In this document: piece after piece, positions 1 to 64,000 of the stretch | Layout of the letters: each line of letters starts with the position of its first letter | Position numbering within the stretch: the stretch's first letter is position 1 | Sequence record: OR352942.1 | Source: Escherichia phage AV112 | Length of the DNA stretch: 64,000 nt | Strand: one strand, 5' to 3' | The notes under the pieces: generated by a model | The model's database searches: none | Seen by the model: the letters and a program-made list of their open reading frames with translations, nothing else | Told to the model about the DNA's origin: nothing | Position numbers and translations under genes: made by a program

Positions 1-63
1 CATATCGATAGAACCAGCGATACCGTTAGAAACATATTTGCGTTCGAAGTTGGTGTAGTTCAT
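1..63 (-). CDS. hypothetical protein, N-terminal 21 codons only (gene runs off window start)
   Basis: ATG at 63..61 preceded by GGAGA Shine-Dalgarno; ORF continues past position 1. Confidence 0.35.
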   Translation of the reverse strand, partial: MNYTNFERKYVSNGIAGSIDM

Positions 64-102
64 TTTATTCTCCAGATGTTTAAGTTGTTTGTTGGTACAG
101 GT

Positions 103-133
103 CTATAATAACATAACCTGTACCAAAGTAAAC
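103..133 (-). promoter_or_regulatory. T4-type early promoter
   Basis: minus-strand GTTTAC then 17 nt then TATTAT, upstream of ATG at 63. Confidence 0.45.
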
Positions 134-137
134 ATTT

Positions 138-509
138 TTATTTGATTTTTGTCCACTTAGCTGAATCAATAACACCTTTTGCTTTAATCTTCTCGATTAA
201 TGCCTCTGCGCGATTTCTGGCATTTTCGTACCATACAACATCTTCGGAGTAACCAGTCTCTTCATCTTCGTAAGTTTTAGAACGAATACAACCATAAACT
301 GTAGAATTCAGACGGTAAATTTCACCGGTGAAAAAGTTTTCGATTTCGATATGATAACAAAAATCGTCTGAAGGGCCATCAGGAGTTGTACAATAAACTA
401 CATCGCCTTGAACCGAACGAACCATCCACTGTAACTCGTTAACAACTTGAGATTTATATCCATCATGGTCGCGGCATTTAATTGTAGCATTTAAATTGAT
501 AGTGTTCAT
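138..509 (-). CDS. hypothetical protein (123 aa)
   Basis: ORF with SD-like site; no recognisable motif. Confidence 0.5.
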   Translation of the reverse strand: MNTINLNATIKCRDHDGYKSQVVNELQWMVRSVQGDVVYCTTPDGPSDDFCYHIEIENFFTGEIYRLNSTVYGCIRSKTYEDEETGYSEDVVWYENARNRAEALIEKIKAKGVIDSAKWTKIK

Positions 510-547
510 TTTATTCTCCGGTTGTTTTATTGATTAGGTGGTACAAG

Positions 548-579
548 TCTATAGTAACACATCCTACAGGAGAGTAAAC
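548..579 (-). promoter_or_regulatory. T4-type early promoter
   Basis: minus-strand GTTTAC / TACTAT-like -10 upstream of ORF 138..509. Confidence 0.4.
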
Positions 580-616
580 ATCTTTTTTAAACTTTTTCTG
601 CCATAAACGCACAAAA

Positions 617-634
617 GGGAGACCGAAGTCTCCC
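617..634 (-). terminator. UUCG-tetraloop hairpin followed by U-tract (rho-independent terminator)
   Basis: GGGAGAC-UUCG-GUCUCCC on minus-strand RNA then UUUU; directly after stop of 640..819. Confidence 0.6.
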
Positions 635-639
635 TAAAA

Positions 640-819
640 TTATGCAGCAACCTTTCCAAAACGAGAAGCATCATCTCGAAGAACTGCACGTGCTCTGCGC
701 ATGATCTTCTCAACCGTTTGATTAATACGAGAGTTCGACCCACGCTTGTATCCAGCGCGTTTAGAGGTACCATCAACTTTCTTTTCGACTGCTTTCTTTG
801 CTTTAGCTTGTTTTGCCAT
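640..819 (-). CDS. small basic Lys/Arg-rich protein (59 aa), not in ORF track
   Basis: my translation MAKQAKAKKAVEKKVDGTSKRAGYKRGSNSRINQTVEKIMRRARAVLRDDASRFGKVAA; followed by terminator hairpin. Confidence 0.45.
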   Translation of the reverse strand: MAKQAKAKKAVEKKVDGTSKRAGYKRGSNSRINQTVEKIMRRARAVLRDDASRFGKVAA

Positions 820-1088
820 TATAAATTCTCTTTAAATGAAAATGCAGGACTTATTGACATTGCCTGCGCAAGCCCTCAAGGGGAACATAGGTTTTGGATA
901 TTTAACGACAGGATAACCATAAACCTCGTCATCATACCAACCACGACTTAGACAGATAACCTTTTTCTGACGCGTGATAGTACAAAATACATTCAAGAGG
1001 TACACCGTAAAATTGTCGGGGCGGTACTTCTAAAACATACCGATTCGCAAATCGATAATCAGACAATTCGACGGCTCCTCGATTTAAC

Positions 1089-1337
1089 TTACTTCAGGGT
1101 AATAACAAAATGACGAACTGCTTTACGTGCTGCAGAAGCCAGAGGCTTAGCATATTTCAATTCATCTTTCTGGACCAGGATATCGCGAAGATCGGCTTGT
1201 GCTGGATTCAGATGTTTGAAATACTGTAAGATTTCAAGAGCTTCGGCTTCAACATCAATAGATGCACCGTAATTGTCATGGCCATTATTCCATGCATGGC
1301 GTTGCAGTTCAAGAGCGTGTTGTAATTGTTTAATCAT
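1089..1337 (-). CDS. rIII: rIII lysis-inhibition accessory protein
   Basis: 82 aa, matches T4 rIII size and position next to gene 31. Confidence 0.75.
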   Translation of the reverse strand: MIKQLQHALELQRHAWNNGHDNYGASIDVEAEALEILQYFKHLNPAQADLRDILVQKDELKYAKPLASAARKAVRHFVITLK

Positions 1338-1461
1338 TTTAAATTCTCAATTCGAGATAATATTTAGTAGCCACGTTCGTCTGAATTTCACCTTCTTTCG
1401 ACAAGTCTCTCAGTTGTAGGCTACCGCTTAGAAGAGTGTTCTCTTCATATAGTTATTTATA

Positions 1462-1794
1462 TCACTTATAAAGACACGGAATAGCTTTATAGTGGCATGT
1501 TACGAATTTCTGTTTAATTTCTTTAGGTTGTTTAAGACCCAAAGCCACAAATGGATGTGGAACATTTCGAATTTGTCCAACTGGTAGTGGAGTCAAATCA
1601 CCGACTTCAACAAAACCTTCAGGAACATCAGGACCTACAGAATGAACTACACATAGTTCAGGAACTTCACCTTGAACACGTTTACCAATCACAAGTCCTG
1701 ATTCTGTAACTTCTTCATCACCTGCTTGAGCGGGTTCAGAAACCAGAATGACATATTCACCAACAGCACGAATTGGGAGTTGTACTTCAGACAT
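1462..1794 (-). CDS. 31: gp31 head-assembly co-chaperonin (GroES-like)
   Basis: 110 aa, resembles T4 gp31; synteny rIII-31-cd. Confidence 0.8.
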
Positions 1795-1851
1795 CTTATT
1801 TCCTTGTTGTTTGACGATAGATTAATAATACTATACTATTTGTAAAGCATA

Positions 1852-2160
1852 TTACATAAGAAGCAAACGTTCTACCGGAGAGCCATCAACCGAAATTACT
1901 TTATCAAGGCGGAAAGAACGCCACTGACCTAACTTGGTATCGAATGCTCGAACTGATTCACGAGGTTCATAACGAACTTCTGTTGCTGGATTGTTATTTT
2001 CATATTTGACTTCAAGTTCATCGCGCGAAGCAAACATAGTGCGTACCTCGCCGTTAGCCTTTTCAAATACAACACAATGAACGCCTACAGACAGAATAGT
2101 TTTAATACGTTCACGAAGAACCATAGTTTCTTGTTCAGTTAAAATCATATTATTCACCAC
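1852..2160 (-). CDS. hypothetical protein (102 aa)
   Basis: ORF between gene 31 and cd. Confidence 0.5.
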   Translation of the reverse strand: MVNNMILTEQETMVLRERIKTILSVGVHCVVFEKANGEVRTMFASRDELEVKYENNNPATEVRYEPRESVRAFDTKLGQWRSFRLDKVISVDGSPVERLLLM

Positions 2161-2731
2161 AAAAGTTTCGGATTTGTTCCCAATTCAGAGAACGAAGATT
2201 ATTACGAGAGTACTGAATTACTTCAATACCGGCTTGTTTTAGAATGTCTGCCCAATTTTCAGGAGATCTGTCATATAATTCTGCGTATACAACCTTTTTA
2301 ATACCTGACTGCGTAATAGCTTTAGTGCAATCAGGACACGGAGAAAGCGTCGTATATAACGTAGCACCTTCAATAGAATTACCTTTACGAGCTGCAAACA
2401 AAATTGCGTTCAGTTCCGCATGGATTTCGTTATTAGCAGACCATGCACTATGAGCCGCTCGATGTTCTTTAGCCAAAACAAAATTATCTGCCCGTCCAAA
2501 TGCCGTAGTGCCTTCTTTATGTCCAGCAACGATGACCGGACTTGGTTTATTCTTCAACCAACCATTTTCAGATGCATGTTCACAACAGTTAATTCCACCT
2601 GCGGGTGAACCATTATATCCAGTAGAGATAATGCGTCCATCTTTTTCAATGACGGCACCAACTTTCCATGAACAACATTTTGATTCTTGAGAAATCAAAT
2701 AAGCAATTTGAAGATACGTGCTAGCTTTCAT
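2150..2731 (-). CDS. cd: dCMP deaminase
   Basis: cytidine/dCMP deaminase zinc motifs HAE...PCxxC (CCEHAS..., HAELNAI, SPCPDC); 193 aa as in T4 Cd. Confidence 0.9.
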   Translation of the reverse strand: MKASTYLQIAYLISQESKCCSWKVGAVIEKDGRIISTGYNGSPAGGINCCEHASENGWLKNKPSPVIVAGHKEGTTAFGRADNFVLAKEHRAAHSAWSANNEIHAELNAILFAARKGNSIEGATLYTTLSPCPDCTKAITQSGIKKVVYAELYDRSPENWADILKQAGIEVIQYSRNNLRSLNWEQIRNFCGE

Positions 2732-3723
2732 TATTGAACCTTATTAATATAAGTTAACAACTCTTTAGTTTGTTCCCAACTGATGCACGCATCGGTAACG
2801 GAAACGCCATAGGACATATTATCAGAAATTTTTTGATTTCCTTCATGTAGGAATGATTCTATCATAATTCCTTTGACCAAATCATTAGCTGCTAAATTTT
2901 TACCAATACCAATTTGATTGCTATAATACCCATCAGCGTTTGCATGGCTACAGTCAACCATTACATAATGATTCAGACCTAATGCACTTGCTTTGTTAGA
3001 AGCTTCTTGAATATCAGAAGAATGATAGTTCGGGCCATTAGTCCCGCCACGCAATACGATATGCGTATTCTGATTACCTTCAGCTTCAACAATGCCTACA
3101 GTACCATCGACATCCATACCCATATACCGATGAGGCCAGGCGGCACTATACATCGCGTCTGTAGCTACTTTAATAGAACCATTGGTTGCGTTCTTGAAGC
3201 CTACGCACATCGGTAGACCTGAAGCAATTTCACGATGTGTCTGACTTTCAGTCGTACGGGCGCCAATAGCAACCCATGAGAAAATACCAGAAAGATACTT
3301 AATCGTGAATGGGTCTAATACTTCAGTTGCTAATGGAAGTCCCATACGTAGAAGTTTACGACACAATGTTCGTGCAACTATAAGACCGTGGTTCATATCA
3401 AAACTTCCGTCAAGATATGGATCATTTACAAGACCTTTCCAACCTACGGTAGTTCGAGGCTTTTCAAAATAAACGCGCATCACTAACAGAACATTAGGAA
3501 GACGAGTTTGAAGTTCAGCCAGACGTTTGCCGTATTCAACAGCAGCAATAGGGTCATGAATTGAACAAGGACCTACAACAATAAGTTTGCGTGGGTCTTC
3601 ACCGTTCATAATCGAATTAACTTGTTCGCGATGAGAAGCCACTTGTGATGCGTAAGCTTCCGACAAAGGAATAATCTCAGCCAGTTCTTTTGGAGAAATA
3701 AGTTTTCTGATGACAGGTAACAT
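2731..3723 (-). CDS. 3-deoxy-7-phosphoheptulonate (DAHP) synthase, class I AroG/AroF-like
   Basis: VVGPCSIHD, MRVYFEKPRTTVGWKGL, AIGARTTESQTHRE, GFKN, HIVLRGG and ESFLHEGNQ motifs line up with E. coli AroG incl. metal ligands. Confidence 0.85.
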   Translation of the reverse strand: MLPVIRKLISPKELAEIIPLSEAYASQVASHREQVNSIMNGEDPRKLIVVGPCSIHDPIAAVEYGKRLAELQTRLPNVLLVMRVYFEKPRTTVGWKGLVNDPYLDGSFDMNHGLIVARTLCRKLLRMGLPLATEVLDPFTIKYLSGIFSWVAIGARTTESQTHREIASGLPMCVGFKNATNGSIKVATDAMYSAAWPHRYMGMDVDGTVGIVEAEGNQNTHIVLRGGTNGPNYHSSDIQEASNKASALGLNHYVMVDCSHANADGYYSNQIGIGKNLAANDLVKGIMIESFLHEGNQKISDNMSYGVSVTDACISWEQTKELLTYINKVQ

Positions 3724-3843
3724 AACAATCCTTAGGAGATATAAACAGATTCTGATTCAACAATACCTTTAACCGGATTAGACAGGCTAAGTTGGTAGTG
3801 CTCAGATTTATGACCATTCATGATAGTAATGAGATAGCTCTCA

Positions 3844-4080
3844 TTATAGTGTTCCATATACTCGAGTTGCTTCAACAAGACCATCACTGCCTAATTTAAG
3901 ATTAGTAATTTGGTCACCATCTTTAGGATTAACGATTATGAGAAAAGAACGAGGAGATTCTTGAATAACTCGTAATGTTGCATCCTGGAAACGTTCAGAC
4001 ACTTTATTGATGAGTGTTTGAGCGAATTCTTTTACTTTAATCTGAAATTCGTGTACTGTAATTGGATTTTCACTTAGCAT
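3844..4080 (-). CDS. hypothetical protein (78 aa)
   Basis: small ORF in the cd-pseT small-gene cluster. Confidence 0.45.
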   Translation of the reverse strand: MLSENPITVHEFQIKVKEFAQTLINKVSERFQDATLRVIQESPRSFLIIVNPKDGDQITNLKLGSDGLVEATRVYGTL

Positions 4081-4107
4081 TTCGATTTCCTCATTTTGGT
4101 AGAGTTA

Positions 4108-4137
4108 ATCATATCACAACTCTACTGTGTTGTAAAC
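4108..4137 (-). promoter_or_regulatory. T4-type early promoter
   Basis: minus-strand GTTTAC, 18 nt, TG-n-TATGAT, upstream of ORF 3844..4080. Confidence 0.45.
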
Positions 4138-4413
4138 TTAAATTGCAAAACATTTAATTTCTTGTGAATCGAAATCAACTTCACATTGAATTACTAGATC
4201 AGCGTCAAGTCCAAACACAACAATCACATGAGCCGAGCTTGGCAACAGTGTAACAGACACAGAATCCACTTGGTCTGGCACCAGCGTATTCAAAACGTAG
4301 AGTAGTTCAGAGTGGATCTTAAGCTCGGTGGCCGTATCCGGCTTATCAAAGAAATGATTTGCGATAATCTGACTAAAAACTACCTTTACAATTTCAGAAT
4401 ATTTAGGGAACAT
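4138..4413 (-). CDS. hypothetical protein (91 aa)
   Basis: small ORF, cd-pseT cluster. Confidence 0.45.
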   Translation of the reverse strand: MFPKYSEIVKVVFSQIIANHFFDKPDTATELKIHSELLYVLNTLVPDQVDSVSVTLLPSSAHVIVVFGLDADLVIQCEVDFDSQEIKCFAI

Positions 4414-4420
4414 AATTACC

Positions 4421-4645
4421 TCAGTGCACAGTATTTACTTTAACTCGAACAACAAATCGCTCGGTTGGTTCACCTACAGGAACAAACTCTACATGATATT
4501 CACCTTTGTAACGAGTATTCAGGTCGTTACGAATTTCGGTAAGCTTGTTGATTAATGTAGAACTCATATTAAGTCCCACTAGTTTACGAAGCATTTTGTA
4601 TGCTTCATCTTCGATTTCATGATGTTTATCGTACATAGTTTTCAT
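4421..4645 (-). CDS. hypothetical protein (74 aa)
   Basis: small ORF, cd-pseT cluster. Confidence 0.45.
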   Translation of the reverse strand: MKTMYDKHHEIEDEAYKMLRKLVGLNMSSTLINKLTEIRNDLNTRYKGEYHVEFVPVGEPTERFVVRVKVNTVH

Positions 4646-4816
4646 TTAACCATTCAATTGCCTGGTCGACGTTATCAAATATACTGCCGTCCAACCATTC
4701 TTCATGTTCATAGTCCAGCACATCAATACCGAACCGTCCATTTACTAAAGGCCATACTACAAACAAATATTCTTTATGCTGTTCGATGGCCTCAATCACT
4801 TCATATAATCGTTTCA

Positions 4817-4817
<1 letters not shown>
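4626..4817 (-). CDS. hypothetical protein (63 aa)
   Basis: small ORF abutting pseT stop. Confidence 0.4.
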
Positions 4818-5903
<1,086 letters not shown>

Positions 5904-5904
<1 letters not shown>

Positions 5905-6203
5905 TATTTTATTCCTAAGAAAATTTCAAGAATACGAATGTTATGCTCGCGCCGGTCTTTATTAATTTCAGCAACGTTTTTATTAATTGACGTACTTCTA
6001 ACGTTTGAAGAAATAAATTTAATCATATGACTTTTGAGTTGTTGCAAATCCAACCCTTTTTCTTTAGCAGCTTTACGAAGAGCTTTACCTGCTTCATCTA
6101 GTGCCTTTGCTGCATCTTTGTCATAATTGCCAAGTGACATTCCACGGCAGATATCAATATACTCATCAGACCGTTTGATGTAATTCTCTAGTAATGTTTT
6201 CAT
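5904..6203 (-). CDS. hypothetical protein (99 aa)
   Basis: ORF downstream of early promoter at 6232..6261. Confidence 0.5.
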
Positions 6204-6231
6204 TTAGATTTCCTCAATTATCCATAGGAGC

Positions 6232-6261
6232 ATTATACTCTGCTCCTGAGAGTTTGTAAAC
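6232..6261 (-). promoter_or_regulatory. T4-type early promoter
   Basis: minus-strand GTTTAC, 18 nt, TATAAT; -10 sits in loop of dyad GGAGCA...TGCTCC. Confidence 0.5.
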
Positions 6262-6485
6262 TATTTTACTAAAGATTCAATATACTCGTGAAGGGCTTTA
6301 GTCGCTACTGCCCACTTATTCTGATATTCATTTTTCAGATTAGCACGAGACTGAACTAACAAGCGGTCATTAGTCGGAGGCAAAGATTCTAATCGTTGAA
6401 TCTGTCGCCCATAAATCATAGCCGCCATTTCAGATTCATAGATAAGCCCTTTAATGTATTCATGCTGTTCTTTAGTCATTGGCAT
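6261..6485 (-). CDS. hypothetical protein (74 aa)
   Basis: small ORF. Confidence 0.45.
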   Translation of the reverse strand: MPMTKEQHEYIKGLIYESEMAAMIYGRQIQRLESLPPTNDRLLVQSRANLKNEYQNKWAVATKALHEYIESLVK

Positions 6486-6766
6486 TTTTCCTCTTTTAAA
6501 CCACTACGATAATAACATAACATAGTCTTCTGGTCATGTATATATCTTTTTACGTCGTTTAACCAGATACGAAATTCTTGAGAGTCTTCAAATGGCATTC
6601 CAACCCATGGATTACCATCAATAACCTTTACTTGCCATTTCTGGTTATATTCAACAATAGATTCAGGCCATGGCGGATGTAAAGTTTCTTTAGGGCTTAA
6701 GGGCACATCCTGGGCACATCCAGCCAAAATACCAATAGATAATACAACTGTGGTTAATTTAATCAT
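6476..6766 (-). CDS. predicted lipoprotein (96 aa)
   Basis: signal peptide with lipobox LAGC at N-terminus. Confidence 0.5.
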   Translation of the reverse strand: MIKLTTVVLSIGILAGCAQDVPLSPKETLHPPWPESIVEYNQKWQVKVIDGNPWVGMPFEDSQEFRIWLNDVKRYIHDQKTMLCYYRSGLKEEKCQ

Positions 6767-7119
6767 TCTGAGAGCTTCCTGAGGTCTTCTGCAAAGGAAT
6801 CGAAGGACTTGTTGATTTGTTTTTCGACCAATCCTGGTTTACTTGCCACCACGTTCTTCTTCTTCGAATCCTTACGGAGCTTTTCATTTTCGGCCTTAAG
6901 TTGGTCAACTAAAACACGGTTCTTATAAATCATTTCTTCGATTGACTGATATTGAACCTTGAAGTCGTCTAATACTTTAGCATTGTTTTTAGCAGTCTCT
7001 TTAACAGAAGCTAATTCATTATTCAACGAATCAACTTTGTTGTTTAAGACAACTATTGTTAGCGTAGAAACTAGAGCAAAAGCTGCTACCATAGCATAAA
7101 TCGGATTTACTTTAAGCAT
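6763..7119 (-). CDS. hypothetical membrane-anchored coiled-coil protein (118 aa)
   Basis: N-terminal hydrophobic helix then Lys/Glu-rich heptad-like region. Confidence 0.45.
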   Translation of the reverse strand: MLKVNPIYAMVAAFALVSTLTIVVLNNKVDSLNNELASVKETAKNNAKVLDDFKVQYQSIEEMIYKNRVLVDQLKAENEKLRKDSKKKNVVASKPGLVEKQINKSFDSFAEDLRKLSE

Positions 7120-7607
7120 GTTTTAATAATCTCAATGATTTCATCTCGGGATAATCCATTGATAAGAACGGTTTTCGGACCATCACACTGGATTTTGTAC
7201 GATTCAAACAATACACACAACTCTTCTGCTGTATGATACGGACTTGAAATTCCGAGGCGATTGAATTTGTCGGTAAGAGGGTCGCAAATAATGTAGAATT
7301 TTATACCTGAGATATGTACGTTTGGTTGACTAATATTAATGAACACATTAGCGTCATATTTAGTCAAATTGTTTTGAAGAAATTCTACCATGGCATTAAC
7401 TGCTTCCGGCATCGCTTCACGTTTCTCTTCGGTGTAACGTGTTGAATATTCCTTTTGCTTTAACTTCTTTTTAGCATTTTTCGCTAGAGTAGTACGAAGG
7501 TCCGTAAGATAACCAACTGCACGGCCTTTCTTAAAGACTCGGATTCCATCTGTAGAATCACCAAATGCTGCCACAACCATATCGTTAGTAATCAATTGCA
7601 TATTCAT
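7107..7607 (-). CDS. alc: probable Alc (host transcription elongation inhibitor), start at internal ATG
   Basis: 167 aa from ATG at 7607 with GGAGA SD; position between pseT cluster and rnlA as in T4; size match only. Confidence 0.45.
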   Translation of the reverse strand: MNMQLITNDMVVAAFGDSTDGIRVFKKGRAVGYLTDLRTTLAKNAKKKLKQKEYSTRYTEEKREAMPEAVNAMVEFLQNNLTKYDANVFINISQPNVHISGIKFYIICDPLTDKFNRLGISSPYHTAEELCVLFESYKIQCDGPKTVLINGLSRDEIIEIIKTCLK

Positions 7608-7669
7608 AATTTTCTCCTCGTGTTGTTGATAAAAGCCATAGTAACACCTTCCTTGGTGTTTGTAAACCA

Positions 7670-8803
<1,134 letters not shown>

Positions 8804-8822
8804 TCAGTTAGTTTTTTTTTAA

Positions 8823-8852
8823 ATTGTACCACAATCCTTGTGGCATGTAAAC
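8823..8852 (-). promoter_or_regulatory. T4-type early promoter
   Basis: minus-strand GTTTAC, 18 nt, TACAAT upstream of rnlA. Confidence 0.45.
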
Positions 8853-9262
8853 TACTTTTTCTTATGTTGGATATTCCAAGGCGGGTTGAACTTTTTGATA
8901 AAAAGCGGTTCTTCAAGGTCCATTGTTGCGATGGTCATTGAACCAAGTTCGTTGGTGACTGAAAGGTCAAAACATTGGCGGGCCCAGAATTCAACCTTTT
9001 TGCCTTGCATTAAGGCATCCAAAATCATAAGTGATTTTCTTGAATCTGAAGTCTGGTCTTTTCGATTTATGGCTGTTCGATAATAGTTAATGCGTTTCTT
9101 TAAATTCTTGGTTTTACCAATATACACAAGCTCGTCATCTATAGCAATAGCGTATATGACATTTTTCTTATTAGGGACATCAACTGTTTTAATTGTTGCA
9201 TCTTCTAATAGCTCCAATTCTGTATATTTAATAAAGGAATATTCGGCGGCAATATCTTTCAT
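8852..9262 (-). CDS. denA: endonuclease II (GIY-YIG family)
   Basis: 136 aa, GIY-YIG core IYAIAIDDELVYIGKTKNLKKRINYY; matches T4 EndoII. Confidence 0.85.
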   Translation of the reverse strand: MKDIAAEYSFIKYTELELLEDATIKTVDVPNKKNVIYAIAIDDELVYIGKTKNLKKRINYYRTAINRKDQTSDSRKSLMILDALMQGKKVEFWARQCFDLSVTNELGSMTIATMDLEEPLFIKKFNPPWNIQHKKK

Positions 9263-9288
9263 AATAAAGTGGGACCGAAGTCCCGTCC

Positions 9289-10467
9289 TTAGAAATATTT
9301 TTTGTATGAATTGATTACATTTTGGTCTACATCATTATCAATTTGTGCGACAAGATAAGAACTGATTTCAACTTCCTGAGGAGCTGCTTGAACTAAATCA
9401 GAGTTCAGATATTCACGAATCCAAGGATACGGATGCTTGGTCGGAGCATCAGTGATTGGGCAGGGTAAACCACACTGTTTCATACGAGACACAGTCAAGT
9501 AATCAACAAAAGCACACATACTCTGCGTATTGATACCTGGACATGTACCGTCTTTAAAGAGGTGTGCAGCCCATTCCTTCTCTTGACTATTTACTTCCAT
9601 AAAAATGCCAACTGCTTCTTGTTCACATTCTTTAGCAATTTGAACCCACTCATCACCGTCAGTACCAGATTGAAGTTGACGGATAATGTACTGAGTACCC
9701 TTGAGGTGGAGTTGTTCGTCACGAGCAATGAACTTCATAATCTTTGCATTACCTTCCATAATTTCCATATTTTTATGGAAGTTGAAAGTACATGCGAAAG
9801 ATACATAAAAACGAATAGCTTCCAAGGCGTTAATTACATGAAGGCAAAGATAAAGAGATTTCATTAGCTCACGCTTCCAATATGTCTCATGCTCAATAGC
9901 ATCTTCAATAACGTCTTCGTCTGCATTAATTTCTTTTTGGTATTTGATATCAGCTTTAGCGTTTTCCCAATAACGAGTTTTAACCAGAACATCATCGTAA
10001 TATTTACCTATTGATTCAGCTCGTTTCATGATTGCTTCGTCTAATACAATCTCATCAAATACCTTAGACGGATCGGTATAAAGATTTCGCATAATATGAG
10101 TATACGAACGAGAGTGAATAGTTTCACTGAATGTCCATGTTGCAACCCACGTATCTAATGAAGGGTCAGAAATCAGTGCCATAAGTACCGCAGATGGGGC
10201 CCTGCCTTGGATAGAATCTAATAATGATTGATACTTAAGATTGTTTGTAAAGATGTCCTGTTGGAACTGAGGAAGCTTATTGAACTGTGCAGAGTCCAAC
10301 ATCAAGTTTACCTCTTCGGGACGCCAGAAAAATGACAAGGATTTTTCTATAAGTTCTTCAAAAACTTTATGACGCTGAATATCATACCGGGCGAGGCCGA
10401 GACCAGAACCAAAGAACATCGGTTCATTCAAAACATCAACTTGTTGTGTGTTAAAAACTGTACTCAT
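9289..10467 (-). CDS. nrdB: ribonucleotide reductase small subunit (no intron)
   Basis: di-iron/tyrosyl radical R2 family; start taken at ATG 10467 (MSTVF); continuous ORF. Confidence 0.88.
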   Translation of the reverse strand: MSTVFNTQQVDVLNEPMFFGSGLGLARYDIQRHKVFEELIEKSLSFFWRPEEVNLMLDSAQFNKLPQFQQDIFTNNLKYQSLLDSIQGRAPSAVLMALISDPSLDTWVATWTFSETIHSRSYTHIMRNLYTDPSKVFDEIVLDEAIMKRAESIGKYYDDVLVKTRYWENAKADIKYQKEINADEDVIEDAIEHETYWKRELMKSLYLCLHVINALEAIRFYVSFACTFNFHKNMEIMEGNAKIMKFIARDEQLHLKGTQYIIRQLQSGTDGDEWVQIAKECEQEAVGIFMEVNSQEKEWAAHLFKDGTCPGINTQSMCAFVDYLTVSRMKQCGLPCPITDAPTKHPYPWIREYLNSDLVQAAPQEVEISSYLVAQIDNDVDQNVINSYKKYF

Positions 10468-10503
10468 TATATTTCTCACTTAGTTTAACTCATCCATGAG
10501 TAA

Positions 10504-10528
10504 ATTATAATCAAAAGTCTTAAAGCTT
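10504..10528 (-). promoter_or_regulatory. possible MotA-dependent middle promoter for nrdB
   Basis: minus-strand AAGCTTTA (MotA-box-like) 11 nt upstream of TATAAT; overlaps nrdA stop. Confidence 0.25.
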
Positions 10529-12775
10529 ACAAGCAGAACAATCTTCAGCTTTAGGTGTTTCTAATTCATAGTCATCTGTACCCGACCCATCACGAGTGTT
10601 ATGATAGTAGAGGTTTTTTCCGCCAAAGTACCAGAAGTAAAGCAGATCGTCAAGCATTACTGACATTGGCACTTTACCTTTCTCAAATACTGCAGGGTCA
10701 TAGTAAGTATTAGCAGAAGCAGATTGGCACACCCATTTCAACATGATAGCAACTTGGGTCAAATAAGGTTTATTACCTTTCTTAGCAAGTTTCCACGCGT
10801 AGTCGTAAAGACTCATGTTATGTTCTATATTAGGAACAACCTGACGGAAGTTGCCTTCTTTAGATTCTTTAATACTTACTGGACCGCGTGGGGGCTCAAT
10901 CCCGTTTGTAGAGTTTGATACTTGACTGCTTGACTCACAAGGCATGAGTGCAGACAACGTTGAGTTACGAATTCCATGTTCTTTGAGTTCAGCTCGAAGT
11001 TCTTCCCAGTCACAGACGTAGTTCGGGGCTGCAATTTGGTCAATCTTTTTATTGTACCAGTCGATAGGTAATTCGCCTCTAGACCATTTAGTGTCTGAAT
11101 AATACTCGCAACATCCTTTTTCTTTGGCGAGTTTGATTGAAGCTTTGATAAGGCCATATTGCAATCTCTCAAACAATTCATGAGTCAAATCGTTAGCGTC
11201 TTCATATGAAGCAAAGTTAGAAGCTAACCATGCAGCATAGTTCGTAACACCAATACCGAGGTTTCGACGCTTTTTAGCTTTTAAAGCTTCTGGAACCGGA
11301 TAATCTTGATAGTCTAACAGGTTATCAAGTGCACGTACTTGCACTTCGGCAAGTTCATTAATTTTATCTTGGTCTTGCCAATCAAATTTATCTAATACAA
11401 AAGCAGATAATGTGCATAAACCAATTTCAGCATCAGGACCATTCACATCATTAGTTGGAATAGCTATTTCACAACATAAGTTACTCTGACGAATTGGAGC
11501 TTTTTCACGAATAAACGGAGTATAGTTATTCGTATTATCAACAAACTGTGGATAAATTCGAGCAGTGCCAGAACGTTCAGTCATGAACAATTCAAAGAGT
11601 TCTAGTGCTTTGATTCTTTTCTTTCTGATTGTTGGGTCTTTTTCGGCTTTCTCATAAAGCTCACGGAATTTATCTTGATCTTCAAAGAACGAGTAGTATA
11701 GTTCGCCTGACATTTCGTGAGGGCTAAATAAAGTAATATAATCATTTTTACCAAGGCGTTCCATCATGAGGTCATTAATCTGAATTCCGTAGTCCATATG
11801 ACGAATACGGTTTTCATCCACACCTTTGTTATTTTTCAGAACTAATAGGTTCTCTACTTCTAAGTGCCACATCGGATAATACGCTGTAGCAGCACCACCA
11901 CGAATACCACCTTGAGAACAAGATTTTACTGCAGTTTGGAAATGTTTCCAGAATGGAATAACACCTGTATGTCGAACTTCACCCATACCGATCTTAGAAC
12001 CTTCTGCACGAAGCATACCAACGTTAATACCGATACCAGCTCGTTTAGAAATATATTCAATAATTGATGCTGAAGTTTTGTTAATAGATTTTAACGAATC
12101 ACCGGCTTCAATAACTACACAACTAGAGAACTGGCGAGTCGGAGTACGAGCGCCTGCCATAATTGGGGTTGGCAATGAAACTTGATGAGTAGAAACGGCA
12201 TCATAAAAACGAATAATATGTTTCAAACGGTCATGAGTTTCGTCTTGATGTAAGGCCATACCGATAGCCATGATAGCAAACTGTGGAGTTTCATAAATCT
12301 TCCCGGTTGTTTTATCTTTAACTAGATATTTTTCTTTAAGCTGCATAGCGCCAGCATAAGTCAGGTCAAAGTCTCTTTCATGTTTAATCTGTGAATCGAG
12401 ATAAATGATTTCTTCTGCTGAATATTGAGACAACAGCTCAGGGTCGTATTTGCCTTCATTAACACAGTAAGAAATATGGTCGATAAAAGCAGGTGGTTCA
12501 AACTGTCCGTATACATCTTTACGAAGTGCAAACATTAGCCCTTTGGCGGCGACATACTGATAATCAGGTTCTTCGACAGAAATCAAGTTAGCGGCAACTT
12601 TAATACAAATCTTCTGAATATCTTTGGTGCTCATCCCATCAACAAGATGGGTTTTAATTTCTTCGTACAATTCATATGGGTCAATTTGTGTTCCTTCACA
12701 TTGCCAAGTTAATACTTGAATAATTTTCTGTGCATCAAAATTTTGAGATACACCACTGCTCTTAGTTACTTGCAT
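10520..12775 (-). CDS. nrdA: ribonucleotide reductase large subunit
   Basis: 751 aa class Ia R1, ATP-cone N-terminus, C-terminal CSACKL tail. Confidence 0.92.
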   Translation of the reverse strand: MQVTKSSGVSQNFDAQKIIQVLTWQCEGTQIDPYELYEEIKTHLVDGMSTKDIQKICIKVAANLISVEEPDYQYVAAKGLMFALRKDVYGQFEPPAFIDHISYCVNEGKYDPELLSQYSAEEIIYLDSQIKHERDFDLTYAGAMQLKEKYLVKDKTTGKIYETPQFAIMAIGMALHQDETHDRLKHIIRFYDAVSTHQVSLPTPIMAGARTPTRQFSSCVVIEAGDSLKSINKTSASIIEYISKRAGIGINVGMLRAEGSKIGMGEVRHTGVIPFWKHFQTAVKSCSQGGIRGGAATAYYPMWHLEVENLLVLKNNKGVDENRIRHMDYGIQINDLMMERLGKNDYITLFSPHEMSGELYYSFFEDQDKFRELYEKAEKDPTIRKKRIKALELFELFMTERSGTARIYPQFVDNTNNYTPFIREKAPIRQSNLCCEIAIPTNDVNGPDAEIGLCTLSAFVLDKFDWQDQDKINELAEVQVRALDNLLDYQDYPVPEALKAKKRRNLGIGVTNYAAWLASNFASYEDANDLTHELFERLQYGLIKASIKLAKEKGCCEYYSDTKWSRGELPIDWYNKKIDQIAAPNYVCDWEELRAELKEHGIRNSTLSALMPCESSSQVSNSTNGIEPPRGPVSIKESKEGNFRQVVPNIEHNMSLYDYAWKLAKKGNKPYLTQVAIMLKWVCQSASANTYYDPAVFEKGKVPMSVMLDDLLYFWYFGGKNLYYHNTRDGSGTDDYELETPKAEDCSACKL

Positions 12776-12862
12776 ACATTCCTCAGTACAGGTTGGTAGA
12801 CATTACTCCAAACGGGATAGTATTTATCCCGTTAATTTATTATACACTTTTAAACTGAAGCG

Positions 12863-13117
12863 TTAATTATCCTCAGCAATAATTTCTTCGTATTCTTTAG
12901 GTGTCAAGACTGTGATATCGAAATAAACCAACGGTTCTTTTTCTATACCGTAACCACCACAAAATTCACGATATTCATAAATTCGTTCGTGTGAATAGCA
13001 AATAAATCGTTCACCTTTAACTGTGATTTCACTATTCGGTGAAGGGATATCCAGTTCGGTAGGATTTTTCATTTCAAAAATTGTGGTGCCATATGAATTA
13101 ATAAAACGTAAAATCAT
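12863..13117 (-). CDS. hypothetical protein (84 aa)
   Basis: ORF between td and nrdA. Confidence 0.5.
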   Translation of the reverse strand: MILRFINSYGTTIFEMKNPTELDIPSPNSEITVKGERFICYSHERIYEYREFCGGYGIEKEPLVYFDITVLTPKEYEEIIAEDN

Positions 13118-13118
13118 T

Positions 13119-14829
<1,711 letters not shown>

Positions 14830-14846
14830 TTTTATTTGATAGGACT

Positions 14847-14876
14847 ACTATAACATAGCCCTATCTTGTTGTAAAC
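14847..14876 (-). promoter_or_regulatory. T4-type early promoter
   Basis: minus-strand GTTTAC, 18 nt, TG-T-TATAGT. Confidence 0.5.
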
Positions 14877-15268
14877 TACTTTTTAAAAGTTTTTTGCAAA
14901 AGTTTGATGATTTCGTCGACGTTGGTTTCATCTACGATACAATGTATTTTTGTTACACCTAAAGTTATACCTTCGTTAGTAGGTTGAGGTTTTACTAAAT
15001 CTACCTCAGTAAAGTATTTGAACTCATCATAATAAATCTCAAAATAAGTTTCAATTTCACCACCGGCAGAACATACAGTACCGTCTTCCATAGTTACACT
15101 TACTACGTTTGGCGTATCGCCATCATAATCAGGTTCCATTCCGTTTACAACAAAACTAGGCCCGTGGAGTTCAATCAATTTTAACATCTTAGCGTTATTG
15201 TGTGGTGCTTCTTGAACAAAATCGTCTTTAAACAAAGGGTTAATGATATAAGATTTTCCGATTTCCAT
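14876..15268 (-). CDS. hypothetical protein (130 aa)
   Basis: ORF between gene 32 and frd. Confidence 0.5.
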   Translation of the reverse strand: MEIGKSYIINPLFKDDFVQEAPHNNAKMLKLIELHGPSFVVNGMEPDYDGDTPNVVSVTMEDGTVCSAGGEIETYFEIYYDEFKYFTEVDLVKPQPTNEGITLGVTKIHCIVDETNVDEIIKLLQKTFKK

Positions 15269-15297
15269 TTTGATTTCCTCATGTCGTTGATAGAACT

Positions 15298-15326
15298 ATA
15301 ATATCACATCTAGTGAAGAAGTAAAC
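15298..15326 (-). promoter_or_regulatory. T4-type early promoter
   Basis: minus-strand GTTTAC, 17 nt, TATTAT. Confidence 0.45.
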
Positions 15327-15357
15327 AACTTTTTTGGCAATTTACAGATACTCAAAA

Positions 15358-15375
15358 GGGAGACCGAAGTCTCCC
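15358..15375 (-). terminator. UUCG-tetraloop hairpin terminator after gene 32
   Basis: GGGAGAC-UUCG-GUCUCCC on minus RNA then U-tract, 7 nt past gene 32 stop. Confidence 0.65.
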
Positions 15376-15381
15376 GATTTA

Positions 15382-16281
15382 TTATAGACCAGCTAACAGG
15401 TCATCGAGGTCGCCATCATCAGAGGATGAGGTACTCATGAAGTCATCTTCAGTTTTTGCAGAACTAAAGGCTTCCATGTCTTTATCAAAATCGTCAAGGT
15501 CAGAAGCAACTTTATCTGCAACAGAAGCTGCTGCGGCTGCTGCACCACCAAGAGCGGCAGTACCAAGAACTTGATTAAATTTAGTATTCAATTCTTCAAA
15601 CGATTTGAACTTATCTTTAGAAGTCATTTCAGAAAGGTCAACCATTTGTTCGAACAATTCTTTCTGGAAAGATTCATCATCAATGTTTGGAATCGCAGAT
15701 TGATTCAGGAATTTAGATTCGTCGTAGTTACTGAAACCAGAAACCTGTTTAACTTTCAGTACAAAGTTAGCACCTTCCCATGGGCAAGTTACATCAACAG
15801 GAGTTTCACCCATTTCAGTATCGACTGCAATCATTGCATTGATTTTGTCCCAAATCTTTTTACCAAAACGGTATTTGAATACTTTACCTTCATTGTCTGG
15901 AGCTTGTGGGTCTTTAACAACCAGGATATTAGCCCAATAAGAAGTTTTACGTTTCAGTTGAGAATATTCTGTTTTGTTTGTATTGTACAGATCATTTTTA
16001 CTAATGTACTGACATACTGGACAAGAGTCATAATCGCCGTGTGTAGATGAACAGGTTTCAATATACCATTTGCCGTTTTTCTTGAACCCGTGGTTAACAA
16101 GAATTGCAAACGGAAGTGCGTCATCTGTTTTTGCCGGCAGGAAACGAATTACCGCTTGACCATTACCGGATGCATCGAGTTTCAGCTTCCATTCACCTTT
16201 ATCTTCTGAAGAGAAACCTTTGTTACCATTCAGTTTAGCCATCTGAGCTGCGAGGTCTGCGGTACTTTTACGTTTAAACAT
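15382..16281 (-). CDS. 32: gp32 single-stranded DNA-binding protein
   Basis: 299 aa, near-colinear with T4 gp32; acidic Ser/Asp-rich C-terminus. Confidence 0.92.
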
Positions 16282-16335
16282 TTTATTTGCCTTTATTTAG
16301 ATTATTAATTAAATTTTACAGTTGGTTGCTACGAC
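16282..16335 (-). promoter_or_regulatory. gene 32 A/U-rich 5' leader (probable translational operator)
   Basis: unstructured AAAAUUUAAUUAAUAAUCUAAAUAAA leader upstream of gene 32 start, as in T4 autoregulatory site. Confidence 0.35.
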
Positions 16336-16361
16336 ACTTATACCTCGTAGCTGGTATGTTT

Positions 16362-16369
16362 TATTTATA
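16362..16369 (-). promoter_or_regulatory. late promoter (TATAAATA) upstream of gene 32
   Basis: exact TATAAATA on minus strand about 80 nt upstream of gene 32 ATG. Confidence 0.4.
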
Positions 16370-16398
16370 CGGTAATTCTAACACACAAGAAATAAAGC

Positions 16399-17052
16399 TT
16401 AATACTTACATGATTTGATTGTTTCTATGAACAATTTCTTAGCAGCATTTCCATCGATTTGAAGTATTTTTCGATATGCCTTTAATTTGGTAGAATAATT
16501 TTGCCAGACTAAGTTATCGGTGAGTTCGTCGTGCTTATCTATAATATTCAAAAATGAGTCCAACAATAAGAAAGTCTCAAATGAAATTATATTGCTTTGT
16601 AGCAATTTGAATATGTAGCTCGACTGAACGTTGTTATTATAATCAAATATCTCTTGAAGCGCACTAACTTCAACTTTCTTACTGAAATAGTAGATGTTAC
16701 GCACGTCTTCAGCAAACGTCTCCTTGGCTTGTTTGAGACGTCCAATATATTCCCTATAGAAAACTAATGCATCAGCGTCTGATATCTCACCAATCCATGC
16801 GTCTTGGTTAGCAACTAAGTTGCTTATGAATATCAAGGTGAGTTCCTTCAATTTATATTTCTCTGATAGTTTTTCAAAGAAATATTTATCTCGGCGTTTT
16901 TGATACGCATTATCCGAAACACGCATGCACCAGTTATATTTGATTACGTCATACCGACCATTAAAATGTTGTTTGCACATCAAGTACAGTTTGTATACCG
17001 ATTTTCCGTTAATATAACGTTCTCCATCAGGAGGCATGCGTATTTTAATCAT
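16399..17052 (-). CDS. 59: gp59 helicase-loading protein
   Basis: 217 aa, near-colinear with T4 gp59. Confidence 0.9.
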   Translation of the reverse strand: MIKIRMPPDGERYINGKSVYKLYLMCKQHFNGRYDVIKYNWCMRVSDNAYQKRRDKYFFEKLSEKYKLKELTLIFISNLVANQDAWIGEISDADALVFYREYIGRLKQAKETFAEDVRNIYYFSKKVEVSALQEIFDYNNNVQSSYIFKLLQSNIISFETFLLLDSFLNIIDKHDELTDNLVWQNYSTKLKAYRKILQIDGNAAKKLFIETIKSCKY

Positions 17053-17387
17053 AATAAGAAATCTAACGTATTAGTTTTTTCACCACGAGCAACTGATGGG
17101 CGAAGCATGTTTTCGTCAATTGCTTCGCTTGTAATTTTTTCAACAATTCCTGTAGGAATAAATTTAGCAAATTGTGTTTCTGGAATAGAATTTTCTTCTA
17201 AGAAAGCAGTTGTTGCTTCTAAATAAGACATACCAAATTGTTCAACCATGGATTCGATAATGAATCCATTTTCTTGTCGGTCAAGCAATTTAGCGATATC
17301 ATCTTTATCGTGTTTTACTGCTAATTCTTGTTCAGATAAACCGGCCTCATCAACCGGCTTAATATCACTTAGTGAAAACTGTGTCAT
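17049..17387 (-). CDS. 33: gp33 late-transcription co-activator
   Basis: 112 aa; synteny 59-33-dsbA. Confidence 0.75.
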   Translation of the reverse strand: MTQFSLSDIKPVDEAGLSEQELAVKHDKDDIAKLLDRQENGFIIESMVEQFGMSYLEATTAFLEENSIPETQFAKFIPTGIVEKITSEAIDENMLRPSVARGEKTNTLDFLL

Positions 17388-17652
17388 AAAGCTCGACTAC
17401 CTCTTTGTTTTCAGCTTCAAATTGGTCACGAGCGTCTTTATGATAAAGAGCTAACAAACGATTAAACATTTTTCCATCGACGCCAAGCTCTTCTTTAGCA
17501 CGAGTACGAATGTCTTTAATCAGTTCATTATAACCAGAAATTTTAAGTTTGTTATCGGAAGCTTCCTTGACTAGTTTAGCCAGTTCTTCACCATGCACAT
17601 CTTGATTAAATTCAACTGCTTCTTTCTTAGCCATGTTTACCTCAGAATTCAT
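17365..17652 (-). CDS. dsbA: double-stranded DNA-binding protein
   Basis: 95 aa; synteny. Confidence 0.7.
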   Translation of the reverse strand: MNSEVNMAKKEAVEFNQDVHGEELAKLVKEASDNKLKISGYNELIKDIRTRAKEELGVDGKMFNRLLALYHKDARDQFEAENKEVVELYDTVFTK

Positions 17653-18559
17653 TAATTACACTTGTTAATTTAGAAAGACCAGATTTTACAAAGTATGAAT
17701 AAATCTTGCCTTTAGGTTGTGGTTTATATGAGTTATAATACTCTATAATGGTTGAAGCAATATTATCAGGGATATAATCAAAATCAATGAGAACCAAATT
17801 TTCTTGATACCGTTTATATTCTTCTGCACTTAATAATACTTCAGCTTGAGAACGGTCATTGGCAATTGCTTCAATAATCGTTGTTTTCATGCTCGGAGTT
17901 CGTTCACCATCAACTCTGGTAAACCAGAAGTCGCCGCGAACTCGAACAGATGCAACGCCGTCTTTACGGTCACCTTTAAGAATTTTAGTCATGCAATCAA
18001 TTTCAGCAGAACCATTCTTAATTTTAACCCATTTTTTCTGTGGTGGCGACCACTGTTTAACGTTAGGATATTTGTGTAATTGTGTAAAGTCGCCATCTGA
18101 TGCAACAATACATACCTTATGTCCAGCTAATGACAAATATTTAGTTAATACACCGATATGGTCATCCGCTTCATATTTGTCGATATCCATTACAACGTAT
18201 GGCATGTATTTCTTAATCTCATCAACAACTTGACGGAGTGCAGTAAAATATCCTTCCCAATCCCACTTTGAAGCTTCACGATCGGTTTTACGATTTTTCT
18301 TGTAATAGTAAGCAAAGTCACGACGCCAATAACCTGAAGTAGCATTATCCATACACAATACAAATTTTGTATAGCCTTGCTTACGGAACATCACTACGTT
18401 TTTACGAATTGAATTCAAGATTACATGGCGAACCATCGGAACAGTAATTTTATCACCGTCTTCAAAGTTGTTTAATGCAGCTGCTAATGCAATGTTACTA
18501 AAGTCGGCAAGTGCAATACCTTCTTTGTAATCTTCATCCAACATCATTTCTAAATCCAT
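17642..18559 (-). CDS. rnh: RNase H (5'-3' exonuclease, FEN family)
   Basis: 305 aa; acidic metal-binding clusters; synteny. Confidence 0.85.
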   Translation of the reverse strand: MDLEMMLDEDYKEGIALADFSNIALAAALNNFEDGDKITVPMVRHVILNSIRKNVVMFRKQGYTKFVLCMDNATSGYWRRDFAYYYKKNRKTDREASKWDWEGYFTALRQVVDEIKKYMPYVVMDIDKYEADDHIGVLTKYLSLAGHKVCIVASDGDFTQLHKYPNVKQWSPPQKKWVKIKNGSAEIDCMTKILKGDRKDGVASVRVRGDFWFTRVDGERTPSMKTTIIEAIANDRSQAEVLLSAEEYKRYQENLVLIDFDYIPDNIASTIIEYYNSYKPQPKGKIYSYFVKSGLSKLTSVINEF

Positions 18560-18624
18560 ATGAACCTCTTGTTCAGTTAGTCAACTTGACTATAGTAACA
18601 TACTCATTTGAAAGCGTAAACTGG

Positions 18625-18632
18625 TATAAATA
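18625..18632 (+). promoter_or_regulatory. late promoter TATAAATA for gene 34
   Basis: exact TATAAATA 30 nt upstream of gene 34 ATG. Confidence 0.7.
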
Positions 18633-18662
18633 AGTATTATTGAAACAATAAAGGAAAAACGA

Positions 18663-21600
18663 ATGGCCGACATCAAACGTAAGTTCAGAGCCGAAGACGG
18701 TCTGGACGCCGGTGGCGACAAGATTGTTAACGTAGCATTAGCCGACCGTACAGTAGGTACTGATGGCGTAAACGTTGACTTCCTGGTACAAGAAAACACC
18801 GTTCAAGTATATGATTCTACGCGCGGATATAACAAAGGATTTGTTGTTCTTTATGACAACCGTTTATATCAAGCAATAAATGATATCGTGTCTCCTTCCG
18901 GGGCATTTAACCTTTTACAATGGCGTGCAGTTCGTACCGATGCACAATGGATAACTGTCTCTTCTGGGACTTATCAACTTTCTTCAGGTGAATCGATTTC
19001 GGTTAACACTGGTGCCGGCAATGATATGGTTTTCACATTGCCAAATGCGCCGGTTGATGGTGACACTGTTGTTTTGGCTGATATTGGTGGAAGAACCGGG
19101 ACAGTTAAAGTACAGATTAACGCGTCTGTGCAGAGTATTTTAAACTTTAGAGGTGAACAAGTTCGTACAGTTTTAATGACGCGCCCACGTTCACAACTAT
19201 TGTTTGTGTTTAGTAATCGTTTGTGGCAGATGTATATTACCGATTATGGTAAAGAATCAATCACTGTTACACCTGCGGCACCATATCAAGCACAAGCAAA
19301 TGATTTTATCGTTCGTCGTTTTACTAGTGCAGCACCAATCAACATTACACTTCCACGTAATGCTAACAATGGTGATATAATCAGCCTAGTCGATTTAGAT
19401 AGATTAAACCCACTGTATCATACAATTGTTAAAACATTTGATGATACAACGTCTATTGGTGAAGTCGGGACTCATATTGCCGAAGGCAGAAATGACTCTG
19501 ACGCGTTTTTTGTTTTTGATGCTGCAAATAGTTTATGGCGTATATGGGAAGGCGACCAGAAATCGCGTCTTCGTATTATCCGTGTGGATTCAAATATTCG
19601 TCCAAATGAAGAAGTTCTTATTTTTGGCACAAATAACGCTACAGCCGGAACTATTAATCTTACGCTGCCTTCTGGAATTTTGAGTGGTGACACCGTTAAA
19701 ATTTCAATGAACTACATGCGTAAAGGCCAAACAGTAAAAATTAAAGCTGCCGAAGGTGATACAATTGCTTCTTCTGTTGCGTTGCTTCAGTTCCCTAAAC
19801 GTTCGGAGTATCCACCTGATGCACAATGGGTCTCTGTTACTGAACTAGAATTCAATGGCACTACTTCATATGTTCCTGTATTAGAATTAGCGTATATCGA
19901 AGACACCGTTGCTGGTACGCGTTATTGGGTTGTTAAACAAAACGTCCCAACTGTAGAACGTGTCGATGCTGGAACTGATACAACTAGAGCTCGTGTAGGT
20001 GTTATTGCTCTTGCAACTCAGGCACAGGCAAATGTTGATTTTGAAAATTCTCCGGCTAAAGAAGTTGCTATTACTCCTGAAACGTTGGCAAATCGTACAG
20101 CAACTGAAGCTCGACGTGGTATCGCCAAAATTGCTACAACAGCACAAGTTAACCAGAATTCCACAGCAACATTTGTAGACGATACTATTGTTACGCCTAA
20201 AAAATTAAATGAGCGTACAGCAACTGAAACTCGTCGCGGTCTTGCTGAAATTGCTACTCAGACTGAAACCGATGCTGGTCTTGATGACACAACGATTATT
20301 ACGCCTAAGAAATTACAGGCACGTCAGGGTTCCGAAACACTATCGGGTATAGTTAAATATGTATCAACTACTTCTGCTACTCCTGCCGAAACTCGTGGGG
20401 CTGCAGGCACTAATGTTTATAATAAAACCGTAAATAATTTAACTATTTCTCCTAAAGCCCTTGACCAATATAAAGCAACTTACGCCCAACAAGGTGCAGT
20501 AATTTTAGCTATTGATAGTGAAGTAATTGCTGGACAATCTCAGTCTGGATACTCTCATGCTGTAGTAACTCCTGAAACACTACATAAGAAAACTTCTACT
20601 GATGGACGTATTGGTTTAATTGAAATTGCTACGCAAGCAGAAACTAATGCTGGGACTGATTATACACGTGCAGTAACGCCTAAGACGTTAAATGATAGGA
20701 GAGCGACGGAAGGATTATCCGGCATAGCCGAAATTGCTACGCAAGTTGAATTTGATACTGGAACTGATGATACTCGTATCTCGACTCCACTGAAAATTAA
20801 AACTCATTTTGATTCTTCTGACCGTACCAGTGTTAATTCTGATTCCGGACTTATTGAAGAAGGAACCTTGTGGAACCATTATACTCTTGATATTTCTAAA
20901 GCAAATGAAACACAACGTGGTACACTTCGCGTAGCGACCCAGGCAGAATCTAATGCAGGAACTTTAGATGATGTTCTTATTACTCCTAAAAAGCTTTTAG
21001 GGACTAAGTCCACTGAAACGTCTGAAGGTGTAATCAAGGTTGCAACCCAGTCTGAAACTGTGACTGGAACGTCAGCGAACACTGCTGTATCTCCTAAGAA
21101 TTTAAAATGGATTGTGCAGAGTGAACCAACATGGGCTGCTACTACAGCAATTCGCGGATTCGTTAAAACTTCATCCGGTTCTATTACATTCGTTGGTAAT
21201 GATACAGTCGGTTCTACACAAAACTTAGAGCTATACGAGAAAAATAGCTATGCAGTATCACCGTATGAATTAAACCGTGTATTGGCAAATTACTTGCCAT
21301 TAAAAGCAAAAGCTGCTGACGCAAATTTATTAGATGGCCTAGATTCATCTCAGTTCATTCGTAGGGACATTGCACAGACGGTTAATGGTTCACTAACCTT
21401 AACCCAACAAACGAATCTGAGTGCCCCTCTTGTATCATCTAGTACGGCTACGTTTGGTGGTTCGGTATCTGCTAATAGTACATTAACTATTTCTAATACA
21501 GGTGCTTCAACTCGCTTAATATTTGAAAAAGGTCCACAAACTGGAAACAACCCTGCTCAGGCGATGAATATCCGTGTATGGGGTAACCAATTCGCCGGCG

Positions 21601-22538
21601 GTTCTGATACATCTCGTGCTACGATATTTGAAGTTGGTGATGAAACATCTAACCACTTTTATTCACAACGGGATAACCTTGGTAATATTACTTTCAGCAT
21701 CAACGGTACAGTTCGGCCGATTAATGTTAATGCATCCGGAACATTGAATGCTAATGGTGCGGCAACATTTGGACGTTCGGTGACAGCACAGGGTGAATTT
21801 ATAACCTATAGTGCAAACGCATTCAGAGCAATTAGTGGTAATTACGGATTCTTTATTCGTAATGATGCTGTTAATACCTATTTTATGCTTACTGCATCAG
21901 GTGATCAGACTGGCGGATTTAATGGATTACGTCCTTTAGCTATTAATAATGCATCCGGCCAAGTAACGATTGGTGAAAGCTTAATCATTGCCAAAGGTGC
22001 TACTATAAATTCAGATGGTTTAACTGTTAACTCGAGAATTCGTTCTCAGGGCACTAAAACCGCTGATTTATACACCCGTGCACCGACATCTGATACTGTA
22101 GGATTCTGGTCAATTGACATTAATGATTCAGCTACTTATAACCAATTCCCGGGTTATTTTAAAATGGTTGAAAAAACTAATGAAGTGACTGGGCTTCCAT
22201 ACTTAGAACGTGGCGAAGAAGTTAAATCTCCTGGTACATTGACTCAGTTTGGTAATACACTTGATTCACTTTACCAAGATTGGATTACTTATCCAACAAC
22301 TCCAGAAGCACGTACAACCCGTTGGACACGTACATGGCAGAAAACTAAAAATTCTTGGTCGAGTTTTGTTCAGGTATTTGATGGCGGAAACCCTCCTCAA
22401 CCTTCTGATATTGGCGCTTTACCTTCTGATAATGCAACAATCGGAAACTTGACAATAAGGGATTTCTTAAGGATTGGTAATGTTCGCATTATTCCAGACC
22501 CTGTGAATAAAACTGTTAAATTTGAGTGGATTGAATAA
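18663..22538 (+). CDS. 34: gp34 long tail fiber proximal subunit
   Basis: 1291 aa (T4 gp34 about 1289); internal ~35-aa repeats (RRG-IA-IATQ...TPKKL). Confidence 0.92.
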   Translation: MADIKRKFRAEDGLDAGGDKIVNVALADRTVGTDGVNVDFLVQENTVQVYDSTRGYNKGFVVLYDNRLYQAINDIVSPSGAFNLLQWRAVRTDAQWITVSSGTYQLSSGESISVNTGAGNDMVFTLPNAPVDGDTVVLADIGGRTGTVKVQINASVQSILNFRGEQVRTVLMTRPRSQLLFVFSNRLWQMYITDYGKESITVTPAAPYQAQANDFIVRRFTSAAPINITLPRNANNGDIISLVDLDRLNPLYHTIVKTFDDTTSIGEVGTHIAEGRNDSDAFFVFDAANSLWRIWEGDQKSRLRIIRVDSNIRPNEEVLIFGTNNATAGTINLTLPSGILSGDTVKISMNYMRKGQTVKIKAAEGDTIASSVALLQFPKRSEYPPDAQWVSVTELEFNGTTSYVPVLELAYIEDTVAGTRYWVVKQNVPTVERVDAGTDTTRARVGVIALATQAQANVDFENSPAKEVAITPETLANRTATEARRGIAKIATTAQVNQNSTATFVDDTIVTPKKLNERTATETRRGLAEIATQTETDAGLDDTTIITPKKLQARQGSETLSGIVKYVSTTSATPAETRGAAGTNVYNKTVNNLTISPKALDQYKATYAQQGAVILAIDSEVIAGQSQSGYSHAVVTPETLHKKTSTDGRIGLIEIATQAETNAGTDYTRAVTPKTLNDRRATEGLSGIAEIATQVEFDTGTDDTRISTPLKIKTHFDSSDRTSVNSDSGLIEEGTLWNHYTLDISKANETQRGTLRVATQAESNAGTLDDVLITPKKLLGTKSTETSEGVIKVATQSETVTGTSANTAVSPKNLKWIVQSEPTWAATTAIRGFVKTSSGSITFVGNDTVGSTQNLELYEKNSYAVSPYELNRVLANYLPLKAKAADANLLDGLDSSQFIRRDIAQTVNGSLTLTQQTNLSAPLVSSSTATFGGSVSANSTLTISNTGASTRLIFEKGPQTGNNPAQAMNIRVWGNQFAGGSDTSRATIFEVGDETSNHFYSQRDNLGNITFSINGTVRPINVNASGTLNANGAATFGRSVTAQGEFITYSANAFRAISGNYGFFIRNDAVNTYFMLTASGDQTGGFNGLRPLAINNASGQVTIGESLIIAKGATINSDGLTVNSRIRSQGTKTADLYTRAPTSDTVGFWSIDINDSATYNQFPGYFKMVEKTNEVTGLPYLERGEEVKSPGTLTQFGNTLDSLYQDWITYPTTPEARTTRWTRTWQKTKNSWSSFVQVFDGGNPPQPSDIGALPSDNATIGNLTIRDFLRIGNVRIIPDPVNKTVKFEWIE

Positions 22539-22546
22539 GAGGTATT

Positions 22547-23674
22547 ATGGAAAAATTTATGGCTAAGTTCGGACAAGGATACGTCCAAACGCCATTTTTA
22601 TCGGAAAGCAATTCAGTACGATTTAAATTAAGCATAGCGGGCTCTTGCCCGCTATCAACATCTCCTGCTTATATTAAGTTCCAAGATAATCCACTTGGGT
22701 CCCAGGTTTTTTCCGTTGGATTAAACGTTCGTGTAATAAATCCTACAACAGGTGCAGTAGTTGAATCTAAGTCATATAATTTCTCTACTGAAAACGACGC
22801 CACGTCAAGTGCATTTGTTACTTACATGGACACATATGCTTCTAATTTTATATTTGCTCTTGTTACTAACTCTAAAACAAACTTTCCTCCTGAAGTTCTC
22901 GCATGGTTTACCAAAGTTGGGAGTTCTGTTATTCCATTAGCTCAACAAGTTTTAAATATAGTGGACATTTCTTATTCTGCATTTTATATTTCTGGTAAGA
23001 ATGCTATAGCACTAGAACATATTAAGTATAGTAATAAGAAAACTTCAACCGACTATAGTACACCACTTGATGTTGTGTACGACACGATTGATGATATTGG
23101 TGCTACCGGCTTTCCTAGTCGTACGTACGAATCGACAGACACATTTTTATCTGCTGTTGGAGGTACTAATAATGAAATTAAAAGGATGCCTACAACGTCC
23201 CTTATTACACCTCTCGCTGGGTATAAATTGAAGGCTGGAGATTTCCTTTATATGAAATTCCAACTAATGGCTGATGCTGATTTGTTAGCACAAGGGACGA
23301 CACGACTTTCTATTCGTTTCTTTAAATCTCCTTCTACTTCACCTATTTCATTTAAGGATATAAACTTTGATGGGGGCGCAGGTGAATGGAAGATATATGA
23401 AGACTACATAGAAATTCCTGCTGGTGCCGACGGGTTCACGATTTATTGTTATCGTACAGCTCCAGTTGGGCAAGGTGGATTAAGAAATGTTATATTCACT
23501 GAAGTATCATGTAATGGAAGCGTTTCAAAACCTGCCGAGTTTGGTATAAATGGTATTCGTGTAAATTATGTTTCAGAATCTTTAAGTGCCCCAGACATAA
23601 TGACATTACCTACTCAATCTTCAACTGATACTGGTAAGGTATTTGGACAAGAATTTAAAGAAGCATCAGAATAA
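22547..23674 (+). CDS. 35: gp35 long tail fiber hinge connector
   Basis: 375 aa; synteny 34-35-36-37. Confidence 0.85.
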   Translation: MEKFMAKFGQGYVQTPFLSESNSVRFKLSIAGSCPLSTSPAYIKFQDNPLGSQVFSVGLNVRVINPTTGAVVESKSYNFSTENDATSSAFVTYMDTYASNFIFALVTNSKTNFPPEVLAWFTKVGSSVIPLAQQVLNIVDISYSAFYISGKNAIALEHIKYSNKKTSTDYSTPLDVVYDTIDDIGATGFPSRTYESTDTFLSAVGGTNNEIKRMPTTSLITPLAGYKLKAGDFLYMKFQLMADADLLAQGTTRLSIRFFKSPSTSPISFKDINFDGGAGEWKIYEDYIEIPAGADGFTIYCYRTAPVGQGGLRNVIFTEVSCNGSVSKPAEFGINGIRVNYVSESLSAPDIMTLPTQSSTDTGKVFGQEFKEASE

Positions 23675-23679
23675 ATTTA

Positions 23680-23697
23680 GGGAGACTTCGGTCTCCC
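23680..23697 (+). terminator. UUCG-tetraloop hairpin terminator after gene 35
   Basis: GGGAGAC-UUCG-GUCUCCC then AUUUUU. Confidence 0.6.
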
Positions 23698-23704
23698 ATT
23701 TTTG

Positions 23705-23712
23705 TATAAATA
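23705..23712 (+). promoter_or_regulatory. late promoter TATAAATA for gene 36
   Basis: exact TATAAATA 24 nt upstream of gene 36 ATG. Confidence 0.7.
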
Positions 23713-23736
23713 TGGTATACATATAAGGAGACAACT

Positions 23737-24402
23737 ATGGCCGATTTAAAAGCTGGTAGTACAACTGGCGGTGCCGTTATATGGCATCAAGGTAATTTCC
23801 CTTTAATGCCAGCAGGTGATGACGTCCTGTATAAAACGTTTAAACTTTATTCAGAATATAATAAACCACAAGCGGCTGATAACGATTTTGTTTCTAAAGC
23901 TAATGGTGGTACTTTTGCGTCAAAGGTAACATTTAATGCTGGTGTTCAAGTACCATATGCTATAAACAATACAAACCAAAGCGGTATTTATCCTGGCAAT
24001 GGCGACGCAGCTACTTTTGCTACAGCAAATATTGATATTGTTTCATGGTATGGTATTGGTTTTAAATCATCACAGGGTTCAGCAGCCCGAACTGTTGTAA
24101 TTAACACACGTAATGGTGATATTAGTACAAAAGGTGTTGTGTCGGCAGCTGGTCAAGTAAGAAGTGATGCGACTGCTCCTATAGCAGCGAATGACCTTAC
24201 TAGAAAAGATTATGTTGATGGACGAATAAATATTGTTACGGATAACGCAAATTCCCGTGTATTGCGTTCTGGCGATACCATGGCTGGTACTTTAACAGCA
24301 CCAAACTTTTTCTCACAGAATCCGGCATCCGAGGCTAATCATGTTCCTCGTTTCGACCAGATTGTAATTAAAGATTCTGTTCAAGATTTCGGCTATTATT
24401 AA
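23737..24402 (+). CDS. 36: gp36 long tail fiber distal connector
   Basis: 221 aa, same length as T4 gp36. Confidence 0.88.
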
Positions 24403-24410
24403 GAGGACTT

Positions 24411-27400
24411 ATGGCTACATTAAAACAGATACAATTTAAAAGAAGCAAAGTAGCAGGAGTTAATCCTACTGCAGCACAATTAGCCGAAGGCGAATTAGCG
24501 ATAAACTTAAAAGATCGAACTCTTTTTACTAAAGATGACCTCGGTAATATTATTAGCCTAGGCTTTGCTAAGGGCGGGGATATTAACGGTAATGTAACTC
24601 AAAATGGAGATTATTTACAGAACGGTACATATAATCTCAATGGAAACCAGTTTGTTTATGCAGGAAAGTATATTGAATTCTTGCCAAAAACTGCTGGAAA
24701 TGGCGCTTGGGCTAACCAACACACAAATAAAGCCCCTATCTTTACAGATTTGAGTTCAACTACTTCAACTTCTGAATACCATCCTTTGATTAAGCAACGT
24801 TATAAAAACGGTACTTTTTCAGCAGGTACATTAGTAAGCGAAGGTAGTTTTAAAATTCACTATATCGATGAAACAGGTGATTCAAAATATTGGACTTTTA
24901 ACCGTAACGGTAGTTTTATTGTAGATAACGGCAATATTGAAGTCCGCGCCGGTAATATTTCGGCTTCAGGTAATATTAACTCTGCTTCAGGGGTTGTGTC
25001 TGCGCCACGCGTCAACACAAAAAATATTAACTTGAGTTCTAAAACCTTTATCCCGAATAATGACGCGGGTTATGACATTGTTTCTTTACCTACTTGGATT
25101 TATAATCCACCAGCAGATGGTTCAGACCGTGATACAAACGGATTGAACTACATGCGTAAAATGCGTGCATCAAACACATCCAGCATTTTCCATGAAATTG
25201 TCGATTGCCGTAAAGACAAGCCGCAAGAAATTTCTTGGTGGACTGGTGTAGGGCCGTCATCTTTCCAATGGTCGTTTGATACCACTGGACGTATTGCTGC
25301 CGGTAAATCAATTTCTGTAGGTCTTCCTGATAATGGTGTGAATGGTCGTTATCCGCTTGAGTCTGCAATTTCTATTGGTATTGCAATTGGTGATAACGAC
25401 ACCGGTATTAAATGGGTCCGCGACGGTGTTATTGATTTCATGGCTAATGGTATTTCATCCGCTACCATTTTGAATAACGGTATTAACAGTACTAAGAAAT
25501 TGATGGTCGGTTATAGCCGCGATTCTGGTACTACTTGGGATTTCCCAAATAACAACCAAGCAATGTTTACTGCTCGTACTGATATTGATGGTAATAATAA
25601 CGGCGATGGACAGACTCATATCGGTTATAGCAGCAATTCTAAAATGTATCACTATTTCCGTGGCACGGGTCGTATGGCTATTGGCATGGCCGAAGGACTT
25701 ATTGTTGAACCAGGAATTTTAGATATTAAAACTAGTTCAAATACATTAAGTTTGCGTGCTGATGGTACCGTCGCTTCTGTTCAAACATTAAAGCTTAATA
25801 ATGGATTATATTTTAATGGTGATGGAACTAATGCTTCTCTAGTTTTTAAAGCAGCTTCAGGTATTGACGGCACTAAGCAAATCATGTGGGAAGGCGGTAC
25901 TCGAGCAGGTCAGAATAAGAGTTATGTAACTGTTAAAGCATGGGGTAATTCATTTAACGCATCCGGCGATCGTACTCGTGAAACAGTTTTTGAAGTAGCT
26001 GACGGGCAGGGATATTATTTTTATTCACAGCGTGTGGCTCCAACCGGTTCAGAAACTGTGGGACCTGTTGTAACACAAATTAATGGACAACTGAATGCAA
26101 GAGGGAGCATTATCACCGATGGAAGTCTTAGAGTTAATGGATTAAGTACATTATCCGGACAAGTTACTATGGATAACGGGCTTGTTTTATCCGGCGGTGG
26201 TTCTATTACCGGTCAAGTTAAAATCGGTAATACCGCAGATGCTTTCCGTATTTACAATGCTGAATATGGAGCTATTTTCCGTCGTTCTGAAGCATCTTTG
26301 TATATTATACCTACTCCTAAAGATGCCGGAGAATCAGGAGGTATAAGTAATCTTAGACCATTGACAATAGAACTGAACACTGGTACAGTTAAAATGTCAC
26401 ATGATGTTCATTTGGGAGATTCTGGATCCGGCACAGGATTATTACAAGTAAGTAATAGTCTTAAAACTATTAAAATGATATGTCCAGTAACTATTAATGA
26501 ACGTAATGCAGCGCTTACTCTAGATTCTCCTTCATCTTCTTCTGCTAATTATTTGCAGGGTTCTAAAGCTGGAACTAGATCTTGGTATGTTGGTCTTGGT
26601 GGTTCTGGAAATGATTTATCACTTTATAGCCAATCGTATGGACATGGTCTTGTTATAAGTGATAATTTCGTGTCAATCACTAAACCCTTTAAAGTCGGAA
26701 ATGCCCAACTAGGAACTGATGGTAATATCACCGGTGGTTCTGGTAATTTTGCTAACTTGAATACCACAATAAATAACCTTAAGACGGATATTGTCTCAAG
26801 TTATCCAATTGGTGCTCCAATTCCATGGCCAACGGATACTCCTCCTAATGGTTACGCTATTATGGAAGGTCAGACTTTTGATAAGTCTGCATATCCAAAG
26901 TTAGCTGTTGCATATCCTAGTGGTGTTATTCCAGATATGCGTGGGCAAACTATCAAGGGTAAACCAAGTGGTCGTGCTGTTTTGAGCGCAGAAGCAGACG
27001 GTGTTAAGTCACATAGCCATAGTGCAAGTGCATCAAGCACAGATTTAGGTACTAAGACCACTTCTAGTTTTGATTACGGTAGCAAAACGACTTCAAGCTT
27101 TGATTATGGTACTAAGACAAGTAGTACCACTGGCAACCATAACCATACAGTGAGTGGTAATACTAGTTCCGCTGGTGCTCACCAACACGCGCGTTCAGGC
27201 CCTCAGATACAAGGCGGCGTACCCGCTAGCATATTCTATGATGGATACAATAGTGCCGGTCCAAACGGCAACGCTAAAATCACTGGAAGCGTGAGCGGTG
27301 CTACTGCATCGTCGAATATGGCCAAAACTTCTTCAGACGGTGCCCACACCCATAGTTGGTCTGGTACTACTAGCGCCACAGGTAACCATGCGCATACGGT

Positions 27401-27557
27401 AGGTATTGGCGCTCATACCCATTCGGTAGGTATTGGTGCTCATACGCATACTGTTGCAATTGGTTCCCATGGACATACAATAACTGTAAATGCCACAGGA
27501 AATACAGAAAACACAGTTAAAAACGTTGCTTTTAACTATATCGTTCGTTTAGCATAA
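24411..27557 (+). CDS. 37: gp37 long tail fiber distal subunit (receptor-binding tip)
   Basis: 1048 aa; C-terminal His-x-His array ([35 protein letters not shown]) typical of T4-type gp37 needle. Confidence 0.92.
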
Positions 27558-27587
27558 GGAGAAGGGACTTCTGTCCCTTTTTATAAT
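27556..27587 (+). promoter_or_regulatory. split ribosome-binding site of gene 38 (SD, hairpin, AUG)
   Basis: AAGGAG at 27556..27561, hairpin AGGGAC-UUCU-GUCCCU at 27563..27578, ATG at 27588. Confidence 0.5.
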
Positions 27588-28139
27588 ATGAAACTCTATC
27601 ACTATTATTTTGACACTAAAGAATTTTACAAAGAAGAAAATTACAAACCATTAAAAGGCGTAGGATTTCCGGCTCATTCGACACCAAAAAAACCTTTAGA
27701 CCCTAAAGAAGGCTATGCTATTATATTTGACGAACGCGAGCAAGAATGGGTATATGTTGAAGACCATCGTGGAAAAACGGTATGGACTTATGATAAGCAA
27801 AAAATTGTTATTGACACTCCAGGTGCTCTTCAAAATGTTACTACAGAAGAACCCGGCGAATTTGACATTTGGACCGACGACGGGTGGAAGGAAGATGAAG
27901 CATATAAACGCGTAGTTCAACGTGATAAGAAAATTCATGAACTCTATAAATTATTCAGTGTTTTAAGTTCTCTTATTGACGCAGAGGTTGCTAATAGAGA
28001 AGAAAAACGAAAATTTAAAGAGCTCAAAAAATTCTTTGCCCTTTTAGAAAAACATGAACATCTTGGCGGCGAATTCCCTAAATTCCCTGACCTTGAAAAC
28101 AAATCTATTATCAAAGCGATTATAAATATCTTTAAGTAA
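27588..28139 (+). CDS. 38: gp38 tail fiber assembly chaperone (T4 type)
   Basis: 183 aa, near-colinear with T4 gp38 (MKLYHYYFDTKEFYKEENYKP). Confidence 0.9.
   Translation: MKLYHYYFDTKEFYKEENYKPLKGVGFPAHSTPKKPLDPKEGYAIIFDEREQEWVYVEDHRGKTVWTYDKQKIVIDTPGALQNVTTEEPGEFDIWTDDGWKEDEAYKRVVQRDKKIHELYKLFSVLSSLIDAEVANREEKRKFKELKKFFALLEKHEHLGGEFPKFPDLENKSIIKAIINIFK
28121..28128 (+). promoter_or_regulatory. late promoter TATAAATA for holin t
   Basis: exact TATAAATA 21 nt upstream of t ATG, inside 3' end of gene 38. Confidence 0.6.
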
Positions 28140-28148
28140 GGAGGTATT

Positions 28149-28808
28149 ATGGCAACACCAAAAGTATCATTTTCGCCTAGTGATATTCTATTTGGGTTGC
28201 TAGATCGTATTTTCAAAGATAACGCTACTGGAAAGGTTTTAATGTCTCGAGTAGCGGTAATTATTCTTTTGTTCCTAATGGCACTAATATGGTACAAAGG
28301 AAGTATTTTGCTGGATTATTACGTAAGAGCTAAGTATGATACTTATACTGAAATAATCCAAAAAGAACGAGCTTTACGTTTTGAATCTGCGGCTCTAGAA
28401 CAACTGCAAATAGTTCATATCTCATCTGGTGCAGATTTTAGTGCTGTGTATTCTTTCAGACCTAAAAACTTAAATTATTTTGTCGACCTTATAGCTTATG
28501 AAGGCAAACTACCTAGCACAATTTCTGAAAAGTCCCTTGGCGGATTCCCGGTGGATAAAACGGCCAATGAATATATAATTCATTTAAGTGGCCGTCATTT
28601 CTCATCTAAATCAGAATTTGCATTTTTGCCTACAAAATCTAAGACTGCCGAACTTTCTTATATGTATAGTTGTCCATACTTTAATTTGGATAACATCTAT
28701 GCCGGAACTGTGACGATGTATTGGTATAAGGGGAGTAATATACTTGAGGAAGACCGCTTAGCGGCTATATGCAACCAAGCGGTCCGAATACTAGGAAGGG
28801 CTAAATAA
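28149..28808 (+). CDS. t: holin T
   Basis: 219 aa, single N-terminal TM, near-colinear with T4 T. Confidence 0.9.
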   Translation: MATPKVSFSPSDILFGLLDRIFKDNATGKVLMSRVAVIILLFLMALIWYKGSILLDYYVRAKYDTYTEIIQKERALRFESAALEQLQIVHISSGADFSAVYSFRPKNLNYFVDLIAYEGKLPSTISEKSLGGFPVDKTANEYIIHLSGRHFSSKSEFAFLPTKSKTAELSYMYSCPYFNLDNIYAGTVTMYWYKGSNILEEDRLAAICNQAVRILGRAK

Positions 28809-29081
28809 TTAGTTGTTAGAATACATCGCTAAATGACGATAAATATTTTCAAAACCTTCATTGAATTCACTAATAAGTGTTTTCTTTTCTTCGGCAGTTA
28901 AATTTGTAATTAGTTTTCTGAACGAATTCTGATTTAGCTGCCGACCATCTTTTTTAATTCCAATCTCATTCAAGAATCCGATGAAACTTGCTCGGTCTTC
29001 AACAATATCTTCCCTAGAGAATTTAATCAAAATAGAAGCAATAGTAATAATTTCACGTACGATTTCAATGTCTTTATTCAT
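28809..29081 (-). CDS. asiA: anti-sigma-70 factor AsiA
   Basis: 90 aa, near-colinear with T4 AsiA. Confidence 0.9.
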   Translation of the reverse strand: MNKDIEIVREIITIASILIKFSREDIVEDRASFIGFLNEIGIKKDGRQLNQNSFRKLITNLTAEEKKTLISEFNEGFENIYRHLAMYSNN

Positions 29082-29127
29082 AACGTTTTATTCATTCCAC
29101 TTAGTTGATATGGATATAGTACCAATA

Positions 29128-29343
29128 TCAGTGTTGATTGTAAACGGCTTTTTCTACGCTTTTAACGTAATTGGTATAGTCTTCTTGTTCGTACGAGTGT
29201 AAGGCCAAGAACGGAACTAATAGTTCATTATAGACTAAAGCCTCACGCTCACGTTCGGCCTCTACTACGTTCTGAAGATTATGACTCATATCGTTCCTTA
29301 TAACTATCAATGTAGTCCTGTATGTCGAAGAATGACATTTCAT
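29128..29343 (-). CDS. hypothetical protein (71 aa)
   Basis: small ORF; overlaps next ORF, true start uncertain. Confidence 0.35.
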   Translation of the reverse strand: MKCHSSTYRTTLIVIRNDMSHNLQNVVEAEREREALVYNELLVPFLALHSYEQEDYTNYVKSVEKAVYNQH

Positions 29344-29578
29344 ATTCTAGGGCATTAAGAGCCCGTTCTTCAGTATAGTCAGAACCAAAGACGATAGTGA
29401 TTTCACCAGGCTTCATGTGATTGAAATCAACACTAAAAGGAATACGAGAACATACTTCGTCTGCCATATCTGCAACAACACTACGATATACTTCTCGGTT
29501 AACCTGATAAAGCTCTGCAAGTTCTTCACAACGAATAACAAGTTCAGTGGCAGGATTTTCTTTGATTTTAGTAAGCAT
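29279..29578 (-). CDS. acidic small protein (99 aa), possible Arn-like
   Basis: strongly Asp/Glu-rich; position between asiA and motA. Confidence 0.35.
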   Translation of the reverse strand: MLTKIKENPATELVIRCEELAELYQVNREVYRSVVADMADEVCSRIPFSVDFNHMKPGEITIVFGSDYTEERALNALEYEMSFFDIQDYIDSYKERYES

Positions 29579-29652
29579 AGTCTTTACCCTTATGTTTTTG
29601 TTTGCGTTTAGATTGAAGTTCTGATTTCTTCTTGTCCTTATGAACAGAAGCC

Positions 29653-29877
29653 TTATTGAAATCGTGTTTTGCTACAAGATTGTTCATAATGATTTATAAC
29701 CTCGTTTAAACATTTATCGGTAAAAGAAAACTTTTTAGCCACAGAACATTCGATAATGTGCTCTTTCAAATCTTTAGAGTCAGTATATCCCATCTCAGTA
29801 ATAAAGTGGCGAATTAAAGCTTTATTCTTATCATTAACAGAATTAAAATAATCTGCTTTAGAATCAATTATTCTCAT
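29653..29877 (-). CDS. hypothetical protein (74 aa)
   Basis: small ORF. Confidence 0.45.
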   Translation of the reverse strand: MRIIDSKADYFNSVNDKNKALIRHFITEMGYTDSKDLKEHIIECSVAKKFSFTDKCLNEVINHYEQSCSKTRFQ

Positions 29878-30145
29878 CGTCTAATTTCCTTAATTGATAT
29901 TGCAACGAGCTAATAATTTCTTCGTTCATTTTAATATACATGTCACGCAAGAAAGATTTTAACCCGTCACGAATAATTGCTAACGTATCACCTTTACATA
30001 AATTAACCAAATAAGGATGATCTAAAGCGTCCCAACCAGGCTGATTAGCATACATACCATAGTTTTCTTCCATCATATGATTAAGACGTTTGATATCTTG
30101 GATACGTGATTCAATAGCATCTTTCTGGAGCTGTTTAATATTCAT
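29864..30145 (-). CDS. hypothetical protein (93 aa)
   Basis: small ORF. Confidence 0.45.
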   Translation of the reverse strand: MNIKQLQKDAIESRIQDIKRLNHMMEENYGMYANQPGWDALDHPYLVNLCKGDTLAIIRDGLKSFLRDMYIKMNEEIISSLQYQLRKLDDENN

Positions 30146-30606
30146 TAATAAAGGTCCTCTGAATAAAGTTCTTTCTCACTTCCGCCACGTTCAATACGTA
30201 CCTGTCCAGCATATGTTGCAATAATCATTGCTTCTTCACGAGTCCAGTAATTAGAGTATTGGTCGATAAAGCCTTGGTCGTCACCACAAACTTGTTGCGA
30301 GACTAATTGAGGACCAACTATATCAAGTACTTCAGCCATATCTTTAGAGTAATGACGAACTCCAGGAATAACCAGAGTTCCACCACTCTTCAATTTAAAC
30401 CTATTAGCTGCACATACTATAACACGTTGAACTTTTTGGTCATTATTCCAATAGCACGTTTGCCAACAGATTTCAGGAACTTCATTCATTATATCATCGG
30501 CAGAATAATTATAACCGTAGGACTGGAATTTTTCTGCTAGACTTTCAGGAGTCTCACGAGACAAGGCCAAATCTAATAGCTCTAAACGTTCTTTAAATGA
30601 TTTCAT
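30145..30606 (-). CDS. hypothetical protein (153 aa)
   Basis: ORF, stop/start coupled to neighbours. Confidence 0.5.
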
Positions 30607-30947
30607 TTAAACCATTCCTTAATACGTTGCCAAATAGATTTTTGTGCTTGTTTATTTACACCAATCGAACGAATAACAGGTTGTGACTGCTGATATTCTT
30701 TATAATCTTCTTTATAGATTTCGTAAGCTGCATCAACAAATGAACTGATCGCTGCCATAAAGTTTTTACGTATACCGCCAGGAGCTACTCCATTAGGGAA
30801 TTCAGAATTTTCGCGAATAATTAAATATAACCCAGCTTTAACTTTAACTATAGTTCCAAGATAAGCCCCATGGTACCAAATATCCCATCCTTCCTGAGTA
30901 GGTTCTGCACATTTACGAAGTTCGTTAATAATATTCAGCTTATTCAT
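30603..30947 (-). CDS. hypothetical protein (114 aa)
   Basis: ORF directly downstream of motA. Confidence 0.5.
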
Positions 30948-30957
30948 TATGTATTCC

Positions 30958-31590
30958 TCACAGTACGTTAGTTACAAGGGTAATGATTTCTTTGGACACA
31001 TTAGGGAAGTCAATGTAAGTATATTTACCACCGATCTTAATCTTAACATCATTTTCAAGAGAAGTAAACAGCTTTGATTCAGTTTCTGACATGTTGTACG
31101 CAAATATTCTAAGACAACCATCTCGACGAATTTCGATCTGACGAATACCTAGAACTCGTTTTGCAAATCGAACTTCCAAGTTACTACGGTTTTCACCGAT
31201 TTCTTTAACTTCAACTTTATCTTTAATATTTTCAAAAACAAAGTTTGCTAATTCATGCATTTCAGGAGTAACTCCACGTGCTTTTCTAGTGTTACGTTTC
31301 TGAAGAAGTTCTGGAGCATTTTCTTGGGCAAAGAGGTCTGCAGCTTTTTGGATAATATCCATTGCTTCGCCTGTTGCTATAAGTCCATCACCAGATTTTT
31401 CGACTAAACCTTTCTTAATCAATACACCAATGTTAGAGTTAACAACCGATGCATTGTATTCCGCTTCCAGAGCTTCACGGACATTGGCAGCAGTGGTGAA
31501 GTTGTTCTTAATGATATAAACCATTATTGCAGCAGTTTTTTCATTCAGAGCGTTTTCGGAAGCTTTGATGATGTAAGCAACTTTAGACAT
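30958..31590 (-). CDS. motA: middle-transcription activator MotA
   Basis: 210 aa, near-colinear with T4 MotA. Confidence 0.9.
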   Translation of the reverse strand: MSKVAYIIKASENALNEKTAAIMVYIIKNNFTTAANVREALEAEYNASVVNSNIGVLIKKGLVEKSGDGLIATGEAMDIIQKAADLFAQENAPELLQKRNTRKARGVTPEMHELANFVFENIKDKVEVKEIGENRSNLEVRFAKRVLGIRQIEIRRDGCLRIFAYNMSETESKLFTSLENDVKIKIGGKYTYIDFPNVSKEIITLVTNVL

Positions 31591-31629
31591 TTTATTTCTC
31601 CAATTTGGTTGTTTTGTTTTGATAGGTCT

Positions 31630-31658
31630 ATAATATCATGTTTGAAGCAAAAGTAAAC
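31630..31658 (-). promoter_or_regulatory. T4-type early promoter for motA
   Basis: minus-strand GTTTAC, 17 nt, TATTAT. Confidence 0.5.
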
Positions 31659-31683
31659 TGTTTTGTGAGAAAAATGCACAAAA

Positions 31684-31699
31684 GGGAGCCGAAGCTCCC
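31684..31699 (-). terminator. UUCG-tetraloop hairpin terminator after gene 52
   Basis: GGGAGC-UUCG-GCUCCC then U-tract on minus RNA. Confidence 0.55.
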
Positions 31700-31775
31700 T
31701 AATCATGTTTGTCCAACCAATACAGCCAAATCACTAGTGCAGCTATTGCACCGAGAAATCCTAAGGCTAGGGCAC

Positions 31776-33101
31776 TCAAAGTGCCTCCAAGTCTTTAGTG
31801 TACTCTGTCACAACATCAGTAGACTTCCAATACTCATTTTCTTCTTTCTTAGCTTTAGCTTCTTCTGCCAGTTTACGCGCTTCGTCGGAAGTGATATGGA
31901 AGATGTTAAGACCTACAAGTTTATCGACATGTTCTTTATACATTTCGATTTGTGCCAGCTCTTCAGTCAAAGCTTTACGAGTCTTGCCCTGAATCACAAT
32001 TTCACCTGTAATAACTTTTTTGATGAAGTGTGCCCTAGCAAAAGCCAGTTTAAATGCTTTTTCAGATTCAAGGATTTTGTTGTCAATACGTTTCTGAACG
32101 TAAGTCTTACGGACTTCAACAAAATCTTTGATTAAGTCCACTACGTTATCGTAGACAGCTAATTTACCCTTTTCATTAATCACTGTGATGTTTTGTGAAC
32201 GACGTTCGATGAGACTAAAATCTTTCATGATTTTTTCATGACGTAGCTCTTCATCATCAGGAAGCGAGTACTCTTTACGGAACTTCACCTTAAACCCAAA
32301 GCCGTGTTCACCGCAATCATCTTCCCATGAGATTAGACCTTTGTCTTCCAACGGGTCAAGAACCTTACTCACATACGTTTCACGGTCGAATTTATATGGG
32401 ATTTCAGTTATCTGCATTTGAGTGCGAGATGTGAACTTATATGTTCCGTGAATCTCATAACGCCCATCAACTTCATGTACTTCACCACGGAATTCCGGAA
32501 ATTCAACTTTTGGCTTAGTGACATTTTTACCTTGAAGAGCTTGTAATACAGCCTTTTTGACTGATTTAAAACTATGAGGCAGAATATTTGTTGCGTAACC
32601 GGTTGCAATACCAGAGACGCCATTCAAAAGAACTGTCGGAATAATAGGAAGATAGAATTTTGGTGGAATGTGTTCTTTATCTTCATGAGCCGGAGCATAT
32701 TCAGTATCTTTATATACGTTATAGAAATTTTTACTTACACGAGCAAAAATATAACGAGATGCTGCAGCTTTTTGGACTGTTCGAGAACCAAAGTTGCCTT
32801 GGCCATCTAACAGTGGATAGTTGTTGTTCCATGTGTTAGCCATCAATGCACCTGCATCTTGTGCAGAAGATTCACCATGGTGATAACCTAAATCTGCAAC
32901 ACCGCCTGCAATTGACGCAAGTTTATGAAATTTTTCTTTATTACCACGAGCCAAATCTAACGCACGATGAACCACAAAACGTTGAACCGGCTTAAATCCA
33001 TCAATCATGTTTGGGATTGCACGGTTTTCAACGGTGTACATCGCATATGCTAAGGCTTCGTTATCAATAATACTTTTTAGATTACGAGAATTCAATTGCA
33101 T
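31776..33101 (-). CDS. 52: gp52 DNA topoisomerase II medium subunit (GyrA-like)
   Basis: 441 aa; GyrA/ParC N-terminal breakage-reunion domain; synteny motA-52. Confidence 0.9.
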   Translation of the reverse strand: MQLNSRNLKSIIDNEALAYAMYTVENRAIPNMIDGFKPVQRFVVHRALDLARGNKEKFHKLASIAGGVADLGYHHGESSAQDAGALMANTWNNNYPLLDGQGNFGSRTVQKAAASRYIFARVSKNFYNVYKDTEYAPAHEDKEHIPPKFYLPIIPTVLLNGVSGIATGYATNILPHSFKSVKKAVLQALQGKNVTKPKVEFPEFRGEVHEVDGRYEIHGTYKFTSRTQMQITEIPYKFDRETYVSKVLDPLEDKGLISWEDDCGEHGFGFKVKFRKEYSLPDDEELRHEKIMKDFSLIERRSQNITVINEKGKLAVYDNVVDLIKDFVEVRKTYVQKRIDNKILESEKAFKLAFARAHFIKKVITGEIVIQGKTRKALTEELAQIEMYKEHVDKLVGLNIFHITSDEARKLAEEAKAKKEENEYWKSTDVVTEYTKDLEAL

Positions 33102-33108
33102 ATTTTCA

Positions 33109-33246
33109 CCATATTAATGAACGAATAACCATTATAACATCTGAAATGAAAAGCACTACTTGGATTAGCCCAAACATCACACCGTAGTACAGAACCGTAA
33201 GCAACAACAAGAGCCCGAAGGCTCCTGCTAAGATTTTCTTAATCAT
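33109..33246 (-). CDS. small hydrophobic membrane protein (45 aa), ac-like; not in ORF track
   Basis: my translation MIKKILAGAFGLLLLLTVLYYGVMFGLIQVVLFISDVIMVIRSLIW; position of T4 ac. Confidence 0.4.
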
Positions 33247-33392
33247 TGCTCGCCTTTTAATACGTTAAGAAGAGCTAAGACCGCTAAGGTACCTTGTGAC
33301 ACAGCCTGTTGAAATACTGTTGTTTCGCCTGTAACTAAAGTGTTAACGAATAAAAACGACCAACACAGCAATGCAATAATCCATGCTACCAT
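33243..33392 (-). CDS. small hydrophobic membrane protein (49 aa); not in ORF track
   Basis: my translation MVAWIIALLCWSFLFVNTLVTGETTVFQQAVSQGTLAVLALLNVLKGEQ; ATGA overlap with downstream ORF. Confidence 0.4.
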   Translation of the reverse strand: MVAWIIALLCWSFLFVNTLVTGETTVFQQAVSQGTLAVLALLNVLKGEQ

Positions 33393-33411
33393 TTTAATTA
33401 CCTCAAAAATA

Positions 33412-33432
33412 AATTAAAGGCCTAGCTTAATA
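33412..33432 (-). terminator. possible terminator hairpin after ndd
   Basis: GGCCU...AGGCC stem followed by U-rich run on minus RNA. Confidence 0.3.
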
Positions 33433-33444
33433 GGCCCGTATAAA

Positions 33445-33891
33445 TTAGTAACTCTGCAGAATGAATTTGAAATTATCGGCCAGAAGACGGTTCATTTCAG
33501 TGAGTGTTTGATATTCTGATGTATGATTACGAGTGAATACCAGAGCCAATTGTCCTTTACCATAACCAGTAGTCAGGGGTTTCATGTTCTTAGCTGCAAC
33601 AAAGATTACATCGTATTCAATATTGTTAGTGCCCATAGTACGGGCTAGTTGCGAACGGCCTTGTCGAATGTGAGAAAGAATTGCATCCAACCCTTGTTTA
33701 GAACGTTGGCGTCCTACAAAGAATCGTGCTGCTACTTGTCGCCAATCAGATGAACCTTTAACAAAGAAGTAAAAACCTTCACGAGAACGAAACTCTTTAG
33801 AAACTTCAGAACCGTATTCGCCATTACGAACTACTGCAACAACTTCACCACCAACTGCCAGAAGGTCTTTACGAGTTAAATATTTGGACAT
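33445..33891 (-). CDS. ndd: nucleoid disruption protein Ndd
   Basis: 148 aa, resembles T4 Ndd (FYVGNQRSKQG, KPLTTG.GKGQLAL, EMNR.LADNFKF). Confidence 0.8.
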
Positions 33892-33935
33892 GCTAATTTC
33901 CTCAATTAATTAATGTTTTTGTAATCCATGAGAGC

Positions 33936-33965
33936 ATTATACTCTGCTCTCAAGAGTTTGTACAA
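33936..33965 (-). promoter_or_regulatory. T4-type early promoter for ndd
   Basis: minus-strand TTGTAC, 18 nt, TATAAT; near-identical copy of promoter at 6232..6261. Confidence 0.45.
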
Positions 33966-33967
33966 TT

Positions 33968-34168
33968 TTATTCGGTTATATCAGAACGTTCAAAAAGCTC
34001 TTCAACAGTTAAACATTCGGTGTCATCCTCAATAAAGAATCGGGTCCAACACGTTGGGGCGATGCAGTTATGAGTTTGCCCGGCTATAGAAGCTACACGA
34101 ATAAGCTGCTGACCATTATTCAGGACAAATTTTTCACCAATTTCAACATCTTTAAAAAGCTTAGCCAT
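33968..34168 (-). CDS. hypothetical protein (66 aa)
   Basis: small ORF with its own early promoter. Confidence 0.45.
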   Translation of the reverse strand: MAKLFKDVEIGEKFVLNNGQQLIRVASIAGQTHNCIAPTCWTRFFIEDDTECLTVEELFERSDITE

Positions 34169-34186
34169 TTTGTATTCCTCATGTTT

Positions 34187-34216
34187 TGATAGGACTACTA
34201 TACCATAATCCTACCT
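34187..34216 (-). promoter_or_regulatory. T4-type early promoter
   Basis: minus-strand GTTTAC, 18 nt, TATAGT. Confidence 0.5.
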
Positions 34217-34418
34217 TGATGTAAACAATTAAATTACATTAAAATATGTTAAAGCCAACCATGTTCCGGTGAACGAACATGCGATGTAAAAACCTGTATC
34301 ACAAATTGTTCTTAGTACAATAATAAGTGCATTTTTCATAAGTACCTCAATGCAATTGAAAATATTATACAAATCATAGGGATACTAAGCAACCATATTC
34401 CGATCCACATTTTAGAGC

Positions 34419-34682
34419 TCATATCTCAACTTCCGCGAGTTCCATATATCCTTTGTTGATAACCTCTTTAAGGTCTTTAGAAAGAATAACACTAAAATGG
34501 TTGTTCATATGTCCATTAACCAGACGAGTTATTTCGGCTTCAGATGACATATAAGGCACGTCTGAGTCCCAATGAGATAGACCCAAATGGGTATAAATCA
34601 TCCCTTCGTCATCTGCAGTGTTGTACATTGAAACAAATTCGCCTGTTACTTTATGTTTTGCATAGAAAAATTTAAATTTCAT
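34419..34682 (-). CDS. hypothetical protein (87 aa)
   Basis: small ORF with its own early promoter. Confidence 0.45.
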   Translation of the reverse strand: MKFKFFYAKHKVTGEFVSMYNTADDEGMIYTHLGLSHWDSDVPYMSSEAEITRLVNGHMNNHFSVILSKDLKEVINKGYMELAEVEI

Positions 34683-34708
34683 GATGTTATCCTCTTTTAG
34701 ATAGGACT

Positions 34709-34738
34709 ACTATATCATAGTCCTACTTAGTTGTAAAC
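34709..34738 (-). promoter_or_regulatory. T4-type early promoter
   Basis: minus-strand GTTTAC, 18 nt, TATAGT. Confidence 0.5.
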
Positions 34739-34750
34739 ACTTTTATGAAA

Positions 34751-35371
34751 TTAAAGTTGAAGATACCACCCGTTGTAGTTGCTCTTGCGGACGATTTTCT
34801 TTAGATCTTCATGGTCTCCCACGAACTTTATAGAATAAGAGAAGACGTCAGGTGAGGTTTCTTTGACATCTAATATAATAATGCAATCTGCGACTCGATG
34901 GTTCAAGAAAGGCCCTATATTGATTCCATTACCACCCGGATAATCACCACTGTATCCTGTGGTAACAGAAATCCATTTAGAATCTATCTGGTGTGTCTTG
35001 ACTTCTACACGAATTCCACAATACTTGGGATGGGCTAACACGTCCCATGCATACGTGTACGGGTCTTCTACGTCTTCAATACCTTTATTAACATATCCGT
35101 CTAGCCAATTTGCTACTACATACTCTGCAAAGACCGCAACCTTACAACGTCGAACTACATCTTCTTTGTTTTGGTCAGGATTTTGGCTCAGGGAATACCG
35201 AGCAGTGTCAGCAATCTTCACCTTCATTTCACTAGTCAAAAACTCATTCGACAGGATAAATGTCGGAAGATTCTTCAGTCTCAACAGTCCCAAGTTCGTC
35301 TTTACCATAGATACCTCTGATGTGTAGTTCGCCAAAATAAATGCGGTCACCTTCTTCAAGATATTCTGCAT
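34751..35371 (-). CDS. hypothetical protein in the denB (endonuclease IV) position
   Basis: up to 206 aa ORF between ndd and rIIB; assignment by synteny only. Confidence 0.35.
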   Translation of the reverse strand: MQNILKKVTAFILANYTSEVSMVKTNLGLLRLKNLPTFILSNEFLTSEMKVKIADTARYSLSQNPDQNKEDVVRRCKVAVFAEYVVANWLDGYVNKGIEDVEDPYTYAWDVLAHPKYCGIRVEVKTHQIDSKWISVTTGYSGDYPGGNGINIGPFLNHRVADCIIILDVKETSPDVFSYSIKFVGDHEDLKKIVRKSNYNGWYLQL

Positions 35372-35552
35372 CTACCGGTGGGATTTCAATAACAACTTCG
35401 TCGCATTCTAACCAGCCGTAGTGTGCATCACCAGGATGTTTTACCAATTTAGCGCAATAAACTGATTTACACTTATGATGACCACGAAGATTAGCAATTT
35501 TGGATTCTGATACGTCAAATGGATGAATCATAATTACCCCTAAAGAAAAAAA

Positions 35553-35568
35553 GGGGACCAAAGTCCCC
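35553..35568 (-). terminator. hairpin terminator after rIIB
   Basis: GGGGAC-UUUG-GUCCCC then U-tract on minus RNA. Confidence 0.5.
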
Positions 35569-35573
35569 AATTA

Positions 35574-36521
35574 TTATTCTGCAAATAATTCAGTAACGTC
35601 TGAAATTACTTCATAACGACAAGTACGCATCTTAGCATCACCATAGTCAACTGGGATGGACACAACATCACGTGGATGAACTTTAACCTTAACAACTTTA
35701 TCTGAGCTAGAACCAAAGTAACGAATATATGATTTAGCACAAACATGTAGACCACGGGAACAAGTTTGTGTATCGTCATCGTTAACACGAGTACGAGGCA
35801 TTGAAACAACTTTACCAGGCGAGTTATCAAATGTGCCGCTATAGCAATCTAAATAGTCTTTACGAACTACTTTCCATGCATAGAAATGCCCATCTTCAGT
35901 GATTTCAATATCGTTTGCAACCAAGAAGTCGAATAAACGTTGTACAGCTTTTTCGCTTGGGTTTTCTAACAGGTTTTCAAGGAATGGCAGATAGAATTTA
36001 AAGTCTTCGCCTTTTTCCATGGAATCAATAATACGGTTAACCAGTCCTGAACGAATTTCTATACCTTGATAAAATAAACTACCACCTTCAATAGTAACAT
36101 TACCGTCAACAAACTTACTAATAGCTTTCTTGATGTTAATAAGTTCGACAGCTTTACTAAGGTTTCCTGCGACCAAATTAGCTTTAATTTCTTCAAAATT
36201 TGCATGACTTGATGGGGTCGCATTGTATGCTACGCGTCCTTCAATAATTGAAATAAATTTAGATGACGCGTTCCATACGATTTCTGGACGATGACCGCCG
36301 ATAATAGGTTCATCATTTTCTGGAACTTCTTCGATTACATAAGAGGCATCGTTTGCTTCAGGGACAACGCCTTCTGCTTTAAAATTCTTAACAATCTTAC
36401 GAAGAGTATCTGTTGAAATGTCGAAGTAATCGGCAATTTCTTTACGAGTCCATTTGCCTGATTCAACCAGGCCATAAGCTTCTAACTGTTCTTCTTGGGA
36501 CAAGCATTTAATATTGTACAT
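35574..36521 (-). CDS. rIIB: rIIB membrane-associated protein
   Basis: 315 aa; size and synteny with rIIA. Confidence 0.8.
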   Translation of the reverse strand: MYNIKCLSQEEQLEAYGLVESGKWTRKEIADYFDISTDTLRKIVKNFKAEGVVPEANDASYVIEEVPENDEPIIGGHRPEIVWNASSKFISIIEGRVAYNATPSSHANFEEIKANLVAGNLSKAVELINIKKAISKFVDGNVTIEGGSLFYQGIEIRSGLVNRIIDSMEKGEDFKFYLPFLENLLENPSEKAVQRLFDFLVANDIEITEDGHFYAWKVVRKDYLDCYSGTFDNSPGKVVSMPRTRVNDDDTQTCSRGLHVCAKSYIRYFGSSSDKVVKVKVHPRDVVSIPVDYGDAKMRTCRYEVISDVTELFAE

Positions 36522-36530
36522 AATGTTTCC

Positions 36531-38744
36531 TTATTTGGCCGCTTCCACGGCCTTCATGAATTTAACGATTTGAGCGACTTGTTCTTTAGAAAGAGTACCA
36601 CGTCGTCCCATGTAGTCTGACACAATATGATAATTGGTTTCGAATTCAATAACCATTTTATCATCATTATCGTAAGCATTATCTTTAAGCTTATCGAAAA
36701 TTTTAGCACACAATTCTAACTTCTTATTCAGTTCTGTATTAGTAGCACCTGCGAATCGATTCCATCCCCAACGATTATTTACTGTTGAGAGTTTTGCAAA
36801 ATCTTTACTGATTTCTTTGTTTTTAGAGCTAAAATACTTACTAAGGAAGTTAAGCTCTTCATTACGAGTAATATGATTCAAATAAGGCTGTGCTCTACGA
36901 CTTGGTGATACATACTCATCATAATCCACTTTATCGATTAGCGTAATATAGTCATTAATTGATTTTTCGAACAAGCATTCTACTTCACCAAGTTTACGAA
37001 CTTTCTTAGCAATCTGTGGACGAACTACAGTGAACTCTTTAATACCTGACAAATCAGCAATACGGGTCAAGAAATTGGAGTCATAGTTCAACCAACCTTT
37101 ATCTGCGTCAAGACATTCAGCATTAGAACGATTACGAACTATAGCATAACCTTGGATTTTATCAGCTTCACTCGCTGGAATAAAGAGATCTTCTGATACC
37201 CAAACATCGTTTTCATTCTTAAAGAACCGATGAGCACTTGGGGATTTAGGACGAGGCCCATTAGAACGAGTCTTGACTTCAATCCATGGCTTAACGATTT
37301 GTAAAAGCTCTGAAGTCTTGTACATGTTAATGTTGTCGCCATCAAAGATAACTTTAAGGCGTTCCAGAAGTTTCATTGCATCTTCGTCTGTAGGGTCAAC
37401 GAATAGTACGCTTTTACCAAAACCGCGTGGAACTTTACCGGTTAATTTAACCTCGTCTTTAGACATTTCAATTGAATTAAGAGCTCGCATTAATGGAACA
37501 CGTCCCTTAACGTCGTCAATAACAATTTCAACGTTTTTAATGTTAATACCAATCAGACTGTTAATTGAAATAGTTGCAGATGAGCTACCACTTTCACGAA
37601 TACGACGAAGACGAGGGTCTTCAATGATATCGTATACGACGCCGAGATTACACCATTCAGGTCCCATTTTAAAACGTTTGTACAACTCTGAATAAGTTAG
37701 TTGTTCTTTAGAGTATTTCAGTGATTCAATATTAGACCCAGCCTTTTCCATGTATTTACGAGCAGTATAGCCAAGAGAATCAATTTCACGGAACACATGA
37801 CGCGGGTATTTACAATCAATCCATTTCTTAGAATCTTCAGCGAACAATTTAGCATCGATTTCTGCAACGCGTTTATGGATATTTGCTACTGTACGTTTAT
37901 CAAATGACAATGCTTCACGAGACGGGGCTACATCTAGTTCACCCATAGGGAATTTAATATAAGCTGTAGTGCATCGCGTCATCATCCATGTTTGTTCTTT
38001 AATAACACTTCCGATTGGATATACAATACCACCATAAACAGCCATGATATTACCACGTTCACCCCATGGAGCTTCCTTGGCTAAATAAACATCGTCGAAT
38101 TCCGGGAAGTATTTGATATCTTTAACACCACGAACTTCTGCAATATCACCGAGAGGACGCATAACATATGCAATTTCAGATGCGAACTTTTCAAAATCTT
38201 CTGGGTTAACCGGTACAACTACTTCTACACCAGTACGATCATCAGGACCCATCTTATCTACGAAGGTTGGCTTAATCTGTGGACCACTGTCATCTTGATA
38301 AATTACATAACCACGAACTTCACCGTTGTGATAAGACGTAAGGTTAAACGTATCGGTATATGCTAGTGGAGCTTTAGAGCCGAGACCGAATCCACCAATG
38401 AAATCGTTACTCGATGTTTTAGTTGAAGCAAAATATGAGTTATAGATTCCTGGCTCTTCGTCATTACCTCGAATGGTGAAATCACTCATACCAGGACCAA
38501 AGTCTCGAACTACAAAACGTGGGTCTAAACGACCTGGGGCCTGAACAATAAACTTATCAGTGCAACCATTAAGAATTTGACCATCGATACAGTTTGTGAT
38601 TAATTCACGTACACAAGCCAATTCTTTGTTTGTATAAAGGTCATTAGACAAAATCTTATAAACTTTGCTATTGCCTTGAATAGTAAATGCTGTGCTCTTA
38701 CCGCCTGAACCAATAATCGTTTCTTTAGCCGTTTCAATAATCAT
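36531..38744 (-). CDS. rIIA: rIIA protein
   Basis: 737 aa; N-terminus resembles T4 rIIA (GHKL-type ATPase-like start). Confidence 0.88.
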   Translation of the reverse strand: MIIETAKETIIGSGGKSTAFTIQGNSKVYKILSNDLYTNKELACVRELITNCIDGQILNGCTDKFIVQAPGRLDPRFVVRDFGPGMSDFTIRGNDEEPGIYNSYFASTKTSSNDFIGGFGLGSKAPLAYTDTFNLTSYHNGEVRGYVIYQDDSGPQIKPTFVDKMGPDDRTGVEVVVPVNPEDFEKFASEIAYVMRPLGDIAEVRGVKDIKYFPEFDDVYLAKEAPWGERGNIMAVYGGIVYPIGSVIKEQTWMMTRCTTAYIKFPMGELDVAPSREALSFDKRTVANIHKRVAEIDAKLFAEDSKKWIDCKYPRHVFREIDSLGYTARKYMEKAGSNIESLKYSKEQLTYSELYKRFKMGPEWCNLGVVYDIIEDPRLRRIRESGSSSATISINSLIGINIKNVEIVIDDVKGRVPLMRALNSIEMSKDEVKLTGKVPRGFGKSVLFVDPTDEDAMKLLERLKVIFDGDNINMYKTSELLQIVKPWIEVKTRSNGPRPKSPSAHRFFKNENDVWVSEDLFIPASEADKIQGYAIVRNRSNAECLDADKGWLNYDSNFLTRIADLSGIKEFTVVRPQIAKKVRKLGEVECLFEKSINDYITLIDKVDYDEYVSPSRRAQPYLNHITRNEELNFLSKYFSSKNKEISKDFAKLSTVNNRWGWNRFAGATNTELNKKLELCAKIFDKLKDNAYDNDDKMVIEFETNYHIVSDYMGRRGTLSKEQVAQIVKFMKAVEAAK

Positions 38745-38756
38745 ATTTTTCTCTCA

Positions 38757-38957
38757 TCACAAGTTACGTTTAAAAATTTCTGCTACTTCAAGAAGTTCTT
38801 CTTTAGTAGCTGTATCGGTTTGTATTTTATATCGAATTTCTTTAAAGCGTTCTTTAAAGGACTCTGCTGACTCGATATCAAAAAATCTTTGGATAAGCCG
38901 GAATTCCCGGAGCACCGCTTTATCAAAAAGTTCCAAGTCCACGTTATATGTTCTCAT
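38757..38957 (-). CDS. hypothetical protein (66 aa), rIIA.1 position
   Basis: small ORF upstream of rIIA. Confidence 0.45.
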   Translation of the reverse strand: MRTYNVDLELFDKAVLREFRLIQRFFDIESAESFKERFKEIRYKIQTDTATKEELLEVAEIFKRNL

Positions 38958-39049
38958 AATATTCTCTTCAGTAGATTCCTAGGGCACTATTACTAAAGAC
39001 CATATAATCTATCATCTTATGTGTAATAGTGCCTCAGGCGATTCAGGAT

Positions 39050-40150
39050 TTACGCTGTGAAGATTTTATCCCACATCGCAACAACTGCATCTCGGTTATA
39101 CTTTTTCCATACTGCTTCAGCACGTTTAACTCGAGCTTCGTATGTGTCAGTGAATTCTAATACAGCTTTTGTGTAAAGCGCAACTACTTCTTTCTTAGGA
39201 GTAGAGGAATCAATTTCTACACGCACAGTATCTGGGTCGTATTCGAATGTCGCATGAGGATAATCCTTAAAAACTAACTGGATTACAGGGACACCTTTAG
39301 AGATGGCTTCAATAGAACTATTCTCTACTGTACCTGTGTCAGGACACGTATTAATAAGTGCTTTAGCTGTTTTAAGACGTTCCATGATTTCACTGTGTGG
39401 AGCATCAATAATAACAGGATATTTAGCTGGTGGTGCCCATTTACTAGGACAGTATCCTACACCATTTTCGCCTAGTGCTTTAATTGCTTCAAGAGCAACA
39501 TCGGTGCGGCGCATCTTAGTGTCATAACGTTGTGCACTAATAATCAGATCAGTCGCCGGAAGAACTTCAGGTTTCTCATTCAAACAAATAACCGGGTAAT
39601 CTTCGGCTTCAAACAACGGATTTGCTCGCCAATAATCATAATCAATTTTGTCAGTCAGAGCTGAAGTCATATGGCAATATTTACGTTCAAATTCACGGAA
39701 GGCTTTAGTAGGAGCATAACTCTTACCACCGTTCTTATGAATTTGAATAGTCTGGTCCCAAATTTGAACAATGCCACGAGATACCGGTTCAAATGGTGTT
39801 GCCATAAAATTCTTATGAACTTTAGAGAGACCTGCGTCTTTAATTGCCTGAACGGTTAGTTTAGTCGGTTCCATAGTAACAACAAAATCGTATTCATGGA
39901 TGCCGGCTAGTTCAACAATCTTACGAGCCATAGTATAACTCATACCTAGACTGAATTTAGTCAGATGACCAACAGGATGGTGTGTAACTTTCCAGTCACC
40001 AAACGTGTCATTATCAAAGCCGATATAATCAATATCAGCACCAATAGAAACTAAATATTTCAACACATTTAAATGTACTGCTTCAAGGCCACCTTGTACA
40101 CGGTCAGGATTAAATGGGACTGCACGAGATGGGATAAACATAACTTTCAT
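39050..40150 (-). CDS. GT-B fold glycosyltransferase (candidate DNA glycosyltransferase)
   Basis: 366 aa; C-terminal motif VENSSIEAISKGVPVIQ resembles GT4-type ExxxxxxxE / G-x-P-V signature and T4 a-gt LELGACGTIPVF. Confidence 0.55.
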   Translation of the reverse strand: MKVMFIPSRAVPFNPDRVQGGLEAVHLNVLKYLVSIGADIDYIGFDNDTFGDWKVTHHPVGHLTKFSLGMSYTMARKIVELAGIHEYDFVVTMEPTKLTVQAIKDAGLSKVHKNFMATPFEPVSRGIVQIWDQTIQIHKNGGKSYAPTKAFREFERKYCHMTSALTDKIDYDYWRANPLFEAEDYPVICLNEKPEVLPATDLIISAQRYDTKMRRTDVALEAIKALGENGVGYCPSKWAPPAKYPVIIDAPHSEIMERLKTAKALINTCPDTGTVENSSIEAISKGVPVIQLVFKDYPHATFEYDPDTVRVEIDSSTPKKEVVALYTKAVLEFTDTYEARVKRAEAVWKKYNRDAVVAMWDKIFTA

Positions 40151-40179
40151 AATTAAGCCTTATTAAAATTAAAATGAAA

Positions 40180-40191
40180 CTCCCGAAGGAG
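40180..40191 (-). terminator. short UUCG hairpin directly after gene 39 stop
   Basis: CUCC-UUCG-GGAG then U-rich; weak 4-bp stem. Confidence 0.3.
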
Positions 40192-40192
40192 C

Positions 40193-42010
40193 TTAGGACA
40201 TCCATTCTTTACGAAGTTCTGAATCGTCACCCAACAACATTTCAAAGAGTTCTTTCCAATTTTCAGGAAGTTTAACTACGTCGTACACAGGGTTCTGAAT
40301 CATTTCACGATATTCTGACTTTTCAAGGGAGCCTAATCCCTTGATGTATCGAATACTATGCTTAGGAAGTGTATCTTTAGCTTCTTCATACTCAGCTACA
40401 GTATAAAACCATTTTTGAGTTTTGCCAATTTGTGCAATAATTACAGGCGTTTTAACAAAGCGAATACGTCCTTGTTCAAACAATTCAGGCCAATTACTAA
40501 AGAAAGCAAGCAAAGCCGGATAAATACTTCCAAGACCATCATGATCGGCATCGGTCATAATTGCAATATTACGATAGTTCGTATTCTCTGCCTTTTCACC
40601 AAGAATAAGACCTGTGATAGCACAGATATCAAAGAGCTCTTTGTTCTTCATCATATCGGCATATGACATACCCCAGCTATTCATCACCTTACCACGTAAT
40701 GGGAATCCGCCGTGTAGTTCACGGTCACGAACATCAATGAGATAACCAATTGCCGAATCACCTTCTGTTAAAAACAATGTCGTATCTGCATCTTTACCAC
40801 ATTGGTTAGCTTTAATATGCTTATGAACCTTAGCTTTAGTTGCCTTTTTAGCTGCTTTAGTTTCTGCAGCCTTTTCTGCCGCCAATTTACGAGCTAATGC
40901 TGCTTCAACAATAGGCATAATCAAGGCTTCGTTTTTAAGAAGTGCCTGAGCAATTTTCTTAGCATCTAATTGGATATGATTACGAATATCACCATACGTT
41001 GACGTTAAACGTTCTTTAGTCTGAGAATCAAAACGCATGTTGCTCATGTCTCTAATAAACATCAACATTGTGAGGCATTCTTTAACACGAGCTTTAGTGA
41101 CTTCAATACCCTTATATTTCTTTTTAATGCCAGGCAAAAGATGTTCGCAAATATCATCCATTACACATTCAACATGATGACCACCATTTTTAGTATGGAT
41201 GTTATTCACATAAGTTAAATGACGGAAGCCATCTGGTGATGTTGTGAATGCTATAGAGACTTTATCATTTTCTTGAATGATGTTATCTTCACCAAATTGT
41301 TTAGCAAATCGTTTAAAATTACCATCAACCTTTTTACCATTAAATGTGAACTTGATATCAGGATAAACGACTGCCAATGTTTGAAGACGGTCTAAAGTAA
41401 TATCTAAATAAATTTGAGATAAATTATGCTCTTCAAATGAAGAGAAATCAGGAGTGAAGATTACTTTAGTGCCTTTACCTTTAGATTTCTTAGAAGACCA
41501 TGATTTGTTTTCCATTCCGTTTGAACAGTTAACAGTGATTTCATTTTCGCCATCTGACGTGATGCCTGTAAACAACGTAGAGAAGATATTAGTTAAACTA
41601 CTCCCGACGCCGTTCATACCACCAGTCTTGCGTTCAGAGTCGTCACCAAAGTTACCGCCAGCCTTTGGAATAGTCCAGGCTGCTACAGGCCCAGGAATCT
41701 GTTCACCATTTTGGTCGGTGACCATTGCTTGAGGAATACCACGTCCGTTATCTTCCACTGAGACTTGATTATTTTTAATTTGCACATCAATTTTATTTGC
41801 AAACTTAAATGATGTACGAATAGCTTCATCAACCGAGTTGTCAATAATCTCATCGATTAATTTAACCAGACCAGGAACATATTCAACTTGTTGATATTTA
41901 CCAAACAAAAAACGCTCGTGGGCTTCTTTGGCCGAAGAACCAATATACATGCCACTACGTTTCTTAATATGTTCTACATCTGACAATACCTTAATTTCAT
42001 TTTTAATCAT
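40193..42010 (-). CDS. 39: gp39 DNA topoisomerase II large subunit, unsplit (39+60 fused)
   Basis: 605 aa GyrB-like ATPase + TOPRIM in one ORF. Confidence 0.9.
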   Translation of the reverse strand: MIKNEIKVLSDVEHIKKRSGMYIGSSAKEAHERFLFGKYQQVEYVPGLVKLIDEIIDNSVDEAIRTSFKFANKIDVQIKNNQVSVEDNGRGIPQAMVTDQNGEQIPGPVAAWTIPKAGGNFGDDSERKTGGMNGVGSSLTNIFSTLFTGITSDGENEITVNCSNGMENKSWSSKKSKGKGTKVIFTPDFSSFEEHNLSQIYLDITLDRLQTLAVVYPDIKFTFNGKKVDGNFKRFAKQFGEDNIIQENDKVSIAFTTSPDGFRHLTYVNNIHTKNGGHHVECVMDDICEHLLPGIKKKYKGIEVTKARVKECLTMLMFIRDMSNMRFDSQTKERLTSTYGDIRNHIQLDAKKIAQALLKNEALIMPIVEAALARKLAAEKAAETKAAKKATKAKVHKHIKANQCGKDADTTLFLTEGDSAIGYLIDVRDRELHGGFPLRGKVMNSWGMSYADMMKNKELFDICAITGLILGEKAENTNYRNIAIMTDADHDGLGSIYPALLAFFSNWPELFEQGRIRFVKTPVIIAQIGKTQKWFYTVAEYEEAKDTLPKHSIRYIKGLGSLEKSEYREMIQNPVYDVVKLPENWKELFEMLLGDDSELRKEWMS

Positions 42011-42059
42011 GTTGTCTCCTCGTTATGAAGGTATTCTATCATCCGAAATCTAAAGCAAA

Positions 42060-42075
42060 AAGGGCCGAAGCCCTT
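42060..42075 (-). terminator. hairpin terminator overlapping goF-like stop
   Basis: AAGGGC-UUCG-GCCCUU then UUUUU on minus RNA. Confidence 0.5.
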
Positions 42076-42499
42076 ATTTAAATTTAATTTTCTGAAGTGC
42101 ATCAATTGCAGCCAAACGCCCTTGTTCACTTTTAACTGTAATGACCACATCGCCTGATACGATCACCGAACCATCAACAAATTCTATAGAGCCTTTTTTG
42201 AAATCGACAGCTGTATCTGGTTCCGGAACTTCTTCAAAGAATTTAAATTCTGCACCATAAATCAGAATATCACCTTGCATACTATGAATAGTTCGGCCAT
42301 AATCGCCTACGGCTTCTACAGCAATCACCGAAACGCCGTAACCAATCATCTCTTCCACAATAAAATCTTTGGACAATAAAGTAGTATGCAGATTAGTATT
42401 AAGACGTTTACCAGTCGTATTAAGCATTCTCAAGAAATTATCTTCTTGACCTTTGATAATACGATATTTCTTACCAACTTCAAAACCTTTAAAAGCCAT
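42074..42499 (-). CDS. hypothetical protein (141 aa), goF-like by position and size
   Basis: 141 aa ORF directly upstream of gene 39. Confidence 0.4.
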   Translation of the reverse strand: MAFKGFEVGKKYRIIKGQEDNFLRMLNTTGKRLNTNLHTTLLSKDFIVEEMIGYGVSVIAVEAVGDYGRTIHSMQGDILIYGAEFKFFEEVPEPDTAVDFKKGSIEFVDGSVIVSGDVVITVKSEQGRLAAIDALQKIKFK

Positions 42500-42501
42500 A
42501 A

Positions 42502-42681
42502 TTAACCCTTCTTAAGTAAGTCGTAAAAACCACCGTTCACATGTTTAGGAGCAGAAACCCGACGAGTAGACAGACGATGACATTCAGGGCAAACATCGGT
42601 TTCTCGTTCAGAAATCCTTTTAATTTTTTCATATTCATGACCACAATCTTCAGATTGACATTTATAGTCGTATAACGGCAT
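42502..42681 (-). CDS. FmdB-family zinc-ribbon protein (59 aa); not in ORF track
   Basis: my translation MPLYDYKCQSEDCGHEYEKIKRISERETDVCPECHRLSTRR...; C-x4-C ... C-x2-C. Confidence 0.55.
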   Translation of the reverse strand: MPLYDYKCQSEDCGHEYEKIKRISERETDVCPECHRLSTRRVSAPKHVNGGFYDLLKKG

Positions 42682-42683
42682 TA

Positions 42684-43112
42684 TTATTCCTTAAAATGTG
42701 CTTTCAACATTTGATACAAAGACCATGCCTGGTCGTTATTTTCGATAGTAATCGTCATCACCGGAAATTCAGACAATTCGTCAAGTTCATCAGAATCTTG
42801 CTCTTCGGACGCTTGATATGGATTTTCAACTTCATCAAAGAACTCTGCTTCATTCGTGGAGAGCCAGATAAAGTTTTCATCAAGGATATCACCACCTGTT
42901 GCGTATCCAACCGTGCCAGTAGATGTCACAATTTTAGTAGGACGTCCGAGATGGTCAACATCTAAAATTTTAAAAGGTTCCATGCCAAGACGTCGTGCAT
43001 AAATCCCATTATCAGTGTGGTCTTTAATAAACTCTTCTTGGGCACGTTTATCTATAAATTGGTACCATGAGTTAACTCGGAATTTATTAGCCATTAGTAA
43101 GTTTCCTTCCAA
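42684..43112 (-). CDS. hypothetical acidic protein (142 aa)
   Basis: ORF; acidic [10 protein letters not shown] stretch. Confidence 0.5.
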
Positions 43113-43320
43113 TAAGTTGTACCATTTTCAGTGATTTCACGGAAGATACCATAGATAGGCATTTCATCACCGAGTTTTTCGTAAACGTAAACCACTTCAG
43201 TGTAGCATAAAAATTCTGTCCAGTTTTTCTGTACAACAACTAAATCAGGATTAAACAGAACATCTTCAAACTCATCGATGTTTGAATCAGTAGTTACGTT
43301 TTTAATGATTTGACGTTTCA
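43094..43320 (-). CDS. hypothetical protein (about 75 aa, start at internal ATG 43320)
   Basis: SD GAGGAG before ATG at 43320; upstream part of table ORF overlaps a promoter. Confidence 0.4.
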
Positions 43321-43349
43321 TAATATTCTCCTCTTGTTTTGATAGGTCT

Positions 43350-43379
43350 ATAGTATCATAGGCCATAGTTGTTGTACAT
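43350..43379 (-). promoter_or_regulatory. T4-type early promoter
   Basis: minus-strand TGTACA-type -35, 18 nt, TACTAT. Confidence 0.4.
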
Positions 43380-43903
43380 CATTTTAGCAAAATAAAATCA
43401 ACTTGTTCTGCCAATGAACGTCTGAACATTAATTGACAACTTCCGAGGATGAAATCAGGTGCTTCATAGACCGCGATGTAGTATCCTTTAGCTTTCAAGA
43501 GTTCAACATCCACCTGGTCATCAAACCATGCATAAACCGCGTCAACACTTTCAAATCCAAAATAGAGCCCTTTAGCCCAATCTTCACTCAATTCAAATGT
43601 TTGCTCAATTCTATAGTATCTTAAGATATTTTGTTCAAGGAGTTTGTCTTCATTTACTGTAGGACGATTAGGGACATTATAGTTGTCGCCGTGATGGTAG
43701 AAGTTACCTGAGAGTATTCCATGCTTATCAAGGAACTCCCATGTTTCTTCAGAGTTGTCGGTGCCCGTCCAACCGTATGGCGAACGAGGTTCTTTATTCC
43801 AAGAGGTTTCCCAAATTCTGACGGCTTTACCATCTTCGATAGCAATTCCTGGTAATGATTCACGTTGAGTACAAAAACTACGTTCTACGCGGTAAACTAA
43901 CAT
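43379..43903 (-). CDS. hypothetical protein (174 aa)
   Basis: ORF with GAGGAGA SD. Confidence 0.5.
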   Translation of the reverse strand: MLVYRVERSFCTQRESLPGIAIEDGKAVRIWETSWNKEPRSPYGWTGTDNSEETWEFLDKHGILSGNFYHHGDNYNVPNRPTVNEDKLLEQNILRYYRIEQTFELSEDWAKGLYFGFESVDAVYAWFDDQVDVELLKAKGYYIAVYEAPDFILGSCQLMFRRSLAEQVDFILLK

Positions 43904-43929
43904 ATTATTCTCCTCTGGTTGATATGGTT

Positions 43930-43958
43930 ATAATATCAAAACCAGAGGAGAAGTAAAC
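43930..43958 (-). promoter_or_regulatory. T4-type early promoter
   Basis: minus-strand GTTTAC, 17 nt, TATTAT. Confidence 0.45.
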
Positions 43959-43962
43959 AACT

Positions 43963-44382
43963 TTATGCAAAAGATGCTGGACAATATTTTTTGATTTGGA
44001 ACTCAGGAACTACCATGAACTGTCCAGCGAAAACGATGTTATAAAGCTTAACACCATCTTCTACCCATTGGTCCGAAATAAAACCAGCAACTTGATTCGT
44101 TGTCCATGGAGACCCGTCAGTTGCAGAAGCAATAGTAAATTCATGGTCTTTTACAACTAAAACAGACCTGCATAGTTTCCATTTGAACGCTTTTTCTTCT
44201 GATTCAATGAATTGGCTTTTAACATAACCAATGTTACCATCGGCGTCACGAACTTTAACTTCGTTACGTCCAAAAACCGGATCACTCACAGAAAGAACTT
44301 CAACCAACTTCCCGGCAACTTTAGAGCGAGAAGCAACAGATACATATACGTAATCACCTGTAGAGAGATTTACAATATTCAT
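43963..44382 (-). CDS. paralogue A of a three-member tandem family (139 aa)
   Basis: shares C-terminal GFISDQWVEDG.KLYNIVF.G.F.VV and N-terminal SRSK.AG.LVEV with 44392..44847. Confidence 0.55.
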   Translation of the reverse strand: MNIVNLSTGDYVYVSVASRSKVAGKLVEVLSVSDPVFGRNEVKVRDADGNIGYVKSQFIESEEKAFKWKLCRSVLVVKDHEFTIASATDGSPWTTNQVAGFISDQWVEDGVKLYNIVFAGQFMVVPEFQIKKYCPASFA

Positions 44383-44391
44383 AATAATTCC

Positions 44392-44847
44392 TTAAGCTTT
44401 AAGAGGAGACACATAGCGAGTGATTTCAGATTCTTTAACAACTCGGAAGTCACCTAAGAATACGATATTGTATAACTTTTCGCCATCTTCAACCCATTGG
44501 TCACTAATGAAGCCACACATAGTATCAGTTTTGCTTGGATAACCGTATTCGTCGATGTAATCAAATTCTTTATCGGTTATAAATTCAACGCCTTTGCAAA
44601 GAGCCCATTTGAACTGTACATTAGGTTCAGTAGAAGCAAAATGAGCGCTCACACGAGTTTCCAGGAATTTAGGACTTACGTAAGCGTACTGAGTATCCTG
44701 ACGTCCAAAACTAGGAATGATTCGAACTTTAACTTCTTTAATGCGTCCCATGCCATTTGTGCGAAGTCCGACAACTTCAACCAGACGACCTGCGGCTTTA
44801 GACCGGGATGCAGTTGATACACGCTTAATTTCACCAATAGTAATCAT
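44392..44847 (-). CDS. paralogue B of tandem family (about 151 aa from ATG 44847)
   Basis: same conserved termini as paralogue A. Confidence 0.55.
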   Translation of the reverse strand: MITIGEIKRVSTASRSKAAGRLVEVVGLRTNGMGRIKEVKVRIIPSFGRQDTQYAYVSPKFLETRVSAHFASTEPNVQFKWALCKGVEFITDKEFDYIDEYGYPSKTDTMCGFISDQWVEDGEKLYNIVFLGDFRVVKESEITRYVSPLKA

Positions 44848-44877
44848 AATTTTTCTCTCTTTGTTTAAGTTGAATTC

Positions 44878-44907
44878 ATTATACTCCATCCGTCCTTGGA
44901 TGTACAA
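44878..44907 (-). promoter_or_regulatory. T4-type early promoter (duplicated module)
   Basis: minus-strand TTGTAC, 18 nt, TATAAT; near-identical to 45435..45464. Confidence 0.45.
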
Positions 44908-44909
44908 CA

Positions 44910-45404
44910 TTAATTTAGAATATTAACTACTGCACTACGTGGAACCACACTAAAATCACCGGCATGAACAACGTTCAGAAGTTCAACACCGTCTTCAATC
45001 CACTGGTCAGTTACCCATCCATTTACTGGACCATCGAATGGGCGTCGAATTGAAACATATTTACACAATAAATCAGTAGGCTCAATAGGCTTAATCAGAG
45101 TACCGTACATACAAACGATATCCATATCAAAGTGGAGACCATCTTTAACAGGTGCTTCTTCAATCAACAGTTCAAAGTCAGTGCTTGGAAGGGCAGTAGT
45201 AGAAATTGTACCGTATGAATTTTTAATTTCTAAGAATAACCAAGGGCCTTCAACTTGTTTAATGAAGTTAACAATAGTGAAACTATTACCTTGAGTGGCG
45301 CCTAAAATTTCACAAAACTTTTCATAAGCTCGCACTGAAGCACCGTACCAGTTGATTTGTTTTTCGTCTTTCAGGATGTAAGTAGCCGTAGTATTGATAT
45401 TCAT
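44910..45404 (-). CDS. paralogue C of tandem family (about 165 aa from ATG 45404)
   Basis: C-terminal GWVTDQWIEDGVELLNVVHAGDFSVV matches family motif. Confidence 0.5.
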   Translation of the reverse strand: MNINTTATYILKDEKQINWYGASVRAYEKFCEILGATQGNSFTIVNFIKQVEGPWLFLEIKNSYGTISTTALPSTDFELLIEEAPVKDGLHFDMDIVCMYGTLIKPIEPTDLLCKYVSIRRPFDGPVNGWVTDQWIEDGVELLNVVHAGDFSVVPRSAVVNILN

Positions 45405-45434
45405 AATGTTTTCCCGTTTGGTTAAGATAGAAAG

Positions 45435-45464
45435 ATTATACTCCAACCATCCTTGGTTGTAAAC
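45435..45464 (-). promoter_or_regulatory. T4-type early promoter (duplicated module)
   Basis: minus-strand GTTTAC, 18 nt, TATAAT. Confidence 0.45.
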
Positions 45465-45468
45465 TGTT

Positions 45469-46146
45469 TTATCGCTGTTTTACACTTAACGGGTCAGGAT
45501 TCTCAGGGACATCTTCAAGGCCAAGCGCATAACGCTGAGCATATTTTAACATCAAAATATCTTTAGCACAATCATGAATACTATCATGGGCAACGAATCC
45601 TTTTAGCGTACCCATCGGTAATGGACACATACTTAATCCTCGTGTCAACGAGTAAGCTTCGATTGCCGTACGAATATCGCGTTGAGCCCAGAATTTAACC
45701 GGTTCTAATTTATCAGTATCAATATCTGGTTCAAGAACACCTTCATCACGATAGAGGTCACGAATCAAATCGACCAATATCGGGAAGTCAAAGCTCATAC
45801 CACGGCACCACATCTGTGATTTCCATTGGTCAACTTTATTAGCTCGGCAATAATCTAAAAAGATTTTAATGCCTTCAAGCGTAGTGACATCGTCTTCAGA
45901 CGGAGCCAAGTTTTTACGTGCTTCAGCCGATTGTTCTTTCCACCATTTCATAGTGGATTTAGCAAAAACTCGCTTCCCTTTCTGAGAAGCCAAATTAAAT
46001 TTAATTCGCTTACCTCGTTGAACAAGTTCTTCAAATGATTCAACAACTTCAGGGTCGGAATTATATGCAATAACCGCAAGGTCAATAACAGCCGCTTTTG
46101 ATGTATTGCCGAATGTTTCAAAATCTATAATAACATCAGTGCTCAT
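45469..46146 (-). CDS. dexA: exonuclease A (DnaQ-like 3'-5' exonuclease)
   Basis: DFETFG DEDD motif; start at ATG 46146 (MSTDV) with SD; about 225 aa. Confidence 0.85.
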   Translation of the reverse strand: MSTDVIIDFETFGNTSKAAVIDLAVIAYNSDPEVVESFEELVQRGKRIKFNLASQKGKRVFAKSTMKWWKEQSAEARKNLAPSEDDVTTLEGIKIFLDYCRANKVDQWKSQMWCRGMSFDFPILVDLIRDLYRDEGVLEPDIDTDKLEPVKFWAQRDIRTAIEAYSLTRGLSMCPLPMGTLKGFVAHDSIHDCAKDILMLKYAQRYALGLEDVPENPDPLSVKQR

Positions 46147-46157
46147 AATTTTCTCTC

Positions 46158-47471
46158 TCAAATAAAATGGACGTCAAACCGACCACGAGTTGTGCCGACA
46201 TACAATAACTGTTTAGCTAATTCTGAATCGGCATAATGGATACACGGTGTATAAACAAAGGCCGTGTCAACAGACATACCCTGGGCCTTATGGAAGGTCG
46301 ATACTGGTAGTGCCTTCACCTTAGTGAACATACGTTTAGCATCCCAGAATTCGCTCCATGGAGCTTTACCACCTTTATTCCAAAATTTGTATGTTTCTGC
46401 GGTCTTAGCCAAAAACAAATTGAATTTATAAAGCTCTTCTTCAGAAGAAATAACCTTTATATCTTCGCGGATGTATTCTTCGTCGTCCCCATATGTTTCT
46501 ACTGTAAGATTCCAGTATCGTATCATATATTCGCCTGAAACACCACGTGCTTTAACAAATGTAGACGTTTCTACAGCATCTCGAATACGAACGAATTGGC
46601 CGTTATTGAAAAGCATTTCGGTAATATTTTTACCATCTAGCTTATATGTCTTAGTAAATGGCTCCTGTAGAACAATGACTTCGTCTTTAATAAATGGTTT
46701 TTCTGTTTCAAGAAGTTTTCGTCGAATAATTGAATTTAACTTGTCCACTGACTTATTTGTGAATGCCATCATTCGATTTTCGAAAAGGTCTTCAGGAGTT
46801 TTAACGACGTTAAAATAGTTCATCATATACGATTTAAGGTCTGTATATCCATGAACACCGTGCCCATCAACTACTTTATCGTAAATCCATTTGCCGTTAC
46901 GAATATCAGTCGCAACATCAATAATTGGTGCGTTGCTACGTTTAACTTCTGTAAGGTTGCATTGCACGAAGTCTTTGTGAGTGAAGAAAGGACTTAGATA
47001 CGCAGTTGATTCGCCTGGGTCTACCGGACGAATCTGGCATCGGTCGCCGATTCCAATTACTGTACACCATTTAGGGATACTAGCTAACATTATTTTAAAC
47101 AGAGAACGGTCGCACATTGACGCTTCATCAAATAACAGTACACGACACAAGGCTAAGTCGGGAACCTTTTTCTGTTCAAACAATACGTTTTCTTCGTATG
47201 TAGTTGGGTTGATTTTAAGAATGCTATGAATAGTCGATGCTTCTTGACCCGCAAGTTTGCTTAGAACCTTTTTAGCAGCATGTGTAGGGGCTGCTAAAAT
47301 AATACCTGATTCTCCAGAAGAAATAAGGGCTTCAACGATGAATCTAGTAAGGGTTGTTTTACCTGTACCGGCAGGCCCATTAATAGTTACGTGATGTTTC
47401 TTTTCTTTAATAGCGTTCATAACAACGTTGAAGGCGTTTTTCTGGCCTTCGGTCAAATCATCAAATGTCAT
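46158..47471 (-). CDS. dda: Dda DNA helicase (SF1B)
   Basis: 437 aa, Walker A GPAGTGKTT, near-colinear with T4 Dda. Confidence 0.92.
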   Translation of the reverse strand: MTFDDLTEGQKNAFNVVMNAIKEKKHHVTINGPAGTGKTTLTRFIVEALISSGESGIILAAPTHAAKKVLSKLAGQEASTIHSILKINPTTYEENVLFEQKKVPDLALCRVLLFDEASMCDRSLFKIMLASIPKWCTVIGIGDRCQIRPVDPGESTAYLSPFFTHKDFVQCNLTEVKRSNAPIIDVATDIRNGKWIYDKVVDGHGVHGYTDLKSYMMNYFNVVKTPEDLFENRMMAFTNKSVDKLNSIIRRKLLETEKPFIKDEVIVLQEPFTKTYKLDGKNITEMLFNNGQFVRIRDAVETSTFVKARGVSGEYMIRYWNLTVETYGDDEEYIREDIKVISSEEELYKFNLFLAKTAETYKFWNKGGKAPWSEFWDAKRMFTKVKALPVSTFHKAQGMSVDTAFVYTPCIHYADSELAKQLLYVGTTRGRFDVHFI

Positions 47472-47779
47472 CGTAAAGTCCCTGCAATTGGAATACTAAC
47501 AATACGGCCTGTGTCCAGGATTCGTTGATATAATTTTTGCGTCTCCGCATCTAGTTTAATGTGTTTCATTTCAAGCTTATTAAACCAGAACTTACGCGGA
47601 GTTTCGACCATTCTTAGAACTCCCATTTTTAAATCTGTTTTATACTGTGTTTTCAAAGTATCGAAAACTTTATCTGCAATATCCTTTCTAAAAAATACTG
47701 CAGGACGATGCTCATCAAGTGGAACCGGAACAGTAAATCCTTCCATATCTCGATAAACTATTGCATATACATAAACCAT
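47468..47779 (-). CDS. hypothetical protein (103 aa)
   Basis: ORF, ATGA overlap with dda. Confidence 0.5.
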   Translation of the reverse strand: MVYVYAIVYRDMEGFTVPVPLDEHRPAVFFRKDIADKVFDTLKTQYKTDLKMGVLRMVETPRKFWFNKLEMKHIKLDAETQKLYQRILDTGRIVSIPIAGTLR

Positions 47780-47781
47780 AA

Positions 47782-48528
47782 TTAACCTTTAATCAGTTGG
47801 AATAATGATGCGCTAAGTGGTAAGCCACGTTTCAATTTTAATTTACCAATTAAACCAATCTTTTCAAAACGTTGCAGACCTTGGATAACTTTATCATATG
47901 TATCGAAAAGCGATTCAGCGTCAGTTAATTTAGTTTTAGTTTTCCAGTCAGAGCCTTTAAGAAGAACGTTGAGTTTAGTAAGTTCATGGCCTTCTGCTTG
48001 ATGTGAGCCATTAATGCGTGCTTTCAAAGCAACAATTCTAAGTTTAGATTCGTTAGATAAAGGTTGATTTTTCATCATGTTCGCCATATGCTTAACACGG
48101 TTTTCACGTTTTGCTCGGATTTTTAAAATAGTACCATAAACCTTTTTAATTTGGGCCCATTTCTTCTCGTCGAGATTAAGTTTCTCTACTTTACGGGCAG
48201 AAGGATTAGCGATACGTCTTGCAATGGCATCACGTTTCTCAATAAGTTCTTCTAATGTTAAATCAGAACGAGCCGTGTTATATTTTTTCTTAACTGGGAT
48301 AACATTACCTTTAATGTAGCCGATATCGTTATTAAAACGTTCTAAGGATAATTTCTCACCTTCAACAGAGTTATTGAAAGATTCACCTGAGTAAGCGCAG
48401 ACCTTTTGATCAAGAATGTTTTTAAGGTAATTAAAGTCTAAGTTAAAATCCTTAGAGCGTCTCTTTGCAGAAGCTCTGGTGTGGTCAAGACGACGATTGA
48501 TTTTGTTAATTTTATTATTTGATAACAT
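47782..48528 (-). CDS. srd: Srd-like protein (248 aa)
   Basis: size and position after dda as in T4; basic helical protein. Confidence 0.45.
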   Translation of the reverse strand: MLSNNKINKINRRLDHTRASAKRRSKDFNLDFNYLKNILDQKVCAYSGESFNNSVEGEKLSLERFNNDIGYIKGNVIPVKKKYNTARSDLTLEELIEKRDAIARRIANPSARKVEKLNLDEKKWAQIKKVYGTILKIRAKRENRVKHMANMMKNQPLSNESKLRIVALKARINGSHQAEGHELTKLNVLLKGSDWKTKTKLTDAESLFDTYDKVIQGLQRFEKIGLIGKLKLKRGLPLSASLFQLIKG

Positions 48529-48577
48529 AATATTTTCCTCTGTCTTACGGACGTTAGGTCATTTAGCTGATAGGGTT

Positions 48578-48606
48578 ATAATATCATGCCCTCAGGTAGT
48601 GTACAC
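48578..48606 (-). promoter_or_regulatory. T4-type early promoter for srd
   Basis: minus-strand GTGTAC, 17 nt, TATTAT. Confidence 0.4.
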
Positions 48607-48680
48607 TCTTTTTTCGTAAAATGCTTTAATTTTTTATGTGTTATAATGGTTCTGAGTTCCATCCGGTTATTCCAATCCGG

Positions 48681-49289
48681 TCAGTAACCGACAATAGACA
48701 GATTCCAGATTGTATAACGTCCATCTTGAATAATAGAATCTACACGCAGTGTAGTCCCTATAGGGAGCATAAATTCACATTCGTCAGATATAAGTCTAGC
48801 ATTAGACCGTCTTGTCGCTTCAGGGAAAGCTCCATTGAACTCACAAGATGGTGCAGCCAGAATCATATTAAGCATATGTTCACGGAAGTTGAAAGCAAAT
48901 GGTGCATCTTTGATGCAGAACATATTAAATGTTCCATAAAAATTATATGAAGCGAAGTTACGTGCTACACCAAACACCGGACTAAAGCTCATTACTCTGT
49001 CAAATTTAATAATACTACCAATGCCTTTATCATCGAGTGTGGCCATAGTTTTCTTAGAGATTCCACGATACATTGTCTCAGGAACAGAAGACGTCCAATT
49101 TCTACGAACAATTGCACTTAAATCTTGTTGGATGCTGTCTGGCTTGTTTTCCATACATTGCCATAGTACACTTTGTTCAATGTCGCTGAATTGCTCATCG
49201 ATTTTGTACTGAAGCATATCTTGATAATCCGGGCATTGAGCACGTCGAACCATTTCTTCAATTTCACACTCGTTATACGGCATAAACAT
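48681..49289 (-). CDS. modA: ADP-ribosyltransferase ModA-like
   Basis: 202 aa; R-S-ExE ART motifs (MYRGIS, SFSP, DECE); synteny. Confidence 0.6.
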   Translation of the reverse strand: MFMPYNECEIEEMVRRAQCPDYQDMLQYKIDEQFSDIEQSVLWQCMENKPDSIQQDLSAIVRRNWTSSVPETMYRGISKKTMATLDDKGIGSIIKFDRVMSFSPVFGVARNFASYNFYGTFNMFCIKDAPFAFNFREHMLNMILAAPSCEFNGAFPEATRRSNARLISDECEFMLPIGTTLRVDSIIQDGRYTIWNLSIVGY

Positions 49290-49317
49290 TTAGATTTCTC
49301 CTGTGGTTGATAAAGGT

Positions 49318-49347
49318 ATAGTATCATCATCGGAAGAGTTTGTACAC
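49318..49347 (-). promoter_or_regulatory. T4-type early promoter
   Basis: minus-strand GTGTAC, 18 nt, TACTAT. Confidence 0.4.
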
Positions 49348-49928
49348 TAAAAATTCAACATTTTCAAATGAATGATTTTGTATAATCGAGATAAAGGGTC
49401 ATATTCTAAGTCTTCAATTTTCACAATCTCAAATCTAGAGATACCTGAGACCATGTACTCTTGTTCAGATTCAATCATATCTAGGACATCGATACGAGTT
49501 TCTTCCATAACATGCTTAGGGTTCTTTCCGGCAAGTACAATGTTAACCATGTTTTGGTAGTAATCAAAAATGAATGGAGCATTCCTGAGACTAAGAATAG
49601 TGTACGTCTGATATTCCCAGCTCCCGGAGAATTGACGAGCTGTACTGAAATCAGTTGTGAACGATGTTACTCGTCCAGGAGACCAATGACATCCAACAGA
49701 AAGAAGGGAAAGACGTTCTACTTCTTCTGGAGTTACACCGCGGTAGAGTTCTACTGGTACTGTAGAAGTCATATGCTTACGAACAAGATGGTCTAATTCA
49801 TAGTGGAAATCCGGGTCTTCCTTAGAATCAGTGCAAGCCCAGAGAATGTTTTGTTCTTGGCGGGTGAATTTGCTATCAATCAGATTTGTTAGGTATTCAC
49901 GTTCTTGAAGTTCAGATTGACATGTCAT
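49347..49928 (-). CDS. modB: ADP-ribosyltransferase ModB-like
   Basis: 193 aa paralogue of ModA-like (LYRGV, S-T-T, EQE). Confidence 0.6.
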   Translation of the reverse strand: MTCQSELQEREYLTNLIDSKFTRQEQNILWACTDSKEDPDFHYELDHLVRKHMTSTVPVELYRGVTPEEVERLSLLSVGCHWSPGRVTSFTTDFSTARQFSGSWEYQTYTILSLRNAPFIFDYYQNMVNIVLAGKNPKHVMEETRIDVLDMIESEQEYMVSGISRFEIVKIEDLEYDPLSRLYKIIHLKMLNF

Positions 49929-49954
49929 GATAGACCTCCATTTAAAGATAAGCC

Positions 49955-49984
49955 TATCATAACACGAGAGGAGGGAATGTAAAC
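49955..49984 (-). promoter_or_regulatory. T4-type early promoter
   Basis: minus-strand GTTTAC, 17 nt, TATGAT. Confidence 0.4.
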
Positions 49985-50144
49985 TACTTTTTAAGCTTTC
50001 CTACTAAAGGTCCATCAGGGCCGGGTTGTTCTAACATGAATAAGGATGCTTTAAAAAGCAATGTCAGCCCTTTCACCATTCGATACCATGTCTCAAAGTC
50101 TTTTTCCTTGATTTCTAGTAAGAATTTCTCTTTAAATTTCTCTT

Positions 50145-50333
50145 TCATTTCCAAGGACTCCATGGTGGAGGGTCGTCATAATAAGAGGCAAGGTCTTTCA
50201 GGGCTTCAACAGGTAAACTAAAGCCGTGACGTTGTATAATACTATCTAGTTCATCAACAAGTTCACTACGATGCACTTTAGGAGCCTCAACTTCGGGCTC
50301 ATCAAACATACTCATCAAGTCCATATTATTCAC
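50145..50333 (-). CDS. hypothetical protein (62 aa)
   Basis: small ORF. Confidence 0.4.
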   Translation of the reverse strand: MNNMDLMSMFDEPEVEAPKVHRSELVDELDSIIQRHGFSLPVEALKDLASYYDDPPPWSPWK

Positions 50334-50790
50334 CGAGATAAAAACTAGCAGGTTCAGAGAATGTTTCTAGTGCTACGCCTTTTGTCTTAAAAAATTTCCA
50401 AATAGCTCGTTGCAAATGGATTAAATCTGCTAATGATGTAATAAAGTATTTTTTAGCAAAATACTTATGGTCTCGTTTTTCAAACAAATCTAAACGCTTT
50501 TCTGGATTCACATAAACGGCATTTTCCGTAGATTCATAACCTAAGTCCTTTATGCCTTCTTCAAGACTAAATGGAGAATTTTTAGAATGAGTAATAGCTC
50601 CAACTCGCTCTACACGAATTTTGTAACCTTTAGGAATCTGCAATTTGCAGAATTCTTCTACGATATATTGCGGATTATTTAGACTTTTGTTAATGAGAAT
50701 AGCTATTTCTAGTGGAGTCTTATCTTCTACTGGTATATGTTTAAACGACTTGGCTTCAAGCAAATACATTTTAAATAACATAGCATCCAT
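50326..50790 (-). CDS. hypothetical protein (154 aa)
   Basis: ORF in modB-soc interval. Confidence 0.5.
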   Translation of the reverse strand: MDAMLFKMYLLEAKSFKHIPVEDKTPLEIAILINKSLNNPQYIVEEFCKLQIPKGYKIRVERVGAITHSKNSPFSLEEGIKDLGYESTENAVYVNPEKRLDLFEKRDHKYFAKKYFITSLADLIHLQRAIWKFFKTKGVALETFSEPASFYLGE

Positions 50791-50996
50791 TATAATTTCC
50801 TCGATGGTTCACCCATATAAAGTTTTACAATACGTTCGCCTTCATCTTCGATGAGCTTCTCTTCGTGTTTCTGGAATTCTTTAGCCATATTCTCTTCAAG
50901 AACATCCAGCCAATCTTCCGGACCGACACCATCGTCCCAGCTTTTAAACCATCTTACCACTCTGTTCATTCGCAGCTCCCTGAGCTTGAACCACAA
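50790..50996 (-). CDS. hypothetical protein (68 aa or shorter)
   Basis: small ORF. Confidence 0.4.
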   Translation of the reverse strand: MWFKLRELRMNRVVRWFKSWDDGVGPEDWLDVLEENMAKEFQKHEEKLIEDEGERIVKLYMGEPSRKL

Positions 50997-51289
50997 TCAG
51001 AATAACTTGTCCCAGAATCACCAGGCCAAGACGATACGTATGAATGATTATAATCGGAAGAGCTTGAAGCATTAACCTGTTTTGTTTTTGGACGAACAAC
51101 TTCTTCCATCATTCCGTCGCCGATATATTCCCAACTTTTTTCGTGTGTATCAGGAATAGGCATCATACCTTCGCCTGGTTTAACAGCAAACAACTTCTTC
51201 AGCATCGTAAGCATTAATTGTTCCTCGAACAAAACGAACACCACCATCGTCCCAACGGATTTCGGCGTTAAATTTGACGTCTTCACCAT
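50966..51289 (-). CDS. hypothetical Ser-rich protein (start uncertain)
   Basis: ORF with Ser/Gly/Cys-rich C-terminus; overlaps neighbours. Confidence 0.35.
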   Translation of the reverse strand: MVKTSNLTPKSVGTMVVFVLFEEQLMLTMLKKLFAVKPGEGMMPIPDTHEKSWEYIGDGMMEEVVRPKTKQVNASSSSDYNHSYVSSWPGDSGTSYSDCGSSSGSCE

Positions 51290-51476
51290 CCATCATGAAT
51301 GAGTGTACGACTACATCATCGTAATATCCAAGACCGTATTTCAACGAAACTTCTTGAGCAATCAAAGCACCTAATGTGTTATTAGGTTTAATCCAACGAT
51401 TTAACATATTGTTCTCCTCTTGAGTAAGTAAGAATATCTTAACACAGTTTTTAGTGTTTGTAAACTGTAGAAACAA
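51180..51476 (-). CDS. hypothetical protein (start uncertain)
   Basis: ORF; likely starts at internal Met. Confidence 0.35.
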   Translation of the reverse strand: MFLQFTNTKNCVKIFLLTQEENNMLNRWIKPNNTLGALIAQEVSLKYGLGYYDDVVVHSFMMDGEDVKFNAEIRWDDGGVRFVRGTINAYDAEEVVCC

Positions 51477-51480
51477 AAAA

Positions 51481-51500
51481 AGGAATCCCGAAGGATTCCT
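51481..51500 (-). terminator. UUCG-tetraloop hairpin terminator after soc
   Basis: AGGAAUCC-UUCG-GGAUUCCU then UUUUUUU on minus RNA. Confidence 0.7.
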
Positions 51501-51508
51501 TAAATTAT

Positions 51509-51745
51509 TTAACCACTTACTGGTGTAGGGGTAAACATTGCAGCATTCTTAGTTTTCCAATCAGCTGCATCAGAAACTACAGTAGAATATGCTGCCTTTT
51601 CTGATGGAAAGATTTGGTAATGAGAATCTGCAATCCGATGTTCGTTTGAATAAATCTCAAACGGCACAGAAACTTCCATACCTTTAACTTCTTTGCCTTC
51701 ACCAGCAGGATGCGTAAAGGTTTTGATGTTTACATAACCACCCAT
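51509..51745 (-). CDS. soc: small outer capsid protein Soc
   Basis: 78 aa, matches T4 Soc (GYVNIKTF, YQ.FPSEKAAYSTV). Confidence 0.85.
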   Translation of the reverse strand: MGGYVNIKTFTHPAGEGKEVKGMEVSVPFEIYSNEHRIADSHYQIFPSEKAAYSTVVSDAADWKTKNAAMFTPTPVSG

Positions 51746-51776
51746 AATTAACTCCTTTGTTGTTTAATTACAGGTG

Positions 51777-51784
51777 TATTTATA
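51777..51784 (-). promoter_or_regulatory. late promoter TATAAATA for soc
   Basis: exact TATAAATA on minus strand 32 nt upstream of soc ATG. Confidence 0.65.
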
Positions 51785-51790
51785 ACTTAA

Positions 51791-52312
51791 TCAGTAACCA
51801 TTATCCTGGCGTTCAAAGTTGTGTTGGTTTTTCAAGTAGTAAAGTTTAAAGATTTCTTCAGCGGAAAGACCCAGACCTTGGAACATGTTCAGGACAAAGT
51901 GGAGGATATCAATCATCTCGAATTTAATTTCAAGCTGGTCTTCAGGAGACAGTTCATCGATACGACGATTTCGATATTCAGCATGTTGAGCTTTCCAAGG
52001 CTTCCATACAGAGCTAGCGGCTTTTTCACCATTGCTCATACCACCAAGTGAAGTCAACAGTTCACGGAATTCATCATCAATATAATCTTTCTGATTACGC
52101 AGCCAATCAACAACATCGCCAGCAGTGGCTAATTCATCAGGATGTTTGTTATGTTCAGGCTTGTCATTTGCCAGACGAACCTGTAAAGATTTCTGCATAT
52201 CAAGCATTACCTGCAGAGGGTCTTTATCTTCGTGAATCAGAGCATTAAAATAAGCTTCTTCTGCTTTATCAACACCAGAAATAAGTTGTGAACATTCGTT
52301 AAAGTGTGCCAT
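51791..52312 (-). CDS. 56: gp56 dCTPase/dUTPase (MazG-like)
   Basis: start at ATG 52312 (MAHFNEC) with SD; about 173 aa. Confidence 0.8.
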   Translation of the reverse strand: MAHFNECSQLISGVDKAEEAYFNALIHEDKDPLQVMLDMQKSLQVRLANDKPEHNKHPDELATAGDVVDWLRNQKDYIDDEFRELLTSLGGMSNGEKAASSVWKPWKAQHAEYRNRRIDELSPEDQLEIKFEMIDILHFVLNMFQGLGLSAEEIFKLYYLKNQHNFERQDNGY

Positions 52313-52402
52313 TATTTTTCCTTTCAATTCAGTATAAGAGAGTTTAATTCTAACATTAATTTTATAAAGCGTAATAAATAATAAGGTAACTAAGGAGATA
52401 TT

Positions 52403-52600
52403 ATGTTTAAACTTCCATCGTTAATCAACGCTATTAAAGGCAATAAAAAGAAAACTGCTATCGCTGCAATAGTTGTAGGTGGCATTATTTCATGGAACTT
52501 CGGGATTGCGCCATTGTTAGTTGCCCATGGTGTTATGGTTCCTTCTGTTCCATTGGATACTGTAGTTGATTTGGCCTTTGCTATTATAGGGCTTGTCTAA
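52403..52600 (+). CDS. small hydrophobic protein (65 aa) on opposite strand
   Basis: AAGGAG SD 5 nt before ATG; two hydrophobic segments; stop overlaps gene 61 stop. Confidence 0.4.
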   Translation: MFKLPSLINAIKGNKKKTAIAAIVVGGIISWNFGIAPLLVAHGVMVPSVPLDTVVDLAFAIIGLV

Positions 52601-53619
52601 ATCTTAGAATAACGAGATAATCTCATTTTAGCATGCAACCCACTTGAAATATTCTGTTTCATATATTCTAAAATTTCTTGTGGTGTTGCATTTTCTTTCA
52701 TTACCATATCATTCACATCCTTTGATCTCCACGGAGCTCGGTCCCAGAACATGACACGTTCGCCTGCATCAACTAATCGCTTCATGCGAGCTATAGTATC
52801 CGGATGCCTAGGTTCATTATCCATTACCCATACCCGACGTTCTTTAAATGGTACAACATCTAAATCTATTGAGCCGCCTGTAATAGCGATTGCATTGGGT
52901 ATGAATAAACTATCAATAGGGCCTTCCATTACCCAGACGTCTCCTTCCTTAACACGTTCAACACCATAAATTTTTGTTGCAGACTCAAACGCTTTAATAG
53001 TGATATATTTCTGAGGAGCATCTTTACGAAGTGCACGTCCTTGGAATGACTCAGCCTTCCCGTCTTTATTAAAAATAGGAATCACTAAACGTGGTTCGGG
53101 AATCTCTTTTTTATATGTACCGGGTTGAATCTTGTTGACCAATTTAGGCCATTCTAATGTGAACCATAATCTGTTCCATGATTCTTTAGGAATGCATCGA
53201 GACTTAACATATTTCACAATAGGATGCTCTTCAGGCAGCTTGTCCAGACGAGAACAAGACGGCAAAGAATTTATAGTCTTTTTCTCTGGTTCTGGTTTAT
53301 GTTCAGGAACCTTTTCAATCTTTGGTTCCATTCTAGCTTTTTCTTTACGAACTTCCATTAGATATTCGCGATAAAGCTCTTCATCATACTCTTTTAAGTA
53401 TCCGGAAATTGTATTGTGGTATTGACAATTATAGCAATGTACATTACCAGGAGTACCGCCATAATACCATCCGCGAGCTTTCATTGCATCTGTCTGGGAG
53501 TCGCCACAAACTGGACATCGAAACGTTAATTTAAATGTGCTTGAATTATTGATTTGTCTAAAACGAGGTAGGTGAGAAAACGCACGATAAGCAAATTCAT
53601 TATCTATCCATTCAGCCAT
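52597..53619 (-). CDS. 61: gp61 DNA primase
   Basis: 340 aa; N-terminal zinc ribbon CPVCGDS...CYNC, TOPRIM core. Confidence 0.9.
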   Translation of the reverse strand: MAEWIDNEFAYRAFSHLPRFRQINNSSTFKLTFRCPVCGDSQTDAMKARGWYYGGTPGNVHCYNCQYHNTISGYLKEYDEELYREYLMEVRKEKARMEPKIEKVPEHKPEPEKKTINSLPSCSRLDKLPEEHPIVKYVKSRCIPKESWNRLWFTLEWPKLVNKIQPGTYKKEIPEPRLVIPIFNKDGKAESFQGRALRKDAPQKYITIKAFESATKIYGVERVKEGDVWVMEGPIDSLFIPNAIAITGGSIDLDVVPFKERRVWVMDNEPRHPDTIARMKRLVDAGERVMFWDRAPWRSKDVNDMVMKENATPQEILEYMKQNISSGLHAKMRLSRYSKI

Positions 53620-53658
53620 AGTATTCTCCAGAGGCCTTAAATTAATAAGGCCATCATA

Positions 53659-54153
53659 TCACAACTTATTAATATTTACTTTAATTCGCTTTCTTTTCTT
53701 GGAAGGAATTTGTTCTGGACCTTTATTTACGACTGCACCTGTAGTTGTTCCTGATGCAATAGCTTGAGGACTACCGCCTGAATCACCAGCAACCATATCC
53801 TCAAATAAAGGGAGTTCTTTAAATATTTCTTTCTGTTGTTCTTCCGTAATGTTATAGCGTGAAGCTACAGCACTCCAGGCAGACATCATTGAGGCCATTC
53901 CATTAAGACCTGGAACAGTGCTCATCATTCGCTTCATTGAACGAACTGACGCATGAAAAGGTGTATACGCAGCTTTCTCTTCGGGAGTAGAAGGACGTTT
54001 AAGAACACTTCCACGTTCATCGATGATTTTGGCTTCGTATGCTTTCCATTCGGTAAAAGGTTTTTGCATTAGTCGAATAAACTTATATGCATAAACAGAA
54101 TCTATTGCAGTGTTAATAATACCCATAGGTACCTCCTGAGTATATTTAATCAA
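53659..54153 (-). CDS. hypothetical protein (164 aa)
   Basis: ORF upstream of gene 61. Confidence 0.5.
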   Translation of the reverse strand: MIKYTQEVPMGIINTAIDSVYAYKFIRLMQKPFTEWKAYEAKIIDERGSVLKRPSTPEEKAAYTPFHASVRSMKRMMSTVPGLNGMASMMSAWSAVASRYNITEEQQKEIFKELPLFEDMVAGDSGGSPQAIASGTTTGAVVNKGPEQIPSKKRKRIKVNINKL

Positions 54154-54343
54154 TTACAAAGATTGCTTTGTCACCATTTATATCTGTGACTTCATACGTA
54201 GTGCCTTCATACTGCGGAATATTCCAAATTACACCATCATTAGCTTTTACGCTAATATGGTATTGGTGTTTTGAAACAACTTCATAATCTTCAAAACTTG
54301 TAAAAACACTAATTTTAGAACCAGTGCAAATTGCAGTAGTCAT
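54146..54343 (-). CDS. hypothetical protein (65 aa)
   Basis: small ORF. Confidence 0.4.
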   Translation of the reverse strand: MTTAICTGSKISVFTSFEDYEVVSKHQYHISVKANDGVIWNIPQYEGTTYEVTDINGDKAIFVID

Positions 54344-54344
54344 T

Positions 54345-55004
54345 TTAACCTCGATTCATAAATGCATTAAATATTTGGTCATCAACAGAAATTTCTAATT
54401 CGACTTCAATTGCTTCAGCCTTTTCTTCAGGTGGTAATTCGTATCCACACACTACAATTTTTTCATCGATATCAAAATATACAGAAGCAATATGATTAAT
54501 GTTATTTTCGGTTAAGTCTAAATCAACATCAACATCTTTTTGACCTACACTTAAAGGATAACTAATACGGGTTATTTTATTATCTTTAACAAAGAGTCCA
54601 CCGACATACTCTGTGCTATGTTTGAAGCTTACACGTTTCCGAAATGAAAGATATGATGCATCTTTACCGTGAGCTCGGCTCATAGGACATAATGAATAGC
54701 TAGAATAAGAGATGTCAAATCCTACACCTTCAATATGAGCCAACGTGTCATGATTAAACCAATTATAATCATATGCCAAATCCATTATATTGTAATACGT
54801 GAAAGGCACCGGATTAACATCATACGTTGTACCTTTAAAATCTGCCCAGGCAACGATTTCGTTATCTTTAACAATTACAAAAATTACACCAATATGGTAT
54901 CCATTATTATTTTCGTTCGGCGTTATATTATAACATTGTGCATTAGGAAATTTACCATATTTAAATGGTGCGTTTTTGTGCATGTAATAAATCATATTAT
55001 TCAC
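54345..55004 (-). CDS. hypothetical protein (219 aa)
   Basis: ORF. Confidence 0.5.
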   Translation of the reverse strand: MNNMIYYMHKNAPFKYGKFPNAQCYNITPNENNNGYHIGVIFVIVKDNEIVAWADFKGTTYDVNPVPFTYYNIMDLAYDYNWFNHDTLAHIEGVGFDISYSSYSLCPMSRAHGKDASYLSFRKRVSFKHSTEYVGGLFVKDNKITRISYPLSVGQKDVDVDLDLTENNINHIASVYFDIDEKIVVCGYELPPEEKAEAIEVELEISVDDQIFNAFMNRG

Positions 55005-55290
55005 CTGTGATTTCGGTTACGATATCTTTGTTATCGAAATTAGGGTCACAATACAAAACATAATTGTACTGCATGATACCACCAGACTTAAGTTGTTCAA
55101 CAACTTTATTAACCATATTAGGACGGTCTCGTTTAGTGATGTTCATAATATCAGAGAAGATTTGTTGTTCAACATCTTCTTGATTTGCAGTCATTGACCA
55201 CTCACAGAGGTCTTTATCATAACCTGCCGTAACTGGAGCTGGTGCGCATGATACTGCAAGTAAGATTGCTGCCAATGATAACTTTTTCAT
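54997..55290 (-). CDS. sp: Spackle periplasmic protein
   Basis: 97 aa with signal peptide; resembles T4 Sp (GYDKDLCEWSM, LKSGG.MQYNYVLYCD). Confidence 0.7.
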   Translation of the reverse strand: MKKLSLAAILLAVSCAPAPVTAGYDKDLCEWSMTANQEDVEQQIFSDIMNITKRDRPNMVNKVVEQLKSGGIMQYNYVLYCDPNFDNKDIVTEITGE

Positions 55291-55319
55291 TTTAACTCCT
55301 TAGTTGATTTGATAGGACT

Positions 55320-55349
55320 ACTATACCATAGTCCATCTATAATGTAAAC
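55320..55349 (-). promoter_or_regulatory. T4-type early promoter for sp
   Basis: minus-strand GTTTAC, 18 nt, TATAGT. Confidence 0.5.
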
Positions 55350-55353
55350 AACT

Positions 55354-55602
55354 TTATTCTTTTTCGCGAATAATAATTACTTGTTGAGGCTGCTGGGCAG
55401 ATTTCTTTTCGGCAACGATAGACCAAATTAAAGTTCCAATCCAACCAATCATCGTCCAGTTAAAGAGTAAAGATATAAAGAAGATTGCTGTTGTGCTTTT
55501 TGTGCCACGAATAAGTGCGATTACCCAAGGCAACATGTAAATGATGATTGAACCAATACCTGCGATTAAAACTGCTACTGAACTAGCTACGAATAATTCC
55601 AT
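55354..55602 (-). CDS. small inner-membrane protein (82 aa, two TM segments)
   Basis: two hydrophobic helices; possibly immunity-type membrane protein. Confidence 0.45.
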   Translation of the reverse strand: MELFVASSVAVLIAGIGSIIIYMLPWVIALIRGTKSTTAIFFISLLFNWTMIGWIGTLIWSIVAEKKSAQQPQQVIIIREKE

Positions 55603-55663
55603 GTTAATTTCCTCTTGATTTGTTATGTTTATAATATCTTGTTTTAACTTTGGTGTAAACCAA

Positions 55664-56032
55664 TTAATTAAATTTGTTTAAACGTTCAATACACTGGACG
55701 TAGTTATTTGCGATTTGTTTCTGGGTGGGCTCTTTACCAGTTGTTTCAACATAGCGAATGAATGCGATTTCAGTAGCCTGTAGACAATGTTCTTTAACGC
55801 GTTGTTCTTTTGACAATGCTACAGTATCAGAGTCACGATAACGTTGAGCATGGGCATCAGCTTGAATCATTCGATTACCTACAGTAACCGGGTCTTCCAC
55901 TTCAACTTTAGGTTGGTCATACTGTTTAACATTCGGATTGTAAATCAGTTGGCCAACGTTATTAGGGATAAAGCCATGGGCACCACATCCGGTTAATCCA
56001 AATACCATTGCTAAAGCGATTAATTTTTTCAT
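55664..56032 (-). CDS. predicted lipoprotein (122 aa)
   Basis: signal peptide with lipobox LTGC. Confidence 0.5.
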   Translation of the reverse strand: MKKLIALAMVFGLTGCGAHGFIPNNVGQLIYNPNVKQYDQPKVEVEDPVTVGNRMIQADAHAQRYRDSDTVALSKEQRVKEHCLQATEIAFIRYVETTGKEPTQKQIANNYVQCIERLNKFN

Positions 56033-56060
56033 TTCAATTTCCTCTGTAGTTGATAGAAAG

Positions 56061-56090
56061 ATAGTAACACAGTATGTGGTGCTTGTAAAC
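56061..56090 (-). promoter_or_regulatory. T4-type early promoter
   Basis: minus-strand GTTTAC, 18 nt, TACTAT. Confidence 0.45.
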
Positions 56091-56092
56091 AG

Positions 56093-56350
56093 TTATTTTA
56101 AACTTTTGCGAAATTTGCGTTTTTCTTGACGAATCTGTCGTTTAGTCGGACGTACAGCAAATTTAACGAAGTCCACTTTGCCGTGTGGAAACTTTTCAGA
56201 TGCTTCACAGTCCATCATTAGTTCCCATCCTTCCAGAATAAGAGCTTTCCATTGTGTAGTTGATGCAAATTCGTATGTTGATGGTTTAAACACAGTTGAA
56301 TACATATTATCCTCTGAAATCAGCTTCAAAAACTTTCTCGTCATTAACAA
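56093..56350 (-). CDS. hypothetical protein (85 aa)
   Basis: small ORF. Confidence 0.45.
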   Translation of the reverse strand: MLMTRKFLKLISEDNMYSTVFKPSTYEFASTTQWKALILEGWELMMDCEASEKFPHGKVDFVKFAVRPTKRQIRQEKRKFRKSLK

Positions 56351-56498
56351 ATGCTTTAACTAATGCGTTGTTCACTTCAGCAAGTTGTACCGTAACCCAC
56401 TCGATTTCTTCGCGATCACCTGATAACATAATATCTTTAGTGAACATCTCGCCGCTTTTAAACCAACCTATAAAAGTAACTTTAGTTAATTTGCTCAT
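56307..56498 (-). CDS. dmd: probable Dmd antitoxin (about 63 aa from ATG 56498)
   Basis: small protein next to gene 41 region; assignment from position and recalled similarity. Confidence 0.45.
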   Translation of the reverse strand: MSKLTKVTFIGWFKSGEMFTKDIMLSGDREEIEWVTVQLAEVNNALVKAFVNDEKVFEADFRG

Positions 56499-56812
56499 AT
56501 TTCCTCGCAAAATGCCCATTCAGCGTGATAAACTGTAGCACCTTTAGTATCATTCATTTGAACTACGTCTACCGGAGAAATTACTCGATAGAGACGTGGT
56601 TCACCTCCATAAGAGCGTGCTGCTCGTCCTGCATAAATCTTTGCTAAACCGATATCTTCAGTAAAGAATACACGATCCAAGTTTTTCTTACGTCCAGTTT
56701 CAGACAGAACTCCTGTTTCCTCAGGAGGACAAAGCATGTTTTCGATGTTAGCTGAACTACTTGAACCGTGATAAAAAATCTTAAATTCTGCTTTACAATC
56801 GATGGTTTTCAT
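56495..56812 (-). CDS. hypothetical protein (105 aa) with FYHGSSS motif
   Basis: ORF; His-Gly-Ser motif of uncertain meaning. Confidence 0.45.
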   Translation of the reverse strand: MKTIDCKAEFKIFYHGSSSSANIENMLCPPEETGVLSETGRKKNLDRVFFTEDIGLAKIYAGRAARSYGGEPRLYRVISPVDVVQMNDTKGATVYHAEWAFCEEI

Positions 56813-56838
56813 TTTGTTCTCCAGTAGTTGATAGGTCT

Positions 56839-56867
56839 ATAATAACACAACTACTGGAGAAGTAAAC
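56839..56867 (-). promoter_or_regulatory. T4-type early promoter
   Basis: minus-strand GTTTAC, 17 nt, TATTAT. Confidence 0.45.
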
Positions 56868-57242
56868 TTAAAAACGTAATTTAGATACGTCTGCGTTGAT
56901 TTCGTTTTGGTTTGCGTCGTATGCAATTAAACGAACCGCTTTAGATTGGTCATTCAATGCATAGAAATGATGGAACATTGCTCGAACGATATCACCATTT
57001 ACGAGTTCTACCTGGATAGGAGAACCTTTTTCGAGTTGGAAATGTTCATAAGCTTTGATGGTTCGCAGATAATCAAGTTTTTGATTTCCGGCTCCAACAA
57101 TTTGTACGATACGTTTGCCCATGTTTTCCATACGAGATACAATAGTTTTAGGAGCAAGAATAACGTAGGTTGCCAGCGGAGAAACTACTTCAACAGTTGT
57201 GTTTTCGGTGATTGCAGTAAAAATTGCTTGAGACATATTCAT
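56868..57242 (-). CDS. hypothetical protein (124 aa)
   Basis: ORF downstream of gene 41. Confidence 0.5.
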   Translation of the reverse strand: MNMSQAIFTAITENTTVEVVSPLATYVILAPKTIVSRMENMGKRIVQIVGAGNQKLDYLRTIKAYEHFQLEKGSPIQVELVNGDIVRAMFHHFYALNDQSKAVRLIAYDANQNEINADVSKLRF

Positions 57243-57271
57243 AATGTTTTCCTCTTGGTTTGTGTAAGTAC

Positions 57272-57301
57272 ATCATATCATGCCTAGAGGAAGATGTAAA
57301 C
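57272..57301 (-). promoter_or_regulatory. T4-type early promoter
   Basis: minus-strand GTTTAC, 18 nt, TATGAT. Confidence 0.4.
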
Positions 57302-57306
57302 CCCGA

Positions 57307-57326
57307 AAGGAGACCGAAGTCTCCTT
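57307..57326 (-). terminator. UUCG-tetraloop hairpin after gene 41 (no clear U-tract)
   Basis: AAGGAGAC-UUCG-GUCUCCUU on minus RNA, 5 nt past gene 41 stop. Confidence 0.45.
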
Positions 57327-57330
57327 TTTG

Positions 57331-58773
57331 TTAAAATTTTAACTCATTGGCTAAGCTATCTAGGTCAGCACGTGTTGCTTTGGCTTTACCTACGCGTTCC
57401 GTACGATTCGCCTCTGCCTGACGCATCTGAGCACCTGCGTTTTCATTTACTGTGTTAGGTGTGTTCATGCCTTCTTGCTCAATCTCAACCCATTTCTGGT
57501 TGCCTTTGCGTACACCCATCAGGAATTTATTCCACTTATTCTTATCGCCGTATCGTGATTTGATTTGTTTGATAAGTTGTTGTTCAGCTTGTGCAAGTTC
57601 TTCGGTTTCAATTACGGCCAACATGAAATCTGCTGTTGCTGGTAAACCTGCTGATTCTGCAATATCACTCATGTTCATATCCGAAGCATCCCATGCTGCA
57701 CGTCCTACTTGAGCTGCAGTCCATAGAACTGTTTCAGATTCTACTGCTAATGCACGAAGTTCTTCTGCGATAGCTTTAACTAATGTGTAGCTATTTTCAG
57801 TGTAAACTCTGATACGACAAGACCCACAAATACCTAAGTAATCAACCATGATTACAGATGGCACAAAGTTCTTCTTGAGTTTCAATTCATTAAGCAATGC
57901 ACGGAATGTATTAGCATTAGCTCCGCCAGTAGGATACTGTTTAACTACTAAACGTCCTAATGTGGATTTTGAACGCCATTTTTCCATCTTGGCTTTATAT
58001 TCAGCATAAGATACGTTACCATCATCAATATCATCAAGTGATACGTCAAGCATGTTTGCATCTATACGCTTAGCGCAAACTTCTTCGGCCATTTCCATGG
58101 AAATATAAAGAACATTATGACCTGTTTGAAGATAATCTGCAGCAAGTGAACAAAGGCCTAAAGATTTACCAACGTTAACACCAGCCATTAAAACGTTTAG
58201 TGTACCAGTTTCAGCACCACCTTTAGTGATTTTATTCAGAATGTTTAATTTGAACGGGACCTTACGTGCTTTGTTCAGATAAGAAAGCCAGCGTGCTTCA
58301 TAGTCTTCCATCCAGTCATGTCCAACATAACTATCAAACGAAATTGAAAGTGCTTGACGCATAATATCAGGAATAGCTCCTACGTCAGGCATTTTCTTGT
58401 TACGTTGTTCTGGAGGTAGTTCAGCATTAGACTGAATCTCAATGATTTTGGACGTAGCGTTATACATCGCTTTTTGCTGGACGTATTTCTCAGTTTCTTT
58501 AACCAACCATTCGTGGTCTTCAGGAGTATCAGCCAATTTTTCAATTAGGTCTGAAGTTCCTTTATATTCAGCTTCAGTTAAAGAACTGTTATCTAAAGCC
58601 ACCTTTAATGCATTTATAGACGGCATTGCATTATATTCGTTAACGTGGCTCTTTATAATTTTAAAGACATTTTTTGCCGGTCCACGCTCAAAATACTCAG
58701 AATCCATATAAGGCCAGACCTTAGAAAAATAAGCCTGGTCATATACTAGATGAGACAAAATAATTTCTACCAC
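57331..58773 (-). CDS. 41: gp41 replicative DNA helicase (DnaB family)
   Basis: 480 aa; Walker A GVNVGKS; near-colinear with T4 gp41. Confidence 0.92.
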   Translation of the reverse strand: MVEIILSHLVYDQAYFSKVWPYMDSEYFERGPAKNVFKIIKSHVNEYNAMPSINALKVALDNSSLTEAEYKGTSDLIEKLADTPEDHEWLVKETEKYVQQKAMYNATSKIIEIQSNAELPPEQRNKKMPDVGAIPDIMRQALSISFDSYVGHDWMEDYEARWLSYLNKARKVPFKLNILNKITKGGAETGTLNVLMAGVNVGKSLGLCSLAADYLQTGHNVLYISMEMAEEVCAKRIDANMLDVSLDDIDDGNVSYAEYKAKMEKWRSKSTLGRLVVKQYPTGGANANTFRALLNELKLKKNFVPSVIMVDYLGICGSCRIRVYTENSYTLVKAIAEELRALAVESETVLWTAAQVGRAAWDASDMNMSDIAESAGLPATADFMLAVIETEELAQAEQQLIKQIKSRYGDKNKWNKFLMGVRKGNQKWVEIEQEGMNTPNTVNENAGAQMRQAEANRTERVGKAKATRADLDSLANELKF

Positions 58774-58782
58774 GATAACTCC

Positions 58783-59151
58783 TTAAAAGAATTTAAATTT
58801 TTTCTTGGTCCGTTCATTAAAAGCTTGTTGTACTTGCATTGTAACACATTTTTCAACATGCGGTGCAAGTTCTGCTTTTCTGTCCTGGTCAAGAACTGCA
58901 AAGTCCATTACGATTTTACCATCAACCCAGTCTAGTTTTGTAATATAGACTATATGATGAGAACCATCTTCAAGTGTAATCAGAATCTCTTGAATGACAT
59001 TTTCCATTGCTGAACGGATAATTTTAAGAGATTCATTAAACACTCGTTCTTTGCGAATGTCTTCCCCTTCCGAAGAAGGGGATTCATCAACGATTTCTAG
59101 ATTTAAATCATCGAGATTATTCATCGAAATCTTCCATTTCGTCAAGGTCAT
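58783..59151 (-). CDS. 40: probable gp40 head-vertex assembly protein
   Basis: about 113-122 aa between 41 and uvsX; synteny only. Confidence 0.45.
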   Translation of the reverse strand: MTLTKWKISMNNLDDLNLEIVDESPSSEGEDIRKERVFNESLKIIRSAMENVIQEILITLEDGSHHIVYITKLDWVDGKIVMDFAVLDQDRKAELAPHVEKCVTMQVQQAFNERTKKKFKFF

Positions 59152-60289
59152 TTTCTATATCTGCTGCAGACGGAGCATCAGAAGTTTTAACCGGAACTTT
59201 AGTTGTTGCTTTGCAATTAATAAGGTCGTTAACAGCGTCATCAACTTCTTTAATAGAAGAGATAGCACCTAGTTTATATTTAGTTTCAATTGCATCTCGG
59301 AAAGGTTTGTGTTTAAACAACGGTCCCCAGAATTCTACACAATCAGTAGCTTTAGCACGCCATGATTTTTCTTCACGAATCATTTCGCCTGTTTCTTCGT
59401 CAAGGAATTCACGAGCATACCACCCGGCTTTAGGCTTAACTACAAAACCAATTTCAGTTGCCATTTCTAACAAGCCACTGAACGGGTCGATACCACCATC
59501 AAAATTAACTGTGATTGGGAAAGTAGATTTTTCTTTAACGGTGCGAGATTTTTCTGCTTTCAACGTGAAGTCATAACCGGTCAATTCTGTACCTTCTTTA
59601 ACCTGACGTTTAGAGATAAAGAATACAGTGTTAGCAGAGTAAAGAATACCTGTACCACCACCCATAATCTCTTTAGGATACAATCCGCCGATTTCCATTG
59701 CTGTATGGTTAATTGCAACACACGGAATATCTTTAATAGTCAGATAAGGAGTCACAATGCGGAACAGAGATTTAAGTGCCTTAGCACGAGACATATCACC
59801 TACAACTTTCTCGTTCAATGCATCTTCGGTTTCTTTCTTAGATGCAGTATTACCGATTGAATCGATAAAGATAATAACTTTATCACCGCGTTCAATCGCG
59901 TCAAGCTGATTAGTCATATCAACTTTAAGTTGTTCGACAGATTGAATCGGAGTATGAACTACACGGTCTAAATCAACACCCATTGAACGAAAATAAGATT
60001 CTGAAGCACCAAATTCTGAATCATAGAACAAACAAATTGCATCTTTATATTTCTTCATATATGCTGCAACCATGGTCAGTCCAAACAACGTTTTAAAGTG
60101 TTTAGAAGGAGCAGCAAAAATAGTTAAGCCTGATTGCAACCCAGCATTCAGTGCACCACCTAATGCAATATTCAACATCGGAATACGAGTAGGGACTTCA
60201 TCACGATTATTAAACAGCTTAGACTTAGTCAAGTCTGCAGTCATTTTAGAAGTAGAAGCTTTAATCAGACGAGATTTTAAATCAGACAT
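59117..60289 (-). CDS. uvsX: UvsX recombinase (RecA-like)
   Basis: 390 aa; near-colinear with T4 UvsX; acidic C-terminus. Confidence 0.92.
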   Translation of the reverse strand: MSDLKSRLIKASTSKMTADLTKSKLFNNRDEVPTRIPMLNIALGGALNAGLQSGLTIFAAPSKHFKTLFGLTMVAAYMKKYKDAICLFYDSEFGASESYFRSMGVDLDRVVHTPIQSVEQLKVDMTNQLDAIERGDKVIIFIDSIGNTASKKETEDALNEKVVGDMSRAKALKSLFRIVTPYLTIKDIPCVAINHTAMEIGGLYPKEIMGGGTGILYSANTVFFISKRQVKEGTELTGYDFTLKAEKSRTVKEKSTFPITVNFDGGIDPFSGLLEMATEIGFVVKPKAGWYAREFLDEETGEMIREEKSWRAKATDCVEFWGPLFKHKPFRDAIETKYKLGAISSIKEVDDAVNDLINCKATTKVPVKTSDAPSAADIENDLDEMEDFDE

Positions 60290-60388
60290 TGTATTTTTCC
60301 ATAGGCATCATTATATTTTACTCATGTTTAAAAGATAAGACGATTATATACTAAGGGTTATACAGCATTTAAAACTTTAAACAGGCTC

Positions 60389-60937
60389 TTAACGAGCCCA
60401 TTTGATAATTTCTGTAATCAAATTATTACGTTCGCTTGCATTAAATCCTATAACTTTGTTAGCACCATCATGATTAAGTAATTGATACGTTTGGATTTTG
60501 TTATGAATTGCAAACTCTTCAAAATATGAAATGACTGTATTAAAACCGAATGAAGACAAAGTAATAAGGTCGTCTTCAAAACTTTCAGTCATTTCGTTAC
60601 GTGTTAAAATAATTGTGAACACATCATGGTTTTGGCAAAGACGAACATAATCCTGTTCATAAACGTCAAGAACCGAGTCCACATCTTGTCGAATACGTCC
60701 ATAAACCCAGTTACTAATATATCCACGGTCTAACAGATAAATCTTAGTAGGGTCTAAATAATTCAACATCGTTTCGAAACAGCCAACTTCATTTCGAGAT
60801 TTAACATCGAAACGTCCATCAACTGTTCGTTTAGGGAAATCAATCTTTACATATCTTTCACTAATTTCCATTATGTCATTAATGAAAGTTGTTTTACCAG
60901 CATTATCCGGGCCATCTACTAAAATAATTTTAGCCAT
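60389..60937 (-). CDS. P-loop nucleoside/nucleotide kinase (thymidylate-kinase-like)
   Basis: Walker A ILVDGPDNAGKTT; LLDRGYISNWVYG resembles TMK/dNK DRY-type motif; 182 aa. Confidence 0.55.
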   Translation of the reverse strand: MAKIILVDGPDNAGKTTFINDIMEISERYVKIDFPKRTVDGRFDVKSRNEVGCFETMLNYLDPTKIYLLDRGYISNWVYGRIRQDVDSVLDVYEQDYVRLCQNHDVFTIILTRNEMTESFEDDLITLSSFGFNTVISYFEEFAIHNKIQTYQLLNHDGANKVIGFNASERNNLITEIIKWAR

Positions 60938-60938
60938 T

Positions 60939-61838
60939 TTATTCCTCGATTACGACATCTTCATATTTAGGTATATTATACGGTGAAGAAATTAAAGCAT
61001 TAAAGTAGATGAACTCACCAAGACCTGGATGGAATACTTCTTCAGGATTTTCGAAATATTGAATCTTCGGTCTTCCTTTAAGAATTTGATAGTACTCAGT
61101 TTTAGTTGGTTTAAAAATTCGAATCAGTGCTTCTTCAGGATACTTATTTCTGTCGAAGCTACTATTTGGATCGGTTATATAAAGCGGTTGACCTAATTGA
61201 ATTGCACATTCAACCACTTGTTCAAAACGATAACACGGGTCACTAATTCGAAATGGATGAAAAATACCATCTAGATGAATAGGAGCCAAATCACCTACAA
61301 GACGCTGCATGATGGAAGGACGTATAACTTTCTGGGTTACGATAATCTTATTACCATCTGCACCTGCGTTAACCAGCACTTCTTTTTGACGTTCATTCAA
61401 CACAGTAGTTTGAAGTGAACGATTAACCGACAACATGTCGGTTTTTAAGAATTCGTCAATGTAAAAACGTGGTTTATTAGGGTCTGCAGTGATATTGAAA
61501 TTGAATTCTACATCAAAAGCGCCGTCATATCCAGTGATATCTGTGATTAGAAAATCACAATCATAATAAGCAATTAATGAATCAACCACAAATTCATTTT
61601 CAGACCAGAAATATTTACGAGTGTTATACGCGTTATCTTTATACCATAATGGAACAAACTTAAATTCTGGGAAAAGACGTTCGCATTCTTTAATATCAGA
61701 TGCATTACGTGGATATGTAATCACATCACCCGGATTAGCACGGTGCAAATGAAGTTGGAAGTTGCCATCCTTAAGGATAGCATACTGTCCAGTTTCATAA
61801 GACCGCATACTCAAGATAGGTACGCGGAAAATAGCCAT
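60939..61838 (-). CDS. hypothetical protein (299 aa), translationally coupled in 42-like operon
   Basis: start overlaps stop of 42-like gene by 1 nt; stop 1 nt from kinase start; no motif recognised. Confidence 0.5.
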   Translation of the reverse strand: MAIFRVPILSMRSYETGQYAILKDGNFQLHLHRANPGDVITYPRNASDIKECERLFPEFKFVPLWYKDNAYNTRKYFWSENEFVVDSLIAYYDCDFLITDITGYDGAFDVEFNFNITADPNKPRFYIDEFLKTDMLSVNRSLQTTVLNERQKEVLVNAGADGNKIIVTQKVIRPSIMQRLVGDLAPIHLDGIFHPFRISDPCYRFEQVVECAIQLGQPLYITDPNSSFDRNKYPEEALIRIFKPTKTEYYQILKGRPKIQYFENPEEVFHPGLGEFIYFNALISSPYNIPKYEDVVIEE

Positions 61839-62554
61839 TAGTCAAGAAATCCTTTAACATAATCAAAATCACGTTCAAACACATGGGCACTTACCATGGT
61901 ATGAGTATAATCACCAACTTCTACACCACATTCGTTAGCGATATAATGAAGTAATTTTCCTTGGAGATAAAAATCCAACTGCATAACAACAGCACAGTTC
62001 TGAGAACGCATATGACAGTGGGTATAAAGCTTACCATCACGAATATAATAAGTCACTGAGTCGGTACATGGATATTCAAGTGTTTCGTCTGAATCAAGCA
62101 AAGCCTGATCAGAACTTTCTAGAATTTGGAACACAACTCTTCGAGAGTTAGGTTTTTCTTTAAGTTCTTTTAGAAGAGTTGGTAACTGGGCCGCAATGCG
62201 AGGACCATAGAAAGTGTTGAAGTTCGCAGGCAAAGCATCTGATTTTGGTTTAGAAATAAATTTAGCGACGTTAGGATATGCCTTAAATGCTTCTTCTGCA
62301 TCAGTACCACCAGAAATCATAAATTTCCAGAAATCTTCAGCATATTCATAAGAGATGCGATTAATACGTGGGTCGGTCATTTTGAATGATGAAGGGGTAT
62401 CAACAACTACTGTCATAGACCCAATTTCATTACAACGTCCAATACGAGAATCAGTTACGAATTCCGGGTTTTCTAAAATTTCACGATTGACGGCTTTAAA
62501 TGCGGATTGAAAATCTGCGGCTTTAATATATTTCATTGTGTTATGTTTTCCCAT
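61838..62554 (-). CDS. 42: dCMP-hydroxymethylase-like enzyme (thymidylate synthase fold), divergent from T4 gp42
   Basis: TS-family core SRRVVFQ...YPCTDSVTYYIRDGKLYTHCHMRSQNCAVVMQLDF with catalytic Cys; Asp aligned with gp42 cytosine-specifying Asp. Confidence 0.6.
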   Translation of the reverse strand: MGKHNTMKYIKAADFQSAFKAVNREILENPEFVTDSRIGRCNEIGSMTVVVDTPSSFKMTDPRINRISYEYAEDFWKFMISGGTDAEEAFKAYPNVAKFISKPKSDALPANFNTFYGPRIAAQLPTLLKELKEKPNSRRVVFQILESSDQALLDSDETLEYPCTDSVTYYIRDGKLYTHCHMRSQNCAVVMQLDFYLQGKLLHYIANECGVEVGDYTHTMVSAHVFERDFDYVKGFLD

Positions 62555-62595
62555 GTTTACCTCAATACAGTTATTATATACTCAATTCATAAAGC

Positions 62596-62837
62596 TTATT
62601 TGAATTTCTTAGCGATGTTGATATAACGTAGAGCTTCGGCATCGATACTTCCAAGGACGCTATGAAGGAACGCGTCGACATAGTATTCTAGTTGAACATG
62701 TTCTCTTTAATCACTTTAGCCGCTTTAGTTTCAAACAGGCCCATAAGGGCCTTTTTAAGAATTTGTTCGTTGTTGTTAATTTTAATAGTCAAAATCTCTT
62801 CGTTAAGTTGGTGGTTAAAAGTTTTTCTAGAAATCAT
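62596..62837 (-). pseudogene. small ORF apparently interrupted by a frameshift (49 aa + 31-aa continuation in another frame)
   Basis: ATG 62837 overlaps stop of upstream gene; TAG at 62688; different frame reads on to TAA 62596 with no ATG. Confidence 0.3.
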
Positions 62838-63994
62838 TCTGGGTACCTCAAAGCGTCATCAGAGTTAGTTATATCAATAATAGATATAGAGTTTTCCGAT
62901 AACCCATTTTTAGATAACTGACGTTTATAATATCTTTCACAATATGTACACGTCGTCCCACAGATTTCATTAGCACAATCGAAATCTGGATGTTTGAACC
63001 ACCTTTTTTCTAAAAAGCCATCTAACAAAGAGGTTTCAATATTTACCGTATGTGAAAACTCAGTCTCATTTTCAAGAGTGAAAATGGTCTCTAAAGGCTT
63101 CCACAATTCCAACAAATTACCTTCAAATTTTTCAGAAGCATAAGCTTCAAGAACTTTCAAAATGTAGTCTGTGCTACCTGTACGTCCTGAAACTTTGAAT
63201 TGAGTGATACCAATATCATTATAAAGTTTCAAATCTTGAGGACGAACAAAACGAGTTCTCAACCAGTTAAATGGATCTGTATCACGAGCTTTAATACAGT
63301 GCTGCATTGGATATCCATTTAAGGATTTGGCATCATCTACTGTAACATCAGTGCTATGGAAAATATAGCAAGAGTCACGATAACTACAATGTGTTGTATA
63401 CCCTTTACCAGCATTAGAACAGAACTCATTTACAAGAACTTCAAATATTATATTGTTCTTATTACAAAACTCTGCTGCACGCTTCAGGAAAGAAACTGAA
63501 CGGTTCTTATGAATTCCACAGCAGACCTTTTTGATATTATATTGGTCATGCAAGTATTTGATTTGAGTTACAGCATCGACATGTAGAATTGTTGAAACTT
63601 CAATCTCAATGTCTTTATTGACTTCACGAACAATTTCCATAACAACAGGGTTAGCGATAGTAATACGCCAAACGCCTATTGACCAAAGATACTGAACATA
63701 ATCCTGAATAGCTTTCTTCTTCCACTCAACTAGTTCTCTTTTTGAACCAGGATTTATCGTGTTGAGTGTATAGTTAAAGCAAATACCTAATTCGTTACAA
63801 CGTTTAACGTAATCTTCTAACATCTTTTTGTCAACGTCAGGAAGCCTAAAATCAGGTCTGGCTGCTACAAAAGCCATTTCTCTTGTAGAGCCGTATACTT
63901 CGTTTATCAAGCTATTAGGATAAGTTTTATTGAGCTCTACGATTTTATCAAGAAGAGCTAAATCAAAATTCGTTCCGATTTTAAAGGTATTCAT
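62834..63994 (-). CDS. Cys-rich hypothetical protein (386 aa), possible Fe-S enzyme
   Basis: Cys clusters CCGIHK, EFCSNAGKGYTTHCSYRDSC, C-terminal CANEICGTTCTYC (contains C-x3-C-x-Y-C). Confidence 0.5.
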   Translation of the reverse strand: MNTFKIGTNFDLALLDKIVELNKTYPNSLINEVYGSTREMAFVAARPDFRLPDVDKKMLEDYVKRCNELGICFNYTLNTINPGSKRELVEWKKKAIQDYVQYLWSIGVWRITIANPVVMEIVREVNKDIEIEVSTILHVDAVTQIKYLHDQYNIKKVCCGIHKNRSVSFLKRAAEFCNKNNIIFEVLVNEFCSNAGKGYTTHCSYRDSCYIFHSTDVTVDDAKSLNGYPMQHCIKARDTDPFNWLRTRFVRPQDLKLYNDIGITQFKVSGRTGSTDYILKVLEAYASEKFEGNLLELWKPLETIFTLENETEFSHTVNIETSLLDGFLEKRWFKHPDFDCANEICGTTCTYCERYYKRQLSKNGLSENSISIIDITNSDDALRYPE

Positions 63995-64000
63995 TTTTGC

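Follow-up and report, generated by a model that had tools for sequence, protein, structure and literature searches.

The DAHP synthase gene and its surroundings

We analyzed a 64,000-nucleotide stretch of the genome of Escherichia phage AV112 (OR352942.1), hereafter the window. A preliminary description made from the sequence alone had placed a DAHP synthase (DAHPS) gene between cd and pseT, among small open reading frames (ORFs), in an interval where T4 has only small ORFs. The ORF lies exactly at 2731..3723 on the minus strand and encodes 330 amino acids, its surroundings are as described, and the cd-pseT interval of T4 indeed contains only cd.1-cd.5. The features of the region are as follows.

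2150..2731, minus strand: cd, dCMP deaminase, immediately downstream of the DAHPS gene and probably cotranscribed with it
2720..2734, coding strand ATAATGAAAGCTAGC: downstream copy of a 15-nt repeat, coinciding with the actual start of cd; the two copies are 1113 bp apart
2729..2733, minus strand: TAATG, in which the DAHPS stop overlaps the cd start by one base
2731..3723, minus strand: DAHPS coding sequence, 330 aa, ATG start, protein accession WPK34689; type I-alpha 3-deoxy-7-phosphoheptulonate (DAHP) synthase
3729..3733, minus strand: AAGGA resembling a Shine-Dalgarno sequence, 6-10 nt before the DAHPS ATG, as read from the sequence
3732..3857, minus strand: 41-aa ORF with no assigned function, inside the cassette described below, between the cd.2-like ORF and the DAHPS gene
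3833..3847, coding strand ATAATGAGAGCTATC: upstream copy of the repeat, a relic copy of the start of cd
3844..4080, minus strand: cd.2-like ORF (78 aa, DUF7320), the first gene past the promoter-like site
4108..4136, minus strand: early-promoter-like GTTTACA-N17(TG)-TATGAT, between the ORFs resembling cd.3 and cd.2
4817..5716: pseT; the DAHPS gene sits between pseT and cd

The promoter-like site occupies the position of the early promoter Pe133295 annotated in the T4 record and is likely, from its sequence and placement, to be the promoter of a unit comprising the cd.2-like ORF, the 41-aa ORF, the DAHPS gene, and cd. A scan of the minus strand from this site to cd found no terminator. A search for MotA boxes (middle promoters) found no site upstream of the DAHPS gene; the nearest, at 1843-1851, is upstream of gene 31, and the total number of MotA boxes is not above chance. 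The DAHPS gene is probably transcribed early in infection together with that for dCMP deaminase, and the overlap of stop and start codons suggests that translation of the two may be coupled. No tRNA genes were found in the window, and no other shikimate genes are annotated in the GenBank record of AV113 (Mosigvirus).

The phage protein is an AroF-like DAHP synthase

Assignment to the AroG/AroF type was borne out by matches far past chance to Pfam DAHP_synth_1 (PF00793; E=2e-74, 250 bits against a cutoff of 25.5), to the NCBIfam aroFGH equivalog TIGR00034 (426 bits; cutoff, 173), and to the structure of E. coli AroF (6AGM; E=1e-104). The protein also scored above the cutoff for PRK12755 (454 bits; cutoff, 343) and matched the PHROG profile phrog_5045 (E=1.5e-181), with residues 1-330 aligned to profile positions 8-337 of 341. 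It fell short of the models for the individual isozymes AroG (NF006723; 362 bits against a cutoff of 568) and AroH (NF009396; 384 bits, under the cutoff of 463). An AlphaFold2 (AF2) monomer model (pLDDT, 92.5; pTM, 0.92) was matched by Foldseek to 4HSO, 8E0X, 1KFL, and 1QR7, which are solved DAH7PS structures from E. coli and Neisseria meningitidis, with TM scores of 0.94-0.96, a root mean square deviation of 1.5-1.7 A, and superposition of the (beta/alpha)8 barrel. The beta6a/beta6b hairpin of type I-alpha enzymes is present in the model (strands 198-203 and 209-214) and aligns without gaps to AroG 207-223.

The residues considered below are listed in the numbering of the phage protein.

C53/H260/E289/D311: metal ligands, by alignment to AroG C61/H268/E302/D326
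R83 K88 G154 A155 R156 K177 R225: phosphoenolpyruvate (PEP) site, equivalent to AroG R92 K97 G163 A164 R165 K186 R234
KPRTT 88-92: erythrose-4-phosphate (E4P) motif, invariant
I141 K142 G146 P171 Y200 A214: remodeled inhibitor site

KPRT(T/S) is the E4P motif of DAHP synthases; the motif of KDO8P synthases differs. Judged by KPRTT and by the aroFGH equivalog match, the phage protein is a DAHP synthase and not a KDO8P synthase. The four motifs quoted in the preliminary description are all in the translation (GPCSIHD at 51, HIVLRGG at 221, ESFLHEGNQ at 289, and VTDACISWE at 309). Each had been credited with a metal ligand, which is right for Cys53, Glu289, and Asp311 but wrong for the His of HIVLRGG: the actual ligand is H260 in DCSHAN (AroG H268), and HIVLRGG carries the PEP-binding R225 (AroG R234) and no metal ligand. 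Careful alignment revealed no loss of catalytic residues, those for metal, PEP, and E4P all being intact. The 14 catalytic and substrate positions compared, including KPRT, are invariant across 28 phage-clade and 97 bacterial sequences, and the Cys-His-Glu-Asp metal ligands are found in 28 of 28 phage-clade sequences. Alignment and model thus support a type I-alpha DAHP synthase that resembles AroF and is catalytically intact.

Distribution, selection, and presence/absence of the gene

DAHPS homologues were found in 212 phage records. The order pseT-small ORFs-DAHPS-cd was kept in six genera (Mosigvirus, Kanagawavirus, Marfavirus, Winklervirus, Bragavirus, and Kagamiyamavirus) and in a metagenomic T4-like contig. 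Between genera, dN/dS was 0.14-0.25 for DAHPS and 0.09-0.32 for the neighboring cd; within Mosigvirus, dS was only 0.01-0.03, which is too few substitutions for such a ratio. These sequence comparisons indicate that the DAHPS gene is under purifying selection. Its GC content at third codon positions is 28%, versus 50-57% for host aroF, aroG, and aroH, and the copy in a Proteus phage has 32.5% GC. The phage-like composition points to an old, ameliorated resident.

The DAHPS gene is part of a 1.1-kb cassette bounded by the 15-nt imperfect direct repeat. RB69 and some ten further Mosigvirus records lack the cassette, and the "empty" junction of RB69 is a recombinant between the two repeat copies. 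Since RB69, mar005P1, JK36/JK42, moha, and ECO111 5-P lack the gene, it is dispensable for plaque formation. Its presence differs even inside one assigned species, G2469 having the gene and mar005P1 lacking it. An AroF-like protein with intact catalytic residues, accessory in a T4-like phage, agrees with the initial reading as an auxiliary metabolic gene (AMG).

The inhibitor site is remodeled and the N terminus is shortened

The inhibitor site of type I-alpha enzymes is built by the N-terminal extension and the beta-hairpin (PMC4735112). The main chain of the inhibitor is bound by Q151/Q152 and S180/S181, and feedback-resistant AroG variants include P150L, S180F, and D146N (PMC9529685). The phage protein had been called full length, which holds for the catalytic barrel but not for the N terminus: it begins 8-9 residues later than AroF, AroG, and AroH, leaving nothing to match AroG residues 2-9. 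The sequence has an in-frame TGA 12 codons upstream of the DAHPS ATG with no ATG, GTG, or TTG between; hence, the short N terminus is genuine. All phage-clade proteins have 48-53 residues ahead of the catalytic Cys, versus 58-95 in bacterial relatives. The full type I-alpha N-terminal extension, which serves the inhibitor site of the neighboring subunit, is therefore not present, although equivalents of AroG I10 and I13 remain.

Alignment of the allosteric site with E. coli AroG, AroF, and AroH, as had been suggested, identified P150I, Q151K, D155G, S180P, F209Y, and T223A (AroG numbering). We then compared the 28 phage-clade with the 97 bacterial proteins, using entropy thresholds of our own choice to define fixed differences. 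Only 6 of 329 aligned positions were near-fixed to different residues, and five of these (P150I, Q151K, D155G, S180P, and F209Y) are inhibitor-site or feedback-resistance positions of PMC9529685 (hypergeometric P = 6e-7 to 2e-6, with all six differences tracing to one ancestral branch). The altered site K142/P171/G146/I141/Y200 is common to 28 of 28 phage-clade proteins, with two single-position variants, whereas 96-97 of 97 bacterial relatives have the canonical P150/Q151/D155/S180/F209. The inhibitor-contacting Q151 and S180 are both replaced in the entire phage clade, versus ~1 of the 97 bacterial proteins. The phage enzyme retains D146, the beta6a/6b hairpin, and the Tyr-type determinants Pro147 and Gly211 (AroG numbering).

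Entropy at the remodeled positions is 0.32 within the phage clade versus 0.67 in bacteria. Strict conservation of the replaced residues indicates that the pocket was rebuilt under constraint and did not decay. A constrained pocket would fit a site locked open and also a site for a new ligand; the pocket lies at the dimer interface and is not visible in the AF2 model, which is a monomer. The rebuilt pocket and the shortened N terminus make a lack of response to Tyr, Phe, or Trp most likely, and we infer that the phage enzyme is probably feedback insensitive. Residual sensitivity is possible, given the retained elements and a Lys at 151 that could yet contact a carboxylate. The idea of escape from host feedback inhibition, raised in the preliminary description, thereby gains specific support at the sequence level from the truncated N terminus and the replaced inhibitor contacts.

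Inhibitor-site replacements in other viral lineages

The unrelated DAHPS of Aeromonas phage HJ05 lacks Q151, D155, S180, and F209 and keeps every catalytic residue. A jumbo-phage contig, L034, encodes a DAHPS with N151/H155/P180/Y209, and its gene overlaps a thymidylate kinase gene. The replacement sets of the two are A-H-P-P-V (HJ05) and P-N-H-P-Y (L034). In a neighbor-joining tree without support values, L034 is sister to the T4-like clade and HJ05 is clearly separate; hence, we did not count L034 as an independent event. A survey of IMG/VR did not sustain the generalization that all viral DAHPS lose the inhibitor site: likely provirus-boundary matches stay canonical, as do the giant-virus metagenome-assembled genomes (MAGs), with ~60 giant-virus-MAG or cellular-type matches keeping the canonical site. 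The loss is restricted to bona fide tailed-phage lineages, namely T4-like, L034, and HJ05. One bacterial exception with an altered site (P0113) was considered as a precedent from a biosynthetic gene cluster and set aside as uninformative, its context being an ordinary chromosome (uvrC, DctPQM, and an ABC transporter).

Interpretation

The reading that we favor, with moderate confidence, is an early-expressed, active DAHPS with a rebuilt pocket, insensitive to feedback, that sustains chorismate supply. It builds on family, catalytic integrity, remodeled site, selection, synteny, and cassette structure, all established by comparison of sequences and by the model. The enzyme would convert PEP and E4P to DAHP and Pi in a metal-dependent reaction and, along with dCMP deaminase, would be transcribed early under a T4-type early promoter. 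The three host isozymes would remain feedback inhibited, with no reinduction after host transcription is shut off, and the phage enzyme would keep carbon entering the remaining six shikimate steps of the host. Chorismate and its products would be sustained whatever the aromatic amino acid pool; candidate products are aromatic amino acids for virion protein, pABA/folate, and quinones. Within this explanation, the gene is accessory, a cassette of use under certain conditions, and not part of the core. If the enzyme is naturally insensitive, the virus would be a clear example of taking over a host pathway through a deregulated gatekeeper enzyme, with no new pathway, and the enzyme would offer an evolution-tested alternative to the engineered feedback-resistant AroG and AroF of strains producing aromatic compounds. 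The question of fitness is directly testable with G2469 and mar005P1, the gene-plus and gene-minus members of one assigned species, and with RB69.

We consider it rather unlikely that the protein is an ordinary extra Tyr-type DAHPS, still feedback regulated, that raises capacity, its substitutions being neutral or adaptations of the dimer interface. AroF is the closest isozyme (51%), the residues at AroG 147 and 211 are as in Tyr-sensitive enzymes, and the hairpin and D146 are kept. However, the contacts at 151 and 180 are replaced throughout the phage clade and almost never in bacteria, substitutions of P150 and S180 make AroG feedback resistant, part of the N-terminal extension is missing, and the same losses arose independently in HJ05.

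It seems more doubtful still that the I-K-G-P-Y-A set re-specifies the pocket for another effector or a protein partner, tying shikimate entry to the phage program. Effectors may include chorismate or prephenate, a nucleotide, or a phage-made metabolite; partners may include the cotranslated dCMP deaminase or the dNTP synthesis machinery. Such a role would couple entry to the shikimate/chorismate (folate) pathway to the nucleotide program of the phage and would represent a new, virus-evolved allosteric specificity in a textbook enzyme. The greater conservation of the remodeled positions in the phage clade than among bacteria, the new Lys where the ligand main chain binds, and the location in a nucleotide metabolism block, with overlaps onto cd and, in L034, onto the thymidylate kinase gene, are consistent with this idea. 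Conservation could equally come from packing that fixes the enzyme in its active conformation or maintains the tight dimer, and the different replacements in HJ05 and L034 argue against one shared new ligand.

Very improbable, in our judgment, is a substrate sink, in which drain of E4P and PEP pulls the nonoxidative pentose-phosphate pathway toward pentose phosphates for nucleotides, or lowers PEP. In its favor, we counted the pentose-phosphate AMGs of other phages, for example talC of cyanophages, and, in two phage lineages, a circumstantial position beside genes for pyrimidine dNMP metabolism. A sink would be stoichiometrically wasteful, T4-like genomes do not have strict functional operons, and an unregulated DAHPS that raises chorismate supply is the simpler reading. 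We give almost no credence to a passenger cassette, decaying or selfish, that does nothing for the phage: the polymorphism between G2469 and mar005P1 and the bounding direct repeat would suit one, but the catalytic residues are all invariant, dN/dS is low (0.14-0.25), and the gene keeps to one locus across six or more genera, with a composition fully ameliorated to that of the phage.

Condensation of PEP with a sugar phosphate is the reaction of type I enzymes, and AV113 encodes an arabinose-5-phosphate (A5P) isomerase; we considered a link to arabinosyl-hmC or A5P. This was rejected. RB69, mar005P1, and JK42 encode the isomerase as well but have no DAHPS, and ~57 Acinetobacter phages also encode it; the A5P isomerase matches listed include none from a Klebsiella phage, yet 25 Klebsiella phage records have DAHPS; and the KPRT E4P motif of the phage DAHPS is intact.

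Comparison with known systems

A phage-borne DAHPS is already known. The AV113 record names the gene, PHROGs lists phrog_5045 as "phospho-2-dehydro-3-deoxyheptonate aldolase" in the category moron, AMG and host takeover, and a 2025 paper proposed the same AMG role for the DAHP synthetase of Kanagawavirus KLB31 (PMC11845039). Both are the same family as the window protein and carry the same AMG hypothesis, at the level of annotation only; the regulatory site, cassette structure, and presence/absence polymorphism are not covered there. In the literature on phage DAHPS, we found annotation-level mentions (phiC120, PMC8022965; Klebsiella phage, PMC11845039) and no functional study, and a search for enzyme assays, complementation, expression, or fitness data found none in the literature covered. 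A DAHPS in a phage is thus ordinary per se; the regulatory side is what could matter.

The phage enzyme is 51, 47, and 44% identical to E. coli AroF, AroG, and AroH, respectively, over the whole barrel, with identical metal, PEP, and E4P residues, and differs from all three by two short C-terminal deletions. It resembles the Tyr-sensitive AroF (6AGM) in having Pro and Gly at the positions of AroG 147 and 211, respectively. Positions 150 and 180 are changed both in feedback-resistant AroG/AroF variants and in the phage enzyme. Unlike the engineered or selected variants, the replacements in the phage (to Ile, Pro, and Lys) are natural, multiple, and fixed across a clade, and the resistance that they would confer is predicted from sequence.

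PhzC (PaeDAH7PS-PA1901) is a naturally occurring DAH7PS that does not respond to aromatic amino acids and lacks allosteric elements (PMC6435475). Like the phage enzyme as we read it, PhzC is a deregulated DAH7PS that supplies chorismate for one particular use, with the housekeeping isozymes still under regulation. However, PhzC is a type IIB enzyme of bacterial phenazine clusters and the phage enzyme is a viral type I-alpha enzyme; insensitivity in PhzC is due to the deletion of helices and to a new dimer interface, and in the phage enzyme would be due to point replacements.

A DAHP synthase with an intact active site

The phage DAHP synthase gene (DAHPS) sits in a T4-type early/middle block, in the order gp31, 31.1, cd, DAHPS, a 41-aa ORF, cd.2-like, cd.3-like, two small ORFs and pseT, which continues beyond pseT to alc, rnlA, denA, nrdB, nrdA, td, frd and gp32. 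Escherichia phage AV113 (OR352943; Straboviridae, Tevenvirinae, Mosigvirus), whose record already names the gene, is 100% identical to the window.

Features of the DAHPS locus (window coordinates)
2720-2734: repeat copy at the cd start; coding strand reads ATAATGAAAGCTAGC
2731-3723, minus strand: DAHPS ORF, 330 aa, ATG start
3833-3847: repeat copy, fossil of the cd start; coding strand reads ATAATGAGAGCTATC
4136-4108, minus strand: early-promoter-like GTTTACA-N17(TG)-TATGAT between the cd.3-like and cd.2-like genes, the nearest on the DAHPS strand

In profile searches, the product matched Pfam DAHP_synth_1 (E = 2e-74) and exceeded the cut-offs of the NCBIfam equivalog TIGR00034 (aroFGH; 426 bits, cut-off 173) and of PRK12755 (454 bits, cut-off 343); it did not reach the AroG-specific (362 versus 568 bits) or AroH-specific (384 versus 463 bits) model. 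The top solved structure was the E. coli Tyr-sensitive AroF (6AGM; E = 1e-104), with the alignment beginning at query residue 8 and chain residue 17. An AlphaFold2 model built on 43 aligned sequences (mean pLDDT, 92.5; pTM, 0.92) superimposed on Neisseria meningitidis and E. coli DAH7PS structures with TM scores of 0.94 to 0.96 and rmsd of 1.5 to 1.7 Å.

We aligned DAHPS with E. coli K-12 AroG, AroF, and AroH and six phage homologues. The four motifs named in the preliminary description were all found (residues 51, 221, 289, and 309), and its Cys, Glu, and Asp ligands were correct. The ligand His, however, lies in DCSHAN; HIVLRGG, where it had been placed, holds the PEP-binding Arg. The metal ligands C53, H260, E289, and D311 correspond to AroG C61, H268, E302, and D326, the PEP site comprises R83, K88, G154, A155, R156, K177, and R225, and the E4P motif KPRTT occupies residues 88 to 92. 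These metal, PEP, and E4P residues are invariant in 28 T4-like phage proteins (the phage clade) and 97 bacterial relatives, and careful alignment revealed no catalytic residue lost from DAHPS. The product is very probably an active DAHP synthase.

The feedback-inhibitor site is remodelled throughout the phage clade

In type Iα enzymes, the inhibitor pocket is formed by the N-terminal extension and the β6a/6b hairpin at the tight-dimer interface (PMC4735112). In AroG/AroF, Q151/Q152 and S180/S181 hold the inhibitor main chain, D155/D156 forms a stabilising salt bridge, and P150L, S180F, D146N, and other substitutions confer feedback resistance (PMC9529685). DAHPS lacks AroG residues 2 to 9; the truncation is real, because an in-frame TGA lies 12 codons upstream and no start codon intervenes. 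The description as full-length therefore applies to the catalytic barrel alone. With these two corrections (the His ligand and the length), the original observation is confirmed and its interpretation supported. Alignment with AroG, AroF, and AroH also showed that the inhibitor-site residues are replaced: DAHPS has I141, K142, G146, P171, and Y200 at AroG positions 150, 151, 155, 180, and 209.

We surveyed this signature in 120 database homologues plus references. All phage-clade members have 48 to 52 residues before the catalytic Cys and share the signature, with two single-position variants (P0020 and P0022). In ~96 of the 97 bacterial relatives, the Cys is preceded by 58 residues or more and the five positions read P/V-Q-D-S-F. 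We then scanned all 329 aligned positions for sites at which each group is near-fixed for a residue of its own, using entropy thresholds of our own choosing. Only six were returned: 150, 151, 155, 180, 209, and 223. Five appear among the inhibitor-site or resistance positions listed in the literature (hypergeometric P = 6e-7 to 2e-6); the sixth, 223, is a hairpin residue two positions away from V221 (V221A is feedback resistant). All six differences trace to one ancestral branch. Mean entropy at these positions is 0.32 in the phage clade versus 0.67 in bacteria, which argues that the pocket was rebuilt under constraint rather than decayed. This remodelling is the main new result for DAHPS. We consider it reasonably likely that Tyr, Phe, and Trp inhibit the enzyme far less or not at all. 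That DAHPS is an extra copy still under regulation, despite the replaced residues, seems unlikely, and that the conserved pocket has been re-specified for a new ligand is more doubtful still.

The sole bacterial relative of ~97 with a non-canonical site, P0113 (JGI metagenome; L018, 8769-9851), has Q146, A150, G151, P180, and H209. Its context is an ordinary chromosome (uvrC, DctPQM, and a peptide ABC transporter), not a biosynthetic cluster.

Distribution and origin

By tblastn, DAHPS homologues were detected in 212 phage records. Identity is at least 95% in 139 of these (Mosigvirus), 77% in Kanagawavirus, ~67% in Klebsiella, Serratia, and Erwinia phages, and 58% in Proteus phages. Kanagawavirus, Marfavirus, Winklervirus, Bragavirus, and Kagamiyamavirus all share the order pseT, small ORFs, DAHPS, zero to two small ORFs, cd, as does a divergent metagenomic T4-like contig. 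In PHROGs, DAHPS matches phrog_5045 (E = 1.5e-181), filed under "moron, auxiliary metabolic gene and host takeover". A 2025 paper counts the Kanagawavirus KLB31 DAHP synthetase among amino acid auxiliary metabolic genes (PMC11845039), and the domain is noted in the genome paper on phiC120 (PMC8022965). The gene and its auxiliary metabolic reading are therefore already known at annotation level, and their novelty is modest; our literature search found no biochemical or genetic study of phage DAHPS.

When 5.8 billion proteins were searched, the phage clade (57 to 98% identity; 319 to 343 aa) separated cleanly from bacterial homologues, which are at most 55% identical and of mixed phyla. DAHPS was not captured recently from E. 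coli, and composition agrees: GC content is 40.4% (window, 37.7%; Proteus phage copy, 32.5%), and GC3 is 28% versus 50 to 57% in host aroF/G/H. Between-genus dN/dS is 0.14 to 0.25, with dS mostly saturated (least saturated pair: dS, 0.62; ω, 0.16); that of neighbouring cd is 0.09 to 0.32.

Other virus-borne copies

Aeromonas phage HJ05 (79 kb) encodes a DAHPS with 38% identity whose best matches are bacterial; it keeps all catalytic residues and has A-H-P-P-V at 150, 151, 155, 180, and 209. A jumbo-phage-like lineage (L034, a 262-kb IMG/VR contig, and L035) has P-N-H-P-Y at these positions and a full-length N terminus; L034 also has S223. A neighbour-joining tree lacking support values places L034 and the T4-like clade as sisters, so we did not count the L034 change as independent. 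The L034 DAHPS (3971-5020) overlaps a thymidylate kinase gene (4983-5663) by 38 nt. The canonical site is kept in ~60 IMG/VR matches, which lie on large contigs or in giant-virus MAG bins, and in three AroF-like loci (L031-L033), which are probably host genes at provirus boundaries. Loss of the canonical site thus characterises tailed-phage copies, not every "viral" match.

Some neighbours and fusions were also recorded. About 130 bp downstream of the HJ05 gene is a 116-aa Acb2/Tad1 hairpin-domain protein (L015, 6196-6546; Pfam E = 8.5e-17), of a family of signal sponges directed against CBASS and Thoeris; close by are a methyltransferase and an ATP-pyrophosphatase resembling Asn synthase/QueC. 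Upstream of the L034 gene are a Nudix hydrolase and a Topo-I-like protein of eukaryotic type. Putatively viral, AT-rich GVMAG proteins of ~650 to 680 aa (IMG/VR contigs L062, L069, L073, L080, L082, L085, L088-L090, L092, L096, L097, and L099) carry a prephenate dehydratase (PF00800; L062, E = 8e-17) fused to the C terminus of a canonical-site type Iα DAHPS, placing the first shikimate step and the Phe branch in one polypeptide.

Expression and mobility of the locus

The DAHPS stop and cd start overlap (TAATG), and AAGGA lies 6 to 10 nt 5′ of the DAHPS ATG. Early promoter Pe133295, as annotated in the T4 record, falls at the position matching 4136-4108, and a terminator scan found no minus-strand terminator between this site and cd. 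Together, these features point to early cotranscription, and DAHPS is likely expressed early with cd.

RB69, the Mosigvirus type phage, lacks DAHPS, and its cd abuts cd.2. In AV113, the extra segment, which also contains the 41-aa ORF, is flanked by an imperfect 15-nt direct repeat with copies 1,113 bp apart, the upstream copy (3833-3847) opening a fossil 8-codon ORF, MRAISLLS*. The RB69 junction (L011, ~8241) is an exact recombinant of the two copies. Eleven Mosigvirus records have the empty junction: RB69 (two), ECO111 5-P, vB_Eco_mar005P1 (five), JK42, JK36, and moha; G2469, assigned to species Mosigvirus mar005p1, carries DAHPS. The junctions indicate that DAHPS is gained or lost through short-homology recombination and mark the slot beside cd, which holds cd.1 in T4, as a recombination hot spot. 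The gene-minus phages also show DAHPS to be dispensable for laboratory growth.

Other features of the window and of the records were noted. RB69 cd (NC_004928; L011, 7743-8252) is annotated as 169 aa, and its C terminus (…ILKPSWY*) departs from the 193-aa AV113/T4-length protein, pointing to a sequencing error or a frameshift in that reference. Another strong site resembling an early promoter (TTTACA-17-TATAAT, 11/12 matches; 6232-6260, minus strand) lies upstream of a 99-aa ORF (5904-6203), and a MotA-box-like TATGCTTTA (1843-1851) upstream of gene 31. Some OR352943 product names are implausible: "1,4-alpha-glucan branching enzyme" for a 59-aa ORF (640-819), "tail fibers protein" for gp31.1 (Pfam WYL_2/SH3; 1852-2148), "molybdenum ABC transporter ModA" for a 54-aa ORF adjoining the ModA/ModB ADP-ribosyltransferases (~50145-50309), and, outside the window, "thioredoxin" for a run of genes. 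The misc_feature "Dupl_ends_SPAdes" (19556-19682), an assembler end-duplication label in the long-tail-fibre gene, may mark an assembly artefact.

Proposed role

No other shikimate or chorismate gene is annotated in the AV113 record, so the host must supply the six downstream steps. DAHPS would keep chorismate and aromatic supply up while the host isozymes are inhibited and not re-inducible; we rate the chances that this sustained supply is the selective benefit as about even. The benefit may come through aromatic amino acids, through quinones, or through pABA/folate for the chemistry of the adjacent td, frd, and cd. That DAHPS lies near pyrimidine dNMP genes in two lineages gives no more than a hint. 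An enzyme serving as an E4P/PEP sink is very improbable, and passage in a selfish or decaying cassette, which the flanking repeats might bring to mind, is the least credible reading.

AV113 also encodes a D-arabinose-5-phosphate isomerase beside DNA polymerase (L102, 2302-2937; record 98301-98936, outside the window), which presumably fits arabinosyl-hmC DNA modification; 275 phage records contain a homologue, among them RB69 and ~57 Acinetobacter T4-like phages. A link of DAHPS to this isomerase and arabinosyl-hmC was rejected, as the two genes do not co-occur.

Residue-level evidence for a remodelled site, together with natural phage pairs with and without the gene, makes the feedback question cheaply and decisively testable by experiment. 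PhzC offers a natural precedent, being an unregulated DAH7PS with a dedicated purpose (PMC6435475).

Follow-up and report, generated by a model that had tools for sequence, protein, structure and literature searches.

A repetitive stretch within a long open reading frame of Escherichia phage AV112 (sequence record OR352942.1) raises the question whether the repetition belongs to the encoded protein or to the DNA itself. An initial annotation of the 64,000 nucleotides analyzed here (hereafter the window) had assigned the frame to the tail fibre protein gp34. It had placed at least six repeats of about 35 amino acids, with a periodicity visible at the DNA level, at positions 19980–21125 and had regarded them as compatible with a repetitive fibre shaft, warning that one might take them for a repeat array without coding function. 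Our analysis leads us to hold with high confidence that the stretch encodes the rod (shaft) of gp34 in the form of ten diverged copies of a module of 36–49 amino acids.

The repeats lie in gene 34

The open reading frame spans positions 18663–22538 (+) and encodes 1291 amino acids followed by a stop codon. Its DNA is 100% identical to the gene annotated as 'long tail fiber' in Escherichia phage AV113. A phmmer comparison with PDB chains matched its product over the full length to T4 gp34 (chain 9x3r_M, E = 0, residues 1–1291 against 1–1289), with 5nxh (also at E = 0), 5nxf and 4uxe as further matches. The proteins of the window and of T4 share 81.5% amino acid identity overall and differ by one indel of 2 aa. 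The PHROG 972 profile is likewise matched from end to end (1–1246 of 1246), and the C-terminal part carries the Pfam domains PF21446 and PF21560 (Gp34_trimer and Gp34_2nd) with 101.8 and 128.9 bits at a cut-off of 27. The surrounding gene order, rnh (on the opposite strand)-34-35-36-37-38, agrees with the annotated T4 and AV113 records. Judged by its sequence, the frame is gene 34, coding for the proximal subunit of a T4-type long tail fibre, and the initial assignment is borne out by the 9x3r_M match, the PHROG profile and the gene order alike. T4 gp34 is a parallel homotrimer that forms the ~70 nm proximal half-fibre and is attached to gp9 (PMC3004832); by orthology, gp34 of the window would form a gp9-attached homotrimeric proximal half-fibre as well.

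Upstream of gene 34, at a distance of 31 nt from its ATG, positions 18625–18632 (+) read TATAAATA, the T4 late-promoter consensus. This is a consensus match only, and occurrences of this consensus in the window are not above chance. An antisense frame of 86 aa at 19887–20147 (-), which overlies units 1 and 2 of the repeats described below, was rejected as spurious; in T4, several stop codons interrupt the corresponding frame.

The repeat region comprises ten units

The repeat region as a whole covers aa 438–873 (19974–21281, +) and consists of ten units, one spacer of 29 aa and one linker of 9 aa. Each unit was evaluated in a leave-one-out HMM test against 2000 shuffled gp34 sequences. Seven units, all on the + strand, scored between 26.9 and 55.6 bits, a range in which none of the 2000 decoys was found. 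These are unit 1 (aa 438–477, 40 aa; 19974–20093; 28.1 bits), unit 2 (aa 478–517, 40 aa; 20094–20213; 51.4 bits), unit 3 (aa 518–553, 36 aa; 20214–20321; 55.6 bits), unit 6 (aa 643–678, 36 aa; 20589–20696; 47.0 bits), unit 7 (aa 679–715, 37 aa; 20697–20807; 26.9 bits), unit 8 (aa 745–780, 36 aa; 20895–21002; 32.8 bits) and unit 9 (aa 781–817, 37 aa; 21003–21113; 39.4 bits). Unit 4 (aa 554–602, 49 aa; 20322–20468, +), which contains a long variable loop, reached 10.0 bits (0/2000 decoys), and the divergent unit 5 (aa 603–642, 40 aa; 20469–20588, +) reached 7.2 bits (3/2000 decoys). Unit 10 (aa 827–873, 47 aa; 21141–21281, +), separated from unit 9 by the 9-aa linker and equipped with a long beta-hairpin loop, scored 0.8 bits, which falls short of significance at the sequence level. 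The signal is therefore strong for seven units and weak but significant for units 4 and 5, while unit 10 is recognized only by its motif, its register and the T4 crystal structure.

Acceptance of units 4, 5 and 10 rests on their register, two invariant motifs, conservation among orthologues and the published T4 structure. In ten orthologues (see below), unit 5 possesses G9 throughout and [ST]P-x-x-L in eight (the others having IPELL in vB_Mm5 and TASTL in ZPAH1), and both G9 and SP-x-x-L of unit 10 are present and conserved in all ten. Unit 4 corresponds to residues 552–598 of T4 gp34, an additional repeat that Granell 2017 introduced through structure-based sequence alignment (PMC5537660). 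Units 8 and 9 correspond to T4 residues 744–776 (solved in 5NXH) and 780–812 (also solved), and unit 10 to residues 823–868, which are structurally superimposable on other T4 units (PMC5537660).

The units measure 36–37 aa in five of ten cases, 40 aa in three and 47–49 aa in two, the latter being units 4 and 10 because of their long loops. All ten share an invariant core of G9, [ST]43-P44 and [LI]47, of which G9, S/T43 and P44 equal the published consensus in the numbering of Granell 2017 (PMC5537660). The loop between positions 21 and 40 is variable and carries long insertions in the fourth and last units, in agreement with T4 552–598 and 822–868. Thus, the earlier count of at least six repeats was correct and, since there are ten, conservative. 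Its span covered units 1–9 but missed unit 10, with which the array extends to 21281. The repeats themselves are real, but their period of 36–49 aa is not constant and is interrupted by 29 aa, and the proposed motif RRG-I/L-A-x-IATQ...TPKKL is matched letter for letter by the best units.

The periodicity is also apparent in a diagonal scan of gp34 with BLOSUM62, which is equivalent to the self dot-plot that had been suggested as a check: 14 off-diagonals, all within aa 428–815, lay above every shuffle. Self-BLASTP of gp34 returned the main diagonal only, and amino acid identity between units ranges from 9 to 59%. Pfam was scanned with gp34 as a whole, with its repeat region and with one unit at E-values up to 10, and no repeat family emerged; the only hit to the repeats, PF09089 (gp12-short_mid), had 17.8 bits, below its gathering cut-off of 25, and covered no more than profile positions 1–30. 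As no Pfam model covers the repeat, there is also no curated family threshold to pass, and about 430 residues of gp34 therefore stay blank in automated domain annotation. A single-sequence AlphaFold2 monomer model of aa 438–880 had a mean pLDDT of 28.5 and a pTM of 0.17, which is too low to inform on the fold.

Number and register of the units are conserved

T4 gp34, the orthologue of the protein analyzed here, has ten corresponding units whose positions are offset by 2 aa. Over the repeat region both proteins share 84.6% amino acid identity without gaps, and they agree in the invariant Gly9, Ser/Thr43 and Pro44, in the 29-aa spacer and in the long loops that distinguish units 4 and 10. They differ by point substitutions only, with the loop of unit 4 as the most diverged part, and not in architecture; the comparison of repeat counts with T4, likewise suggested at the outset, hence gives equal numbers and no indels across the region. 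An equal count is also seen in a wider set of ten gp34 orthologues (the window, T4 and eight others) from several Straboviridae subfamilies with 38–85% identity: ten units are present in register in each, and Gly9 is found in 99 of the 100 unit-by-orthologue cells. The repeat region is 427–458 aa long in this set. Moreover, 1474 phage records span at least 80% of the repeat region, and the matched length is nearly constant among them. Since T4 and the eight divergent orthologues hold all ten units in register, we consider the unit count to be fixed and ancient.

The spacer and a candidate promoter on the opposite strand

The spacer between units 7 and 8 (aa 716–744, FDSSDRTSVNSDSGLIEEGTLWNHYTLDI; 20808–20894, +) was not matched by the repeat HMM. 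Its length is 28–29 aa in the ten orthologues, and all of them conserve a SGL..G..W motif.

On the opposite strand, positions 20878–20903 (-) match by pattern the MotA-box middle-promoter consensus TGCTTTA-N13-TATAAT, and the aligned counterpart in T4 gene 34 reads TGCTTCA-N13-TATAAT. In T4, the orthologous site within gene 34 is the MotA-dependent middle promoter of oriG/ori(34), which has a MotA box at about -30 and a sigma-70 -10 element and reads against the gene; the point annotated as T4 rep_origin oriG lies ~64 nt downstream of this promoter in the sense of the RNA. The candidate promoter of the window is the orthologue of the T4 oriG/ori(34) promoter and has nothing to do with the protein repeats; it occupies spacer codons and, of unit 8, only the first three codons. 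T4 oriG needs a middle promoter and a downstream unwinding element within ~100 bp, not iterons, and oriG-driven initiation of replication during infection has been shown for T4 (PMC3016281). By orthology to T4 oriG, the site in the window is a putative origin. Positions 20750–20899 have a GC content of 35–37% and are modestly A+T-rich, within the range of the gene (32–51% per 100 nt).

Periodicity at the DNA level and alternative readings

The initially described DNA-level periodicity could be detected, but it is weak. With the minimum score set to 30, Tandem Repeats Finder (18000–24000) detected no array within the repeat region, and DNA copies compared pairwise are 60–85% identical across 15–67 nt. 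The DNA autocorrelation has peaks at lags of 108 and 375 nt with z of 5.7 and 5.6, compared with a maximum z of 4.55 in codon-permuted controls. When only synonymous codons were redrawn, these peaks were nearly gone (z of 1.8 and 2.2), and the redraw yielded nearly all of the autocorrelation (0.374 versus 0.390 observed at lag 108). As the synonymous redraw nearly removes the excess, the DNA periodicity is a faint reflection of the repeat in the protein. The differences from the T4 repeat region fall on codon positions 1, 2 and 3 in numbers of 74, 38 and 186, and of the changed codons among the 436, 156 are synonymous and 67 non-synonymous. On these sequence grounds, the repeat region lies in an uninterrupted open reading frame under purifying selection.

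We weighed three other readings against that of a protein shaft. The periodicity might be an element of the DNA, that is a non-coding or dual-use array, for example iterons for an origin inside gene 34. The orthologue of a replication origin does sit within the repeat region, and the autocorrelation at lags of 108 and 375 nt does exceed the codon-permuted controls. However, this autocorrelation is almost entirely reproduced by the synonymous redraw, the substitutions relative to T4 are mainly at third codon positions, the published needs of oriG do not include iterons, and an Rfam scan found nothing. This reading is already largely refuted and in our view vanishingly improbable, and we dropped the notion of a DNA repeat array, given the negative Tandem Repeats Finder result and DNA that is too diverged. 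Because no array was found and the protein accounts for the DNA signal, the risk of mistaking the region for a non-coding repeat array, of which the initial annotation had warned, is small. Could the repeats instead serve as host-recognition (receptor-binding) modules rather than as a structural spacer? The short fibre gp12, which binds receptors, contains related repeats, and the variable loops 21–40 are surface-exposed (PMC5537660). Yet gp34 is baseplate-proximal, receptor recognition being the task of the distal tip of gp37 (PMC3004832), and for the long loops of units 4 and 10, Granell 2017 proposes a contact with the tail sheath when the fibre is retracted (PMC5537660). In addition, the repeat region is better conserved across genera (38–70% identity) than the C-terminal part (18–47%), the opposite of what a host-range determinant would show, and we regard such a role as extremely improbable.

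The units could also stem from recent or dynamic tandem duplication, forming a variable-number array in which unequal recombination between units changes the length of the fibre. This would fit with units that are adjacent and up to 68% identical in DNA (units 2 and 3), with the use of the same codon at 51% of the positions at which two units have the same residue (42% expected), and with a super-period of 125 aa that ties units 1–3 to units 4–6. It is made very improbable by ten orthologues of 38–85% identity that have the same count and register, by the absence of indels relative to T4, by a unit-to-unit amino acid identity of merely 9–59%, and by the near-constant matched length across the 1474 phage records. 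We also considered a block duplication relating units 1–3 to units 4–6 at a shift of 125 aa. The pattern of unit lengths, 40/40/36 versus 49/40/36, agrees with it; the identity matrix of the units does not single out the pairs 2-5 or 1-4.

Proposed architecture of the rod

The reading of the repeats as modules of a fibre shaft agrees with published data on T4, in which a rod of ~400 Å (~40 nm) seen by EM was correlated with quasi-repeats at residues 438–797, which also occur in gp12 (PMC3004832). Furthermore, three T4 gp34 units have been solved by crystallography as trimeric mixed alpha-beta fibrous domains (Granell 2017, PDB 5NXH/5NXF; PMC5537660). In these T4 units, a module from each of the three chains contributes to one trimeric layer. 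Positions 1–8 make a tight turn toward the three-fold axis, and at the invariant Gly9 the chain turns by 90 degrees into a beta-strand that points outward (9–14). A short alpha-helix (16–20) comes next, followed by the surface loop of variable length (21–40) and a short beta-strand (41–42). Ser/Thr43 as N-cap and Pro44 open a short helix (44–47) that forms a three-helix bundle on the axis with its two partners. We infer that units 1–7 of the window gp34 fold like the solved units 8–10. Ten such stacked layers and the one conserved 29-aa insert would yield a thin and stiff rod whose length is fixed, flanked by the baseplate-binding N-terminal part and by the C-terminal part with its beta-helix and P3–P5 domains.

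The fixed number of units probably reflects a constraint on length. Ten modules and an insert of 28–29 aa are invariant in the ten orthologues, although identity falls to 38%. Tentatively, and as a possibility that we consider rather unlikely, the rod would therefore be a fixed-length ruler matched to the geometry of tail and whisker for fibre retraction, and the insert, the sole non-repeat one, would in Tequatrovirus, Mosigvirus and Gaprivervirus (the T-even lineage) also hold the oriG promoter and unwinding element on the opposite strand, hence placing its codons under a dual constraint.

Comparison with known fibre proteins

The repeats are the published quasi-repeats of gp34 and gp12 (Cerritelli 1996; Granell 2017) and as such already known. 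As they have been described since Cerritelli et al. 1996 and solved structurally, they are real but ordinary, and with a full-length T4 gp34 chain already in the PDB (9X3R) they have little discovery value. No relevant papers on PDB 9X3R, 9F4A and 9F4B were found in the literature, and a 2026 T4 cryo-EM preprint models the proximal rod without mention of the repeats in the passages at hand. The practical value of our analysis lies in annotation, in that the region holds ten units, extends to nt 21281 and ought not to be marked as a repeat element of the DNA. Two points are of minor comparative interest: unit number and spacing are conserved across Straboviridae, and the oriG promoter coincides in position with the one spacer that is not a repeat.

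Within the window, gp12 is not encoded and the repeat HMM matches gene 34 only. For T4 gp37, a single partial repeat at aa 88–104 has been reported (PMC3004832), and a partial repeat of this type was not found in gp37 of the window with the unit HMM at any threshold. A search of the PDB with the ten-unit profile returned gp34 and gp12-type chains only. In the gp12 chains 9f4b, 5iv5 and 5lye, 3–4 stretches each were matched by the unit profile, and phmmer matched these chains too; a match to phrog_910 also supports a module shared with short tail fibres. The N-terminal repeats of T4 gp12 (PDB 5IV5, 5LYE, 9F4B) are thus the same sequence module as the gp34 units, and residues 182–215 of T4 gp12 have been superimposed on gp34 units by Granell 2017 (PMC5537660). 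T4 gp12 is nevertheless a different protein with fewer copies, six being reported (PMC3004832), and, unlike gp34, it is a short fibre of the baseplate that binds LPS.

AV112 gene 34 encodes a T4-type proximal tail fibre subunit

The span 19980–21125, in which the initial annotation placed at least six repeats of ~35 aa, lies within an ORF on the plus strand (18663–22538) that encodes 1291 aa. Its designation as gp34, the proximal subunit of the long tail fibre, proved correct: T4 gp34 in the PDB (9x3r_M) aligns with the protein from end to end (E = 0; 81.5% identity, with one 2-aa indel outside the repeat region), and its C-terminal crystal fragments 5nxh, 5nxf and 4uxe align as well. Profile matches are to PHROG 972 (tail fiber protein proximal subunit), along its entire length, and to Pfam Gp34_trimer and Gp34_2nd in the C-terminal part. 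The gene is flanked as in T4: rnh lies on the other strand, and genes 35, 36 and 37 follow downstream. At the DNA level, Escherichia phage AV113 (Mosigvirus) has an identical gene, 'long tail fiber' (100%), and at least 80% of gene 34 is covered in 587 phage records. The AV113 record (OR352943.1) carries a misc_feature 'Dupl_ends_SPAdes' within gene 34 (window ~19556–19682), which is an assembly note for the meeting point of duplicated contig ends and not a biological feature.

The gp34 shaft contains ten diverged units

By motif scanning and alignment we delineated ten units, which together with a spacer and a linker occupy nt 19974–21281 on the plus strand. Units 1–7 follow each other directly at aa 438–477 (40 aa), 478–517 (40 aa), 518–553 (36 aa), 554–602 (49 aa), 603–642 (40 aa), 643–678 (36 aa) and 679–715 (37 aa). 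After a spacer of 29 aa (aa 716–744, nt 20808–20894) come unit 8 (aa 745–780, 36 aa), unit 9 (aa 781–817, 37 aa), a linker of 9 aa (aa 818–826) and unit 10 (aa 827–873, 47 aa), so that the span first noted takes in units 1–9 but leaves out unit 10. Likewise, the proposed consensus RRG-I/L-A-x-IATQ...TPKKL is literal in the best units, but only in those. All ten units share Gly at alignment column 9, Thr or Ser at column 43, Pro at column 44 and Leu or Ile at column 47, and columns 4, 14 and 15 are near-invariant (Thr, Ala and Thr/Ser). A search of the whole window found the module confined to gene 34; T4 gp37 is reported to have a partial copy, but the search gave no match to it in the window.

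Each unit was tested for significance with a leave-one-out HMM, for which 2000 shuffled versions of gp34 served as decoys. Units 1, 2, 3, 6, 7, 8 and 9 scored 26.9–55.6 bits, which none of the 2000 decoys reached; unit 4 scored 10.0 bits (0/2000 decoys) and unit 5 7.2 bits (3/2000), while unit 10 (0.8 bits) was not significant by sequence in this test. A self-comparison of gp34, run as a BLOSUM62 diagonal scan, confirmed the periodicity: 14 off-diagonals exceeded every shuffle, all inside residues 428–815, and their shifts (36, 40, 66, 102, 125, 138 and 161 aa and others) match unit-to-unit distances. The top off-diagonal (score 191) relates aa 452–565 to aa 577–690 (nt ~20016–20357 and ~20391–20732) at a shift of 125 aa, or a DNA lag of 375 nt, and sets units 1–3 (40/40/36 aa) onto units 4–6 (49/40/36 aa). 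This hints at an ancient duplication of a three-unit block, for which the unit identity matrix gives no clear support beyond the pair of units 3 and 6 (57%).

The periodicity is a property of the protein and is conserved among orthologues

Periodicity at the DNA level, as noted initially, could stem from a DNA repeat element, for example iterons for the replication origin embedded in gene 34. The periodicity is indeed real, with autocorrelation peaks at lags of 108 and 375 nt (39–40% matches versus 31% in codon-permuted controls; z 5.7 and 5.6, control maximum 4.55). However, it is weak, and Tandem Repeats Finder detected no array in the repeat region; a repeat finder returned only pieces of 15–67 nt, 60–85% identical and spaced by 108, 120, 198 and 375 nt. 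When synonymous codons alone were redrawn according to codon usage in the gene and the protein was left unchanged, autocorrelations of 0.374 (lag 108) and 0.377 (lag 375) were expected; the observed values are 0.390 and 0.399 (z 1.8 and 2.2). Because this redraw gives nearly the observed autocorrelation, the DNA periodicity in essence mirrors the protein repeat. Amino acids shared between two units use the identical codon in 51% of cases versus 42% expected, and nothing points to recent duplication or to gene conversion among the units. Rfam gave no match. Substitutions relative to T4 in the repeat region fall mostly at third codon positions (74/38/186 at positions 1/2/3), and 156 codon changes are synonymous and 67 non-synonymous, which marks the region as translated and subject to purifying selection. 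Furthermore, T4 oriG consists of a MotA-dependent middle promoter and a downstream unwinding element within ~100 bp (PMC3016281). Taken together, a DNA-level repeat element such as iterons is excluded.

A dynamic tandem array is likewise excluded by comparison with orthologues. All ten units recur in T4 gp34 in the same positions, apart from a shift of 2 aa, and the region is free of indels. We compared eight more gp34 genes (Gaprivervirus TH55, Gelderlandvirus SEA1, Shewanella Thanatos-1, Klebsiella Roth20, Acinetobacter Acj61, Serratia WSPA, Morganella vB_Mm5 and Aeromonas ZPAH1), whose repeat regions are 70% down to 38% identical to the window protein. In the full-length alignment, 99 of the 100 unit-by-orthologue cells at column 9 hold Gly, each of the ten positions retains the [ST]-P-x-x-hydrophobic motif apart from a few exceptions, and the repeat region measures 427–458 aa across the ten orthologues. 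All ten also have the spacer, at 28–29 aa and with an SGL..G..W motif, down to 38% identity. Since count, register, length and spacer are kept, the array is ancient and fixed in number rather than a variable-number repeat. Given its conserved length and motif, the spacer, which precedes the T4 fragment of solved structure (744–1289), would form a structural element of its own within the rod instead of a degenerate linker. A role of the repeats in receptor binding is unlikely, as gp34 is proximal in the fibre (PMC3004832) and the repeat region is better conserved across genera (38–70% identity) than the C-terminal part (18–47%), which fits a structural role over host recognition.

The conservation gradient along gene 34 reverses with distance. 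Relative to T4, divergence is greatest in the N-terminal third (72%), with the repeats at 85% and the C-terminal part at 88%; relative to other genera, it is by far greatest in the C-terminal third (18–47%, versus 32–70% for the N-terminal part and repeats).

An antisense orthologue of the oriG promoter overlaps the spacer

Within gene 34, a perfect T4 middle-promoter consensus with a MotA box (TGCTTTA-N13-TATAAT) lies antisense at 20878–20903 on the minus strand, and its aligned counterpart is present in T4 gene 34. It sits 64 nt upstream, in RNA sense, of window position ~20807, to which the point annotated in T4 as 'DNA replication origin oriG (ori34)' (NC_000866) maps. It is the orthologue of the T4 oriG promoter. 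OriG is presumed to prime replication via an R-loop, by analogy with oriF (PMC3016281). The promoter covers codons H739–A747, and the putative downstream unwinding element (region to ~20780) covers the rest of the spacer, the sole non-repeat insert in the rod. The motif recurs at the same place in Gaprivervirus TH55 and is absent by exact pattern from the seven more distant gp34 genes, all of which keep the spacer. The antisense oriG promoter is known biology for T4, and its overlap with the spacer is a minor curiosity.

On both strands of the window, TGCTTYA-N11-13-TANNNT has 11 matches versus 1.67 expected (reached in 0/100 shuffles), consistent with a T4-like MotA-dependent middle-promoter regulon in AV112; a match of this type lies inside rnh (17735–17759, minus strand). 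The T4 late-promoter consensus TATAAATA occurs on the plus strand at 18625–18632, where it precedes the gene 34 ATG by 31 nt, and at 23705–23712, just upstream of gene 36; with 6 copies versus 7.15 expected, the octamer is not above chance in the window. The second copy is preceded by a GC-rich hairpin with a T-run (GGGAGACTTCGGTCTCCCATTTTT, 23681–23703), which looks like a terminator after gene 35. An antisense ORF over units 1–2 (19887–20147, minus strand; 86 aa, TTG start) was dismissed as a chance ORF, the T4 frame containing several stop codons.

The repeat module in gp34 and gp12

AV112 gene 34, an orthologue of the T4 gene, thus carries ten related coding units in which the turn and helix-cap residues are invariant and whose count and register are fixed. 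The repeats are already described: the gp34 quasi-repeats were reported in 1996, and gp12 has six copies of them (PMC3004832); our seven strongly scoring units are the seven repeats of that description. Granell et al. extended the alignment, adding a repeat at 552–598 (PMC5537660). By their description, the module comprises a tight turn (1–8), a β-strand (9–14) that starts with a 90-degree turn at the conserved Gly9, an α-helix (16–20), a variable loop (21–40), a short strand (41–42) and a central helix (44–47); Ser/Thr43 and Pro44 precede this helix, which forms a three-helix bundle on the three-fold axis (PMC5537660). Our independent alignment gives exactly their numbering for the invariant residues and also recovers the long loops of the fourth and last units, which they suggested to touch the tail sheath (PMC5537660).

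The initial reading as fibre-shaft repeats is borne out by T4 gp34 orthology, the published quasi-repeats and the rod seen by EM (PMC3004832). Both the trimeric fold of the unit (PMC5537660) and its match to this rod (PMC3004832) come from the literature; a single-sequence AlphaFold2 monomer model (pLDDT 28.5) was uninformative on the fold. Units 1–7 of AV112 would be expected to fold like the solved units, and rod length may be set by ten stacked layers plus the insert. The array is a confirmed and already known feature. Searched against all PDB sequences, the ten-unit profile matched only gp34 chains and gp12-type short tail fibres, plus a marginal short-fibre match, with ten stretches in 9x3r; the gp12-type fibres have the module in common with gp34, at three to four stretches per chain.

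Follow-up and report, generated by a model that had tools for sequence, protein, structure and literature searches.

A GT-B glycosyltransferase between rIIA.1 and gene 39 of a Mosigvirus genome is most likely a DNA arabinofuranosyltransferase, with a proposed role in adding the second arabinose

What does the 366-residue reading frame between rIIA.1 and gene 39 of this phage encode, and is it the enzyme that attaches sugar to the phage's own DNA? The original prediction, made on the 64,000-nucleotide stretch analysed here (the window), took the product to be a GT-B glycosyltransferase and a strong candidate for the DNA sugar transferase. We find the gene where it was said to be, running intact from ATG to stop with rIIA.1 on one side and gp39 on the other (Table 1), and the IEAISKGVPVI motif on which the assignment leaned spans residues 280–290 of the protein. 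The window matches the record of Escherichia phage AV113 (OR352943.1, genus Mosigvirus) at 100%, and that record labels the gene "hypothetical protein". The GC content of the gene is 0.39–0.41 and its neighbours are not distinct from it; a recent foreign insertion is not supported, the base composition being in no way atypical.

Table 1. Positions of the features discussed in the text, numbered along the window.
Feature	Position	Strand	Remarks
rIIA.1	38757..38957	-	
Spacer between the glycosyltransferase stop and the rIIA.1 start, 92 nt	38958..39049	-	stable hairpin
RNA hairpin in this spacer	38978..39034	-	
gp3-type glycosyltransferase	39050..40150	-	ortholog of RB69 ORF003c/gp3 and of the HY126 glycosyltransferase; PHROG 8302
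Short gap (42 nt) that separates the glycosyltransferase start from gp39	40151..40194	-	AAGG ribosome-binding site 8 nt 5' of the glycosyltransferase ATG; weak stem-loop 40194-40177
gp39	40193..42010	-	
uvsX (landmark)	59117..60289	-	Pfam T4_UVSX_C and RecA; T4 has segA and b-gt here
Thymidylate-like nucleotide kinase	60389..60937	-	RB69p045 homolog; PHROG 761 (thymidylate kinase), E 7e-45; RB69 synteny
GT1-type compact GT-B-like protein, 299 aa	60939..61838	-	intact RB69p046:47; PHROG 3891
ThyA-superfamily 5-hydroxy-dCMP synthase	61838..62554	-	ortholog of RB69 gp48
Peptidase-U32-like protein	62834..63994	-	RB69p050 homolog; Pfam Peptidase_U32, E 6.3e-11; PHROG 5757

On the T4 map, the interval between rIIA.1 and 39 holds gene 60, 60.1 and mobA, while b-gt lies between uvsX/segA and gene 42 and a-gt near gene 55, so the statement that T4 has no glycosyltransferase at this locus holds. 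Since the content between rIIA.1 and 39 differs between T4 and the window, this interval is a variable slot in T-even genomes. Gene 39 of the window is a single 605-residue reading frame for the topoisomerase large subunit, the unsplit 39+60 form. In T4, gene 60 has a translational bypass and mobA is a defective homing endonuclease. Scans for promoters and terminators around the glycosyltransferase gene gave counts not above shuffled expectation, and the same is true of the terminator-like site in the short spacer on its gp39 side; the gene is probably co-transcribed with gp39. In the spacer on the rIIA.1 side, an RNA hairpin with a perfect 11-bp stem (GGCACTATTAC / GTAATAGTGCC) and a 29-nt loop has a minimum free energy of −28.5 kcal/mol (z −4.58), with 0 of 200 shuffles equally stable, and it may serve in processing or attenuation between the two genes.

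The protein is almost exactly that of phage RB69. An ungapped alignment with RB69 ORF003c/gp3 (NP_861693.1) gives 361 identical residues out of 366, with 5 substitutions, and the order rIIA.1–glycosyltransferase–39 is shared with RB69; gene 39 is unsplit in Mosigvirus. The statement in the original prediction that some RB69-like phages carry a glycosyltransferase at the same position is confirmed by 99% identity and common synteny. We refer to the family as gp3-type below. It matches PHROG 8302 over residues 1–366 with an E value of 2.5e-222, a group that PHROGs label "unknown function", and it retrieves zero Pfam families at E ≤ 10, Glycos_transf_1 and Glyco_trans_4 included, and zero NCBIfam families at E ≤ 1.

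A profile of the gp3 family searched against the PDB recovers one sequence, 9IQZ/9IR0 (E 1.9e-171), released on 2025-07-16 under the title "phage HY126 glycosyltransferase" in an apo form and one "with UDP". HY126 is another Mosigvirus and is among the DNA matches to the window. The window protein is essentially identical to the crystallised HY126 glycosyltransferase and has the same three-dimensional structure as the solved enzyme, and the title of 9IR0 implies that the HY126 protein binds UDP. Searches for a paper on 9IQZ/9IR0 by code returned only unrelated chemistry, and the cryo-EM/arabinosyltransferase matches were mycobacterial work. We also considered whether chain "H" of 9IQZ marks a complex of a defence protein with its phage trigger and rejected this, as the title names a phage glycosyltransferase only.

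The fold consists of two Rossmann-like β/α/β domains with a cleft between them (GT-B). Residues invariant across the family comprise a GGLE loop, Arg208 and Arg214, Lys263, and Glu276 and Glu281. The two glutamates form an acidic motif, E276-x4-E281 (VENSSIEAISKG), that is not the canonical E-x7-E; an alignment made by eye, and not from a residue-level structural superposition, places Glu281 with the second glutamate of E-x7-E. The reading frame most likely encodes a UDP-binding, GT4-like GT-B enzyme that serves as a DNA arabinofuranosyltransferase of Mosigvirus.

The closest fold neighbours, PimA, BshA, MshA, WaaG, the sucrose-phosphate synthase 6KIH and BH4 glucosyltransferase, raise another possibility, namely that the acceptor is not DNA but a host lipid or LPS, a small thiol, a pterin or a protein, and one GenBank record of an ortholog indeed reads phosphatidylinositol mannosyltransferase. 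At 10–15% identity, however, these matches are at the level of the superfold, and the gp3 family is restricted to T4-like phages with an arabinose module, in which the gene is embedded both in Acinetobacter phages and in the Logan contig SRR26937416. Moreover, homologs from the Acinetobacter phage DLP3 act on DNA in vitro (PMC13326640), and we consider a non-DNA acceptor very improbable. Homology to a capsule- or LPS-type glycosyltransferase had been named beforehand as an outcome that would speak against a DNA role: such similarity is present at the level of the fold, at 10–15% identity to PimA, BshA and WaaG, and it does not refute the DNA role because the DLP3 proteins gp76 and gp77 act on DNA in vitro.

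Orthologs of gp3 carry a range of names in GenBank, among them hypothetical protein, DNA alpha-glucosyltransferase, ATP-binding protein, phosphatidylinositol mannosyltransferase and putative hmC-arabinosyltransferase. In Shigella phage JK45 (NC_054940.1, positions 1907–2709), we observe 503 bp duplicated perfectly in tandem (100% identity across no fewer than 300 nt). The duplication spans the 3' 411 nt of the glycosyltransferase gene and the 92-nt spacer and creates an extra 136-residue CDS; it is either a very recent event or an assembly artefact. NCBI taxonomy classes JK45 as a Tequatrovirus, yet its locus is of the Mosigvirus type at 98% nucleotide identity.

Which sugar and which base are involved is known from RB69 and its relatives. 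Arabinose was found in RB69 DNA, and ORF003c, the sole glycosyltransferase recognisable by HMM/HHpred, was proposed on that evidence to be the arabinosyltransferase (Thomas et al. 2018, PMC6024577). Arabinose is ether-linked at C5 of the modified base, which is 5-hydroxycytosine (5hoC) and not hmC (PMC13326640; PMC13390438); RB69 gp48 has been shown experimentally to make 5hodCMP (Lee et al. 2026, PMC13326640). The link to arabinosyl hmC drawn in the original prediction was therefore right about the sugar, which is arabinose and not glucose (PMC6024577, PMC13326640, PMC13390438), and wrong about the base. RB69 DNA carries mono- and di-arabinose, the structure being beta-D-Araf-(1->3)-alpha-D-Araf-O5-dC, and in the DNA of DLP3 a third beta-D-Araf-(1->5) is added (PMC13326640). 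In the DNA of the Mosigvirus NP, the mono and di forms stand at 1:4 (AEM 2026, PMC13390438). A preprint gives a single arabinose for phage LC53 (bioRxiv 10.64898/2025.12.19.695335), and papers citing the primary work give a double arabinose for Bas46 and describe Bas46 lacking the arabinosyltransferase "Aat" as sensitised to a plasmid-borne defence. A citing paper credits He et al. 2026 (Nat Chem Biol) with the characterisation of the enzymes of HY126.

The enzymology has been approached in vitro with the DLP3 pair. DLP3 gp76 and gp77 jointly add the third Araf from UDP-Araf onto RB69 DNA; individually each is inactive, no single glycosyltransferase was active on bare 5hoC DNA, and the acceptor of the first sugar was left as nucleotide or DNA (PMC13326640). 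In the same work, gp46:47 was put forward for the first transfer and gp3 for the part of "beta-arabinosyltransferase 2" (PMC13326640), and the order with gp3 as the second transferase was proposed independently in PMC13326640 and PMC13390438.

The counterpart of gp46:47 in the window is the 299-residue protein that we call GT1. Its gene is 99% identical at the nucleotide level to RB69 p046+p047, the RB69 record having one extra T. This T, within positions 4598–5498 of RB69 (NC_004928.1), splits the gene into p046 and p047, whereas the 299-residue frame of AV113 is intact; similarly, the RB69 p052/p053 pair corresponds to a single 561-residue CDS in AV113. The intact AV113 frames confirm the reading of the RB69 splits as sequencing errors given in PMC13326640. 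Neither Pfam nor NCBIfam has a signature for GT1, and PHROGs describe its group as of "unknown function". The AF2 model (pLDDT 92.9) nevertheless has Foldseek matches to MshA, plant UGTs and UDP-GlcNAc 2-epimerases at E values of about 1e-6. GT1 is proposed to be the first, base-proximal, alpha arabinosyltransferase. The gp3-type and GT1 families are unrelated in sequence, hhalign giving no signal between them, and their fold neighbours differ.

The gene for GT1 occupies the slot that holds beta-gt in T4, between the kinase and 5-hydroxy-dCMP synthase genes. The observation that a beta-gt is missing near uvsX was accordingly correct as regards T4-type enzymes, of which tblastn finds no a-gt or b-gt homolog anywhere in the window (best E 1.4–2.9), but the slot is filled by a GT-B-like gene. 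The ThyA homolog next to it is 236/238 identical to RB69 gp48 (Pfam Thymidylat_synt, E 1.9e-15) and only 25% identical to T4 gp42; given the near-identity to gp48, the window encodes a 5-hydroxy-dCMP synthase and not a dCMP hydroxymethylase. The kinase, which Pfam does not detect at E ≤ 0.01, presumably phosphorylates the modified dNMP. The U32-peptidase-like protein belongs to the arabinose module; it is a "sugar or heterocycle reductase" candidate only (PMC13326640), and the annotated DLP2 cluster lacks it. The remainder of the module lies past the end of the window, at AV113 positions 96048–98936, and comprises a phosphatase, a kinase/UDP-sugar pyrophosphorylase (the 561-residue CDS, which is bifunctional) and an arabinose-5-P isomerase.

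With two candidate transferases in one genome, their distribution becomes informative. A tblastn search locates GT1-type genes, almost always adjoining the ThyA homolog, in 348 records from phages of Escherichia, Acinetobacter, Klebsiella, Shigella, Serratia, Enterobacter, Proteus, Yersinia and other genera, and the proteins form at least 138 clusters. The gp3-type genes occur in 211 records, all Mosigvirus-like or Acinetobacter-type: 155 are Mosigvirus-like at ≥95% amino acid identity, and 56 are Acinetobacter-type, each with two copies, at ~42%. By these counts the gene is under strong conservation, and at the nucleotide level the locus is common to more than 150 Mosigvirus records at ≥95% identity. 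The gp3-type proteins form 10 clusters, with 11 representatives among 1.84 billion in an exhaustive HMM search. By these sequence comparisons, GT1 is present in every arabinosylating T4-like phage lineage, with gp3-type nested within that set. LC53 (OP617331.1) fits this pattern in having a GT1 homolog flanked by the kinase and ThyA genes, and no Serratia record is found among the gp3-type matches. The copy number of gp3-type genes thus tracks the number of beta-linked sugars, from zero copies and mono-arabinose in LC53 through one copy and di-arabinose in Mosigvirus to two copies and tri-arabinose in Acinetobacter phages, a correlative argument, with sugar number known for a handful of phages only.

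The nested distribution, together with mono-arabinosylated LC53 that has no gp3-type gene, indicates that gp3-type is most likely the elongating enzyme. We infer that the first-transfer step belongs to GT1 and the second to gp3-type, and we consider it likely that the latter adds the beta-(1->3) second Araf to DNA after GT1 has attached the first. The original prediction thus went too far in casting this protein as the one DNA sugar transferase of the phage, as GT1 is the proposed enzyme for the first sugar and gp3-type most likely acts second.

The 2018 proposal, whose view the original prediction shares, would instead make gp3-type the primary, base-proximal arabinosyltransferase and leave GT1 with another role. 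ORF003c was, after all, the only glycosyltransferase that HMM/HHpred could recognise (Thomas et al. 2018, PMC6024577), GT1 lacks Pfam and NCBIfam signatures, and the plain PDB title may mean that the depositors regard the HY126 protein as the transferase of the pathway. We find this assignment unlikely for three reasons: gp3-type is missing in most lineages that have the 5hodCMP synthase and the arabinose-activation cluster, arabinosylated LC53 among them; GT1 is universal, adjoins the synthase and has a GT-B fold; and the DLP3 homologs are inactive on bare 5hoC DNA (PMC13326640).

The position of gp3-type genes varies among T4-like genomes. The DLP2 cluster runs isomerase, pyrophosphorylase/kinase, phosphatase, ThyA, GT1, kinase, gp3-type, gp3-type. 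Two metagenomic contigs of uncultured T4-like phages show further arrangements. In the Logan contig SRR26937416 (positions 450–3019), we observe that the gp3-type gene overlaps the start of GT1 through their stop and start codons, with the kinase next, and in the JGI contig 3300045321 (3040–4224) it lies downstream of genes for DNA ligase and DsbA. Co-occurrence with 5-hydroxy-dCMP synthase, GT1 and the UDP-arabinose genes is complete in the window and AV113 and is seen also in DLP2 and the SRR26937416 contig. These differing positions suggest an accessory gene that has moved repeatedly yet is tied to the arabinose pathway.

The overlapping pair in the SRR26937416 contig suggests co-expression, which bears on a further alternative, that gp3-type works only in an obligate complex, with GT1 or as a self-oligomer, and that its role is partly structural or specificity-conferring. 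The activity of DLP3 gp76 and gp77 only when together (PMC13326640) points the same way, as do the chains up to H in 9IQZ. In Mosigvirus, however, there is a single gp3-type gene 20 kb from GT1, the invariant GGLE loop, Arg208/Arg214, Lys263 and Glu276/Glu281 fit an active enzyme, and UDP is bound in 9IR0. We therefore judge an obligate complex of this kind improbable, although the individual inactivity of the DLP3 enzymes does count against the assignment of gp3-type to the second step.

Under our preferred assignment, with gp3-type as the elongating transferase, the pathway would run as follows. The ThyA-like flavoenzyme would make 5-hydroxy-dCMP, and 5-hydroxycytosine would then be incorporated into the phage DNA, while the cluster on the uvsX side would build UDP-D-arabinofuranose from ribulose-5-P. 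GT1 would put the first, alpha-linked Araf on the O5 of the base, and gp3-type would use UDP-Araf to place a second beta-(1->3)-Araf onto this first sugar in polymeric DNA. The outcome would be di-arabinosyl cytosine, the dominant form in Mosigvirus DNA, and the longer glycan may widen protection against DNA-targeting defences.

This scheme has consequences for mechanism. To form one alpha linkage plus one or two beta linkages with the same donor takes enzymes of two mechanistic types. GT4-like folds are normally retaining. Judged from structural models, the retaining GT4 neighbours of gp3 and the different neighbours of GT1 would fit a division of labour between alpha and beta linkages. A beta-linked product on a normally retaining GT4-like fold nevertheless counts against the proposed role, and whether the two are consistent depends on the anomer of the donor. 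If the donor is the alpha-anomer of UDP-D-Araf, gp3-type would catalyse inversion with a scaffold of the retaining type and would in addition be a portable "glycan-length module" found at four or more positions, a combined idea that is speculative and rather doubtful.

Which restriction, CRISPR, glycosylase and type IV systems can act against a phage is determined by the glycan that its cytosines carry, and the number of arabinoses shifts the spectrum of effective defences. Knowing that AV113 has the two-transferase, di-arabinose configuration is thus useful for phage annotation and for the choice of therapeutic phages. The finding itself is already known, the enzyme having been proposed in 2018, its structure released in 2025 and its place in the pathway discussed in 2025–26, and nothing here is conceptually new. 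The value lies in a correct annotation of AV113 and in exposing a blind spot of the domain libraries for both transferases: Pfam, NCBIfam and PHROGs give neither of them a function, and most GenBank records, that of AV113 included, consequently say hypothetical.

How, then, does the gp3-type enzyme compare with known systems? The comparison with T4 Agt and Bgt and with the RB69 reading frames that the original prediction called for sets a near-identical RB69 ORF003c against T4 enzymes without homology. The T4 enzymes differ from gp3-type in acceptor, sugar and genomic position. The hhalign probability for gp3-type with a-gt and with b-gt is 0.2% each, and neither is recovered by the PDB profile search of the gp3 family at E ≤ 10. 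Even when ranked by fold, AGT comes only 38th, with bacterial GT4 enzymes ahead of it, and BGT falls outside the top 60. A parallel in function is found elsewhere among the T-even phages. The beta-alpha-glucosyltransferase of T2 and T6 is the second-sugar enzyme for gentiobiosyl-hmC. It too extends a monosaccharide on a modified cytosine and is lineage-specific (PMC13390438 and T-even biology), a functional analogy only, with glucose on hmC there and arabinofuranose on 5hoC here. From the bacterial GT4 enzymes PimA, BshA, MshA, WaaG and 6KIH, gp3-type is set apart by its 10–15% identity, by E-x4-E and by its proposed acceptor, a DNA-borne sugar.

The DLP3 pair is considerably nearer. DLP3 gp77 and gp76 (DLP2_047 and DLP2_048) are full-length homologs, 43% and 40% identical to the window protein, which use UDP-Araf and extend arabinosylated DNA with beta-Araf (PMC13326640). 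They are two paralogs, 57% identical to one another and 41–44% to gp3. A neighbour-joining tree indicates that the Acinetobacter paralogs arose after the split from Mosigvirus, which would make the Mosigvirus gene co-orthologous to both. We therefore found no support for gp3 as the specific ortholog of DLP3 gp77, as implied by the NAR paper, since the paralogs are closer to each other in this tree. The DLP3 genes sit within the cluster by the kinase, unlike the window gene at rIIA.1–39, and the pair makes the third, (1->5) linkage, whereas gp3-type is proposed for the (1->3) second one. Nearest of all are RB69 gp3, the HY126 glycosyltransferase and "Aat" of Bas46 and Bas47, all under PHROG 8302, which are practically the same protein as that of the window, and the RB69 system agrees with it in length, fold, synteny and the arabinose/5hoC module.

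Follow-up and report, generated by a model that had tools for sequence, protein, structure and literature searches.

Apparently old motB-type gene duplications and a probable later promoter copy in the early region of Escherichia phage AV112

The three tandem genes at positions 43963-45404 of Escherichia phage AV112 are previously described early genes of a T4-type phage of the RB69-like group (Mosigvirus), namely motB.1, motB and a second motB. Their sequences indicate that the gene duplications behind this block are old, dating from before the sampled Tevenvirinae genera diverged. The near-identity of two promoters within the block would reflect a separate and later event, in which a core of ~30 nt, with similarity of up to 64 bp around it, was copied within the Mosigvirus lineage. 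For this explanation as a whole, which covers the identity of the block, its transcription, the shared C-terminal domain (CTD), the function of the motB product and the old duplications followed by a promoter copy, we estimate a probability of roughly 0.85. The family, its shared CTD and the RB69-type copy number are already known, having been published in 2021 (PMC7827196), and the observation is for this reason of little importance in itself. What is added here is that the old gene duplication can be told apart from the later promoter copy, and that the three-gene block appears to have moved between genera as one module.

The window, i.e. the whole stretch of 64,000 nt that was analysed (OR352942.1; positions count from its first letter), contains the block in a region (43700-45700) that shares 100% identity with Escherichia phage AV113 (OR352943; Tevenvirinae, Mosigvirus) and that is matched at 94-99% identity by many RB69/JS09-like phages. 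Every gene of this region lies on the minus strand, as do the promoters. In transcription order, dda and then dexA (45469-46161) come first, followed by the promoter P_C (45435..45464; GTTTACA, 17 nt, TATAAT) upstream of ORF C, which is motB.1 (44910..45404, ATG at 45404; 164 aa) and encodes a putative GoF/Frd.2-type beta-barrel N-terminal domain (NTD), a linker and a MotB-type CTD. Next comes P_B (44878..44907; TTGTACA, 17 nt, TATAAT), a near-copy of P_C, upstream of ORF B, the motB orthologue (44392..44847, ATG at 44847; 151 aa), with a basic KOW-like NTD and a C-terminal beta-barrel. ORF A, the second MotB-type gene (43963..44382, ATG at 44382; 139 aa), starts 9 nt past the stop codon of B. 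The third promoter of the locus, embedded in a hairpin (43920-43963), lies between A and a motB.2 homologue (43379-43903; 174 aa; phrog_1106), after which cef, a goF-like gene, 39.2, a second goF-like gene and gene 39 follow. Hence, the three-gene block is located in a non-essential early region with dexA on one side and motB.2/cef on the other, the dexA-cef position in a Tevenvirinae genome being one of the features by which MotB-family members are recognized. The ATG starts of A, B and C agree with the alignment to T4 MotB/MotB.1 and with most annotations of related genomes. In the AV113 GenBank record, ORF B is given a start at 44910 (172 aa), which lies upstream of the -35 element of its own promoter; the T4 MotB alignment and most related annotations support ATG 44847 (151 aa).

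The original prediction regarded A, B and C as paralogues with a common C-terminal block, and this part holds up well. BLASTP aligns A and B over their full length (44% identity, E 2e-33), and confines the B-C alignment (36 aa, 44% identity, E 3e-10) and the A-C alignment (29 aa, 62% identity, E 3e-11) to the last 29-36 residues. Profile-profile comparison of MotB.1-family and MotB-family alignments, both built from database homologues, by hhalign gave a probability of 98.7% (E 2.9e-16) over 51 C-terminal columns only, so that the shared motifs are not a chance similarity. The three proteins also pass the gathering threshold of the Pfam family PF17613 (motB; 25 bits) with 81.4 bits for A, 131.1 bits for B and 34.6 bits for C. 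Here, B covers profile positions 2-160, and C only positions 82-153, with the match limited to residues 88-159 of C. The common CTD motif reads G[FWY][IV][ST]DQW[IV]E.G..L.N[IV]V. The N-terminal SRSK-AG-LVEV block that had been noticed in A and B is indeed common to both and invariant across the MotB family, for which a KOW-like NTD with the SRSKAAG..VEV motif, as present here, is a defining trait. B and C have only their last ~51-55 residues in common and differ in their NTDs (KOW-like versus a putative GoF/Frd.2-type barrel). At the DNA level, blastn detected no similarity between the coding regions of B and C, whose promoters are 83% identical.

A search with the CTD profile against 1.84 billion representative proteins returned only 37 clusters. 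The full-domain matches among them are short proteins, several being T4-like phage proteins that had already been recovered, and matches to long repeat proteins span only a stretch of ~25 residues; thus, no wider family is informative for the CTD. Searches of the PDB gave nothing significant, either with the sequence of B or with the CTD profile (best E 1.7), and a fourth CTD copy, the '29-aa peptide', was sought in the 64-kb window and not found. The shared CTD and the differing NTDs of MotB and MotB.1 were reported by Son et al. (2021, PMC7827196), who considered that one gene possibly arose from duplication of the other. For RB69, they listed two motB genes, a single motB.1 and a peptide of 29 aa.

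ORF A is a member of an orthologous group with 87-100% identity in RB69, RB68 and pSe_SNUABM_01, and is 44-53% identical to every MotB compared, its neighbour B included. Since A is well conserved among its own orthologues and equally far from all MotB proteins including B, the A/B split is apparently old. The KOW-like NTD of A carries a net charge of 0 in AV113 and of -1 in the other three A-type proteins. Neither a promoter nor a terminator was found in the 9-nt gap between B and A, and the two genes are most likely co-transcribed.

P_B and P_C are the two best sigma-70-type sites between 43000 and 46300, with P_C as the best promoter-like site of the region (11/12 consensus bases), which agrees with the expectation that the paralogues stand behind strong early-type promoters. 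Their near-identity was likewise correctly recognized: 25/30 bases are identical (14/17 within the spacer), and the similarity found by blastn reaches 64 bp at 75% identity (E 4.9e-6). Within the 64 kb, P_B and P_C are the only places at which the 22-mer CCAAGGAYGGWTGGAGTATAAT is present (0 occurrences expected), and the spacer identity of 0.82 ties for the highest value among 133 equally spaced pairs from 23 early-promoter-like sites (mean 0.37, sd 0.16). P_B is placed directly past the motB.1 stop codon, as is the T4 motB promoter, but its spacer differs. P_C is conserved in all eight Mosigvirus sequences compared and the P_B/P_C pair in seven of them; RB69 has kept the -35 element and the spacer, with TATAAA as the -10 element of P_B. 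Outside those Mosigvirus sequences, the pair was encountered in only one further IMG/VR contig, where the spacing is 557 bp, too. No terminator-like site was found between A, B and C. P_C probably gives rise to a motB.1 transcript and P_B to a transcript of motB and the second motB. Promoter sub-families with near-identical spacers are also found elsewhere on the minus strand of the window (33926-33970 and 6222-6266, with further early-promoter sub-family sites at 34699-34743, 34187-34231, 14837-14881 and 55310-55354). In some early promoters of the window, the spacer is complementary to the region just past the -10 element, e.g. TAGGACTAtgatatagTAGTCCTA (z -2.6).

The history of these promoters can be traced in the dexA-cef interval, which was compared among RB69, RB68, pSe_SNUABM_01, KIT03, T4, JS98, dhabil and one Klebsiella phage. 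In T4, RB68, KIT03 and JS98, motB.1 lacks a dedicated promoter and begins within ~10 nt of motB.2. The same spacing applies to every compared non-Mosigvirus phage that has motB.1, and the promoter after dexA belongs to motB.2 in these genomes. In Mosigvirus, motB.2 with its own promoter and hairpin is found downstream of A, and motB.1 has gained P_C; the nucleotides just before the motB.1 start (GGGAAAACATTATG) correspond to the promoter-less junction of RB68 (GGGGAAAACATCATG). A promoter right after the motB.1 stop codon is present in all these compared phages, and the spacers of the motB promoters read AACTCTTGGGACCAGAG in T4, TTTATAGAGAGCCTGT in RB68, TTTATCGAGAGCCATGT in JS98 and TCCAAGGACGGATGGAG here. 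Taken together, the differing NTDs of B and C, the promoter-less motB.1 elsewhere, the other spacers and the promoter-less A argue for old gene duplications. The promoter was probably copied while the motB.2 cassette, whose promoter drives the T4-like motB.1, stood elsewhere.

Variants of the promoter core also occur apart from motB-type genes. The sequence CCAAGGAyGGTTGGAGTATAAT precedes two adjacent genes for proteins of ~316-319 aa in one IMG/VR contig (L017, 9802-9823 and 10822-10843), which belong to phrog_2351 and phrog_1435, are of unknown function and are unrelated to the motB types. In a JS98-like contig (L018, 322-343), the same variant is situated before a phrog_2351 gene. Since it precedes unrelated genes, the promoter core behaves like a mobile unit that is independent of motB-type genes.

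Alternatively, the likeness of P_B and P_C could result from convergence on an extended T4 early-promoter consensus that was selected for strength, with no copying involved. The early promoters of the window all share GTTTAC[AT], 16-17 nt, TA..[AG]T and flanking A/T tracts, and several other promoter pairs reach a spacer identity of 0.7-0.82. However, the bases shared by P_B and P_C fall mostly into the spacer (CCAAGGAyGGwTGGAG), which is wholly different in other strong early promoters of this genome. Moreover, the exact 22-mer recurs before unrelated genes in other phage genera, for which a moving promoter module is an easier explanation than repeated convergence. Convergence is hence improbable.

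Another account is the one first put forward, i.e. that a unit of promoter plus gene was duplicated in tandem and that its copies, as genes for host takeover or anti-defence, are at present diversifying. It would explain the 25/30 identical bases of P_B and P_C and a similarity that extends through the leader (64 bp at 75%), as well as the fact that both promoter-led genes end in the same CTD, and promoter-flanked units do recur in the contig L017, in which the variant precedes each of two adjacent genes of similar size. Yet, the orthologous motB.1 is promoter-less in T4, RB68, KIT03 and JS98, the motB promoters of T4, RB68 and JS98 have other spacers, and P_B/P_C variants precede phrog_2351 and phrog_1435 genes in JS98-like phages. 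In addition, the stretch from the promoter to the CTD, i.e. the NTD, differs between B and C, whose coding DNA has no detectable similarity next to a promoter that is 83% identical. Furthermore, no promoter precedes A, which is closest to B among the paralogues and starts 9 nt past the B stop codon, and the A-B identity (49%) is about that of A with T4 MotB (53%), which argues against a recent local duplication. The 'diversifying' element fares no better. According to the method of Nei and Gojobori, applied to 7-8 Mosigvirus orthologues per gene, dN/dS amounts to 0.15 for A, 0.19 for B and 0.13 for C, with 0.07 for the CTD of C; orthologues were used here since synonymous sites of the paralogues would be saturated at 44% protein identity. 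A, B and C are thus under purifying selection among orthologues. The comparison across genera therefore largely refutes a duplicated promoter-gene cassette, which we regard as very improbable.

The function of these genes can be considered on the basis of T4 MotB. B is 52% identical to T4 MotB and 93% identical to RB69 MotB. An AlphaFold2 (AF2) model based on the family alignment (pLDDT 82.7) comprises two beta domains at residues 7-57 and 86-145, with charges of +8 (pI 11) for the NTD and -5 for the CTD. The NTD net charge ranges from +5 to +8 in seven E. coli/Salmonella-phage MotB proteins compared and is 0 in a Klebsiella-phage MotB. For T4 MotB, toxicity and a gain in fitness have been described (PMC6070864), as have tight, non-specific binding to DNA, co-purification with H-NS and an altered H-NS footprint (PMC7827196). 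Co-purification of StpA, a changed H-NS DNase I footprint, increased expression of H-NS-regulon genes and a roughly doubled burst size have also been reported (PMC6070864, PMC7827196). With T4 MotB as the best-studied member being a host-takeover protein, the proposed host-takeover type of these genes is supported.

By analogy, B most likely acts like T4 MotB early in infection. It would coat DNA non-specifically soon after infection and remodel H-NS/StpA-DNA complexes, although the transfer of this function from T4 MotB at only 52% identity is a point against the explanation as a whole. Judging from the charge split, DNA binding may reside mainly in the basic KOW-like NTD of B, and the shared, mostly acidic CTD could serve as a common partner-binding or assembly module. 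The CTD of T4 MotB has a net charge of +2, so that this charge pattern is not universal, which weakens the claim of DNA binding by the NTD alone. A and C may then be subfunctionalised relatives with the CTD module of B, instead of redundant copies.

ORF C matches phrog_2333 (E 3.9e-81) and is 54% identical to the intact 143-aa T4 MotB.1 and 79% identical to RB68 MotB.1; a Foldseek comparison with T4 P39415 gave an E value of 1.6e-9. Its AF2 model (pLDDT 78.5) has two beta domains (8-82 and 116-163), and the protein is acidic throughout. The MotB.1 NTD has been assigned, together with GoF and Frd.2, to a family with an LSm-like fold, and T4 motB.1 knockouts were without phenotype (Kim et al. 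2025, PMC12152347), the latter being another point against the explanation as a whole. A bent five-stranded antiparallel beta-sheet marks the N-terminal part of this family, and the NTD of C may have it as well. Two goF-like paralogues (42684-43112 and 42074-42499, minus strand; both phrog_622) flank gene 39.2 in the window. The one at 42074-42499 has a weak phrog_2333 match (E 2.7e-4) via its NTD, which fits the published 'LSm-like' link between GoF and MotB.1.

The motB.2 homologue (phrog_1106), which is 41-43% identical to T4 and RB68 MotB.2, is unrelated to A, B and C. It is found downstream of A here and directly after dexA in T4. Its promoter lies inside a strong hairpin (43901-43968, minus strand; -23.9 kcal/mol, z -5.95), whose 5' arm is formed by the promoter spacer and whose 3' arm includes the Shine-Dalgarno sequence GGAG. 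The T4 and JS98 motB.2 hairpins have the same architecture with other stem sequences (z -4.95 and -5.19, respectively). As predicted from this arrangement, read-through RNA would hide the motB.2 ribosome-binding site, and the RNA made from the promoter itself would not.

Two reference records of motB.1 deserve comment. In the T4 reference (NC_000866, 5292-5651), MotB.1 is annotated with 119 aa, ending in GWVTDQWIGRWR before the stop (compare 44910-45030 of the window), as one extra G (GATTGGAAG versus GATTGAAG) causes a frameshift inside the conserved motif. The full 446 bases are covered by AF158101 and NC_000866 only, and 445 bases are present in 13 other T4-named records; RB55 and RB59 also align over 445 bases. 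In MT984581, the one of these T4-named records that was inspected, the extra G is missing and MotB.1 is intact, with 143 aa. The 2025 MotB.1 study gives the size of the protein as 13.8 kDa, with no mention of a truncation (PMC12152347). The truncation of MotB.1 within a conserved motif in the T4 reference is hence a problem of annotation that is relevant to published MotB.1 experiments. In the RB69 record (NC_004928, 1947-2443), two 1-nt insertions relative to AV113, which are either a real mutation or a sequencing error, divide motB.1 into two ORFs of 132 aa and 29 aa, the latter being RB69p012. Since the 29-aa ORF is part of the split motB.1, the 'Category 3' 29-aa peptide (PMC7827196) is the tail of a broken motB.1.

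The number of CTD-bearing genes between dexA and cef was obtained with a CTD HMM scan of the fetched dexA-cef loci, as tblastn 'places per record' are unreliable as a copy count due to tandem copies that are sometimes merged. Three such genes are present in Mosigvirus, RB68 and pSe_SNUABM_01, two in T4, KIT03, JS98 and dhabil, and one in a Klebsiella phage. RB68, a Tequatrovirus, is 93-100% identical to T4 at the amino acid level at dexA, motB.2 and cef. Its three-gene block (L011, 1619-3103) is 79-91% identical to that of AV113 (43963-45404 of the window) and only 48-56% identical to T4. Being T4-like outside the block and Mosigvirus-like inside, RB68 points to an exchange of the three genes between genera as a unit. 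This transfer of the whole block favors the idea of a co-adapted module, which we consider possible, if rather unlikely: the shared CTD barrel could allow A, B and C to dock to one common partner, of host or phage origin, or to one another, and the basic-KOW, neutral-KOW and LSm-like NTDs could confer different nucleic-acid specificities. As a weaker addition, a motB.1 mini-circle could form if the 557 bp that separate the two promoter copies looped out.

Among known systems, the PeSL cassettes of T4-type phages (Arbiol 2010, PMC2839356; Comeau 2014, PMC4122927) resemble P_B and P_C in that near-identical, strong sigma-70-like early promoters are repeated in a hyperplastic region. P_B and P_C also adjoin genes of differing order between relatives and fit the T-even consensus TTTACW, N17, TAYWAT. 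In contrast to PeSLs, they come without a stem-loop or terminator part, which only the neighbouring motB.2 promoter has. Folding gave -9.4 kcal/mol (z -1.21) for the P_B region and -9.8 kcal/mol (z -0.35) for the P_C region, with no hairpin in either, and the two sites were rejected as PeSL elements on these grounds.

A further known system is T4 MotB (PF17613; PMC6070864, PMC7827196). B matches the profile over its full length, has the KOW-like SRSKAAG..VEV NTD and the DQWVEDG..LYN.VF motif of the CTD, too, and is likewise preceded by an early promoter that adjoins the motB.1 stop codon, within the dexA to cef neighbourhood. It differs in its identity of only 52%, a linker that is 11 residues shorter and a more acidic CTD (-5 versus +2). 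The A-type gene, with its shorter product (139 aa) and uncharged NTD, has no counterpart in T4. C is an orthologue of T4 MotB.1 from the GoF/MotB.1/Frd.2 LSm-like family with probably the same NTD barrel and with the MotB-type CTD, yet with an extra linker insert of ~20 residues (GLHFDMDIVCMYGTLIKP). C also has its own promoter, unlike T4 motB.1, which lies ~10 nt after motB.2 and has the motB.2 promoter as the nearest one upstream. The RB69 genes motB.1, RB69p012, motB and RB69p010 (NC_004928), to which the published description as 'two motB, one motB.1 and a 29-aa peptide' refers, have the same gene order, with 88-93% protein identity for A and B. The difference from the RB69 record lies in motB.1, which is one intact 164-aa ORF here.

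Follow-up and report, generated by a model that had tools for sequence, protein, structure and literature searches.

The gene analyzed here is not new as an open reading frame (ORF): in RB69 and in hundreds of T-even-type phage records it is already known as a hypothetical protein, it has a PHROG of its own, and the entries RB69ORF029w, RB32ORF030w, VR7ORF033w and AR1_033 represent the same gene in the same position and orientation beside the primase gene 61, with nothing that differs in kind. Among the systems that have been characterized in these phages, soc of T4 resembles it in gene layout, as it is likewise a solitary late-type gene in the early block, with [T/A]ATAAATA about 30 nt before an AAGGAG-led ATG; however, soc lies on the early-gene strand and encodes a soluble capsid decoration protein, whereas our ORF is found on the other strand, and its product is a membrane protein. 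At the level of the product, RI of T4 is also a small T-even envelope protein with a weakly hydrophobic N-terminal membrane segment, and in both proteins this segment ends with LSP-x-I-x-A, followed by a small polar stretch. This is a likeness of shape only, as in RI, 70 residues form a globular periplasmic domain to which the holin T binds, whereas the ORF product has only some 24 residues beyond the membrane. The phage holins (classes I–III, including T of T4) are small inner-membrane proteins that are produced late, as is predicted for the ORF product, but the latter has a single transmembrane segment and lacks a charged cytoplasmic tail at its C-terminus, a match to a holin family, and a link to an endolysin gene. 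Imm and Sp of T4, finally, also represent small proteins of the envelope in these phages, and their genes lie only a few kb away, but these are early genes on the minus strand, and the ORF product has no sequence relationship to them and the opposite predicted timing.

We analyzed the gene in a stretch of 64,000 nucleotides from Escherichia phage AV112 (OR352942.1), in the following termed the window (Table 1). A sequence-only reading had described here a plus-strand ORF of 65 codons that begins with ATG 5 nt after an AAGGAG and converges with gene 61 with overlapping stops, and all of this is present; the translation is MFKLPSLINAIKGNKKKTAIAAIVVGGIISWNFGIAPLLVAHGVMVPSVPLDTVVDLAFAIIGLV. The stop codon TAA covers positions 52598-52600, and the stop codon of gene 61 lies at 52597-52599, where the plus strand reads CTA, i.e., TAG on the minus strand. 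The two genes thus converge, and their coordinates overlap by 4 nt. Gene 61 (minus strand, 52597-53619) encodes the primase of 340 residues, and the dCTPase gene 56 (minus strand, 51791-52312) lies upstream of the ORF. Since the coordinates of gene 56 end at 52312 and those of gene 61 begin at 52597, the ORF and its leader occupy the entire gap between the two genes. Within 51700-53700, no terminator-like site was found on either strand, and thus none between the ORF and gene 61, and only a single minus-strand ORF, of 31 residues, overlaps the positions of the gene.

Table 1. Features of the ORF in the AV112 window, and its T4 homologue.
Feature	Position	Strand	Remarks
Late-promoter-like motif AATAAATA	52373..52380	+	T-to-A(-13) variant of the gp55-dependent TATAAATA box
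Shine-Dalgarno sequence AAGGAG	52392..52397	+	followed by 5 nt (atatt) and the ATG
Coding sequence, 65 residues plus stop	52403..52600	+	ATG start; member of the RB69ORF029w / RB32ORF030w / PHROG 2024 family
Basic N-terminal segment MFKLPSLINAIKGNKKK, codons 1-17	52403..52453	+	net charge +5; predicted cytoplasmic amphipathic helix
Transmembrane helix TAIAAIVVGGIISWNFGIAPLLVA, codons 18-41	52454..52525	+	24 uncharged residues; predicted by hydropathy and AlphaFold2
Predicted periplasmic tail, codons 42-65	52526..52597	+	loop HGVMVPSVP, then helix LDTVVDLAFAII
Convergent stop overlap CTAA	52597..52600	both	TAA (+) and TAG (-, primase gene 61)
T4 homologue ORF	NC_000866 17738-17938	+	AAGGAGG 6 nt before the ATG; unannotated

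The length of the ORF by itself could have arisen by chance in DNA as AT-rich as this, as there are six other plus-strand ORFs of 66-80 residues near by, all of them within minus-strand genes. What distinguishes the ORF is that it fills an intergenic gap, that it has a Shine-Dalgarno sequence, and that it is conserved. The claim that it is the only plus-strand ORF with a strong Shine-Dalgarno sequence in the early region was nearly exact: when all plus-strand starts in the region 28900-64000 that are followed by at least 40 codons were scanned by script, just one other was detected, 59757-59909. This second ORF encodes a low-complexity product of 50 residues antisense within uvsX, with AAGGAG 5 nt before its ATG and no late box near by, and it is probably a chance occurrence. 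Two further observations concern the neighbors. On the minus strand at 52371-52347, a MotA-box-like cGCTTTA (52371-52365) and a TAGAAT (52352-52347) are separated by a 12-nt spacer, about 35 nt before the ATG of gene 56 (52312) and back to back with the late box of the plus strand; as judged by eye, gene 56 could have a middle promoter here, in the same 75-nt spacer. In the interval between genes 61 and 41 (about 55350-56035, minus strand), the AV113 annotation contains two coding sequences labeled as "immunity" directly beside sp (spackle), whereas in T4, imm is located elsewhere.

Over the 2 kb that were compared (51700-53700), the window is 100% identical to the Mosigvirus Escherichia phage AV113 and shares 98% identity with many other Mosigvirus genomes. 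In AV113, the ORF is annotated as the coding sequence of a hypothetical protein (WPK34765.1), which is the sole plus-strand one among the 64 coding sequences after the holin gene, over about 35 kb. RB69ORF029w, as annotated in RB69, the type Mosigvirus, differs at three residues from the window protein, and the latter matches PHROG 2024, a family of unknown function, with E = 2.6e-27 (residues 1-65 on positions 1-65 of the 65 in the profile). That no T4 gene is known in this orientation at this position is correct with respect to the reference annotation: the 309-nt gap between dam and 61 (NC_000866 17626-17934, corresponding to 3127-3435 in our T4 locus L003) contains no annotated feature in NC_000866, AF158101 or the original K03113 entry. 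However, the T4 sequence holds a homologue of 66 residues with 55% identity to the window protein (tblastn), whose stop overlaps the gene 61 stop by 4 nt, as in the window. The comparison with T4 and RB69 thus revealed the gene at this locus in both phages, annotated in RB69 and unannotated in T4; it is also unannotated in JS98 (EF469154) and SP18. The only terminator-like structure detected here in T4 is a minus-strand hairpin, ATGGCATTAACAAGTGCCAT with a subsequent T-run, within codons 6-12 of the ORF (L003 3254-3273); it could end gene 61 transcripts ahead of dam, and it has no counterpart in the window.

The gene is widely distributed. With tblastn, 692-749 phage records were found at E-value limits of 1e-3 to 1e-2, nearly all with full-length matches, and more divergent queries detected about 169 further records from Klebsiella, Salmonella, Citrobacter and Enterobacter phages. 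As representatives, we examined Tequatrovirus (T4, AR1), Mosigvirus (AV113, RB69), Gaprivervirus (VR7), Dhakavirus (JS98), Kanagawavirus (Kosakonia phage 305), Gelderlandvirus (UTK0003), the JD18-type Klebsiella phage Roth34, and two metagenomic lineages. Every one of them has an ORF of 63-69 residues on the opposite strand that converges with gene 61, and its neighbor on the far side is gene 56, dam or another inserted gene. The syntenic ORFs of VR7, JS98, Kosakonia phage 305, Roth34 and the Salmonella phage UTK0003 match PHROG 2024 with E = 1e-15 to 1e-28. The junction with gene 61 varies, from a 14-nt overlap (locus L013) to gaps of 9 nt (the metagenomic locus L016), 18 nt (Roth34) and 206 nt (VR7). 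The slot between genes 56 and 61 has also received insertions, namely dam on the 56 side in T4, and a homing endonuclease and another ORF in Kosakonia phage 305, and VR7 has, like T4, segF between 56 and soc, which is outside the slot. Whatever has been inserted, the small ORF stays adjacent to gene 61 in the genomes compared, and this position is kept in at least seven genera of the Tevenvirinae. A lack of conservation in related phages, which would have spoken against a gene, is thereby ruled out. In six-frame translations, a local HMM search detected neither a homologue within the 16 kb examined of each of RB49 and CC31 nor a paralogue elsewhere in the window. In RB49 (Krischvirus), genes 56 and 61 are just 14 nt apart (L023 2009-2024), and in CC31 (Karamvirus), the slot contains a minus-strand gene of 94 residues instead (L024 7821-8105). 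As the gene is missing from these two phages, it must be dispensable in some relatives. Among 1.84 billion proteins, a profile search detected just five representatives of 41-72 residues, all of this family or truncated copies of it, and thus no relative with known function was found.

The pattern of substitutions indicates selection on the amino-acid sequence. The pairwise Nei-Gojobori dN/dS was 0.06-0.2 in the pairs with estimable dS, and between genera, 45-57% of the residues are retained while synonymous sites are saturated (pS 0.72-0.85). Substitutions are most frequent at third, less frequent at first, and least frequent at second codon positions, with 38, 21 and 11 differences, respectively, between the window and L016. 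A Shine-Dalgarno sequence (AAGGAGG, AGGAGG or GGAGG) with a spacer of 4-8 nt precedes the start in all 12 lineages compared. W31, N32, P37, G43, P47 and an acidic residue at position 52 are invariant across genera, and closer genera additionally keep KGNKK and LDT-x-VD-x-AFA-xx-GL. Since dN/dS is low with saturated synonymous sites, the ORF codes for a protein, and as judged from these comparisons, it is a genuine gene of the T-even phage group that is under purifying selection. A spurious ORF or a purely regulatory spacer was considered as well and is rejected by dN/dS and the codon-position pattern. The initial proposal of a real small membrane-protein gene on the opposite strand is thus upheld by conservation, purifying selection and the kept Shine-Dalgarno sequence.

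As to the time of expression, the upstream region of the gene is informative. The motif AATAAATA begins 30 nt before the ATG, and in the window, genes 34, 36, t and soc have a TATAAATA box 38, 32, 28 and 32 nt ahead of their starts, respectively, so that the geometry of the motif matches that of these boxes. In 10 of 12 sequences of different lineages, NATAAATA is present 20-30 nt before the ATG, despite diverged flanks. The form AATAAATA occurs in AV113, RB69, AR1, L013 and JS98, the less common variant GATAAATA in T4 and L009, CATAAATA in VR7 and Roth34, and a perfect TATAAATA in Kosakonia phage 305; an exact ATAAATA before the ATG is missing in the other two, the metagenomic L016 and the Gelderlandvirus UTK0003. 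On both strands of the 35-kb early region (28900-64000), there are only three ATAAATA sites, with about 15 expected from first-order Markov simulations (100 runs, minimum 8), and two of the three are those before soc and before our ORF. The third, GATAAATA at 40519 (+), lies antisense within the large topoisomerase gene (40193-42010), with no obvious ORF downstream. No sigma-70-like promoter was found upstream of the ORF on the plus strand. In T4, 32 of 50 late promoters have the exact TATAAATA, and A(-13) is the commonest variant, with 9 of 50; early and middle transcripts all have the same polarity, and transcription from either strand is confined to the late class (Geiduschek and Kassavetis review, PMC2988020). 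As the ORF lies on the strand that is not used by early and middle transcription in T4, and in view of the motif, the gene is most likely transcribed late in infection, and its assignment to the late class, with a conserved gp55-type promoter of its own, is very probable. The promoter AATAAATA would then drive a late-only mRNA with a short leader and a strong Shine-Dalgarno sequence, and with the box at -13 to -6, we infer a transcript start near 52386 and a leader of about 17 nt. As no terminator follows the ORF, the late RNA probably runs on antisense into gene 61.

The product is predicted to be a bitopic inner-membrane protein of 65 residues with the N-terminus inside and the C-terminus outside (N-in/C-out). 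In all nine lineages in which it was assessed, four to six Lys/Arg residues precede the hydrophobic span, and the net charge of the C-terminal 22-25 residues is -2 to 0 in all lineages; with a basic N-terminus and an acidic or neutral C-terminus, the positive-inside rule predicts the N-in/C-out topology. AlphaFold2, run with a 12-sequence alignment, returned a model with a mean pLDDT of 79, in which helices comprise residues 3-13, 15-41 (pLDDT 86-88) and 51-62, and a loop comprises residues 42-50. The transmembrane span contains the family-invariant motif W-N-[FYL]-x3-P, and the tail contains G-x3-P-x-[VIM]-x-[LMI]-[DE], which is conserved across the genera compared. The C-terminal helix LDTVVDLAFAII is amphipathic, with the conserved Asp52 and Asp56, and as it has only 12 residues, it is too short to cross the bilayer. 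Of the two hydrophobic segments that had been assigned to the protein by the sequence-only reading, one is thus the transmembrane helix (from about residue 15 or 18 to 41), whereas the second would be an interfacial helix with two conserved Asp residues. The best-conserved residues (W-N-F, Pro, Gly, Pro, Asp), which include polar and helix-breaking ones, are concentrated in the outer half of the membrane span and in the membrane-adjacent segment, and this distribution argues for the binding of a partner rather than for pore formation; the protein may thus bind another envelope protein.

Taken together, we put the probability at nearly 0.8 that the ORF is a genuine late T-even gene that encodes a bitopic inner-membrane protein. 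The basic N-terminus would reside in the cytoplasm and a single helix would cross the membrane; the remaining residues, about 24, would form a tail on the periplasmic side, with a short acidic amphipathic helix at its end. The protein would bind and tune another envelope protein late in infection.

An improbable alternative is that the product is a secreted pre-peptide, in which the N-terminus and the span represent a long signal peptide or a signal-anchor-release domain that is cleaved or released. A cut after a small-x-small site just before H/N/Q-G would then release HGVMVPSVPLDTVVDLAFAIIGLV, an active hydrophobic peptide with a length of about 24 residues, on the periplasmic side. In agreement with this, the span ends with A-I-A, A-V-A, A-L-A or A-A-S in most lineages (L-V-A in the window and A-S-T in Roth34), a conserved Pro occupies position -5 relative to the putative cleavage site, and H/N/Q/Y-G follows the site. 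Ala, Gly, Ser and Thr also make up a large part of the span (10 of its 24 residues in the window), and among the closer genera, no block is as well conserved as the last 24 residues. However, the n-region (17 residues) and the h-region (about 19-24 residues) are far longer than those of ordinary Sec signal peptides, the invariant W-N-[FYL] in the hydrophobic span would be unusual for a disposable signal peptide, and AlphaFold2 predicts one continuous helix across the putative cleavage site.

Superinfection exclusion must be established within minutes. A role as exclusion or immunity effector that blocks the entry of secondary phage DNA, as Imm and Sp do, had been proposed for the small protein, and the gene indeed lies within 3 kb of sp and of two imm-like genes, and the family is confined to T-even-type phages. 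We found no support for this role, as the gene has a late-promoter motif and no sigma-70-like promoter, lies on the wrong strand for early or middle expression, and as its product has no Pfam match at E <= 10, including the Imm and Spackle families, whereas a neighboring gene at related loci does match PF25676 (T4_Spackle). Judged from these sequence features, superinfection exclusion is unlikely, and we regard it as very improbable that it explains the gene.

The second function that had been proposed, that of a holin or an antiholin, was likewise left without support, and there is only a very slight chance that the protein forms or gates lesions in the membrane as a true holin, pinholin or antiholin. 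It is true that the protein is small, membrane-embedded and probably late, and that one UniRef entry of the family is named "Holin", but there is no visible basis for this name, and the other named members that we read are called hypothetical or uncharacterized. No lysis family was among the PHROG, Pfam and NCBIfam matches: the sole PHROG was 2024, and NCBIfam gave no match at all. A PDB sequence profile search gave no informative match, and a Foldseek search of the AlphaFold2 model against viral predicted structures returned only family members, which include an entry labeled "Holin", and an uncharacterized 63-residue Enterobacter phage protein. Moreover, with its single transmembrane segment, the protein lacks the charged hydrophilic C-terminal tail in the cytoplasm that is a holin feature, as its charged end is the N-terminus, and the phage already encodes the holin T in the window (28149-28808). 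Homology to RI of T4 was considered and rejected, as BLASTP gave E = 0.31 over 6 residues, and the likeness of FILSPVAIA to FVLSPSIEA is not significant. A canonical holin role is therefore unlikely on sequence grounds.

It is extremely improbable that the RNA is the product, i.e., that a late antisense transcript into gene 61 shuts down early-gene expression and the ORF is incidental: although the genes are convergent with overlapping stops and no terminator-like site on either strand, and although both strands of T4 are transcribed at different times at several sites (PMC2988020), the selection on amino acids with saturated synonymous sites and the Shine-Dalgarno sequence in every lineage argue against it, and the overlap with gene 61 is not kept, as seen with VR7 and Roth34. 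An additional antisense effect on gene 61 alongside the protein is possible, but an RNA role by itself cannot explain the selection on amino acids.

For the late bitopic inner-membrane protein that we favor, a function can only be guessed: it might modulate a late event at the inner membrane, foremost the timing of lysis or the control of the holin, or else the membrane-bound assembly of heads. A lysis-related role, taken on its own, is a tentative suggestion. Rapid-lysis (r) mutants of T4 are not known to map to the spot between dam and 61, and an essential role in lysis inhibition is therefore less likely. It is also conceivable, though doubtful, that in T4 itself the 66-residue product of the overlooked, probably late gene at 17738-17938, or a 24-residue peptide released from it, acts as a hitherto unrecognized component of a classic late process. 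Such a product would target the RI-controlled timing of lysis by the holin T or the membrane-bound initiation of proheads, and it would do so on the periplasmic side of the inner membrane, via the conserved W-N...P...G...P...D segment.

Full-text literature on T4 Ribo-seq and small proteins, on T4 transcription start sites, and on the ORF names of the family yielded nothing on this gene. What our analysis adds is the protein-level selection across at least seven genera, the probable assignment to the late class, and the recognition of a gap in the T4 reference annotation. As the reference gene list of T4 does not contain the gene, transcriptomic, proteomic and CRISPRi screens of T4 that use this list would not report it. 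As matters stand, it is an ordinary uncharacterized accessory gene of the T-even phages; if a role in lysis timing or membrane-bound assembly holds true, however, it would represent a new component of a textbook system.
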